Shown: one piece after another, positions 1 to 32,000 of the stretch | Layout of the letters: every line of letters starts with the position of its first letter | Position numbering within the stretch: position 1 is the first letter of the stretch | Origin: a bacterium | GTDB taxonomy: Bacteria > Bacillota > Clostridia > TANB77 > RGIG9151 | NCBI GenBank assembly: GCA_963635575.1 | Contig: CAVHFU010000010.1 | Location: 7,040 to 39,039, forward strand | DNA: 32,000 nt | Reading direction: 5' to 3' | Position numbers and translations under genes: made by a program | The notes under the pieces: model-generated | What the model was told of the DNA's origin: nothing | The model's input: only the letters and a program-made list of their open reading frames with translations | Databases searched by the model: none

Positions 1-192
1 ATTGACACTGTTACAGAAACATTAAAGAGTGGAAATAAAGTTGGATTAGTTGGTTTCGGAACATTCGAAGTAAAGAGAAGAGCTGCTAGAGAAGGAGTTA
101 ATCCTCAAACTAGGAAAGCTATCAAAATTCCTGCTAAGAAAGCTCCTGTTTTCAAAGCTGGTAAAGGTTTAAAGGAAACTGTTAATAAGTAA
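1..192 (+). CDS. hup: DNA-binding protein HU, C-terminal part (5' end lies outside the window)
   Basis: Frame 1 is open from base 1 to TAA at 190-192. The translation [63 protein letters not shown] shows the typical HU/IHF beta-arm region (GFGxFxxxxRxARxGxNPxT). Confidence 0.85.
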
Positions 193-198
193 ATGATA

Positions 199-232
199 AA
201 AAGTTTATAGTTTTTTGGCTATAAACTTTTTT
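199..232 (+). terminator. Rho-independent terminator after hup
   Basis: Perfect 12-bp stem: aaaagtttatag (199-210) pairs with ctataaactttt (219-230). The loop is ttttttgg and a T run follows. The A-tract/T-tract symmetry could allow function in both directions. Confidence 0.7.
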
Positions 233-246
233 GCAAATAAGAGACA

Positions 247-285
247 AAAAAGTCACATTACTGTCTATTGGTAATGTGACTTTTT
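247..285 (+). terminator. Second strong stem-loop (tandem terminator or attenuator) upstream of thiI
   Basis: Perfect 15-bp stem: aaaaagtcacattac (247-261) pairs with gtaatgtgacttttt (271-285), ending in TTTTT. Confidence 0.55.
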
Positions 286-367
286 GCGGTAATGCAGAGT
301 AATCTTCCCTATTGTTTTTTAGCTTGTTTTATGGTATTATATAATGGATTGAGAGGAGTAAAATAAT

Positions 368-1531
368 ATGTATAATGTGATTCTTGTGAGATATGGAGAA
401 ATTGTGCTAAAGGGAAATAATAGATGCAAGTTTGAAAAAAAGCTTGTAGATAACATAAAGTATGCCTTAAGGGATGAAGATGTAAAAGTTACTTTTTCTC
501 AAGCTAGGTTATATGTTGAGCCAAGCGATGCTAACGATATAGAGAGGATAATGAATAAATTAAAAAAAGTATTCGGCATAGTTTCAATTAGCCCAGCTGT
601 TAAGGTTGAGTCCAATATGGAAGCTATAAAAGATATATCTGTTAAGCTAATGCAAGAAGAAAATATGGGTAAAACTTTTAAAGTAGAGGCTAGACGTGGG
701 GATAAGTCTTTTCCACTTCAATCTATGGAAATTGCGAAGGAAATTGGCGGATATGTTTTAAGTAAGGTTAAAGGGATTAAGGTTGACGTGACTAATCCGG
801 ATACAGTACTTACAATTGAAGTTAGAGAAAGTACATATGTATATATTGAAAAGATACCTGCTCTTGGAGGTATGCCTATCGGTACAAATGGTAAGGGATT
901 ACTTCTTGTTTCAGGTGGAATAGATAGTCCGGTTGCCGGTTTTATGTTGGCACGTCGTGGAGTTGAAATTGATGCACTTCATTTCTTTAGTCCGCCATAT
1001 ACCGGGGTGAAAGCTAGAGAAAAAGTTATAGAACTATGCAAAATAGTTTCACAATACAGCGGTAAGATTAACTTATATATAGCTAATTTTACAGAGCCAC
1101 AGCTTTCAATAAGAGACAATTGCCCACCTGAGCAAATGGTTTTACTTATGAGAAGAATTATGATGCGAATTGCTGAAAGAGTAGCAAATGAAAAAGGTTG
1201 TGACGCAATTATTACAGGTGAAAACATAGGTCAAGTTGCAAGTCAGACTATGAAATCTATAGTTGCAACTAATGATGTTTGTAGTATTCCTGTGTTTAGA
1301 CCTTTAATTGGAATGGATAAAAATGACATTATAGATATTGCTAAGAAAATTGGAACATTTGAAACTTCTATTTTGCCATACGAAGATTGCTGTACTATTT
1401 TCGTCCCTAAGCATCCTGAAACTCAGCCAAAAATAGAAAAGTTAGAGAAGTCTGAAAAGCATCTGGATATTGACGGAATTGTTAATACAGCTATAGAGAA
1501 TTTGGAGCTCGTTGTAATTAAGAATAACTAG
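368..1531 (+). CDS. thiI: tRNA 4-thiouridine(8) synthase ThiI (short form, no rhodanese domain)
   Basis: 387-aa ORF. The N-terminus MYNVILVRYGEIVLKGNNR is typical of the ThiI ferredoxin-like/THUMP region, and the PP-loop SGGIDSPVA is present. RBS gagaggag lies upstream of the ATG at 368. Confidence 0.9.
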   Translation: MYNVILVRYGEIVLKGNNRCKFEKKLVDNIKYALRDEDVKVTFSQARLYVEPSDANDIERIMNKLKKVFGIVSISPAVKVESNMEAIKDISVKLMQEENMGKTFKVEARRGDKSFPLQSMEIAKEIGGYVLSKVKGIKVDVTNPDTVLTIEVRESTYVYIEKIPALGGMPIGTNGKGLLLVSGGIDSPVAGFMLARRGVEIDALHFFSPPYTGVKAREKVIELCKIVSQYSGKINLYIANFTEPQLSIRDNCPPEQMVLLMRRIMMRIAERVANEKGCDAIITGENIGQVASQTMKSIVATNDVCSIPVFRPLIGMDKNDIIDIAKKIGTFETSILPYEDCCTIFVPKHPETQPKIEKLEKSEKHLDIDGIVNTAIENLELVVIKNN

Positions 1532-1563
1532 CGGCCGTTTGCAGCCTTTTTTAGCTAAAAGAC

Positions 1564-1592
1564 TTGATTTTAATTTCTATTTGTGATACACT
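1564..1592 (+). promoter_or_regulatory. Candidate sigma-A promoter for rpsB-tsf
   Basis: TTGATT (1564-1569), a 17-nt spacer, then TACACT (1587-1592) preceded by TG at 1584-1585 (extended -10 TGnTACACT). Confidence 0.4.
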
Positions 1593-1599
1593 ATTCAAG

Positions 1600-1700
1600 G
1601 AAAAAATTCACACATACTTAGAAGCCACTAATGGTGCTGACTTTGTCAGTTAGTGAATGTAACTTAAGTATGGAGGGAAAACCAAAAGGAGGAAAAATAA
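1600..1700 (+). promoter_or_regulatory. Structured 5' leader of rpsB (candidate autoregulatory element)
   Basis: Nested helices: ctgac-ttt-gtcag sits inside cactaa...ttagtg, which sits inside acatactta(g)aag...cttaagtatgg. The leader ends just before the SD aaaggagg and the ATG at 1701. Confidence 0.35.
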
Positions 1701-2435
1701 ATGTCAGTTATTGCAATGAAAGCCTTACTTGAGGCTGGTGTACACTTTGGTCACCAAACAAGAAGATGGAATCCTAAAATGGCTGAATATATCTTTACAG
1801 CTAGAAACGGAATCTACATTATCGATTTACAAAAAACATCTAAGAAGGTTGATGAAGCTCATGCTTTCATTAAATCTATCGCAGAAGAAGGAAAGTCAGT
1901 TCTTTTCGTAGGAACTAAGAAACAAGCTCAAGACGCTATTAAAGAAGAAGCTGAAAGATGCGGAATGTACTACGTTAACCAAAGATGGTTAGGTGGTATG
2001 CTTACAAACTTTAAGACAATTAGAAAGAGAATCGAACGTCTTAAAGAATTAGAAAGAATGTCTGAAGACGGAACATTCGATGTACTTCCTAAGAAAGAAG
2101 TTATAGAATTAAAGGGAGAAATGGAAAAGTTAGAAAAGAACCTTGGAGGAATTAAAGAAATGAAGAAACTTCCAGGAGCTTTATTTATCGTTGACCCTAA
2201 GAAAGAACATATCGCAGTATTAGAAGCTAGAAAGTTAAACATTCCTATCGTAGGTATTGTTGATACTAACTGTGATCCTGATGATACAGACTATGTTATT
2301 CCTGCTAACGACGATGCAATCCGTGCCGTAAAACTTATTGCTGGTGCTATGGCTGATGGTATCATTGAAGTTAACCAAGGAGAAGTTAAAGAAACTGCAA
2401 CTGAAGCGACAGAAGAAGCTCCAGTTCAAGAATAA
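1701..2435 (+). CDS. rpsB: 30S ribosomal protein S2
   Basis: 244 aa. [27 protein letters not shown] is the canonical S2 N-terminus. A strong SD lies upstream. Confidence 0.95.
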
Positions 2436-2456
2436 TTTAATATAGTTTCCGAATTG

Positions 2457-2494
2457 AAAAGGAACAAGAGAAATTACTTTTCCTTGTTCCTTTT
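2457..2494 (+). terminator. Stem-loop between rpsB and tsf (partial terminator or attenuator)
   Basis: aaaaggaacaag (2457-2468) pairs with cttgttcctttt (2483-2494), followed by T-rich sequence. Confidence 0.65.
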
Positions 2495-2585
2495 ATTGTG
2501 AAATAAAAAAGATTCACAAGACTCGTCGTCGACGATTGGTGTGGCTTTTATTTTCAAAAAAATAAAAATAAGGAGTGGTAAAATA

Positions 2586-3476
2586 ATGGTTACAGCTGCT
2601 ATGGTTAAAGAATTAAGAGAAATTACAAGCGCTGGTATGCTTGATTGCCAAAAGGCATTAAAAGAAACTGATGGAAATATGGAAAAGGCTATCGAATTTT
2701 TAAGAGAAAAGGGACTTGCTACTGCTGCTAAGAAGGCTGGAAGAATTGCCGCAGAAGGTATTGTAAAGGCTTACGTAACAGACGACAAGAAAGTAGGAGT
2801 TTTACTTGAAGTTAACTCTGAAACAGACTTCGTTGCTAAGAACGAAGAATTCCAAACTTTCGTTTCAAATGTTGCTAAATTAATCGCAGATGAAAATCCT
2901 GCTGATGTTGAAGCATTAAAAGAATTAAAGTATGAAAACGAAACAGTTGGTTCTGCATTTACAGCTCTAATCGCTAAGATTGGTGAAAATATGAATTTAA
3001 GACGTTTCGTTCGTATTGCCGGAAATGTATGTTCATATACACACGGCGGTGGAAGAATCGGTGTTTTAGTTGAAGCAGAAGGTGCCCTAGACACAGACGA
3101 AAAGTATGAAGCTGCTAGAGACGTTGCTATGCAAATTGCTGCGATAAATCCTTTATACTTAACAAAAGAAGTAGTTCCTGCTGCTGACGTTGCTAAGGAA
3201 AAAGAAATTATCATTGCACAAATCAAAGAAGACCCTAAGAATGCTAATAAGCCTGAACAAATCATTGAAAAAATGGTTGAAGGAAAAATCAATAAGTTCT
3301 ATGAAACAAACTGCTTATTACAACAAGAATATGTTAAGGATAGTGAACTTAAAGTTGAAAAATACTTAACTTCTAAAGGCGTTAAATTAACAAACTTCGT
3401 AAGATTTGAAAAAGGTGAAGGACTTCAAAAGAAGGAAGAAAACTTTGCTGAAGAAGTTATGAAACAAATTAAGTAA
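2586..3476 (+). CDS. tsf: Translation elongation factor Ts
   Basis: MVTAAMVKELREITSAGMLDCQKALKETDGNMEKAIEFLREKG is the canonical EF-Ts UBA-like N-terminus. I prefer ATG 2586, with AGGAG at 2571-2575, over the track's GTG at 2541. Confidence 0.95.
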   Translation: MVTAAMVKELREITSAGMLDCQKALKETDGNMEKAIEFLREKGLATAAKKAGRIAAEGIVKAYVTDDKKVGVLLEVNSETDFVAKNEEFQTFVSNVAKLIADENPADVEALKELKYENETVGSAFTALIAKIGENMNLRRFVRIAGNVCSYTHGGGRIGVLVEAEGALDTDEKYEAARDVAMQIAAINPLYLTKEVVPAADVAKEKEIIIAQIKEDPKNANKPEQIIEKMVEGKINKFYETNCLLQQEYVKDSELKVEKYLTSKGVKLTNFVRFEKGEGLQKKEENFAEEVMKQIK

Positions 3477-3481
3477 GAACG

Positions 3482-3510
3482 AAGGTCATCCGAATAGGAT
3501 GACCTTTTCT
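3482..3510 (+). terminator. Rho-independent terminator after tsf
   Basis: Perfect 10-bp stem: aaggtcatcc (3482-3491) pairs with ggatgacctt (3497-3506). The loop is gaata and ttttct follows. Confidence 0.8.
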
Positions 3511-3532
3511 TGACATAACAGGAGGTACATAT

Positions 3533-4258
3533 ATGGAAACTCAATTTTCAAGAACTGAGTTATTAATTGGCAAAGATGGAATAGAAAAATTAAATAATGC
3601 AAAAGTGGCTGTTTTTGGCGTAGGCGGAGTAGGTTCTTATGTTGTAGAAGGACTTGCACGATGCGGAATTGGGAACTTTATTTTGGTAGATAAAGATGAG
3701 GTAGCACTTAGTAATATAAATCGTCAAATTATAGCTACTCATAAGACTTTAGGTATGCCAAAAGTAAAAGTAGCTAAAGAGAGAATTTTAGACATAAATC
3801 CCAATGCAAATGTCGAAATATACCAAGAGTTTTTTATGCCTGAGACAAAAGGGATTATAGATAATTCTGTGTCGTATATAGTTGATGCGATAGATACCGT
3901 AACAGCTAAAATTGAATTAGTTATTCGTGCACGTGAGCTGAATGTACCGATAATATCAAGTATGGGAACAGGGAACAAATTAAATCCGACAATGTTTGAA
4001 GTTACAGATATTTATAAAACAAGTGTATGCCCACTAGCTAAAGTTATGAGAAAAGAACTTAGAACTCTTGGAATAGAGAAACTAAAAGTTGTTTACTCGA
4101 AGGAAGAACCGTTTAAAACAGGAGTTATAGGAGAAAGTGGAAAACAAGTTCCCGCAAGTGTGGCATTTGTACCATCAGTTGCCGGAATGATTATTGCAAG
4201 TGAAGTAGTAAAAGATATTTTGGAATATAAGAAAATAGAATCGATTAGTTTTTACTAA
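3533..4258 (+). CDS. tcdA: tRNA threonylcarbamoyladenosine dehydratase (ThiF/MoeB/HesA-family E1-like enzyme, TcdA/CsdL type)
   Basis: 241 aa. The Rossmann motif is VAVFGVGGVGSYVVEGLARCGIGNFILVDKDEVALSNINRQ. Size and absence of a rhodanese or MoeB C-terminal region fit TcdA. Confidence 0.75.
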   Translation: METQFSRTELLIGKDGIEKLNNAKVAVFGVGGVGSYVVEGLARCGIGNFILVDKDEVALSNINRQIIATHKTLGMPKVKVAKERILDINPNANVEIYQEFFMPETKGIIDNSVSYIVDAIDTVTAKIELVIRARELNVPIISSMGTGNKLNPTMFEVTDIYKTSVCPLAKVMRKELRTLGIEKLKVVYSKEEPFKTGVIGESGKQVPASVAFVPSVAGMIIASEVVKDILEYKKIESISFY

Positions 4259-4273
4259 GCGTACATATAGTCG

Positions 4274-4306
4274 AAAAAAAGGGAACGGACTTGACCGTTC
4301 CCTTTT
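4274..4306 (+). terminator. Rho-independent terminator after tcdA
   Basis: gggaacgg (4281-4288) pairs with ccgttccc (4295-4302). It is flanked by an A-tract and followed by ttttat. Confidence 0.8.
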
Positions 4307-4342
4307 ATAGTAGTAAAATTATGGTGCAAAGGAGATAGAAAA

Positions 4343-5584
4343 ATGTATAATAATTATGGAATTAGTGAGAAAGTTGTAGAATTTTCAAAATTGGCTATGG
4401 AAAAAATTAAACCTCAGTTTGAACATATAGAAAAGATTGCTGAGTATAATCAAATGAAGGTTTTGTCTGCTTTTAATAAGCATAAGATATCTGAGGCTCA
4501 TTTTATGGGAACGTCGGGTTATGGATATAACGATTTAGGAAGAGACGCTATAGAAGAGGTATATGCAGATGTGTTTGGTACAGAGGACGCATTAGTAAGG
4601 TCTCAATTTGTATCAGGTACTCATACTATATCTACCGCTCTTTTTGGAATTTTAAGGCCAGGAGACACATTACTAGCAATATCCGGTACACCATATGACA
4701 CATTACACGATGTTATAAATGGAGATGGAATAGGTTCGCTAAAGGATTTTGGCGTTAAATATGACGAAATTTCACTTGATGAAAATTCTGATATAGATTT
4801 AGAGAAAGTAATGAGTTATTTAAGAAGTAATACTGTAAAAATGATAGAAATTCAACGTTCTAAAGGATACGGTTGGAGAAAGACATTTTCAGCTGAATAC
4901 ATAAACTCGGTTATAAAGGAAATACATAGAGAATTCCCTAACGTAGTATGTTTTGTAGATAACTGCTACGGCGAGTTGGTTGATGAAATTGAACCATATG
5001 AAGCTGATTTGATTGCAGGTTCATTGATTAAGAACTTAGGTGGAGGCATAGTGCCGATCGGTGGATATGTTGCCGGAAAAGGAAAATATGTTGAGCAAGT
5101 TGCATATAGACTTACAAGCCCCGGAATAGGTAAAGAAGCAGGAGCAACATTGGGAATAAATAAACAATTTTTGCAAGGGTTATTCTTAGCTCCGCATGTT
5201 GTATCTCAAGCCGTAAAAACTGCTGTATTTTGTGCAGCAGTTATGGAAGAATTAGGCTATGAAGCTGAGCCAAAATCTAGCGAAATGAGACATGATATAA
5301 TTCAATCGGTAAAAATTGGAGACAGAGAAAAGTTAATTAAGTTCTGCCAAGGACTTCAAAGTGCATCACCTATTGATTCACATGCAGTACCATATCCATC
5401 TCCTATGCCGGGATATGCTGATGAAGTAATTATGGCTGCAGGAGCATTTAATCAAGGCTCTTCAATAGAACTTAGTGCCGATGCACCGATTAGAGAACCA
5501 TATATTATATATATGCAAGGTGGACTTACTTTTGAGTCTGGAAAGTTTGGAATTATGAAAGCAGTTCAAAGTATGATAGGATAA
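4343..5584 (+). CDS. Methionine gamma-lyase-family PLP enzyme (YnbB / 'aluminium resistance protein' family)
   Basis: 413 aa. The N-terminal pattern (NQMKVLSAFNKHKISEAHFMGTSGYGYNDLGRD...FGTEDALVR) is recognised from memory as the YnbB family. The assignment is by resemblance only. Confidence 0.65.
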   Translation: MYNNYGISEKVVEFSKLAMEKIKPQFEHIEKIAEYNQMKVLSAFNKHKISEAHFMGTSGYGYNDLGRDAIEEVYADVFGTEDALVRSQFVSGTHTISTALFGILRPGDTLLAISGTPYDTLHDVINGDGIGSLKDFGVKYDEISLDENSDIDLEKVMSYLRSNTVKMIEIQRSKGYGWRKTFSAEYINSVIKEIHREFPNVVCFVDNCYGELVDEIEPYEADLIAGSLIKNLGGGIVPIGGYVAGKGKYVEQVAYRLTSPGIGKEAGATLGINKQFLQGLFLAPHVVSQAVKTAVFCAAVMEELGYEAEPKSSEMRHDIIQSVKIGDREKLIKFCQGLQSASPIDSHAVPYPSPMPGYADEVIMAAGAFNQGSSIELSADAPIREPYIIYMQGGLTFESGKFGIMKAVQSMIG

Positions 5585-5597
5585 GTGGAAAGGTTGG

Positions 5598-6305
5598 GTG
5601 TCCTATATGGGGAAAAAGATACTTGTTGTAGATGATGAAAAACCAATTGTTGATTTAATCAGCTTTAACTTAAAAAAAGAGGGACATGAAGTAATCGAGG
5701 CAAATGACGGTGAAGTGGGCTATAATATGGCACTATCTGAGAAACCTGATTTGATATTACTAGACGTGATGCTGCCTAAAATGGATGGTTTTACAGTTTG
5801 CAGAAAACTAAGAGAAAAGATCTCCACTCCTATAATTATGATTACGGCTAAAGAAGAGGAAGTTGACAAGGTACTTGGACTAGAACTTGGTGCAGATGAC
5901 TATATGACAAAACCCTTTGGCATTAGAGAGCTTATTGCAAGAGTTAAAGCCAATTTGCGTCGCACCGACATAGAAGCACAACCTGAGAATAGTATAAATA
6001 ATTCAGATGAGTCCCATTATGGAGATTTATCTATTAATATGTCTAGATATGAAGTTAAAAAGAACGGAACAGTTATAGAACTTACATTAAGAGAGTTTGA
6101 ACTATTAAAATTTTTAGCTAATTATTCTGGTCAAGTTTTTTCAAGAGAAGCATTGCTTGAAAAGGTATGGGGTTATGAATATTACGGCGATATGAGAACT
6201 GTTGATGTAACGATAAGACGTCTTAGAGAGAAAATAGAGAGTAATGCGGCAGAACCTGAATATATAATGACTAAACGTGGCGTTGGTTACTACTTTAAAA
6301 AGTAA
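5598..6305 (+). CDS. walR: OmpR-family response regulator, WalR/YycF-like
   Basis: KKILVVDDEKPIVDLISFNLKKEGHEV...LILLDVMLPKMDG...TAKEEEVDKVLGLELGADDYMTKPFGIRELIARVKANLRR closely parallels B. subtilis WalR. The C-terminus is a winged-helix domain. The start may be ATG 5607 rather than GTG 5598. Confidence 0.75.
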   Translation: MSYMGKKILVVDDEKPIVDLISFNLKKEGHEVIEANDGEVGYNMALSEKPDLILLDVMLPKMDGFTVCRKLREKISTPIIMITAKEEEVDKVLGLELGADDYMTKPFGIRELIARVKANLRRTDIEAQPENSINNSDESHYGDLSINMSRYEVKKNGTVIELTLREFELLKFLANYSGQVFSREALLEKVWGYEYYGDMRTVDVTIRRLREKIESNAAEPEYIMTKRGVGYYFKK

Positions 6306-6326
6306 ATAATTCGGAGGTGCAGGTAT

Positions 6327-8096
6327 TTGAAATTTTTTAGGACACTTCAATGGAGGCTTATGGCGATTTTGTTTTTGCTTGTCATATGCCTTATGATAAT
6401 GGTCGGAACATTCTTAATTTCTACCATAGATAATACATATTCAAATAGTTTTATATCTGATATGCAAAAATTTGAACACGATTTGGAAAGCTCACAAATT
6501 ATTGCAGACGATATTGTCTTGGATGATACAGAATATGCTTCTGAATTGTTTAAGGCTTTTAAAACATATTTCCAAATAGATGATACGACTAAAAAAGGAT
6601 ATTTATTATCCCCATTGAGTGAAGTTATATTACCTGCAAACAGAACTACAAATGATATAGAAATAACAGATAATATCATACTTGCAATGAGTGGAAATAA
6701 TGGCAACAAGGTATTAGAAGAAAATGATTATTTTGACTATGCAAAGCCTGTTATAATGCAAGGCGAAGTTAAGTATATATGTTATTTAAAACAAGGTAAG
6801 GATACAATTAACGAAATAATTAGTTCATTAAAAAGAAGTATTGTATATGTTGTTTTAGTGGCTTTAGGTGTTTCTATTGTGGTTAGTTATATCGTTTCAC
6901 GAGCTATTACAATTCCTGTTCATAAGCTTACTAAGAGTGCCGAAAAAATGGCAAATGGAGATTTTACGCAGATAAAAGAACCGGAGTCCGGGGACGAGAT
7001 TTCTCTACTTGCAAACAAATTTAATTATATGGGAAACAGATTAAAAAACACACTTAGTGAGATTTCACAAGAAAAGGGAAAGTTAGAGACATTACTTCAA
7101 AATATGAGTGACGGTGTTATTGCGTTTGATGCAGAAGGTTTATTAATTCATGCTAACCCTTCGGCTCAAAAGATGTTAAATATCTCAGGAGAAAATTTAA
7201 GATTTGAAGATATATTTAGGGAGCTGGGATTTGATATTTCTTTTGAAGATGTTATGAAGGCTGAAAATGGAACTTTCTCAGGGCAAAAGATTGAAATAAA
7301 CGGAAAGTATTTAAACCTATTAATTGCTAAGGTTATGAATTCAGAAGAGAATAATAATTATGGGGCTATTGTGGTTATTCAAGATGTTACTGAACAAGAA
7401 AAACTTGAAATTATGAGAAAAGAGTTTGTTGCAAACGTTTCTCATGAATTAAAGACGCCAATTACTTCAATTAGAGGATATTCTGAAACACTATTAGATA
7501 GCAGTGATGATATTGATAGAGAAACTGCTAAAAAGTTTTTAGGGGTTATTAATGAAGAAGCTGAGAGAATGTCTAGACTTGTTAGCGATTTATTAAAACT
7601 TTCTAAGATGGATTTAAAAAATGATAGTGAAAATAGAACTAATTTTGATGTGGTAAAGTTAGCAAGACAGTGTGTTGATAAGATTTACATTGAAGCAGAT
7701 AAAAAGAAACAAGAACTTGTGTTATTTAATGATTCAGATGAGAATATAAAGGCCTTTGCTAATGAGAGCGATATTGAGCAAGTTATATTAAACATTTTAT
7801 CTAATGCTATTAAATATACACCTGAGAACGGAAAAATTGGGATTAAAGTAGAAAAAGTAACTGATGGTGCTGAAATTATTGTTAAGGATAATGGCATAGG
7901 AATTCCTAAAGAGGATTTGCCTAGAGTTTTTGAGAGATTTTATAGAGTAGATAAAGCAAGAAGCAGGGATATGGGTGGTACCGGACTCGGACTTGCGATT
8001 GCTAAAACTATGGTGGAGAGCAATGGTGGAACTATTACGATAGATAGTGAGCAAAACGTTGGAACTGAGGTAAAAATTATACTAAAAAGTTTATAA
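6327..8096 (+). CDS. walK: Sensor histidine kinase, WalK/VicK-like (2 TM, HAMP, PAS, HisKA, HATPase_c)
   Basis: 589 aa with a TTG start, 7 nt after GGAGGTG. H-box FVANVSHELKTPITSIRGY, N-box ILSNAIKYTP, G-boxes DNGIGIP and GGTGLGLAI. It lies immediately downstream of the regulator. Confidence 0.7.
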   Translation: MKFFRTLQWRLMAILFLLVICLMIMVGTFLISTIDNTYSNSFISDMQKFEHDLESSQIIADDIVLDDTEYASELFKAFKTYFQIDDTTKKGYLLSPLSEVILPANRTTNDIEITDNIILAMSGNNGNKVLEENDYFDYAKPVIMQGEVKYICYLKQGKDTINEIISSLKRSIVYVVLVALGVSIVVSYIVSRAITIPVHKLTKSAEKMANGDFTQIKEPESGDEISLLANKFNYMGNRLKNTLSEISQEKGKLETLLQNMSDGVIAFDAEGLLIHANPSAQKMLNISGENLRFEDIFRELGFDISFEDVMKAENGTFSGQKIEINGKYLNLLIAKVMNSEENNNYGAIVVIQDVTEQEKLEIMRKEFVANVSHELKTPITSIRGYSETLLDSSDDIDRETAKKFLGVINEEAERMSRLVSDLLKLSKMDLKNDSENRTNFDVVKLARQCVDKIYIEADKKKQELVLFNDSDENIKAFANESDIEQVILNILSNAIKYTPENGKIGIKVEKVTDGAEIIVKDNGIGIPKEDLPRVFERFYRVDKARSRDMGGTGLGLAIAKTMVESNGGTITIDSEQNVGTEVKIILKSL

Positions 8097-8110
8097 GATA
8101 TGGAGAGAAA

Positions 8111-8776
8111 ATGATTATGAAATTACTTGCAATTGATACATCTAATAAAATTGCTTCTGTGGCAGTTTTTGATAATAACATATGTTTAGGAGAAAAATTA
8201 TCTGATGACCAAAAAACACATTCAGAAAAGCTTTTGCCGATTATGGACGAATTACTTACTGAACTTGGACTTACAATAAAAGATATTGATTTACTTGCTG
8301 TGTCAGTAGGCCCGGGTTCTTTTACAGGAATAAGGATTGGAGTTGCAACTATAAAGGGAATAGCACAAGCGTTAGATAAATCAGTTATTGGTGTTACTTC
8401 CCTAGAGGGACTTATAGAAATGGGAAATAGTGAGAATGTTTGTGCCGTTATTAATGCAAAACATGGAAATGTATATGCACAAATCAAGTATAAAAATGAG
8501 CTTAAAACTCCTGATTGCAAAGAAATCTCTCAACTTTTAAACGAGTTAAAAATGCTAAACGAAAAGTTTGTGATTGTTGGTGATGCAACCGAAGAATATG
8601 AAAGCTTATTTAAATCTGAAATTAATTGCGAGATTTTGACCAAAAAGATAGAAACGAGTTTAGAGATTGGAAAAGTGGCATTAAATAAGTATTATACAGA
8701 TGAAAGCAATGCAAAAAATCCTAGTGAAATTAACCCGATTTATTTAAGATTAGCCCAGCCAGATAGAGGTGTGTAG
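8111..8776 (+). CDS. tsaB: tRNA t6A biosynthesis protein TsaB (YeaZ)
   Basis: MKLLAIDTSNKIASVAVFDNN...LLAVSVGPGSFTGIRIGVATIKG is the canonical TsaB signature. Confidence 0.85.
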   Translation: MIMKLLAIDTSNKIASVAVFDNNICLGEKLSDDQKTHSEKLLPIMDELLTELGLTIKDIDLLAVSVGPGSFTGIRIGVATIKGIAQALDKSVIGVTSLEGLIEMGNSENVCAVINAKHGNVYAQIKYKNELKTPDCKEISQLLNELKMLNEKFVIVGDATEEYESLFKSEINCEILTKKIETSLEIGKVALNKYYTDESNAKNPSEINPIYLRLAQPDRGV

Positions 8777-8783
8777 AAAAAAT

Positions 8784-9227
8784 ATGCAAAAAATTGTTAT
8801 AGAAAAGATGACTATTGACGATATAGATAATGTGTTAGAGGTAGAAAAGGATTGCTTTTCTATTCCTTGGTCAAGAGAATCATTTTTAAGAGAAATTACA
8901 AATAACGAAATAGCATTATATTTAGTAGCGAAAATAGAAAATAAAGCAGTTGGATATATTGGTGTCTGGAAGATTATAAATGAAGGACATATTACTAATG
9001 TGGCGGTACATTCAAAATATAGAAAGTTTGGCATTGGTAATGAATTAGTATCTAGGCTGCTTTCTTTGTGTAGAGAAGATGGTATAGATGCTTTTACTCT
9101 GGAGGTTAGAAAAAGTAACATTGTCGCCCAAAATCTATATAAAAAATATGGTTTTGTGGAGAGCGGAGTAAGAAAAGGCTATTACCAGGATAACAGAGAA
9201 GATGCAATTATTATGTGGCTAAATTAG
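8784..9227 (+). CDS. rimI: Ribosomal-protein-alanine N-acetyltransferase RimI (GNAT)
   Basis: GNAT motif A is VAVHSKYRKFGIGNELV. The tsaB-rimI pairing is conserved. ATG 8784 is preferred over the track's GTG 8769, which overlaps tsaB. Confidence 0.8.
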   Translation: MQKIVIEKMTIDDIDNVLEVEKDCFSIPWSRESFLREITNNEIALYLVAKIENKAVGYIGVWKIINEGHITNVAVHSKYRKFGIGNELVSRLLSLCREDGIDAFTLEVRKSNIVAQNLYKKYGFVESGVRKGYYQDNREDAIIMWLN

Positions 9228-9284
9228 ATTTTAACTAAGGAGAAAATAGAAATGTTTTATCGTTTCTAAATAAAGATACGGAGG

Positions 9285-11708
9285 ATGAGAGATTTGAAAG
9301 AATTAGATTGCAAAGAATTAAAATTTTCCTGTGATGAATCGATGTTTAAATTTAAAACTACAAAGGAAGTTACACCATCAAGAGAGATTATAGGTCAAGG
9401 CAAGACTGCTAAGGCTTTTGAGTTTGGTTTGAATGTTGGTGCCAAAGGATATCATATCTATCTTTCCGGCTCTACTGGAACAGGTAAAACAAGTTTTGCA
9501 AAAGACTATGTCAAAAAGTTTGCAAAGAAAAGAGAAGTGCCTAACGACTGGGTATATGTGTATAATTTTGATGATCCTAACCAACCTCTAGCTATAACTT
9601 TACCTGCCGGAAAAGGTAAAGAGTTTGTTAGCGATATGGAGGAATTCGTTAAAACCATATCTTCTGAGTTGCCAAAGGCTTTTGATAATAACGATTATGA
9701 AAATGAAAAGGGAAGAATTCTTCAAGAGTTCCAAGACCAAAGAACAGAATTAGTCGAAAAACTTAATAAAATTGCTGAAAAGCAAGGATTTAAAGTTAAG
9801 ACTACACCAAACGGAATTTATTTCTTGCCTATTATAAATGGTCAGGCACTCAGTGAAGAAGAATTTAACGATTTAGATGATCAAGTTAAAAATAGAATTA
9901 TGGCTAAATCCGGAAAAGTTCAATTAAAAACTATGGAAACCATAAGAAGAATTAAGGAGCTTGAAAAAGAAACAGAAGATAGTATTGAAGAATGGGAAAA
10001 TCAAACTGCTCTTTTTGCTGTTGGAGTGCATGTTGATGATTTGATGAGTAAATATAAAGAATATCCTAAAATTGTTAATTACTTATATGAAGTTCAAAAA
10101 GATATTTTAGAGAATATAGATAAATTCGAAGAGGAAGATGTGCCTGATGAGGCACAAATGCTACTTCAAGGGATGCTAAAAAAGGATAACGAATCACCTA
10201 CTAAAAATTATAAAGTTAATTTATTAGTAGACAATTCAAAAACAAAAGGTGCACCGATTGTTGTAGATTACAATCCTACTTTCTTTAATTTGGTTGGAAA
10301 GACTGAATATGATAACGAATTCGGAGCGATGACTACTGATTATACTAAGATTAAACCGGGATTATTGCATAAAGCAAATGGTGGATATTTAATATTACAG
10401 GTTAAAGATGTTTTATTAAATCCTATGTCTTGGGAAGCATTAAAAAGATGTTTAAAGACCGGAGAAATACTTATTGAGAATATGAAGGATCAAATGACTG
10501 TTGTTCCTGTTTCGGCACTAAAGCCTGAACCAATACCTCTTAATGTTAAGGTGGTTTTGGTTGGAACGCCGGATATATATCATTTATTATGGGAAGCAGA
10601 TGATGACTTTACAAAGTTATTTAAGGTAAAGGTAGAGTTTGAAGAAGAGATGGACAATACTAGCAGTAACATTAAAAAGCTTGTAGGTTTTGTTAGTGCT
10701 TTTTGCGAAAAAGACCAAACTTTACCGTTCGACCCTAGTGGTGTTGCGGCTGTTGTTGAATATGCTTCACAGCTTGCCGATGATCAAAAGAAATTATCTA
10801 CTAAGTTTACCGATTTAATTCAAATTCTAACTGAAGCCTCTGCATGGGCTGCTACTGAAAAGGCTGAAACAGTTTCGAGGGAACATGTTAGAAGGGCTAT
10901 GATTGAGAAATTAAATCGTGTAAATAACTATGACAAGAGAATGCAAGAAATGATTTTAGATAATACTATTATGGTTGATACTATCGGTTCTACTGTTGGA
11001 CAAATTAATGGTTTGTCAGTTTTAGACCTTGGCGACTGTATGTTTGGGAAACCTTCTAGAATTACAGCTAATACTTTTATTGGTAAGGCCGGAATTGTGA
11101 ATATAGAGAGAGAAGCAGATATGAGTGGAACATCTCATACTAAAGGTGTATTGATATTAAGTGCATACATAGGTGAAAAGTATGCACAAGATTTGCCACT
11201 AGCACTTACTGCAAGTCTATGCTTCGAGCAATTATATGGCGGAGTTGATGGTGATAGTGCATCTAGTACAGAGATATATGCTATATTATCTAGCTTGTCT
11301 GATGCCCCTATTAACCAAGGAATAGCCGTTACTGGTTCTGTTAACCAAAAGGGTGAAATTCAACCAATTGGTGGAGCAACTCATAAAATTGAAGGTTTCT
11401 TTGATGTATGTAAAGCTAGAAAATTAACTGGAAGTCAAGGCGTAATGATACCTTACCAAAATATAAAAAATCTTCATTTGAAAGATGAAGTTATAGAAGC
11501 GGTTAGAGAAGGGAAATTCCATATTTGGCCAGTCAAAACAATAGATGAAGGGATAGAAATTTTAACTGGTGTTCCTGCCGGAAAGAAAAAGAAAGATGGC
11601 ACTTATCCTAAGGGGAGCATAAATGCAATGGTATATGATAAGTTAAGGAAATATGCTCTTACTGTTGTCAATTTCGGAAAAGAAGAAGCCGGGACGAAGA
11701 AATATTAA
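9285..11708 (+). CDS. Lon-like (LonC-type) AAA+/S16 serine protease
   Basis: 807 aa. Walker A is GSTGTGKTS. There is a long charged helical insertion, and a C-terminal Lon protease domain with GVDGDSASSTE (catalytic Ser) and the downstream IGGATHKIEGF (Lys). The true start is probably TTG 9294, because GGAGG at 9280-9284 is only 0 nt from ATG 9285 but 9 nt from the TTG. Confidence 0.8.
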   Translation: MRDLKELDCKELKFSCDESMFKFKTTKEVTPSREIIGQGKTAKAFEFGLNVGAKGYHIYLSGSTGTGKTSFAKDYVKKFAKKREVPNDWVYVYNFDDPNQPLAITLPAGKGKEFVSDMEEFVKTISSELPKAFDNNDYENEKGRILQEFQDQRTELVEKLNKIAEKQGFKVKTTPNGIYFLPIINGQALSEEEFNDLDDQVKNRIMAKSGKVQLKTMETIRRIKELEKETEDSIEEWENQTALFAVGVHVDDLMSKYKEYPKIVNYLYEVQKDILENIDKFEEEDVPDEAQMLLQGMLKKDNESPTKNYKVNLLVDNSKTKGAPIVVDYNPTFFNLVGKTEYDNEFGAMTTDYTKIKPGLLHKANGGYLILQVKDVLLNPMSWEALKRCLKTGEILIENMKDQMTVVPVSALKPEPIPLNVKVVLVGTPDIYHLLWEADDDFTKLFKVKVEFEEEMDNTSSNIKKLVGFVSAFCEKDQTLPFDPSGVAAVVEYASQLADDQKKLSTKFTDLIQILTEASAWAATEKAETVSREHVRRAMIEKLNRVNNYDKRMQEMILDNTIMVDTIGSTVGQINGLSVLDLGDCMFGKPSRITANTFIGKAGIVNIEREADMSGTSHTKGVLILSAYIGEKYAQDLPLALTASLCFEQLYGGVDGDSASSTEIYAILSSLSDAPINQGIAVTGSVNQKGEIQPIGGATHKIEGFFDVCKARKLTGSQGVMIPYQNIKNLHLKDEVIEAVREGKFHIWPVKTIDEGIEILTGVPAGKKKKDGTYPKGSINAMVYDKLRKYALTVVNFGKEEAGTKKY

Positions 11709-11718
11709 GATGGTTAGT

Positions 11719-11745
11719 AAAAGGGCAGAAGAATCTGTCCTTTTA
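11719..11745 (+). terminator. Rho-independent terminator after the Lon-like gene
   Basis: aaagggcaga-agaa-tctgtcctttt stem-loop followed by ttttat. Confidence 0.7.
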
Positions 11746-11798
11746 TAGTAGGAATTTTGTTATTTTTGTAAAATTATTAATACTAGGAGGAGCAGAAA

Positions 11799-12272
11799 AT
11801 GAAAATATTTACCAAAAAGATTTCTGAAAGTGGAACTGAATTTAAGGGAGAGATGGAACTTGAAACTTTTTCTAATAACGGAGACAAATTAAAAATGACT
11901 AAACCTGTTTCTTTTGAGGGAGTACTTAAAAAGGGTGACGATTTTGTTGAAGTTAGTGGAAAAATAAGTTTAGAATATACTACTGCTTGCCACTTATGTG
12001 GAACAGAATTTAAGCGCAATGATGCAATTGATGTGTTTGAAATTTACAGAAGAGAGCCTACTGAAGATGAGTATAAACTTACTGGTGATGAAATAGAACT
12101 TGATGAAATGATTTTAGACAATTTAAGACTAAACCTTCCTGTTAGGTTTTTATGCAAGGATGACTGCAAAGGTGTTTGCACAAAATGTGGCAAGAATTTA
12201 AATTTTGAAAAATGTGAGTGCGTTGAAGAGGTAAGACCTTCTCCGTTTGATATTTTAAAAGATAGAATGTAA
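11799..12272 (+). CDS. yceD: YceD/DUF177 family protein (large-subunit rRNA accumulation protein)
   Basis: 157 aa with the C-terminal cysteine cluster CKDDCKGVCTKCGKNLNFEKCEC typical of DUF177. Confidence 0.8.
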   Translation: MKIFTKKISESGTEFKGEMELETFSNNGDKLKMTKPVSFEGVLKKGDDFVEVSGKISLEYTTACHLCGTEFKRNDAIDVFEIYRREPTEDEYKLTGDEIELDEMILDNLRLNLPVRFLCKDDCKGVCTKCGKNLNFEKCECVEEVRPSPFDILKDRM

Positions 12273-12313
12273 TTAGATAAAATATTGAAAAATATATAAT
12301 GTTTTCGGATTAT

Positions 12314-12344
12314 TTGACGATATTTTACTATGAAAAATTATAAT
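12314..12344 (+). promoter_or_regulatory. Possible atp operon promoter
   Basis: TTGACG (12314-12319) and TATAAT (12339-12344), but the spacer is 19 nt, longer than optimal. Confidence 0.3.
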
Positions 12345-12371
12345 TTACTAATGAAAAGGTGAGATAAATAG

Positions 12372-13058
12372 ATGGAAGAAGAAATTGCAGTTCTTGCTAA
12401 AATTCCGGTTAGTATACCGTTTACAAGCATTTCTTTTAATATTGTAATTACCGAAGTAATAGTTACGTCTTGGATTATTATGGCGTTGCTTATATTATGG
12501 GCGTATTTAGCTACGAGAAAGTTAAAAGCTGTTCCGACGGGTTTGCAAAACTCGGCGGAAATTGTTGTGGAAACAGTTAATAATTTCGTTAAGGGACTTA
12601 TGGGTGAACATCATTATAGAGCATTCGCCCCATACATAGGAACACTAGGACTTTACTTATTATTTTCAAATACGCTAGGAGCATTATTTTTTGCAAAGCC
12701 ACCGACGAGAGATTTCTCTATTCCGGTAGCTCTGGCGATTATGACTATTACATTGGTTATTGGTTCAAGTATTAAATATAGAGGCGTTAAGGGATGGTTT
12801 AAGTCATTATTTCAACCTACTCCAATTATGTTCCCGTTTAATTTGCTTGAATACATAATAAAACCGTTGTCATTGTGTATGCGACTTTTTGGTAATATTT
12901 TAGGAGCGTACATTTTAATGCATATGTTAATTCATTTCCCTGTTGTACCGTCTTTGGCGTGTCTATACTTCGACTTGTTCGACGGCGGACTTCAGGCATT
13001 TGTGTTTGTCCTTTTAACTACTCTTTATGTCTCTGAGGCTATTGAGGTTGAGGAATAA
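12372..13058 (+). CDS. atpB: F0F1 ATP synthase subunit a
   Basis: 228-aa polytopic membrane protein with the conserved LSLCMRLFGNILGA (essential Arg) motif. It is the first gene of the atp cluster. Confidence 0.9.
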   Translation: MEEEIAVLAKIPVSIPFTSISFNIVITEVIVTSWIIMALLILWAYLATRKLKAVPTGLQNSAEIVVETVNNFVKGLMGEHHYRAFAPYIGTLGLYLLFSNTLGALFFAKPPTRDFSIPVALAIMTITLVIGSSIKYRGVKGWFKSLFQPTPIMFPFNLLEYIIKPLSLCMRLFGNILGAYILMHMLIHFPVVPSLACLYFDLFDGGLQAFVFVLLTTLYVSEAIEVEE

Positions 13059-13080
13059 TTTTTGAAAGGTGGTGGAATAA

Positions 13081-13293
13081 ATGGTAACAACAGGAGCAAT
13101 TGCAGCTGCAATCGCAGTTTTCACAGGTATTGGTGCCGGAGTTGGTATCGGTATTGCTACAGGTAAGGCCGTTGAAGCTGTTTCAAGACAACCTGAAGCA
13201 AGTGGAAAGATTCAAACAGTTTTATTGTTAGGTGCAGCGTTAGCTGAAGCTACAGCTATTTACGGCTTAGTTATAGCACTTATGGTAAAATAG
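13081..13293 (+). CDS. atpE: F0F1 ATP synthase subunit c
   Basis: 70-aa two-helix hairpin with the polar loop SRQPE and the ion-binding carboxylate in [11 protein letters not shown]. Confidence 0.9.
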
Positions 13294-13305
13294 TTAAAAA
13301 TTATC

Positions 13306-13332
13306 CGGACAGGGCAACTCTTGCCTTGTCCG
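13306..13332 (+). other. Intra-operon stem-loop after atpE
   Basis: cggacagggcaa (13306-13317) pairs with ttgccttgtccg (13321-13332), a 12-bp stem with one G-U. It is followed by A's, not T's, so it is probably an mRNA stability or processing element rather than a terminator. Confidence 0.45.
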
Positions 13333-13363
13333 AAAAAAGATTTTTTAAAAGTGGGTGTGAATA

Positions 13364-13855
13364 ATGTTCAAATTTGATGAAGCATTTTTTTCAAATTTTT
13401 TTATAACGATAATAAATTTATTGGTTTTGTTCTTTATATTAAAGAAGCTTTTATTTAAACCGGTTACTAATTTTATAGATAACAGAAATGGAAAGATAGA
13501 AGAAGCGATAAATTCTGCTAATTCTCTAAAAGAAGAAGTGGAAAATATGAAACAAGAATATGAGGATAAATTAAAGGGTGCCGGAGAAGAGGGTAAGAAA
13601 ATTGTGGAAGAATACAGAGACAGGGCTAGTGTAGAGTATACTTCTGCAATAGATACAGCTAAACGTGATGCTCAAAAAATTATCGAAGATGCTAGACGTG
13701 AAATTGATGTTGAAAAAGATAAGGCTATTGCTGAACTTAAACAAGAAGTAGGAAATCTTGTTGTTACAGCGAGTGAAAAAGTAATTAAGAAGAATATGGA
13801 TACAGAAACTAACAGAAAAATTATTTCAGAATTTATTGATTCCGGAGTTGCATAG
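13364..13855 (+). CDS. atpF: F0F1 ATP synthase subunit b
   Basis: 163 aa: one N-terminal TM helix followed by a long charged helix. Its position in the operon fits. Confidence 0.85.
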   Translation: MFKFDEAFFSNFFITIINLLVLFFILKKLLFKPVTNFIDNRNGKIEEAINSANSLKEEVENMKQEYEDKLKGAGEEGKKIVEEYRDRASVEYTSAIDTAKRDAQKIIEDARREIDVEKDKAIAELKQEVGNLVVTASEKVIKKNMDTETNRKIISEFIDSGVA

Positions 13856-13869
13856 AAGGGGATGAGGTT

Positions 13870-14385
13870 ATGTCAGCAATTGAAAGAAGATATGCTGTGG
13901 CTTTAATGGATGCACTAAAAGTAAAAGACGAACAGCTTAAAGCAGATAAGGATTTGGCAGAATTTGCATATATGTTTAATAATAATTTGCAATTTAAAAA
14001 GATTTTGCTTGACCCAAGACTAGAACCACGACTTAAGTCAGATGTGGTAAAGGAGATTTTTGTTGATAATAACCCGATGCTTGTTAGCTTTATAAGTTTA
14101 CTAATAGATAAGAATAGGATTAAATACATTGATGGTATTTCAAAAGAATACAGTGAACTGGCAAGAAACAAGAATAATGAAATTAAATTAAAAATTATCA
14201 GTGCAACCGGATTAACTGACGATGAAATTAACGGTATAACCGATAAATATAAAAAAGTTTATAATGCAGCAAATGTAAGTTATGAGCAATTTATAGATGA
14301 AAGTGTTATTGGTGGAGTAAAAGTCATAATAGGAAATAAAGTATATGATGGAACAATAAAGACTCAGCTTAATAATATGCTGTAA
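13870..14385 (+). CDS. atpH: F0F1 ATP synthase subunit delta (OSCP)
   Basis: 171 aa. The N-terminus RRYAVAL, the C-terminal [21 protein letters not shown] motif and the operon position all fit. Confidence 0.85.
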
Positions 14386-14398
14386 GGAGGAGATTAGT

Positions 14399-15910
14399 TT
14401 GACAATAAAACCTGAAGAGATCAGTGAAATATTGAGAAAACAAATTGAAAACTATGAAACTACAATAAAAACTGATGAAGTAGGATACGTAATTCAAGCC
14501 GGAGACGGTGTTGCTAAAGTCTATGGCTTAGACGATTGTATGTGTGGAGAGCTTATAGATTTCGGAGACGGAATCTTAGGAATGGCGATGAACCTTGAAG
14601 AGGACAGCGTCGGATGCGTTCTGCTTGGGGGAGAAAAAACTGTAAAAGAAGGAACAGAAGCTAAACGTACTGGCCGTTCGGTTAGTATTCCGGTTGGTGA
14701 AGGAATTATAGGAAGAGTTATTGATTCTATCGGCCGTCCGATTGATGGACTTGGCGATTATAAGGTCGAAGGATACCGTGATGTTGAATTCTTAGCACCT
14801 GGTGTTACAACTCGTGAATCAGTAAATAAACCATTACAAACAGGAATTTTAGCTATTGACTCAATGGTTCCGATTGGACGTGGCCAGAGAGAATTAATCA
14901 TAGGTGATAGGCAAACAGGTAAGACTGCTATTGCGATAGATACAATTATTAACCAAAAGGGACAAGATGTTATTTGTATATATGTTGCAATTGGTCAAAA
15001 AGGTTCATCTGTTGCAGGTGTAGTTGAAACATTAAAGAGGCATGGCGCTATGGATTATACAATAGTAGTATCTTCTACAGCGAGTGACCTTGCACCGGCA
15101 CAATATATCGCACCATATGCCGGATGTGCTATTGCCGAATACTTTATGTATGAAAAAGGCAAAGATGTTTTAATAGTATATGATGATTTATCTAAACACG
15201 CACAGGCTTATCGTGCAATGTCTTTGATACTTCGTCGTCCGCCTGGACGTGAAGCATATCCGGGAGATGTTTTCTATCTTCATTCAAGATTGCTTGAACG
15301 TGCTGCGAAAATGGATAAAGCGCATGGCGGTGGTTCTATAACTGCATTACCTATCATAGAGACATTGGCGGGAGATATTTCTGCATATATTCCGACAAAC
15401 GTTATTTCAATTACTGATGGCCAGATTTATCTAGAGAGTGAATTGTTCTTTGCCGGTCAAAGACCAGCGGTTAATGCCGGACTTTCTGTATCTCGTGTTG
15501 GTGGTTCAGCACAGATTAAAGCTATGAAGAAACTTGCAGGAAGAATAAGAATTGATTTGGCACAATATCGTGAACTTGCTGCGTTTGCACAGTTTGGTTC
15601 AGACTTAGATAAATTTACAAAGGATAAATTAACACAAGGTCAACGTACAGTTGAAACTTTAAAACAACAACAATATGCAACATTGCCGGTTGAAAAACAA
15701 GTTGTAATTTTGTATGCAGTTGTTAATGGACATTTATCTGACATAGAAGTAAAAGATGTTGGAAGATTTAATATGGGTCTTGTAAAGCACGTTGAAGAAA
15801 AGGCTCCTGAGATTTTACAATCTATATCTGAAACTAAGGAGTTGAAACCAGAAATGGAAGAAAAATTACTTAAAGCTATTGATGACTTTAAGACTTGGTT
15901 TAAGGTGTAG
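14399..15910 (+). CDS. atpA: F0F1 ATP synthase subunit alpha
   Basis: 503 aa with a TTG start after GGAGG. Walker A is GDRQTGKT, and the sequence is canonical alpha throughout. Confidence 0.97.
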
Positions 15911-15933
15911 ACAAATTTGTGAGGTGAAATAGG

Positions 15934-16800
15934 TTGGCTAATGCACGTGAGATTAAGCTTAGAATTAAGGGTATTAATGAAACTAAAAAAATAACTAAAG
16001 CTATGAAGCTAATATCTGCCTCTAAGCTTAAAAAAGCAAAGCTTATGCACGAGGCAACATTGCCGTTTTTTAAGAAGGTTCAAGACATAATGACTGATAT
16101 TTTGGCACATATGCCTGATATCGAGACTGTGTATTTTGATAAGAGAGAAAATAAGAAAAACAGAAAAATCGGATACATAGTTGTTGCATCTGATAAAGGG
16201 TTAAATGGTGGATTTAATCATAATATCATAAAACTTGCAGACAGCATAATCGACAAGAAAAATTCAGTTGTATTTCCAATAGGAAATGTTGTATTAAACC
16301 ACGTCTTAAAAGAGGGTTATGAAGTTATCCAAGATTTTGGGTATAATGGAGAAATAAATGATATAGCAGTTTCACAAGAAATAGCTAATCATTTAATAGA
16401 TATGTATAAATTAGAGATGATTGATGAATTACATCTTGTATTTACAGAAATGGAATCAGCACTTAGCTTAAAGCCAAGAGTAATTAAACTTTTGCCACTA
16501 GAAAAGGGAGAAGTTATAAATCCGGAAAAGAAAGCTGACGAGTTTATGAAATTAGAACTCGAGCCTACTCCGGAAACTGTACTTAATGTTTTGGCATCTA
16601 AGTATGTTAAAGGAATATTGTATTCAGGCTTGATAGAATCATACGTTAGTGAACATTCTGCTAGAATGAATGCAATGGATAATGCGACAAGCAATGCTGA
16701 AAAGATGATTAAGAAGCTTACATTAAATTATAATAGAGCAAGACAAGCTGCGATTACACAGGAAATTTCAGAAATTGTCGGTGGTGCGGCTAACGTTTAG
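15934..16800 (+). CDS. atpG: F0F1 ATP synthase subunit gamma
   Basis: 288 aa. The N-terminus REIKLRIKGINETKKITKAMKLISASKL and the C-terminus NRARQAAITQEISEIVGGA are canonical. Confidence 0.93.
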   Translation: MANAREIKLRIKGINETKKITKAMKLISASKLKKAKLMHEATLPFFKKVQDIMTDILAHMPDIETVYFDKRENKKNRKIGYIVVASDKGLNGGFNHNIIKLADSIIDKKNSVVFPIGNVVLNHVLKEGYEVIQDFGYNGEINDIAVSQEIANHLIDMYKLEMIDELHLVFTEMESALSLKPRVIKLLPLEKGEVINPEKKADEFMKLELEPTPETVLNVLASKYVKGILYSGLIESYVSEHSARMNAMDNATSNAEKMIKKLTLNYNRARQAAITQEISEIVGGAANV

Positions 16801-16810
16801 AAAGTAGTAG

Positions 16811-18223
<1,413 letters not shown>

Positions 18224-18246
18224 GTATTGTAGAAAGAGGGAAGACA

Positions 18247-18654
18247 ATGGCTAAAACTTTTAAATTTGAAGTTGTAACTCCTGAAAAAGTTTTCTATTCT
18301 AGCGATGTGGACATGATTATCTTTAATCGTGAAGATGGCGAAATGGGTGTTATGGCTGACCATATGCCAATGGTTGTTGCCGTAGATGTCGGGATGCTAA
18401 AAATTATAAAAGACGGAATGTATAAGTTTGCGGCGATTAGTGAAGGCTTTATTGAAATAACTGCTAAAGGCGTAACAGCCATTGTTGATGCAGCCGAATG
18501 GCCTGAGGATATAGATGTTGAAAGAGCCGAAAGATCTAAGAAAATAGCAGAGGATAAGTTAAAAGAGTATAGAAAAAATAAAGAGATGGAAACTTTATTA
18601 AAGCTTTCAATTGTAAGAGCTAATAACAGAATTAAAGTTGCTAAAAACCGCTAG
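18247..18654 (+). CDS. atpC: F0F1 ATP synthase subunit epsilon
   Basis: 135 aa. The N-terminal beta-sandwich pattern (FEVVTPEKVFYS...) and the operon position fit. Confidence 0.92.
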   Translation: MAKTFKFEVVTPEKVFYSSDVDMIIFNREDGEMGVMADHMPMVVAVDVGMLKIIKDGMYKFAAISEGFIEITAKGVTAIVDAAEWPEDIDVERAERSKKIAEDKLKEYRKNKEMETLLKLSIVRANNRIKVAKNR

Positions 18655-18661
18655 TTTTATG

Positions 18662-18690
18662 TTGAATAGTTAACGAAATTATGATACAAT
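18662..18690 (+). promoter_or_regulatory. Candidate sigma-A promoter for the 18749/19166 two-gene module
   Basis: TTGAAT (18662-18667), a 17-nt spacer, then TACAAT (18685-18690) with TG at 18682-18683 (extended -10). Confidence 0.55.
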
Positions 18691-18748
18691 TATTATAATT
18701 AGATGTGTATGTTACATAGAAACATATATATCGTAGGGGGGAATTAAT

Positions 18749-19135
18749 TTGAAGAAATGTATCAAAATATTTAGTTTAGTGATTACTTTAGCAATTATTT
18801 TTAGCAATTTATCATTTGCAAGTTCTTTCTCAGACTATGAAAATGTTGAAAATGATAAAACGGAAGAAATTGTGGGAACGATTGAAGAAGGTACCAAAAA
18901 AGCTGCTAATACAGTAAATAGCTTAGCATATACAGTAGTTGAACAAATAAGTGATAAAAGCCTTCCAGTATGCGTAATCTTAATACTTTGGGGCTCAATA
19001 CAATATTTTATCTTAGGTATAAGGAATTTATACAAGAAACGTCAAGGAATGTTACTAATGTGGGGAGCATTTACGTTCCTAGTTATAGCAAAAATAGTTA
19101 ATTTTGTATATTGGTTTTTTACTAAAATAGCATAG
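18749..19135 (+). CDS. Small secreted/membrane protein of unknown function (signal peptide plus two C-terminal TM helices)
   Basis: 128 aa with a TTG start after gtaggggg. The signal-like N-terminus is MKKCIKIFSLVITLAIIFSNLSFA. A hydrophilic segment follows, then LPVCVILILWGSIQYFILGI - RNLYKKRQG - MLLMWGAFTFLVIAKIVNFVYWFF. Confidence 0.6.
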   Translation: MKKCIKIFSLVITLAIIFSNLSFASSFSDYENVENDKTEEIVGTIEEGTKKAANTVNSLAYTVVEQISDKSLPVCVILILWGSIQYFILGIRNLYKKRQGMLLMWGAFTFLVIAKIVNFVYWFFTKIA

Positions 19136-19165
19136 ATATTTTAATTTAAACAGGGTGGTGAGGAT

Positions 19166-21229
19166 ATGAAAGTTTTATTTGCAATAAGTACTGAAAAAGG
19201 TGCTAACCAGATTATTGATTTTTATAAATCTACTTACGGTGAAAAGATTGAGGCAACGAAGGTATTCTTCTTTAGGGCACTGCTTGAGACACTCCGAAAA
19301 AATAAAGACTTTGATAGAATTGTCATTCACGAGGAATTAGAGCCAACAGGTTCTAAAAATCAAGACGCAATAGATAAATATCTTTTTAATAATTTAGATA
19401 AGGTTACTGATGAGGCAGGACGTGCGGACATTATTATTATATGTACTGAACGTAGACAACAAAATGATAAATTCGTTAAAACTTTATTTAACTTAGGAAT
19501 TTATAATGTTTTAACCGGGCAGGATAGAACTGTTGGAAAAGTATCTGAACTTATAAACAGACCTAGAACTAAAAAAGATGCGAAGATGTTTGTTGATGCA
19601 GATTTGACAGAAAATCCGTATGAGGCTGTTGATGCTGTTGATGAAATGGAATTAAGAAACACCATAAAATATTTTGAGAAGAATATTTTTAGTGAGGAAA
19701 AAATTGTTAACGGATTTGACAGTTTATATGAACAATATAATTTTGAAAAATTAAAACAGATTGTACCGTTTTTACCTGAAAAAGCAAGGGACGTATTACA
19801 ACAAAAATCTAGTAAATATGTTGCACTAATGAGTTATACTCCAGAGAAAAATGGCGGCAAAAAGCACAGAGATGAACCGGAAAGGGTAAAAGTAGTAGAA
19901 GTTCCAGTTTATATAAATAGAGTGGAAAGGATTGAGCAGGAGCCATCTAGGCCGATAGAAAAAGAGACATCTGCTCCTCAAATAAAGGAAAATGTGTTAG
20001 AAAAACCAAAGATTGAAATGCCCAAGGCAGAATCAAAAGTTGAGCCTAAAGTAGAACCTAAGGTTGAAATACCAAAGGTGGAAATAGTGCCACCGAAGCC
20101 AGAACCAAAGGTTGAAGTACCAAAGGTAGAAATAGTAGAACCACCGAAGGTAGAACCGAAGGTTGAACCTAAAGTTGAGCCAAAGGTTGAAATACCAAAG
20201 GTAGAAATAGTAGAACCACCGAAGGTTGAGCCCGTAGTACAACCTAGAGTGGAAGAACCTCGAATTGTTAGACCGACAGTACCACAACCTGAGGTGACTC
20301 AAGCACCTAGGTACCAACCACCAACACGTATGCCATCAGTAGAGCCACAAATTCAAACTGTAACTCAAGTCATCGAAAAAGAGGTAATACGTGAAGTATC
20401 CGAGGCACCAAGGGATTATAAGAAAGTTGTTGCCTTCATCGGTGCACATAAAACCGGTTCTACATTCTTAATTACTTCGGTTGCAACTGCACTTTCAAAT
20501 AAAGGTGTTAAAGTGGCTATTTTAGATTTAACTAAGAATAAAGATACGTATACAATATTTACCGGCGATGATGGAGAAGAAAGAGATGTCGCAGGAAATA
20601 GCTTAAGTAACCTTGTAATTGGTCAAAATCGTCCGTTAAAAGCAGGAAATATAAGTATATACACCGGTGTCCCAAGGACAGATAGAATTCCTAAGTTTGA
20701 TGTATATAAAGTTATAGAAACAGCAAAAAAAGATAATTCAGTTGTTTTGATTGATTGCGACTTTGTAACATCTCAAGAGGTATTTAGATATGTACAAACA
20801 ATATATGTAGTACAAGATATGGATATATTAAATGTTCTTCCGATAACAATGTTCTTAAAAGAATTAAAGAGTAACGAAATTGATTTGAGCAAGGTATCTA
20901 TAATAGTTAATAAACATTTAAAAATGTCTATTAGTGCTACTAAATTGGTTGAGATGTTGACATTCTATGTTAATCCGGAAGTTTCAGTTTTTGAGGAATT
21001 ATTGCCAAAGAACGTAAGAAGATTTATTGTTCCGTTTGATGAACAAAACTATTTAAGATATATGGAAAATTTATGTTTACGTAAGATGAACTTCTCCGGT
21101 TTCTCGGATGAGTTTAAACAAGCGATTGCAATTATTGTTCAAGACATCTTTCCAATCGGTGGATCTGGACCGATGCATAGACAACAGGCTGAAGATAGTT
21201 TTATAAAGAGTATATTTAGAAAAAGGTAA
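19166..21229 (+). CDS. Multidomain protein: receiver-like N-domain, Pro/Lys/Val/Glu repeat linker, ParA/MinD-like C-domain with a degenerate P-loop
   Basis: 687 aa with RBS ggtggtgagg. The N-terminal ~120 aa has a flavodoxin/REC-like alternation (MKVLFAIS...DRIVIHEELEP...DIIIICTE). The middle carries (E)PKVE repeats. The C-domain has KKVVAFIGAHKTGSTFLITSVATALSNKGVKVAILDLT and VVLIDCDF, resembling ParA/MinD/CpaE Walker A, A' and B. Confidence 0.7.
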   Translation: MKVLFAISTEKGANQIIDFYKSTYGEKIEATKVFFFRALLETLRKNKDFDRIVIHEELEPTGSKNQDAIDKYLFNNLDKVTDEAGRADIIIICTERRQQNDKFVKTLFNLGIYNVLTGQDRTVGKVSELINRPRTKKDAKMFVDADLTENPYEAVDAVDEMELRNTIKYFEKNIFSEEKIVNGFDSLYEQYNFEKLKQIVPFLPEKARDVLQQKSSKYVALMSYTPEKNGGKKHRDEPERVKVVEVPVYINRVERIEQEPSRPIEKETSAPQIKENVLEKPKIEMPKAESKVEPKVEPKVEIPKVEIVPPKPEPKVEVPKVEIVEPPKVEPKVEPKVEPKVEIPKVEIVEPPKVEPVVQPRVEEPRIVRPTVPQPEVTQAPRYQPPTRMPSVEPQIQTVTQVIEKEVIREVSEAPRDYKKVVAFIGAHKTGSTFLITSVATALSNKGVKVAILDLTKNKDTYTIFTGDDGEERDVAGNSLSNLVIGQNRPLKAGNISIYTGVPRTDRIPKFDVYKVIETAKKDNSVVLIDCDFVTSQEVFRYVQTIYVVQDMDILNVLPITMFLKELKSNEIDLSKVSIIVNKHLKMSISATKLVEMLTFYVNPEVSVFEELLPKNVRRFIVPFDEQNYLRYMENLCLRKMNFSGFSDEFKQAIAIIVQDIFPIGGSGPMHRQQAEDSFIKSIFRKR
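20030..20235 (+). repeat. In-frame tandem repeat array encoding PKVE-type repeats
   Basis: A 12-nt periodic unit (cc[at]aa[ag]gt[tag]ga[ag]) is iterated. There is also a higher-order 75-nt direct repeat: 20106-20151 versus 20181-20226, identical except for one base (gaagtacc versus gaaatacc). Confidence 0.85.
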
Positions 21230-21251
21230 TGTCATATTGATATTACCTTTT
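21221..21251. terminator. Bidirectional terminator shared by convergent genes
   Basis: aaaaggtaat (21221-21230) pairs with attacctttt (21242-21251), a 10-bp perfect stem. The stop codons of the + gene (21227-21229) and the - gene (21232-21234) lie inside the hairpin. Confidence 0.6.
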
Positions 21252-22071
21252 CTTTTAAATAATTTAATATACCGGCATCAGATGTAAAATTAAAAATAAG
21301 TTTGTAGGCAAAAAGTTCTTGATACTTTTTGCCGTATTTTTTATTTGCATCATAATCGCCATATTTGCCGTCACCAATAATAGGATGACCTATGAAAGCT
21401 AAATGTGCACGAATCTGGTGTGTTCTGCCTGTTATAAGTTCTACTTCTACGTAACTTGTTTCACTGTCTTCAGAGATTACATTATATTTTGTTGTGATTG
21501 GCATATAGCCTTCTTTTTTAGTATGGCTTACATATACCAAACTCTTTTTACTGTCTTTAAATAAATAATCATTTAGTATTGCACTTTTTTGTTTTAGATG
21601 TCCTAGTACTCGACATTTATAGAATTTACGAATTTCTTTGGCTTTTATTTTATCTTCTATGATTTTTAGAGATTCTTTATTTTTCGCAAATAACACAATT
21701 CCACCAGTGTTCCTGTCTAGTCTGTGGCAAGGATAAACATTTTTTGTGTGAAGATATTTATAAACGAGGTCTAAAAGGGAAGAATTATCTGTAGAAGTTA
21801 AAACTTCAATTCCTTGCGGTTTATTTACGGCAATTAAGTTACCGTCCTCGAATATTACGTTTATGATTTCGTCAGGCATATTCCAATAAATATCGATATT
21901 ATCATCTGAAAGAACGTTTACGTTTTCAGATATTCTCTTCCCGTTTACTTTTATGTCTTTTTTTCTTAAAAGCTTTTGAAGAGTGGAGTAGGGTATATCT
22001 GGATATAAAGTGTTTATTACCTTTAATATTTTTAAGTTATTATGTTTTTTTGAAACTGTAAAAGTTATCAT
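21232..22071 (-). CDS. RluA-family pseudouridine synthase with an N-terminal S4 domain
   Basis: 279 aa with the catalytic motif HRLDRNTGGIVLFAK and the HQIRAHL motif. It lies 20 nt downstream of mutS2 on the same strand. Confidence 0.85.
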   Translation of the reverse strand: MITFTVSKKHNNLKILKVINTLYPDIPYSTLQKLLRKKDIKVNGKRISENVNVLSDDNIDIYWNMPDEIINVIFEDGNLIAVNKPQGIEVLTSTDNSSLLDLVYKYLHTKNVYPCHRLDRNTGGIVLFAKNKESLKIIEDKIKAKEIRKFYKCRVLGHLKQKSAILNDYLFKDSKKSLVYVSHTKKEGYMPITTKYNVISEDSETSYVEVELITGRTHQIRAHLAFIGHPIIGDGKYGDYDANKKYGKKYQELFAYKLIFNFTSDAGILNYLKEKVISI

Positions 22072-22091
22072 TTTATAACCCCTTTCAGCAG

Positions 22092-24443
22092 TTATTTCAA
22101 TTCTGCAATTGTAACTCCTAAATCGCCTTCGCCGTAATTACCTAATCGATAGCTTTTTACGTGTGGGTTGTTTTTTAAGTATTCATGCACAGCCTTACGT
22201 AAAATCCCCTCACCCTTTCCATGCACAATTCGTATAGTTGTTAAGTTGGCGATAAGTGCGTTATTAATGTATTTATCTAATTCGTATAAAGCTTCCTCAA
22301 CATGCATATGACGCAATGATATTTCAGTGGAAATTTCTTTTGCCTTTATTGCTGAACTTATTGATATTTTTACGCTATTAACAGTCGTTTTTTCAGTTTT
22401 TACAGGCTTTAATTTGTGTACACTGATTTTAGATTTCATTATACCGGCTTGAATAAATACATTTCCATCTTTATCCGGTAGAGATAGTACAGAAGCCTCT
22501 TGGTTAAACGAAGGAATATACACAGTCATTCCTACAATTATATCAAATGGTTTATAGTTATCTTCATCAGATGTACTGTTTTTATACGTTTTAGATAATT
22601 GTTTTTTGATTTTGCTTCTGGCATTGTCTAATTTTTTTGTAACATCTAAGTCTTTGGCTTTTTTAGCTTCTTTTATTTCACGAATACTTTCTTTAGCTGT
22701 TTCTTCAGCAGAGAGGAGTATATCAGTAGCTTCAGCTCGAGCGTTTTCAATTATTTTTGTTTTATATATTTCAAGCTTTTCTTTGCTCTCGGCAAGTTCT
22801 TTTTTTAGTTCTGTAATTTCTTTGAGTTGTCTTGCACTTTCTTCTTTTTCGTACGCAATTTTTTGCTTATCTTTTTGAAGTTCGGAAATTACGTCTTCAA
22901 AGTTTTGCTGCTCATTGGTTATGAAGTTTTTCGCATTATCCAATATTTCTTTTGTTAGTCCGAGTTTTTCAGAAATTGCGAAAGCATTACTTTTTCCGGG
23001 TAATCCGATTATGAGTTTGTATGTTGGATTAAGCGTTTCAACGTTAAATTCACAAGATGCATTTTTAACACCTTTTGTTGTTAAGGCATAAGTTTTCAAT
23101 TCGCTGTAATGTGTACTTGCGACTGTACAAGCACCTTTTTTATATAAATATTCAAGAGTCGCAATAGCAAGGGCAGAACCTTCAATAGGATCTGTGCCGG
23201 AACCAAGTTCATCAACTAGCACTAATGAATTCGCATTAACATTTCTTGTGATTTTTATTATGTTTGTCATATGTGAAGAAAATGTGCTTAAGCTTTGTTC
23301 TATACTTTGCTCATCACCAATGTCTACGAATACTTTATCAAAAACAGCGATTTCCGATGATTCTAGGCAAGGGATAAACAAACCGGAATAGGTCATAAGA
23401 GTAAGCAAACCTATTGTTTTTAGTGTTACAGTTTTTCCGCCTGTATTAGGTCCGGTTATTATTAATGTTTTAAAATCTTTTCCTAGGTAAACATCAATAG
23501 GTACAACTTTGTCTTTCTCTATTAGTGGATGTTTGGCGGATTTTAGATTTACATAGCCGTTTTGATTTAATTTTGGCATAAATCCGTTCATATCTATTGC
23601 AAACTTAGCTTTTGCGAAATAAAAATCAAGTTTTGCTAGACATTTTACAAGATAATTTAGTTCCGTTGATATTTCTGTTATTTTTTGTGACAATTCAGTT
23701 AGTATTTTTTCTGTTTCTATTTTTTCTTGAATATATAATTCGTGGATTTTATTGTTTGCTTCAACTACGGAAAGTGGCTCGATAAATAGGGTGGAACCAG
23801 TAGAAGAAGAATCGTGAACAAGTCCTGGAACATTACTTCTGAATTCCTGTTTTACAGGTATAACATATCTGTCGTTTCTAAGTGTTACAATATTTTCTTG
23901 AAGATATTTTGAATATGAATTGCCACGTATAATTGAATTTAGTTTTTCTTGTATTTTTGATTCTTCGCTTTTTATTTGAGTACGTATTTTAAATAACTCT
24001 GAGGAAGCACGGTCAGATATATGGTCTACCGTATCTATTGCGTGGTATATGCTATCTTCAATAGATGGATTTGAATATAGATTTTCAAATATTTCTGAAA
24101 GTATAGTGAGATTTTCTTCACATTGGCTATAGTATTTTTTTAATGCTTTTGAACCACGCAATGTGTCTGCAATGTTTAGCAGTTCTTCTGGAGATAGGAC
24201 AGAGTTTATTTCAGCACGTTTTATAGCAGTTCGTATGTCGTGAATAGAGGAAAATGCCGGTGTGCCAAACTGCAATATCATTTTTGTTGCTTCATCCGTT
24301 TCAGATAGCCTTTCTTTTATTTCTTCTATTTCAAATGATGGAGAAACTTTCTCACATAATTCTCTACCATAGGTTGTTGAAGCGAATTCTGTTAATTTAA
24401 TTATTATTTTGTCAAGTTCGAGTGTTTTAAAATATTTATTCAT
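22092..24443 (-). CDS. mutS2: Endonuclease MutS2 (RqcU) with a C-terminal Smr domain
   Basis: 783 aa. Walker A is GPNTGGKT and the MutS domain V motifs are present (DELGSGTDP). A long coiled coil follows, then the Smr domain (IVHGKGEGILRKAVHEYL). Confidence 0.93.
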   Translation of the reverse strand: MNKYFKTLELDKIIIKLTEFASTTYGRELCEKVSPSFEIEEIKERLSETDEATKMILQFGTPAFSSIHDIRTAIKRAEINSVLSPEELLNIADTLRGSKALKKYYSQCEENLTILSEIFENLYSNPSIEDSIYHAIDTVDHISDRASSELFKIRTQIKSEESKIQEKLNSIIRGNSYSKYLQENIVTLRNDRYVIPVKQEFRSNVPGLVHDSSSTGSTLFIEPLSVVEANNKIHELYIQEKIETEKILTELSQKITEISTELNYLVKCLAKLDFYFAKAKFAIDMNGFMPKLNQNGYVNLKSAKHPLIEKDKVVPIDVYLGKDFKTLIITGPNTGGKTVTLKTIGLLTLMTYSGLFIPCLESSEIAVFDKVFVDIGDEQSIEQSLSTFSSHMTNIIKITRNVNANSLVLVDELGSGTDPIEGSALAIATLEYLYKKGACTVASTHYSELKTYALTTKGVKNASCEFNVETLNPTYKLIIGLPGKSNAFAISEKLGLTKEILDNAKNFITNEQQNFEDVISELQKDKQKIAYEKEESARQLKEITELKKELAESKEKLEIYKTKIIENARAEATDILLSAEETAKESIREIKEAKKAKDLDVTKKLDNARSKIKKQLSKTYKNSTSDEDNYKPFDIIVGMTVYIPSFNQEASVLSLPDKDGNVFIQAGIMKSKISVHKLKPVKTEKTTVNSVKISISSAIKAKEISTEISLRHMHVEEALYELDKYINNALIANLTTIRIVHGKGEGILRKAVHEYLKNNPHVKSYRLGNYGEGDLGVTIAELK

Positions 24444-24569
24444 ATTTAAGTTCCTTTCTTTAAACTACACAAAAAATTCACAAAAATTATAGAGGAATTT
24501 AATGTTAGAACACAGAAATTATATCAAAAGATTGGAATTATAGCAATAATTCAAAGGAGGAATCTGTTA

Positions 24570-26195
24570 ATGGATGAGTTAAATCAAAACGATAATTTAG
24601 TAAATGAAGAGGAAATGCCTAAAAAGAAGAGTAAGCTTGGAATGATACTAGGAATAATAGGCGGGGTAGTAGTCCTTGGAATAGTCATTTTATTAATATG
24701 TGTATTTTCATCAGTAAAATACAGATATTTTGGGTTAGTAGGTAATAAATTTGCGACTCTTACGAGTTACGTAGAGGATTTTGAAGAGGGCGTGTTTGGC
24801 AGAATTTTAAATACTAACTTTAATAATAAACTCACCATTAATACAGAGGTTAATGCTAAGGTAGAAACTGAGGACAAAGAAATATCTGCTTGGCTTAACG
24901 GATTTAATAGTGTCAAGTTAATTGCAAATGAAAATTCAGATATCAAAAATAATTATTTTGATTCAGATATAAAAATCGCATTAAATGGAGAGGACTTTAT
25001 TCTTGCAAATTTACTTAGAAAAGATGATACTTTTTTGGCAAATGTAGATAAAATAACTGATGGGTACATATCTGCAGATAATACTAAACTTTCTGAATTA
25101 TGGCAAAAGATAGGATATGAAGGACCTGAGAAATTTACATCACAAGTAGAATTTATTGAAGGATTTAAATTCTCAAGGAGTGAAAAAGCAGAATTATATA
25201 AAGCATTACTTAGGGTTGGAGATGCTTTTACTAAAGCTTTTGGAAAAGAAGATTTCTCTGAAGGAAAAGAAACAATTACTTATAATACAAAGTCTATTGA
25301 TGCAAAATATATTGATTTTAAGATGAACTCTGTTGAAATGAATAATGGCGTAATTCGTGCATTAGAACAATTATTAAAAGAAGACAAGGCAATAGACGTT
25401 TTGCTAAAATTATCGAATGCTTATGATAATATGTATATTCAAGCAGGTTATGATGTTGAACCGTTTACTCGTGATGAATTTGTTGATGCAATTGAGTATA
25501 TTTTAGAAGAAGTTAAAAAGCTTGAGTTTAGTGAAGAAGACGGAATGATAATAAGGCTTTACTATGAAGGAAATTCGATTGTAAAGGCTGAGGTATTTAA
25601 TATGAATTATACAAGCAGTGTATTAAAGCTTGTAATGATTGATGATGGTAGAGAAAAGTATTATGAATATAATAATGGTCTTATGAACTATGTAGATAAT
25701 GTATATATGGCTGAAAAAGATATTTGGACTCATACTATTGATGTAAATTATATTGATTATGAGACAGGCGAGTTTTTAGAAGATTATAGTGATACTATTG
25801 TTTTAACATTAAATTCTGCACAAAAAGATAACACTAAGTTAGTTATGACTTCGGATAACGGGAACTTTGAATATGTTTTAGAGGGAATAATTGACGGCAA
25901 TAAAAAGAATGTTAATTACAGTATGATTGCGTCTGATGAAACATCAACTAATAATATTAATATAAAAGTTGAGATTGTTGAAAAGACAGAATTTGAAGAA
26001 AAGAGTGTAGAAAATTCATTTGATACGTCTACTGCTACTGATGAAGAAATTAATGCAAAGAAAGAACAAGTTCTAAAAAATTGGAATGATTTTTCGAGTA
26101 AAAACGAAAATAAAATTAGTCAGTTATATACTGCATTATCTATTTATGTTGGTTCTATGACCCAAATGGATGGCGATTACACGGCTAATGAGTAA
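24570..26195 (+). CDS. Hypothetical single-pass membrane protein
   Basis: 541 aa with RBS aaaggagg. One N-terminal TM (LGMILGIIGGVVVLGIVILLICVF) is followed by a large Asn/Asp/Glu-rich extracytoplasmic region. I recognised no motifs. Confidence 0.6.
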   Translation: MDELNQNDNLVNEEEMPKKKSKLGMILGIIGGVVVLGIVILLICVFSSVKYRYFGLVGNKFATLTSYVEDFEEGVFGRILNTNFNNKLTINTEVNAKVETEDKEISAWLNGFNSVKLIANENSDIKNNYFDSDIKIALNGEDFILANLLRKDDTFLANVDKITDGYISADNTKLSELWQKIGYEGPEKFTSQVEFIEGFKFSRSEKAELYKALLRVGDAFTKAFGKEDFSEGKETITYNTKSIDAKYIDFKMNSVEMNNGVIRALEQLLKEDKAIDVLLKLSNAYDNMYIQAGYDVEPFTRDEFVDAIEYILEEVKKLEFSEEDGMIIRLYYEGNSIVKAEVFNMNYTSSVLKLVMIDDGREKYYEYNNGLMNYVDNVYMAEKDIWTHTIDVNYIDYETGEFLEDYSDTIVLTLNSAQKDNTKLVMTSDNGNFEYVLEGIIDGNKKNVNYSMIASDETSTNNINIKVEIVEKTEFEEKSVENSFDTSTATDEEINAKKEQVLKNWNDFSSKNENKISQLYTALSIYVGSMTQMDGDYTANE

Positions 26196-26232
26196 TTTGT
26201 ATTGACAATTTATTGTCAGAATGGAGTTTTTT

Positions 26233-26478
26233 ATGCGATTAGATAAATTTTTAAAGGTTTCAAGAGTTATAAAGAGAAGAAGCGTTGCAAATGAAGCTTG
26301 TGATTTGGGGCGTGTTAAAATTAATGAAAAAGTGGCTAAAGCTTTTTCGGAGGTTAAGGTTGGAGATATTATTGAAATTAAGTTTGGGGAAAATTGGGCG
26401 AAGTTTGAGGTGCTAAGTTTAACTCAAAGCATAAGAAAAGAAGATGCTGAGAATATGGTTAAGGTAATTGAGGGGTAG
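26233..26478 (+). CDS. rqcP: S4-domain RNA-binding protein, YabO/RqcP-like
   Basis: MRLDKFLKVSRVIKRRSVANEACDLGRVKINEKVAKAFSEVKVGDIIEI matches the YabO/Hsp15-type S4 pattern. ATG 26233 is preferred over the track start at 26221. Confidence 0.7.
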   Translation: MRLDKFLKVSRVIKRRSVANEACDLGRVKINEKVAKAFSEVKVGDIIEIKFGENWAKFEVLSLTQSIRKEDAENMVKVIEG

Positions 26479-26482
26479 AAGA

Positions 26483-27841
26483 ATGGTTGAAAAAAATAAA
26501 GAATATATAACCAATATACTGGATATGACTCATGAAGGAGCCGGCGTGGCAAAAATTGACGGGTTTGCTGTATTTATTGATGGTGCAATTACGGGTGAAA
26601 CTGTAAAAATAAAAGTGGTAAAGGTTACAAAGAACTTTGCTTACGGAAAGTTACTTGAGATTATAGAAGCCTCCGGGAATAGACGACCTGTTAGTTGTGA
26701 GAATTTTAAAAAATGCGGTGGATGTTCACTACTTCATATGTCATATCCGGCAACTCTTGAATTTAAGCGTAAAGTGGTTAGAGATTCGTTTAAGAGAATC
26801 GGGCATAGAGATGTTGAAGTTGAGGAAACATTAGGAATGGAAGAACCTTATGCGTACAGAAATAAGGTTCAATTTCCTGTTGGCGAGAAAGATGGACGTG
26901 TTGTGACCGGTTTTTTCGCAGGACGTACTCACGATATTGTACCAATAACGGATTGTTCAATTCAGTCAAGAATTGCAAATAAATTGATTAACAATGTAAG
27001 GGAATTTTTTAGAGACAATAACATTTCGGCATATAACGAAAAAACAGGCAAAGGATTTGTAAGACATGTTATAATAAGGAATTCGGAAAAGTCCGGAGAA
27101 ATTATGCTTATTTTGGTTACTAATGGCGAAGAGTTCAAACTAAAGGATAAATTTGTAGAGTTTATGACAGATAAATGTAGCAGAGTTAAGTCGATTATGC
27201 AAAATATAAACACCAAGAATACAAATGTCATTTTAGGTGAGAAAAATATAAGATTATATGGAAAAGATACAATAAAAGACTACATAGGAGAGTTTGTGTT
27301 TAATATTTCGCCTAATTCGTTTTTCCAAGTAAATGCAAGACAAACAGAAGTGTTGTATTCAAAAGTTCTTGAATTTGCGGGACTTACTGGTAATGAAATG
27401 GTATTTGATTTGTATTGCGGAATAGGAAGTATATCTCTATTTTTAGCTAAAAAAGCTAAAAGAGTGTATGGAGTTGAGGTGGTAAAACCGGCAGTACAGA
27501 ATGCAAAGGAAAATGCAAAAGAAAATGGAATTACGAATACACTATTTTACTGTGGGAAAGCTGAAGAAGTAGTGCCGAGGTTATACGATGAGGGAATAAC
27601 TGCCGATGTTGTGGTTGTAGACCCACCAAGAAGCGGGTGCGATAAGGTTTTAATTGATACTGTCTTGAAGATGAAGCCAAAGCGAATTGTGTATGTAAGT
27701 TGTAATCCCGGAACTTTGGCTAGAGATGTGGAAATGCTGGATGGGTATGAAGTGAAGAAGGTTCAACCGGTGGATATGTTCCCGTGGAGCTTTCACGTCG
27801 AGACGGTCGTTTTGCTGTCAAAAGTGAACACACCTAAGTAA
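26483..27841 (+). CDS. rlmD: 23S rRNA (uracil-C5)-methyltransferase RlmD/RumA family (TRAM domain, 4Fe-4S cluster, SAM MTase)
   Basis: It has a TRAM domain N-terminus, the Cys cluster CENFKKCGGCSLLHM, the SAM motif DLYCGIGSISL, DPPRSG and the nucleophile motif YVSCNP. ATG 26483 follows GAGGGG. The last ~15 codons have atypical GC-rich codons (see findings). Confidence 0.88.
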   Translation: MVEKNKEYITNILDMTHEGAGVAKIDGFAVFIDGAITGETVKIKVVKVTKNFAYGKLLEIIEASGNRRPVSCENFKKCGGCSLLHMSYPATLEFKRKVVRDSFKRIGHRDVEVEETLGMEEPYAYRNKVQFPVGEKDGRVVTGFFAGRTHDIVPITDCSIQSRIANKLINNVREFFRDNNISAYNEKTGKGFVRHVIIRNSEKSGEIMLILVTNGEEFKLKDKFVEFMTDKCSRVKSIMQNINTKNTNVILGEKNIRLYGKDTIKDYIGEFVFNISPNSFFQVNARQTEVLYSKVLEFAGLTGNEMVFDLYCGIGSISLFLAKKAKRVYGVEVVKPAVQNAKENAKENGITNTLFYCGKAEEVVPRLYDEGITADVVVVDPPRSGCDKVLIDTVLKMKPKRIVYVSCNPGTLARDVEMLDGYEVKKVQPVDMFPWSFHVETVVLLSKVNTPK

Positions 27842-27860
27842 GATAAGCTATTGAAATCAA

Positions 27861-27920
27861 AGGCTTCTCTGGGTTCTATCGTTAAACGGTAGAAATGAAC
27901 CTGGAGAGGCCTTAGTTTTT
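27861..27920 (+). terminator. Long stem-loop terminator after rlmD
   Basis: aggcttctctgggttc (27861-27876) pairs with gaacctggagaggcct (27897-27912), 16 bp including 3 G-U pairs, followed by tagttttt. Confidence 0.65.
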
Positions 27921-28029
27921 ATCAATGTTATCGGTCACGTGGAAACATATCCAGAATAGAGGGTTGACACTAGGGGATTGATAACAGACCAAGTGAACCC
28001 TAAAAGGGGTTCAATATTTTAAGTTGATA

Positions 28030-28058
28030 TTGCCAATCCCAACCAAACGGTTTATATT
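28030..28058 (+). promoter_or_regulatory. Possible promoter for the SymE-like gene
   Basis: TTGCCA (28030-28035), a 17-nt spacer, then TATATT (28053-28058). This would give a ~155-nt leader containing the hairpin gatgatg-N9-catcatc (28103-28125) and the 13-mer at 28157. Confidence 0.3.
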
Positions 28059-28156
28059 GATAATAACTTCATCTGATTCATACCCGTACTTCGTCTTATT
28101 TCGATGATGTGTCCCATGCATCATCACAAATCATTTTTACGTAGCATAAGGCTACG

Positions 28157-28169
28157 GTCCTGCACCAGG
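28157..28169 (+). repeat. Copy 1 of the 13-nt motif GTCCTGCACCAGG
   Basis: Exact match to 28827-28839. It lies 51 nt upstream of the ATG at 28220. Confidence 0.6.
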
Positions 28170-28219
28170 TTCGGTGCGATTATCAATTATTCAAGAATCT
28201 AATAGTAGAGGAGGATTTA

Positions 28220-28696
28220 ATGTTCACAAGAAAAGAACAGAGTTTATTTACTGACCCTTATTTCAAGATCGTAAGGGAAGAACAGCAGTATATTGAGGTT
28301 CAGTCTATCAACACCGGACACTGCTGGAATATTTTCAAGAATCAATTTGAACCTATCAGCAAGGTAAAACTGTATCACAAGCATAAAAGCACAGATCAGT
28401 ATTATCACGAGCATAGGAACTGCAGAACGGTTGCTGAGGCCGTTAAGGAAATAAAAGAGCATGATGAACATGTTCTTCAGGAGGCGGAGCGAAAGAAAGA
28501 GTGTAAAGAAAGCACTCCAAAGCAAGAAAGTCGCCATTTGAAAGTTTACACGACGACTGGCTATAATTACAAATCAACACCGATGATTATGCTGAAAGGC
28601 GAATGGCTTAGAAGCTGGGGATTTGATACGGGAGTTGAAGTCGACGTTATCTGTGAAGGTGATGGAAGGCTTACAATTAAAGTGGTGAATGGGTGA
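28220..28696 (+). CDS. SymE-like (AbrB/SpoVT-fold) domain protein with a His-rich N-terminal extension
   Basis: 158 aa with RBS GGAGGA at 28210-28215. The C-terminal RHLKVYTTTGYNYKSTPMIMLKGEWLRSWGFDTGVEVDVICEGDGRLTIKV follows the SymE-toxin-family pattern (...L.GKWLeeaGF..G..v.V....g.L.I). I did not recognise the N-terminal ~100 aa (KLYHKHKSTDQYYHEHRNC). Confidence 0.6.
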   Translation: MFTRKEQSLFTDPYFKIVREEQQYIEVQSINTGHCWNIFKNQFEPISKVKLYHKHKSTDQYYHEHRNCRTVAEAVKEIKEHDEHVLQEAERKKECKESTPKQESRHLKVYTTTGYNYKSTPMIMLKGEWLRSWGFDTGVEVDVICEGDGRLTIKVVNG

Positions 28697-28703
28697 TGAT
28701 ATG

Positions 28704-28739
28704 GCGTTACGGTGAAATAAACTGTAACGCTATATTTTT
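28704..28739 (+). terminator. Rho-independent terminator after the SymE-like gene
   Basis: gcgttacgg (28704-28712) pairs with ctgtaacgc (28722-28730), 9 bp with one G-U, followed by tatattttt. Confidence 0.6.
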
Positions 28740-28752
28740 AACATTTTGTAAA

Positions 28753-28772
28753 TTTGGTATGAGAATACCAAA
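28753..28772. promoter_or_regulatory. Perfect palindrome TTTGGTAT-N4-ATACCAAA abutting the -35 box (candidate operator)
   Basis: tttggtat (28753-28760) and ataccaaa (28765-28772) are exact reverse complements. The palindrome ends 5 nt upstream of the TTGACT -35 element. Confidence 0.35.
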
Positions 28773-28777
28773 ATATA

Positions 28778-28806
28778 TTGACTAGGAATAATTCTGATGA
28801 TATAAT
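28778..28806 (+). promoter_or_regulatory. Near-consensus sigma-A promoter with an extended -10
   Basis: TTGACT (28778-28783), a 17-nt spacer, then TGaTATAAT (28798-28806). The ATG of the next gene is at 28851. Confidence 0.7.
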
Positions 28807-28826
28807 ATCATTAAAAGGTTTAGAAT

Positions 28827-28839
28827 GTCCTGCACCAGG
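28827..28839 (+). repeat. Copy 2 of the 13-nt motif GTCCTGCACCAGG
   Basis: Exact match to 28157-28169. It overlaps the SD (AGGAGG 28837-28842) of the 28851 gene. Confidence 0.6.
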
Positions 28840-28850
28840 AGGAACTGACG

Positions 28851-30464
28851 ATGAACAAGAATGATGTAAGAATTGATAGAATATACTCCTTCTTCAATGC
28901 AATAAGAGGGAACAATACACCAAGTGAATACCAGAGCGTTCTAGCTATATTAAAAAAAGTCATGGTGCTGCAGAAGTGCGCATCCAATGAAATGGATTAC
29001 GATGAATTGTACCAGCTAATGATGAGCGTAGCTGAGGATTTTGAAATCGGAAACCCATTCCCTGATAAGGAAAGATTTGTAGATATCTATAGAACGTTAC
29101 AAGGGTTTGATGAAGTGACGTGGACAGATATTTTGGAATATGGTGATTCGAGAGCAAAGTTCAGAGCGCCGGAATCCGTTATTGATGAAATGGAGAATAA
29201 CTTTACTAATGGAGTGCGGGAAGTCCTAATCGCTGAAGCTGAGAAGTTTTCACCTTTCTTAGAAAGAATAATTGAAACTCATTGCGAGGCTCATTTTACT
29301 CTGACAACAATGGATAATTTGTACTACAAGATTTTAACAGAAATGTTCGATGACAATAAAATGGTAGATGTTAAGCAAACGAACATTTACCAATATGAAT
29401 TCACATCTGAACGTTTCGACCTGATCCTTGCGGTTCCGGTATTTGGCGTAAGGGATAAGGCGGATGAAGGCTCAGAGTTCATCTGTAGAGAATATGACAT
29501 GATTGCAGCAGAGAATCTGGCTCTTCATTTAAGAAGCGAGGGTGTGTTGTCTATCGTGCTTCCAGCCAAAATTACATTTGGCAGCGGGAATGTAAAAGAA
29601 TTAAGAGAGTTTCTACAGTCAATGTACTGCCTAAAAGAGATTGCAGAACTCCCTGCGGGAATCTTTGAAAATACCGGCGTGAAGACATTCCTCTTCAAGA
29701 TAACAACTGGAAGAACGGATGAGGTCACTATTAAACGTTTTGTATTTGAAGATGAGAATGCTCGTAAGAGTGGCAATAAAAAGCTTGTTCTTCAGGACGA
29801 TACCTTTGTTCTTGAAGATGAATTAACGGATATGGGTGACTGGAATGTTGACCGTATCTTTGAATCTCAGGATGAGGATTGGATTAAGTTTCAGGAGTCA
29901 AATGTGAAGAAGCAGGAGCTTGGAACTGTTGCAACAATCTTCAGAGGAAAATCTGTAAATCGCAAAGAACCGAATGGAAGTATTGGAGTTGTTAATATTT
30001 CCAATATAGGCGAATACGAGATTGACTATTCTTCACTCGACCATATTGAGGAAGAGGAACGCAAGGTAACGAATTATATCCTTCAGACAGGGGATCTACT
30101 GATTCCGGCCAGGGGTACTGCTATTAGAGTTGCTATTTTTGAAGAACAGCCGTATCCGTGCATTGCATCATCAAATGTGATTGTAATCAGAGCAACAGAT
30201 GTGAGCTTATCTACAACTTTCTTGAAGTTGTTCTTTGATAGTCCGCTTGGAAGAAAGATGCTTGTTACAAGGCAGCAAGGAACAGCTGTAATGAACATCA
30301 GCTACAAAGAGCTGAATAATATCGAAATCCCGCTTCCATCAATAGATGAGCAGAATTCGATTGCAGAAGAATATACAAGAGAGCTTGAAATCTATAAGAA
30401 GTCGATCCAGGCTGCAGAAAACAGATGGAACTCGACGTTAGCTAGACTTCAAGGAAGAATATAA
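28851..30464 (+). CDS. HsdM-like pseudo-methyltransferase fused to a single HsdS-type target recognition domain
   Basis: 537 aa. The N-terminal two thirds are colinear with gamma-class N6-adenine MTases: FRAPESVIDEM in place of YYTPRxVVxLM, VLIAEAEKFSPFL in place of VYDPACGSGGFL, FDLILAVPVFG in place of FDxVLANPPFG, then GVLSIVLPAKITFGSG...IAELPAGIFENTGVKTFLFKI. The C-terminal third is a Methylase_S-type TRD plus conserved helix (ELGTVATIFRGKS...LQTGDLLIPARGT...IEIPLPSIDEQNSIAEEY). Confidence 0.75.
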   Translation: MNKNDVRIDRIYSFFNAIRGNNTPSEYQSVLAILKKVMVLQKCASNEMDYDELYQLMMSVAEDFEIGNPFPDKERFVDIYRTLQGFDEVTWTDILEYGDSRAKFRAPESVIDEMENNFTNGVREVLIAEAEKFSPFLERIIETHCEAHFTLTTMDNLYYKILTEMFDDNKMVDVKQTNIYQYEFTSERFDLILAVPVFGVRDKADEGSEFICREYDMIAAENLALHLRSEGVLSIVLPAKITFGSGNVKELREFLQSMYCLKEIAELPAGIFENTGVKTFLFKITTGRTDEVTIKRFVFEDENARKSGNKKLVLQDDTFVLEDELTDMGDWNVDRIFESQDEDWIKFQESNVKKQELGTVATIFRGKSVNRKEPNGSIGVVNISNIGEYEIDYSSLDHIEEEERKVTNYILQTGDLLIPARGTAIRVAIFEEQPYPCIASSNVIVIRATDVSLSTTFLKLFFDSPLGRKMLVTRQQGTAVMNISYKELNNIEIPLPSIDEQNSIAEEYTRELEIYKKSIQAAENRWNSTLARLQGRI

Positions 30465-30476
30465 GGAGGTCGTTTA

Positions 30477-32000
30477 ATGTTAGGAGCGATTATCGGTGAC
30501 ATTGTGGGGTCACGTTTCGAATGGAATAATAATAGGAGTAAGGATTTTGAATTTCTCACATATAAGTGCTTTCCCACAGACGACAGCATTATGAGTCTGG
30601 CAGTGGCACAGGCAATTCTGGTTAGCAAGCCAGATCATAGTGACTTGTCTAAAAATGCTGTTGAATGCATGCAGGCGGTTGGAAGAAATTATCCAAACTG
30701 TGGTTATGGAGGAAACTTCTATGATTGGATCTTCTCAGATAGCCCTGAGCCATATAACAGCTATGGCAATGGCGCAGCGATGAGAGTGAGTGCTGCGGGA
30801 TTTGCAGCAGAAAGCTTAGAGGAAGTAAAACTGCTTTCTAAGTTAGTTACAGAAGTGAGCCACAATCATCCAGAAGGTATCAAAGGTGCCGAGGCTACAG
30901 CAGTTGCAATATATATGGCGAAAACCGGTAGCAACATGCTGGAGATAAGAGATTATATTGACAAGAACTATTATCCAATGGATTTCACACTGGATGAAAT
31001 AAGAGATACGTATCAGTTCAACGAAACGTGCCAGGATACAGTGCCTCAGGCATTGACAGCATTCTTCGAATCAACTGATTTTGAAGATGCAATTAGAAAT
31101 GCTATTTCCATTGGCGGAGACAGTGATACAGTTGCAGCTATTTGCGGCGGTGTTGCGGAAGCATACTACGGTATCCCTACAGATATCAGGAAACATGCGT
31201 TAACATTCCTGGACCAGCAATTGATGCAGCTGCTTATTTTGTTTGAAAATAAGTATCCGCCAATTATGGAGAAAAAACGTGATGACATGAGCGTTAGCAT
31301 CAAACGTTCTGCCAAGAAAAAGGTAAAGACGGGAGGTCGTGAAAAGATGATTCAGTCTGCTTCAGCTACTGCAGATCAGGAACTGAAAGAATCAATTCCT
31401 GAGAATGAAGAAACAACAAGCAAGAAGTTATTTGCTCATCTTTATGAGGCCTGCAATATACTTCGCGGACCTATTAATCAGGACGAATTCAAAGATTACG
31501 TTACACCAATCTTGTTCTTTAAGAGAATTAGTGATGTGTATGATGAAGAAACACAAGATGCTTTGGAGGCTTCAGGTGGGGACGAGGAGTTCGCTGCCTT
31601 TGATGAGAATCACAGTTTTATTATTCCAGATGGTTGCCATTGGAACGATCTCAGAAATGCAAGCAAGAATGTGGGTCTTATTATTGCAAAGGCTATGAAT
31701 GGTATTGAACGAGCAAATCCTGAAACGTTGAGTGGCGTATTTTCAAGTTTTGATGGTGTTACATGGACAGATAAATCCAAGCTGACAGATGAAAGATTAA
31801 AAGACCTGATCGAGCATATGTCTAGCTTGAAGGTTGGAAATAAGAATTATAGCGCAGATGTAATGGGAGATGCATACGAGTATCTCATAAAGAAATTTGC
31901 TGATCTTTCAAAGAAGAATGCAGGTGAATATTACACTCCTAGAACAATTGTCAAGCTTATGGTAATGCTTCTGGATCCGAAACCTGGTGACACGGTTTAT
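30477..32000 (+). CDS. hsdM: ADP-ribosylglycohydrolase domain fused in frame to the type I restriction-modification methyltransferase HsdM (3' end lies outside the window)
   Basis: This ORF is not in the supplied track because it is open at the window edge. I translated codon by codon from ATG 30477, with AAGGAGG at 30463-30469, and found 508 sense codons with no stop. Residues 1-~262 read MLGAIIGDIVGSRFEW...FPTDDSIMSLAVA...SIGGDSDTVAAICGGVAEAYYG (ARH family). A basic linker follows. From ~31422 the sequence is LFAHLYEACNILRGPINQDEFKDYVTPILFFKRISDVYDEE...GDAYEYLIKKFADLSKKNAGEYYTPRTIVKLMVMLLDPKPGDTVY (HsdM_N plus the start of N6_Mtase). Confidence 0.8.
   Translation, partial: MLGAIIGDIVGSRFEWNNNRSKDFEFLTYKCFPTDDSIMSLAVAQAILVSKPDHSDLSKNAVECMQAVGRNYPNCGYGGNFYDWIFSDSPEPYNSYGNGAAMRVSAAGFAAESLEEVKLLSKLVTEVSHNHPEGIKGAEATAVAIYMAKTGSNMLEIRDYIDKNYYPMDFTLDEIRDTYQFNETCQDTVPQALTAFFESTDFEDAIRNAISIGGDSDTVAAICGGVAEAYYGIPTDIRKHALTFLDQQLMQLLILFENKYPPIMEKKRDDMSVSIKRSAKKKVKTGGREKMIQSASATADQELKESIPENEETTSKKLFAHLYEACNILRGPINQDEFKDYVTPILFFKRISDVYDEETQDALEASGGDEEFAAFDENHSFIIPDGCHWNDLRNASKNVGLIIAKAMNGIERANPETLSGVFSSFDGVTWTDKSKLTDERLKDLIEHMSSLKVGNKNYSADVMGDAYEYLIKKFADLSKKNAGEYYTPRTIVKLMVMLLDPKPGDTVY

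Follow-up and report, generated by a model that had tools for sequence, protein, structure and literature searches.

RESULTS

Three genes at the edge of an island

Does this locus carry an undescribed conflict system derived from restriction-modification (R-M) genes, as the original prediction had it, or a known restriction system with additions? The window (the whole 32,000-nucleotide stretch analyzed) closes with three same-strand genes after rlmD: a SymE-like gene, a gene here called pMS, and ARH-HsdM (ARH-M1). The domains first assigned to all three were borne out by Pfam (Table 1). The best overall explanation, in which we place somewhat better than even confidence, is a known two-methylase type I cassette with ARH and pMS as extras, pMS being the regulator of the operon.

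Table 1. Features of the locus, in window positions
Feature	Position	Strand	Basis or remark
rlmD/rumA-type 23S rRNA (uracil-5)-methyltransferase gene	26483..27841	+	Pfam TRAM and tRNA_U5-meth_tr
Island left-end segment	27752..28013	+	blastn homology with L017 from 27752
SymE-like gene, 158 aa	28220..28696	+	Pfam SymE_toxin, aa 105-154, E 7.7e-9
Intrinsic-terminator-like hairpin and T-run, 3' end of SymE-like unit	28698..28740	+	RNA fold
20-bp palindrome TTTGGTAT-GAGA-ATACCAAA, predicted operator	28753..28772	.	pMS proposed as binder
Near-consensus sigma-70-type promoter of restriction operon	28778..28806	+	TTGACT, 17 nt, TATAAT
pMS, 537 aa: predicted dead HsdM-like domain, single target-recognition domain, dimerization helix	28851..30464	+	Pfam
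ARH-M1, open at window end	30477..32000	+	ADP_ribosyl_GH, HsdM_N, start of N6_Mtase

The last part of the window is the rlmD-proximal edge of an integrated defense island, in which the restriction cassette comes first; rlmD is a host gene, and the island is inserted into its 3' end. The proposed island-edge position was upheld by a step in G+C content near 27500 (from ~0.30-0.35 to ~0.40) and by nucleotide homology to related cassettes of other hosts, which starts at 27752, within the last 90 nt of rlmD. The closest relative, locus L017, shares 80% nucleotide identity with the window over 27752-32000. The reading frame of rlmD takes its final ~90 nt from the left-end segment, which continues for ~170 nt past rlmD and closes with a hairpin at 27994-28013. 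The stretch ~27767-28001 is common to L011, L012, L018, and L021 despite their differing rlmD genes (blastn). The cassette adjoins an upstream rlmD orthologue in at least eight different hosts; orthologues with 43-50% identity lie directly 5' of it in L016, L017, L018, L021, L035, L052, and L054. A conjugative "leading" region found no support, the locus being the attachment-site-proximal cargo end of the island.

A two-methylase type I family

Gene 3 runs for 508 codons without a stop in the window, and its relatives are 805-806 aa long. Pfam places ADP_ribosyl_GH at aa 1-233 (E 5e-32) and HsdM_N at aa 320-447, followed by the start of N6_Mtase; an ARH domain (aa 1-~260) is thereby joined through a flexible, charged linker (aa ~260-315) to the start of an HsdM. 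Judged from its sequence, this HsdM is the M1 subunit (NPPF, m6A class) of the known two-methylase m6A/m4C type I family (Morgan 2016, PMC5100572), for which the PacII M1M2S structure is available (7VRU/7VS4, PMC9613975). The M part of ARH-HsdM (P0006) and the downstream HsdM (M2) each have their PacII counterpart as best match, with 438 bits to M1 (7vru_A) and 545 bits to M2 (7vru_B), respectively.

In more than 80 related loci, M1 is followed by M2 (NPPY), HsdS, and HsdR, a gene order that agrees with the description in PMC5100572. A recombinase and a spare hsdS are frequent in these relatives, where the tyrosine recombinase and spare hsdS would serve phase variation. An M1 paralogue adjoins M2 in all of the 80 M2 loci with enough upstream sequence; M1 is reduced to a remnant in L029 and L048. 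M2 comes after ARH-HsdM in every case, as do S and R on every contig that is long enough. The exception is L002, which has an insertion after hsdS and no HsdR within 7.4 kb downstream. We infer M2, S, and R in this genome from relatives, the window stopping inside M1. The ARH-HsdM fusions form a single 50%-identity cluster within the known M1 family. The core of the system had thus been described before (PMC5100572, PMC9613975), and the complete M2-S-R directly downstream in relatives is evidence against calling it undescribed. Neither ARH on M1 nor pMS is mentioned in those two papers, and neither an ARH domain on M1 nor an apparently dead methylase/DNA-reader protein was found in the literature searched.

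The ARH domain

The catalytic residues of ARH are kept in 53 distinct sequences (D35/D36, D215/D217), and the domain looks catalytically competent. Given these residues and a dN/dS of 0.02 (window versus L017), ARH is not decayed. M1 loci without ARH are common, so the domain is dispensable for basic function. ARH would strip ADP-ribose from the restriction complex, or from DNA at restriction sites; the ADP-ribose would come from ADP-ribosyltransferases of phages or rival elements, and restriction would stay working. No phage counterpart known for ARH was identified. This role is speculative, and we hold the proposed substrate with low confidence. The coupling of the system's activity to ADP-ribosylation status that was first suggested is likewise speculative.

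Two other uses of ARH were weighed and judged improbable. As in DraT/DraG control, the domain could read or erase a regulatory switch on its own enzyme; alternatively, it could confer immunity to ADP-ribosylating toxins, with its fusion to M1 a matter of chance and no part to play in restriction. ARH proteins such as Tri1 serve as immunity proteins, and the domain has an NCBIfam match to Tri1. Members of this ARH subtype (50-67% identity) also occur as fusions with many unrelated proteins (flavodoxin, DUF1810, SseB, and protein kinase), a pattern typical of portable modules that are self-sufficient. However, the ARH-M1 fusion is intact, with its low dN/dS, and is spread over loci of Bacillota, Synergistaceae, Desulfovibrio, Saccharibacteria, and Deferribacteraceae, which points to a function linked with M1; moreover, no gene for a cognate ADP-ribosyltransferase was found among the neighboring genes examined, which were partly annotated.

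pMS and a linked palindrome

pMS gives a weak Pfam match to N6_Mtase (aa 186-314) and a match to Methylase_S (aa 350-506). In the window, motif I (DPxCGxGG) reads LIAEAEKF and motif IV (NPPF/Y) reads VPVF. The loss of the active site proposed for this gene extends to the family: both motifs are replaced in 39 of 39 distinct pMS sequences, which span several phyla. A conserved LI[AP]E[AG]EKF stands in place of motif I, and the asparagine of motif IV occurs in none. On the strength of these motifs, pMS is read as a catalytically dead HsdM/half-HsdS fusion with an Esub1-like half HsdS. It is not decayed, because dN/dS is ~0.03, a sign of strong purifying selection. Both unusual genes (dN/dS 0.02-0.03) thus appear conserved and functional rather than junk. 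The counter-scenario of decayed remnants by an ordinary hsdMSR locus was right about hsdMSR, which lies downstream in relatives, but not about decay. The spacing of 12 nt reported between the pMS stop (30464) and the gene 3 start (30477) was confirmed, and the gap holds a GGAGG ribosome-binding site.

The target-recognition domain (TRD) is the most conserved part of pMS, with 56-67% identity where the N-terminal domain is down to 10-28%. TRD and CR (aa 352-528) align along the whole of Esub1 (PDB 8VSQ/8VSR) with 111 bits and ~45% identity, as read from the alignment. Esub1 is a homodimer joined by its C-terminal helix, with two identical TRD-like heads, and transcription-factor-like action was proposed for it (PMC11754733). 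The AlphaFold model of pMS (pLDDT 48.5) was too poor for use.

A new, invariant palindrome, of general form TTTGGTAT-N4-ATACCAAA and bipartite geometry (TGGTA-N6-TACCA), precedes the pMS promoter by 5 nt. The promoter matches the consensus at 11 of 12 positions and has a TG extension before the -10 box; TTGACA/TG-ATAnnT is kept across aligned upstream regions. The palindrome was found in 38 of ~46 loci with pMS as opposed to 0 of 44 without it, and most pMS loci agree with it at all 16 specified positions, even at 44-52% pMS identity. Five to eight pMS loci had no recognizable palindrome within the sequence covered. The window contains a single exact match, 1.385 Mb yielded one off-target match (with 2 mismatches), and pMS was the sole recurrent neighbor of 120 sampled metagenome occurrences. 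This co-occurrence could partly stem from common descent, since palindrome and pMS are physically linked. The distance to the -35 box ranges from 5 to ~13 nt among distant loci, which is unusual for a phase-dependent activator.

The invariant pMS-linked palindrome, the high conservation of the DNA-reading domain, and the likeness to homodimeric Esub1 lead us to infer that pMS autoregulates the operon, of which it is probably the on/off switch. pMS would be an old, conserved pseudoenzyme, an HsdM minus its SAM-binding and catalytic motifs, joined to one TRD and one coiled-coil helix. On the model of Esub1, it would homodimerize and present two identical DNA-reading heads; the dimer would bind the palindrome ahead of the strong operon promoter and autoregulate, most likely repress, the whole restriction operon, a role akin to those of the C proteins of type II systems and RptR of some type I islands. 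We rate the chances that pMS itself is the binder as evenly balanced, other candidates being M1, M2, HsdR, and a host factor. Repression as the direction of control is a tentative assignment.

pMS might instead be a decoy or sensor for DNA-mimic antirestriction proteins of the Ocr or ArdA types, although this seems quite unlikely. Its dimer would mimic the groove in which the M2S core binds DNA and would soak up inhibitors or, once bound, trigger neighboring effectors, and the palindrome would be bound by something else or be a mere parking site. The M, TRD, and coiled-coil layout retained after the loss of catalysis would fit, as would the toxin-like genes (DUF2971, HNH, and MazF/PemK) that occupy the variable slot between pMS and M1 at other loci and are reminiscent of the PrrC-type backup effectors associated with type I enzymes. 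The window, however, has no effector in this slot, and both the invariant promoter palindrome and the high conservation of the TRD would be left unexplained. Esub1 is bound by the phage protein paratox (PMC11754733), but the helix motif responsible (R-x-hydrophobic-x-R) is not kept in pMS (ERKVTN in the alignment).

Very unlikely, in our judgment, is a role as an alternative specificity adaptor, by which (pMS)2 would recruit HsdR and direct it to cut a fixed sequence or modified phage DNA with no need for methylation, and the locus would gain a second, type IV-like specificity. Although pMS imitates an M2S1 core whose TRD is fixed and conserved and is cotranscribed with the restriction genes across the short gap, the sole conserved target found is the locus's own promoter, where cutting by an unprotected restriction complex would be suicidal. 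Furthermore, one-third of the cassettes that are identical in other respects have no pMS, and contact between pMS and HsdR is without support.

Optional parts rather than one module

The SymE-like gene is its own transcription unit, separate because a strong terminator hairpin and a near-consensus promoter stand before gene 2, and is an optional accessory. None of 200 shuffles was as stable as the hairpin (-22.5 kcal/mol, z-score -9.0), and the upstream-region alignment, judged by eye, has a comparable inverted repeat at the same position in L017. Only the C-terminal SymE/AbrB-fold domain of the protein was assigned, the N-terminal 100 aa being without an assigned domain. Most cassettes are without this gene, which is present at ~7 of ~65 pMS loci (about a tenth) and is split or frameshifted in L017 and L068. 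In L052, L162, L163, and L212, a gene that encodes SymE only (72-80 aa) sits between the predicted operator and pMS. Accessories of this kind lodge repeatedly at this cassette.

Sixty-seven loci were evaluable for ARH and pMS: 33 had both, 15 had ARH only, 10 had pMS only, and 9 had neither. All four combinations occur, which marks ARH and pMS as additions that are optional and independent of each other; together with the scarcity of the SymE-like gene, this speaks against one three-gene module. An autonomous, ADP-ribosylation-dependent conflict module independent of classical hsdMSR is extremely improbable and was largely refuted by the neighborhood analysis: the odd domain combinations are real and conserved, and SymE-like genes recur beside pMS at seven loci, but ARH, pMS, and SymE-like genes are found in every combination, ARH-HsdM keeps to its place before M2 and within one M1 cluster, and a transferase partner is missing from the genes examined.

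DISCUSSION

The locus shares with PacII-type m6A/m4C systems the tandem paralogous HsdM genes, NPPF M1 upstream of NPPY M2, with S and R next. Additional open reading frames within two-methylase loci were reported earlier (PMC5100572). In contrast to PacII, M1 carries a ~260-aa N-terminal ADP-ribosylglycohydrolase domain and linker, and an apparently dead M/half-S gene with its own predicted operator precedes the operon. Minor motif variants also differ: chains A and B of PacII have AGEF/NPPF and AAEF/NPPY, whereas M1 and M2 here have AGEY/NPPF and AQEF/NPPY.

In E. coli, symE adjoins hsdS. SymE of the E. coli SymE/SymR pair (PMC1891008) resembles gene 1 in its C-terminal AbrB-fold SymE domain and in its location near restriction genes, a setting noted before for the family. 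The window protein, with its additional 100-aa N-terminal part, matches SymE in the last 50 aa only and falls far below the NCBIfam equivalog cutoff (score 32 versus 132).

Like the ADP-ribosylhydrolases DraG, ARH3, and Tri1 (PF03747), the window ARH has a full-length Pfam match and metal-binding as well as catalytic residues. It is distant from every solved or named member (best PDB match, 59 bits) and, unlike them, is joined to a DNA methyltransferase subunit. Streptococcus pyogenes Esub1 (SpyM3_0890), along whose full length the TRD and C-terminal helix of pMS align, stands alone as a 23-kDa protein whose gene lies apart from restriction genes, whereas pMS heads a type I operon and bears a pseudo-HsdM of 340 aa ahead of its TRD.

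RptR is the first-gene autorepressor of a type I R-M/DarTG2 island, where ADP-ribosylation modules are likewise lodged within type I loci (PMC12255303). The two proteins are not homologous: RptR is a 9-kDa helical protein that binds TAGCTA repeats over the -10 box, whereas pMS is a 62-kDa, apparently dead methylase/S fusion whose linked site lies upstream of the -35 box. The analogy is functional only, pMS regulation being predicted; like RptR and the C proteins, pMS is the first gene of a restriction operon and has a conserved palindrome at the promoter that drives it; across taxa, the gene and the palindrome are kept together.

A restriction island at the 3′ end of rlmD

Up to position 27750, the window is ordinary low-G+C chromosome with genes for ThiI, methionine gamma-lyase, a histidine kinase, a LonC-like protease, ATP synthase subunits, MutS2, and a pseudouridine synthase. 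Two large chromosomal ORFs had no Pfam match at E ≤ 1e-5, and the 541-aa product has a stretch resembling a membrane anchor at its N-terminus. No tRNA gene was found in the window. Beyond rlmD, the G+C content rises from ~0.30-0.35 to ~0.40, and three same-strand genes follow with exactly the domains and the short gap described in the original prediction: a SymE-like gene, pMS (a catalytically dead HsdM fused to a half-HsdS), and ARH-HsdM, in which an ADP-ribosylglycohydrolase (ARH) precedes a methylase.

Features of the window and of related loci (L numbers) in other genomes
Feature	Location	Strand	Length	Remarks
Chromosomal ORF	window 19166-21229		687 aa	
Chromosomal ORF	window 24570-26195		541 aa	
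rlmD	window 26483-27841			rlmD/rumA-type rRNA methyltransferase
Direct repeat, copy 1	window 28157-28169		13 nt	GTCCTGCACCAGG
Gene 1, SymE-like	window 28220-28696	+	158 aa	final 50 residues match SymE
Palindrome (predicted operator)	window 28753-28772		20 bp	TTTGGTAT-N4-ATACCAAA, 5 nt upstream of promoter
pMS promoter	window 28778-28806			TTGACT, 17 nt, TG-n-TATAAT; near-consensus, shared among aligned pMS upstream regions
Direct repeat, copy 2	window 28827-28839		13 nt	GTCCTGCACCAGG
Gene 2, pMS	window 28851-30464	+	537 aa	weak N6_Mtase match plus Methylase_S match
Gene 3, ARH-HsdM	window 30477-32000	+		starts 12 nt after gene 2, runs off window; ARH domain, charged linker, HsdM_N, start of methylase domain
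M/half-S fusion	L079 1246-2979		577 aa	
Split ARH	L016 3971-5048		182 + 186 aa	
Wadjet genes	L035 15811-21033			JetA/JetB/JetC
pMS-M1 slot genes	L004 9019-9984; L022 6596-7582; L052 3539-7575; L034 2170-2640; L062 6912-7577; L068 6938-7567			

Homology to the corresponding cassettes of other hosts (M1-M2-S-R restriction genes plus extras) has its left limit at position 27752, within the final 90 nt of rlmD. In at least eight loci, the gene directly 5′ of the cassette is a diverged rlmD orthologue, only 43-50% identical; the 3′ end of rlmD is therefore a recurrent integration site. Reading away from rlmD, the cassette is always the first cargo, and past the restriction genes the relatives carry Wadjet, or DUF2800/PD-(D/E)XK and PolA-like genes. 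In Robertmurraya, where the cassette is also inserted beside rlmD, Wadjet genes lie directly 3′ of it. A large serine recombinase precedes pMS in two loci (L002 and L003).

There was no indication of a conjugative leading region. Megablast of positions 28000-32000 against phage and plasmid collections returned no match, nor did a search of the phage collection with the pMS protein; in the plasmid collection, the matches to this protein were limited to ordinary S subunits and to M-S fusions of low identity (<30%). A prophage origin is likewise unsupported: pMS occurred on only two IMG/VR contigs, and the one examined was not clearly phage.

The core belongs to a known two-methylase family

In two-methylase type I systems, the gene order is M1-M2-S-R; an NPPF-type M1 producing m6A and an NPPY-type M2 producing m4C form a heterodimeric M1M2S methylase, and the bipartite site is modified on both strands, one with m6A and the other with m4C (Morgan et al. 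2016, PMC5100572). The methylase part of ARH-HsdM scored 438 bits against PacII M1 (7vru_A) versus 398 bits against PacII M2 (7vru_B). The copy in the window reads NAGEYYTPR and stops with the window before motif IV, which is NPPF in full-length relatives at 80-91% identity. The closest match, the AGEF-like motif, and the NPPF read from those relatives are the features of an M1. The HsdM encoded downstream in the relatives matched PacII M2 best. In the PacII alignments, chain A reads AGEF/NPPF and chain B reads AAEF/NPPY, whereas the locus proteins have AGEY/NPPF (M1) and AQEF/NPPY (M2).

More than 100 homologues of ARH-HsdM (805-806 aa, 80-91% identity) came from Holdemanella, Enterococcus cecorum, Clostridioides difficile, Listeria innocua, and many gut metagenomes. 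On long contigs, pMS comes first and may be followed by one extra gene; then come ARH-HsdM, another HsdM (~496 aa), HsdS, and a 971-aa HsdR, often with a tyrosine recombinase and a spare hsdS 3′ of HsdR. HsdS and HsdR follow M2 in related loci wherever the contig reaches, the sole exception being L002, which has an insertion after hsdS and no HsdR in its available sequence. The closest relative, L017, is 80% identical to the window in nucleotide sequence over positions 27752-32000 and runs on into M2 before its contig ends. Look-ups with the rlmD, SymE-like, and pMS proteins found the exact proteins of the window on only one other contig, which is short (5 kb; L001), and the downstream genes of this genome are therefore predicted from the relatives.

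Using the second HsdM as an anchor across 185,579 species genomes, we obtained 80 loci (63-96% identity) from Bacillota, Alphaproteobacteria, Vampirovibrio/Gastranaerophilales, Synergistaceae, Thermoguttaceae, Saccharibacteria, and others. Every locus with enough upstream sequence had a paralogous HsdM directly 5′ of the anchor, cut down to a C-terminal remnant in two (L029 and L048). This paralogue was 60-97% identical to the M part of ARH-HsdM and only ~42% identical to the anchor. We are confident that the locus belongs to the two-methylase type I family, that its M1 carries the ARH domain, and that pMS is its first gene.

The system had been put forward as a candidate undescribed one; its core is that of the published family (PMC5100572), with PacII M1 and M2 as best matches. 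Neither the 2016 family paper nor the 2022 structure paper mentions an ARH domain or a dead M/S gene, and we found no description of either the ARH-HsdM fusion or the dead M/S gene in the literature searched. PADLOC reported generic S/M similarity only, and MADS was rejected (MAD5, 55 bits against a cut-off of 400; MAD2, 32 against 720). Loci of this type are frequent in anaerobes of the human gut, where they probably hinder genetic manipulation.

pMS is a conserved pseudo-enzyme

The motifs of pMS in the window, LIAEAEKF (motif I) and VPVF (motif IV), depart from the SAM-binding D/E-x-x-x-G-x-G and the catalytic (D/N/S)PP(Y/F) of an active N6-adenine/N4-cytosine amino-methyltransferase. The GxG of motif I and the catalytic Asn of motif IV are absent from every member of a 39-sequence pMS family, and the substitute motif LI[AP]E[AG]EKF is conserved in all 39 distinct members (43-100% identity). 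These sequences mark pMS as an old pseudo-enzyme with its own set of motifs. One Oscillospiraceae locus (L079) encodes an M/half-S fusion upstream of ARH-M1 with an N6_Mtase match of 90 bits; its methylase domain is apparently intact, and this fusion could be a catalytically active relative of pMS.

In place of the two target-recognition domains (TRDs) of an HsdS, which two conserved coiled-coil regions keep apart, pMS has one Methylase_S match (residues 350-506) and one C-terminal helix. This single head and helix align with residues 13-188 of Streptococcus pyogenes Esub1 at 111 bits and ~45% identity, and pMS is an Esub1-type half-S fused to a pseudo-M. Esub1 is a streptococcal protein of solved structure (8VSQ/8VSR) and without assigned function that is targeted by a prophage protein; it is a homodimer with two identical heads, both in the crystal and in solution, and its authors proposed a transcription-factor-like role (PMC11754733). 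By analogy, pMS would also dimerise. Modelled with AlphaFold on an alignment of 28 close homologues, pMS gave a pLDDT of 48.5, and a homologue search with the TRD alone, for stand-alone Esub1-like genes, returned pMS fragments only. The TRD is the most conserved part of pMS, with 56-67% identity where the N-terminal domain has 10-28%. Ordinary HsdS subunits show the reverse pattern.

Both pMS and ARH are under strong purifying selection: between the window and L017, dN/dS was 0.03 (pMS) and 0.02 (ARH), and synonymous sites were close to saturated. These values and the family-wide conservation of the substitute motifs rule out decayed remnants of hsdM and hsdS.

ARH and pMS are optional accessories

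Among 67 evaluable loci (L010 assigned by hand), 33 had both ARH and pMS, 15 had ARH only, 10 had pMS only, and 9 had neither. The corresponding odds ratio of ~2 is too weak to argue for dependence between the two; many of the loci, moreover, share descent. The unit is M1-M2-S-R, and ARH and pMS are optional, independent accessories. The proposal that the three genes form one module fails on these four combinations and on the SymE-like genes, which accompany only ~7 of ~65 pMS loci. The original observation holds, and its interpretation is supported in part: the unusual genes are conserved rather than decaying, the core was already known, and the extras are optional.

A palindrome accompanies pMS

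Alignment of the regions upstream of pMS revealed a palindrome with 16 specified bases, none of which varies among most of the pMS loci. The identity extends to Paenibacillus, Brevibacillus, and Vampirovibrio-type genomes, where pMS is 44-52% identical and the surrounding sequence has diverged. With up to two mismatches allowed, the palindrome was present at 38 of ~46 pMS loci, mostly 93-130 nt before the pMS start, and at none of 44 loci lacking pMS; the off-target count was one in 1.385 Mb. In a blind metagenome scan, pMS came next in the correct orientation in 16 of 120 sampled occurrences and was the sole gene family recurring beside the palindrome. Part of this co-occurrence stems from the site and the gene being physically linked.

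Two identical TRDs about one helical turn apart would fit the geometry of TGGTA-N6-TACCA. This fit, the co-occurrence with the palindrome, the conservation of the TRD, and the likeness to Esub1 point to pMS as the controller of the operon, and we put the chances about even that pMS binds the palindrome and regulates the operon. Because the promoter is strong and type I methylases cover a wide stretch of DNA, such a regulator would probably be a repressor; repression itself we propose only tentatively. In this mechanism, pMS would read the bipartite palindrome with restriction-enzyme TRDs and govern how the restriction operon that encodes it is established or how strongly it is expressed.

Control of type I enzymes is regarded as mainly post-translational, and to our knowledge RptR, recently tied to them, is the only such small repressor. 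If true, a dead methylase/TRD fusion acting as the sequence-specific regulator of its own operon would represent a novel design for a transcription factor and would suggest a function for the orphan Esub1 family. The pairing of operator and pMS is the most interesting content of the locus and lies just outside the original observations.

An exact direct repeat, for which 0 matches are expected by chance, is also present, with one copy 51 nt 5′ of the SymE-like start and the other in the pMS leader, overlapping the ribosome-binding site. Since it occurs in this genome and L001 alone and the other loci have not conserved it, it was rejected as a shared operator.

SymE-like and slot genes

The SymE-like gene matched its Pfam domain over residues 105-154 only (35.9 bits, cut-off 29) and scored 32 against the NCBIfam equivalog cut-off of 132, short of a SymE toxin. 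A strong terminator hairpin (-22.5 kcal/mol, z -9) and the pMS promoter separate it from pMS. Of the trio proposed as the start of the island, the close spacing of pMS and ARH-M1 holds; the SymE-like gene is not co-transcribed with pMS. In L018-L021, the left-end segment of the island abuts the operator, and thus the ~750-bp piece with the SymE-like gene is an insertion. SymE-like sequence lies just 5′ of the operator in L017 (frameshifted) and L068 (in two frames), and L052, L162, L163, and L212 carry a SymE-only gene (72-80 aa) in the interval from the operator to pMS. Insertion of SymE-like genes at the pMS cassette is not random. SymE-family genes near restriction islands were noted in 2007 (PMC1891008).

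The slot between pMS and M1, empty in the window, holds genes that vary by locus, encoding DUF2971, HNH-nuclease, or MazF/PemK proteins, or ~210-aa and 784-aa proteins without assignment. They are candidate defence or toxin genes within the restriction operon, under the same operator. Defence genes tend to embed within type I loci, and the toxin- and nuclease-like slot genes fit this pattern.

An ADP-ribosylglycohydrolase domain on M1

The ARH domain of gene 3 matched PF03747 (DraG/ARH) at 112 bits against a cut-off of 26. Across 53 distinct sequences, D35, D36, D217, and T218 were invariant and E14 and D215 nearly so; the predicted metal-binding and catalytic residues are thus conserved. The ARH-HsdM fusion forms a single cluster at 50% clustering. 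Elsewhere, the same ARH subtype (50-67% identity; homologues P0244-P0317) is fused to flavodoxin, DUF1810, SseB, a Ser/Thr kinase with dockerin, an HTH-containing 1,595-aa protein, and several C-terminal regions without assignment. Such unrelated partners indicate that ARH is a portable, promiscuous module. In L016, ARH is split into two ORFs before a separate 465-aa M1, which reflects ARH decay or an assembly error and is consistent with a dispensable ARH.

ADP-ribose chemistry is a currency of phage-host conflict, and ARH on M1 might strip ADP-ribose from the restriction complex or its target DNA after attack by ADP-ribosyltransferases injected by phages or deployed by rivals. We hold this role with low confidence; alternatively, ARH could be a self-regulatory switch or a portable immunity domain. 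The fusion is widespread in gut Bacillota and beyond and ties classical restriction to ADP-ribose chemistry, with a possible counter-measure to phage ADP-ribosyltransferases as one consequence. That both proposals hold jointly, with pMS a domesticated sequence-specific transcription factor and the M1-tethered ARH an "anti-anti-restriction" device, seems improbable enough to be offered as speculation.

Comparison with known systems

Neither DarT nor a macrodomain turned up in the window or in the annotated genes flanking related loci. DarTG consists of DarT and the macrodomain protein DarG, whereas the hydrolase here has the ARH fold. For pMS, the nearest functional precedent, by analogy, would be RptR, a 9-kDa autorepressor and the product of the first gene in its type I island, where DarTG2 is encoded as well (PMC12255303).

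Follow-up and report, generated by a model that had tools for sequence, protein, structure and literature searches.

Why would a DNA methyltransferase of a type I restriction-modification (R-M) system carry an ADP-ribosylhydrolase (ARH) domain on its N-terminus? The question is raised by the last gene in a 32,000-nucleotide stretch of contig CAVHFU010000010.1 from a clostridial bacterium (the window; Table 1). A first-pass annotation, made from the letters alone, had read this gene as a single open frame from its ATG to the window edge, encoding an ARH domain of ~262 residues with both metal-binding Asp clusters intact and, after a Lys-rich linker, an HsdM N-terminus running on to YYTPR...DPKPGDTVY. 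Our reading of the ORF gave the same open frame, 508 codons without a stop, and the three Pfam families proposed for the product all matched: ADP_ribosyl_GH (PF03747) at residues 1–233 (E 5e-32), followed by HsdM_N (PF12161) and N6_Mtase (PF02384). The domain order is an intact ARH, a basic linker of ~50 residues, HsdM_N and the first part of a methyltransferase core, which in the window reaches as far as YYTPR...DPKPGDTVY. Because the window ends just 5' of methyltransferase motifs I and IV, both motifs are seen in orthologues only. The protein is 90–91% identical to the full-length, 806-residue proteins P0001–P0006, and by this comparison the window ORF is the 5' two-thirds of a gene of 805–806 codons. 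Its Shine-Dalgarno sequence shares bases with the stop codon of the preceding gene. We consider the identity and architecture of this fusion, whose methyltransferase is termed M1 below, to be close to certain.

Table 1. Features at the 3' end of the window (positions are those of the window).
Feature	Positions	Strand	Evidence and remarks
SymE-like gene (AbrB-fold toxin family)	28220..28696	+	Pfam SymE_toxin E 8e-9; NCBIfam SymE E 7e-8, below cut-off
pMS537, 537 aa: methyltransferase-like domain without catalytic motifs, one TRD, C-terminal coiled-coil helix	28851..30464	+	Pfam, AF2
Shine-Dalgarno AAGGAGG of fusion gene	30463..30469	+	direct sequence reading; 7 nt 5' of ATG 30477
ARH-HsdM1 fusion gene	30477..32000	+	first 508 of ~806 codons; cut by window edge
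ARH domain, residues 1–262	30477..31262	+	Pfam PF03747, ARH3 matches, AF2
First metal-binding cluster, T34-D35-D36-S37	30576..30587	+	T, D, D kept in 24/24 fusion orthologues
Second metal-binding cluster, G213-G-D215-S-D217-T218	31113..31130	+	D215, D217, T218 kept in 24/24; aligns with ARH3 GGDTDT
Basic Lys-rich linker, residues 263–315	31263..31421	+	dN/dS 0.176
Internal GGGAGG, 10 nt, ATG (Met291)	31331..31349	+	GGAGG at aligned site in 19/24 orthologues
HsdM N-terminal domain, residues 320–447	31434..31817	+	Pfam PF12161 E 2e-23; dN/dS 0.015
N6-adenine methyltransferase catalytic domain start, residues 459–508	31851..32000	+	Pfam PF02384 E 3e-15

That the fusion is a pseudogene or an artefact, with a frameshift or misassembly joining two genes, is effectively refuted. 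The gene is cut by the window edge and one metagenome-assembled copy (L025) has a frameshifted ARH, as such an error would have it, but the same 805–806-residue ORF occurs in hundreds of independent isolate and metagenome assemblies and both halves are under strong purifying selection. The junction is no local error: it is read through in frame in 24 independent genomic copies, and 117 of the 120 best database clusters are 805–820 residues long and carry PF03747, PF12161 and PF02384. Full-length orthologues of 805–806 residues make up more than 100 protein clusters from ~30 species, nearly all of them Bacillota, and species-representative genomes contain 23 full-length copies plus several cut by contig ends. 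The dN/dS ratio was 0.037 in the ARH segment and likewise 0.037 in the methyltransferase core, the same constraint on both, with the lowest value in HsdM_N and the highest in the linker. The frame has been kept over distances at which synonymous sites approach saturation (median dS ~1.5–1.8). The first-pass annotation did not recognise the architecture as described. We also found no literature description of an ARH fused to type I R-M or HsdM, only unrelated co-mentions; the architecture is nevertheless common in databases, where hundreds of fusion clusters carry just 'N-6 DNA methylase' as annotation, and is uncharacterised rather than rare.

The ARH domain scored 112 bits against PF03747 (cut-off 26.2), and its best PDB sequence match was ARH3 (E 8e-15). 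AF2 modelled residues 1–262 with pLDDT >90 throughout, and Foldseek matched this model, an all-alpha ARH fold, to ARH3 structures (E ~4e-10, TM ~0.6 of target). Both metal clusters, of the forms (S/T)DD and GGDxDT, and the catalytic Glu (E15) align with their ARH3 equivalents, which we take to be E41 for E15, T76-D77-D78 for T34-D35-D36 and D314-x-D316-T317 for D215-x-D217-T218. All 24 fusion orthologues keep D8, T34, D35, D36, D215, D217 and T218, and 23 of them keep E15. Conservation extends to the wider family: T34, D35 and D36 are each at least 90% conserved among 98–104 ARH members, and in a set of 39 sequences (A4) T34 and D36 never vary and D35 reaches at least 90% conservation. Judged by alignment, the domain is complete and ARH3-like, with every catalytic and metal-binding residue present. 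Like the ARH3 family (PF03747; PDB 6G1P, 2FOZ, 6D36) it has the all-alpha fold, the two Asp/Thr metal clusters and the catalytic Glu; unlike it, the fused domain is ~90 residues shorter, ~21–24% identical, bacterial and attached to a DNA methyltransferase. It is neither a DraG (52.7 bits against a cut-off of 337 for equivalog TIGR02662) nor a Tri1 (28 bits against 490 for NCBIfam equivalog NF041672), and in PADLOC it matched no model.

Free-standing ARHs ~80% identical to the fused domain occur in related bacteria in unrelated contexts, beside genes for HipA, AIPR, RlaP nucleotidyltransferases and a Y-family polymerase; no transferase was found among these neighbours. Fusion partners in the family are diverse (DUF6508, SseB, GNAT, HD, Macro, kinase, patatin and others), HsdM accounting for 2 of the 98 long representatives scanned, and two other ARH fusions bear the PADLOC candidate-defence partner PDC-M09A. 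The family was found in just 8 of 50,697 phage records.

The first-pass call of a 'textbook HsdM' stands as a domain assignment but was too broad. Sequence comparison identifies the partner as M1 (NPPF, m6A) of a PacII-type system, one of a characterised subgroup of type I R-M systems that have two methyltransferases. This relationship came from Foldseek, in which the top matches of the fusion model were 7VRU and 7VS4 (PacII); keyword searches of the literature on two-hsdM systems had turned up nothing of relevance. The M1 core scored 440 bits to 7vru_A and 399 to 7vru_B, whereas M2 scored 545 to 7vru_B and 430 to 7vru_A; the best matches to PacII chains A and B are reciprocal, as expected of orthologues. 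Past the window edge, M1 orthologues have DPACGTGG (23/24) and then NPPF (24/24), the window copy being cut before motif IV, and M2 orthologues have NPPY (22/22) and the NSPME loop (21/22). TRD1 of HsdS matched TRD1 of S.PacII (7vru_C) at E 6e-27. The hsdS and hsdR genes for which the first-pass annotation advised looking downstream are present in orthologous loci, although the window's own DNA ends inside M1. All orthologous loci with enough sequence have pMS537, ARH-M1, M2 (NPPY, NSPME loop), HsdS and HsdR, and the M1-M2-S-R order agrees with the PacII-type order of Morgan 2016 (PMC5100572). HsdR is often followed by a tyrosine recombinase gene, together with spare pieces of hsdS. PADLOC searches of the remaining cassette genes returned type I R-M and mad-system models only. 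The exact pMS537 protein occurs in a single record, which is 5.2 kb long and ends before the window does; all downstream genes are therefore deduced from orthologues that are 85–96% identical.

In PacII, a complex of M1, M2 and S with two HsdR methylates DNA, translocates and cuts unmodified DNA (PMC5100572; PMC9613975). By analogy, M1, M2 and S of the present system would assemble into a heterotrimer whose targets are an adenine in one half-site and a cytosine, methylated to m4C, in the other, and with two HsdR this complex would, by homology to PacII, translocate and cut unmodified DNA. Besides gene order (M1 with NPPF, M2 with NPPY), the two systems share reciprocal best matches (Foldseek identity 42% to M1 and 38–40% to M2), the NSPME loop and a resemblance in TRD1 (PMC5100572; PMC9613975; PDB 7VRU/7VS4). 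They differ in the 262-residue ARH and linker on the N-terminus of M1, in the extra pseudo-methyltransferase-TRD gene 5' of it, and in the setting, the present clade being in Bacillota and often accompanied by a recombinase and spare hsdS pieces. Neither PacII paper (PMC5100572, PMC9613975) mentions an ARH or a feature like pMS537, and 'ADP' occurs 0 times in both.

The first-pass annotation overlooked pMS537, as well as an internal ribosome-binding site described below. Pfam found Methylase_S at residues 350–506 of pMS537 and a partial N6_Mtase at 186–314. In 20/20 orthologues VLIAEAEKF stands in place of motif I and xPxFG in place of motif IV, and the TRD is nearly invariant among them. The AF2 model (pLDDT 75) resembles single-chain methyltransferase-TRD enzymes, namely the V. 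vulnificus M-S protein, CamA, BpuSI and M.TaqI. With such proteins (M2.PcaI with its extra TRD, V. vulnificus M-S 7EEW, CamA, BpuSI) pMS537 shares a gamma-class methyltransferase fold followed by one TRD; in contrast to them, none of its orthologues has the SAM-binding glycine motif or NPPF/Y, and the TRD hardly varies. An ADP-ribosyltransferase hidden in the pMS537 N-terminus was considered and rejected, as residues 1–330 are modelled entirely as the gamma-class methyltransferase fold. The TRD has 21–26% similarity to both TRD1 and TRD2 of the cognate HsdS and so can be assigned to neither, and the profile comparison of pMS537 with M2 was weak. The pMS537 gene lies directly 5' of the fusion gene in every fusion locus having upstream sequence, and relatives in other phyla, at ~47% identity, have neither it nor the ARH. 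Since pMS537 was acquired together with the ARH and has one invariant TRD, the two proteins probably work together. Further 5' is the SymE-like gene, relatives of which precede the cassette at three other loci (L004, L006, L020); it lies at the upstream edge of the island, as context and possibly as part of the mobile cassette.

The first part of the linker corresponds to the C-terminal tail of free-standing ARHs, and two such proteins (L036, L040) terminate within this stretch. The middle of the linker looks, from its sequence, like a former intergenic region. It holds the internal ribosome-binding site; the 2.4-kb gene has just one other GGAGG so conserved, which is that of the overlapping hsdM2 (21/24). 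Met291 is thus a probable second start, yielding an ARH-less HsdM1 of ~516 residues, which suggests that such an M1 is made alongside the full fusion. In one clade (L019/L021/L027/L057) the internal start is gone, so that M1 there must always be ARH-tagged. Structure prediction of the whole fusion modelled the ARH domain well and HsdM poorly, with low confidence on the linker except for a helix at 288–306. At a pTM of 0.45 no inter-domain geometry can be claimed, and AF2 placed no confident contact between ARH and HsdM.

The same cassette occurs in Paenibacillus lautus and in a Saccharofermentanales bacterium, and its carriers among human and animal gut Firmicutes include Clostridioides difficile, Listeria innocua, Enterococcus and Holdemanella. 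It is 69–96% identical across families, has a higher GC content than the flanking chromosome and is adjoined by recombinases. The cassette has spread by horizontal transfer through gut Firmicutes. The fusion is absent from the 72,556 plasmid records of PLSDB. Neighbours include McrBC, SduA_C and a serine recombinase, as in defence islands. No ADP-ribosyltransferase was found in the five annotated neighbourhoods (L001–L003, L063, L064), where no gene was assigned to the DarT, Macro or NADAR families, so that these loci are not DarTG systems. The annotated cassettes have no signalling or NADase gene, and none of ~30 loci has the ARH as a separate gene.

As the most likely reading, held tentatively, we propose that the ARH is an on-board eraser, removing ADP-ribose marks that without it would stop restriction. 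The domain would ride on the R-M complex; ADP-ribosyltransferases encoded by invaders would attach ADP-ribose to the complex or to the DNA being read, and the ARH would hydrolyse it off again, so that restriction and self-methylation keep working. It would in effect be an anti-anti-restriction module, carried by only some complexes since an ARH-less M1 may also be made. Its two arms, protection of the R-M complex and removal of ADP-ribose from DNA, had both been raised in the first-pass annotation and are plausible. The purifying selection on the ARH, its conserved active-site residues, the conservation of the fusion, the PacII-type membership, the constant pairing with pMS537, the two ARH fusions to PDC-M09A and the defence-island setting all favour this proposal. 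To our knowledge, no ADP-ribosyltransferase targets type I R-M enzymes, which counts against it, as does the lack of a transferase gene in the five annotated neighbourhoods. The ~80% identical free-standing ARHs and the many unrelated partners point to a generic activity rather than an R-M-specific one, and the internal start suggests that M1 may function without the ARH. Also on that side are the domain's want of a PADLOC model and of a confident AF2 contact with HsdM (pTM 0.45). Base-linked DNA ADP-ribosylation is reversed by macrodomain and NADAR enzymes and is not known to be reversed by ARH (PMC11543638). A bolder form, which we think improbable, is that phages and conjugative elements of gut Firmicutes escape restriction by ADP-ribosylating either the type I complex or DNA, be it their own or that of the host, and that this clade answers with a pMS537 reader and an ARH eraser. 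Here pMS537, a catalysis-dead base-flipping methyltransferase fold with one invariant TRD, would find the marked site, and the ARH tethered to M1 would strip the ADP-ribose, leaving the DNA readable, methylatable and cuttable.

The eraser proposal has precedents in biological conflict. ARH domains are predicted enzymatic immunity proteins, and those of the Tri1/Imm-ARG kind act against R-S-E ADP-ribosyltransferase toxins (Zhang et al. 2012, PMC3482391). The likeness is an ARH erasing hostile ADP-ribosylation; the present ARH differs in having no adjacent toxin gene (L001–L003, L063, L064) and in its distance from the Tri1 model. DarTG2, an ADP-ribose writer and eraser pair, sits between hsdS and hsdR of the EPEC type I R-M island RRDM (PMC12255303), where an eraser is likewise part of a type I R-M operon found in a defence island. 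DarG, however, is a macrodomain encoded by a separate gene and paired with the writer DarT as toxin-antitoxin, whereas the present eraser is an ARH covalently fused to HsdM with no writer. A further comparison is with an accessory activity physically attached to a type I complex. EcoprrI is a type I R-M system accompanied by an anticodon nuclease, PrrC, that answers a phage counter-measure against restriction; unlike the ARH, PrrC is encoded as a polypeptide of its own and acts as a suicide nuclease rather than by repair-type hydrolysis.

The main rival holds that the two activities are merely inherited together. The ARH would then be a general-purpose de-ADP-ribosylase of the Imm-ARG/Tri1 kind, detoxifying ADP-ribosylation by interbacterial toxins or phages cell-wide; it would have been fused through loss of a stop codon and retained because two defence functions are co-expressed and co-transferred, with no mechanistic coupling to restriction. 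This is a real possibility though a doubtful one, and we rate it roughly as likely as either protection of the complex or stripping of DNA. It accounts for the close free-standing ARHs with a C-terminal tail reaching into the present linker, for the relic-like ribosome-binding site and ATG at the junction, for the variety of ARH partners and for the linker being the least constrained segment, and it accords with the predicted immunity role of ARH (PMC3482391). It sits less easily with a frame kept despite near-saturated synonymous sites, with the clade in which M1 is obligatorily tagged, with the strict co-acquisition of ARH and pMS537 inside one R-M clade, and with the lack of a separate ARH gene among ~30 loci.

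Two further readings concern the substrate. One, which we consider unlikely, is a regulatory switch: the R-M subunits or pMS537 would be ADP-ribosylated endogenously and the ARH would undo this, shifting the balance between restriction and methylation when, say, the system establishes itself in a new host or DNA has been damaged (restriction alleviation). Systems as mobile as this cassette need establishment control, and stoichiometry could be set through the two isoforms that the internal start implies; yet no annotated cassette has a cognate transferase, and PacII-type relatives in other phyla work without an ARH. More unlikely still is a free NAD-derived nucleotide as substrate (O-acetyl-ADP-ribose, ADP-ribose-1''-phosphate or a cyclic-ADPR-type signal), with the fusion to HsdM merely localising or stabilising the hydrolase. 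The nearest solved relatives are ARH3 enzymes, which also hydrolyse O-acetyl-ADP-ribose; the domain is short (262 residues against ~350), and some family members are fused to nucleotide-handling Macro or HD domains. Against this, the annotated loci have no signalling or NADase gene, and a diffusible substrate gives no obvious rationale for tethering to a complex on DNA.

On the sequence evidence, the ARH-HsdM1 fusion is widely conserved in gut Firmicutes. Even if the coupling is purely genetic, it brings to the PacII subgroup a possible pair of M1 forms with and without ARH, a conserved pseudo-methyltransferase-TRD partner and an inherent asymmetry, with one tagged subunit per complex. PacII-type systems are already known to function in E. 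coli once cloned, which makes the eraser hypothesis directly testable. Type I R-M enzymes are among the commonest barriers to gene flow, and the covalent attachment of a strongly conserved ADP-ribose eraser implies that either the restriction machinery or the DNA it acts on becomes ADP-ribosylated by some agent. If true, this would define a new class of anti-restriction with its matching counter-measure and would link ADP-ribosylation in phage defence (DarTG, CmdTAC, Tre1/Tri1) to classical restriction, hinting that ADP-ribosylation is part of the restriction-enzyme arms race.

The first-pass annotation had described an in-frame fusion of an ADP-ribosylhydrolase (ARH) domain to a textbook HsdM. 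One frame runs without a stop from the ATG at 30477 through the window end (508 codons), as had been reported, and this start is credible because an AAGGAGG lies 7 nt before it, overlapping the TAA of the upstream gene. A Pfam search assigned ADP_ribosyl_GH, HsdM_N and the beginning of N6_Mtase, and the two Asp motifs, linker and methyltransferase entry all lie where they had been placed; the window edge falls just short of motifs I and IV of the methyltransferase. Among 5.8 billion clustered proteins searched, the best 120 clusters all have these three Pfam families, and 117 of them are 805–820 aa long and 80–91% identical to the window protein. Their source organisms include Holdemanella biformis, Enterococcus cecorum, Clostridioides difficile, two Clostridium species and Listeria innocua. 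Scanning one genome per species gave 23 full-length copies, plus several truncated by contig ends, in Lachnospiraceae, Oscillospiraceae/Ruminococcus, Erysipelotrichaceae, Peptostreptococcaceae, Enterococcus and Negativicutes; one more copy lies on a short contig binned as Bacteroidales. The fusion is thus real, and the chance that it is an artefact is negligible.

Both halves of the fusion are constrained. When 24 genomic copies were aligned by codon, the median dN/dS was 0.037 for both the ARH domain and the methyltransferase core, 0.015 for HsdM_N and 0.176 for the linker, counting only pairs with dS of 0.05–2.5 and with median dS (~1.5–1.8) near saturation. Residues D8, T34, D35, D36, D215, D217 and T218 are kept in all 24 copies and E15 in 23. 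The ARH half is therefore maintained under selection, as a predicted working enzyme, within the fusion. Two decayed copies were also seen: one (locus L025) has a frameshift within the ARH domain, in a MAG where an assembly error is possible, and the other (L030) retains the ARH and linker but no methyltransferase and little else of the cassette.

Features of the window and of related loci (L handles are genomic loci with the cassette or relatives)
Feature	Location	Strand	Basis or remark
ORF, 687 aa	window 19166-21229		no Pfam match at E<=1e-3
ORF, 541 aa	window 24570-26195		no Pfam match at E<=1e-3
SymE-like gene (type I toxin family, AbrB fold), 158 aa	window 28220-28696		precedes cassette
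pMS537 gene, 537 aa	window 28851-30464	+	
AAGGAGG	window 30463-30469		
ADP_ribosyl_GH	fusion residues 1-233	+	Pfam, E 5e-32
TDDS	fusion residues 34-37	+	sequence
GGDSDT	fusion residues 213-218	+	sequence
Lys-rich linker	fusion residues 263-315	+	sequence
Internal GGGAGG, 10 nt, ATG (Met291)	window 31331-31349	+	within linker
HsdM_N	fusion residues 320-447	+	Pfam, E 2e-23
N6_Mtase (beginning)	fusion residues 459-508	+	Pfam, E 3e-15
YYTPR...DPKPGDTVY	window edge	+	sequence
pMS537-fusion gap inserts	L011 3017-3979; L012 2001-2966; L013/L016 9006-9992; L020 9351-9980		
Tyrosine recombinase, spare/half hsdS	L002 17999-18967; L013 18576-20089; L019 15695-17821; L057 15689-16663; L064 15673-17301		by hsdS/hsdR
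Decayed copies	L025 4061-4847; L030 1067-2154		
SRA-McrBC system and SRA-domain protein	L003 1-5783		adjoin cassette
SduA_C (Shedu) gene	L063 7985-8800		beside cassette

The HsdM assignment stood, but the enzyme is not of the generic type. Foldseek matched the fusion model to the PacII M1M2S methyltransferase (PDB 7VRU/7VS4); in reciprocal sequence comparisons the fused core best matches chain A, the M1 subunit (440 vs 399 bits), and the next gene in orthologous loci chain B, M2 (545 vs 430 bits). The PacII subgroup is defined by the gene order M1-M2-S-R, with NPPF in M1 for m6A and NPPY plus an NSPME loop in M2 for m4C (Morgan et al. 2016, PMC5100572). NPPF occurs in 24/24 M1 copies, NPPY in 22/22 and NSPME in 21/22 M2 copies, HsdS TRD1 (target recognition domain) resembles that of S.PacII (E 6e-27), and the expected hsdS and hsdR do follow in orthologous loci, in the same order (HsdR of 969–971 aa). 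As judged from these sequence features, all present in orthologues, the fused HsdM is the M1 of a PacII-type R-M system. Non-fused relatives (~47% identity) in Bacteroidota, Verrucomicrobiota, Patescibacteria, Calditrichota and on a Streptomyces plasmid share the gene order and have an M1 of ~495 aa without the N-terminal extension. Several loci have, next to the cassette's hsdS/hsdR, a tyrosine recombinase together with spare or half hsdS genes; such an arrangement usually marks a switchable specificity and suggests that this PacII-type (m4C/m6A) system changes its specificity by recombination.

By sequence, the closest solved structures to the ARH domain are ARH3 enzymes (E 8e-15), followed by DraG (2e-8), Tri1 (1e-4) and ARH1 (8e-3). 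E15 aligns with the ARH3 catalytic Glu, and the AF2 model of residues 1–262 (pLDDT >90) superposes on ARH3 structures; the domain scores below both the DraG and Tri1 equivalog cut-offs. A profile-free search run exhaustively over 1.84 billion representatives gave 9,200 relatives (1,816 with E<=1e-30), and the top 150 are a mix of free-standing proteins of ~265 aa and N-terminal ARH domains on very diverse partners. HsdM fusions make up only 2 of the 98 long representatives; partners elsewhere include DUF6508 (6), SseB (5), GNAT, HD_4, DUF1810, Macro, RNase_T, protein kinase, patatin, RecA and a TnsA-like nuclease, the majority of partners have no Pfam match, and the PADLOC candidate-defence family PDC-M09A is the partner in two. 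This short ARH family (representatives P0121–P0270) is an unusually promiscuous N-terminal module. It is scarce in phage records (8/50,697; phrog_6572), and PADLOC offers no model for it. In related bacteria, free-standing genes with ~80% identity to the fused domain lie beside HipA, AIPR, RlaP-type nucleotidyltransferases or a Y-family polymerase, with no transferase in the neighbourhoods examined.

The C-terminal ends of free-standing ARHs fall within the linker-equivalent stretch, and the linker looks like a free-standing ARH tail followed by a former intergenic region. The 2.4-kb codon alignment has just two positions at which 10 or more of the 24 copies retain GGAGG: the linker site (19/24) and the ribosome-binding site known for the overlapping hsdM2 (21/24). 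Since GGA makes up only 35% of Gly codons across these genes, this conservation points to a probable, actively maintained internal start, predicted to yield an ARH-less M1 of ~516 aa. The L019/L021/L027/L057 clade no longer has this site, so that only the fused M1 could be made there.

The pMS537 gene lies directly upstream in every fusion locus with upstream sequence and is absent from all non-fused relatives. Its product, for which databases give just the annotation 'restriction endonuclease subunit S', belongs to a family of ~710 protein clusters and is modelled with a methyltransferase fold of the gamma class, then a single TRD and a long helix at the C-terminus, resembling a V. vulnificus M-S fusion, CamA, BpuSI and M.TaqI. 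In 20/20 orthologues motif I reads VLIAEAEKF and motif IV xPxFG in place of NPPF; pMS537 is therefore very probably no methyltransferase. Its TRD is nearly invariant, whereas cassette HsdS identities range over 27–100%, and it is thus predicted to read one fixed target.

Between pMS537 and the fusion gene, the short gap forms a variable slot, filled in some loci by different inserted genes (products of 320 aa, 328 aa with a C-terminal HNH-like motif, and 209 aa), which look like embedded accessory defence genes. The SymE-like protein has an N-terminal extension of ~100 residues, and L004, L006 and L020 have relatives of it ahead of their copies of the cassette. GC rises from 0.30–0.36 in the chromosomal part (window 1–28000) to 0.385–0.41 in the cassette (28001–32000), consistent with horizontal acquisition downstream of a tRNA/rRNA U5-methyltransferase gene; the remaining window is ordinary chromosome (ThiI, EF-Ts, ATP synthase operon, MutS2), where two ORFs lack Pfam matches. 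Elsewhere the cassette lies in defence islands: in L003 it adjoins an SRA-McrBC system together with a protein that has an SRA domain of the ScoMcrA type, and in Paenibacillus lautus (L063) a Shedu gene.

In PacII, M1 and M2 together with S form a clamp on DNA that methylates A and C, and with two HsdR subunits unmodified DNA is restricted (PMC5100572; Zhu et al. 2022, PMC9613975); by analogy, the core described here would act likewise. Because M1 differs from M2, each complex would hold at most one ARH, held through a flexible basic linker on the N-terminal domain of M1, a domain that in PacII helps the clamp close on DNA (PMC9613975). We tentatively favour the possibility that the ARH removes ADP-ribose marks, on the complex or on DNA, that would otherwise disable restriction. 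Long-term in-frame conservation with intact catalytic residues and the strict co-acquisition of ARH and pMS537 within one R-M clade argue for this, as do the precedents of ARH immunity enzymes (PMC3482391) and of DarTG2 nested within a type I R-M operon (PMC12255303).

Several points speak against such a role in restriction. No transferase gene is encoded near the fusion in the annotated neighbourhoods of five loci, and the internal start suggests that M1 may function without the ARH. We know of no ADP-ribosyltransferase that targets type I enzymes. The ~80%-identical free-standing ARHs and the family's many unrelated fusion partners suggest that its activity is generic. The main rival is a general de-ADP-ribosylase fused for co-inheritance only, which we regard as only somewhat less likely than the favoured reading. 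That the domain serves as a self-regulatory switch appears improbable, and that it hydrolyses a small molecule more improbable still.

The R-M core belongs to a known subgroup whose structure has been solved, and the ARH fold is itself a well-known one. New here are the covalent ARH-M1 fusion, the constant pseudo-methyltransferase-TRD companion and the possibility of two M1 products, one with and one without ARH, none of which we found described in the literature searched; the first-pass annotation had likewise known of no description of the architecture. Neither PacII study (PMC5100572, PMC9613975) mentions ADP-ribose or an N-terminal fusion. The fusion cassette is thus widespread yet uncharacterised, and the proposed removal of restriction-blocking ADP-ribose is experimentally tractable.
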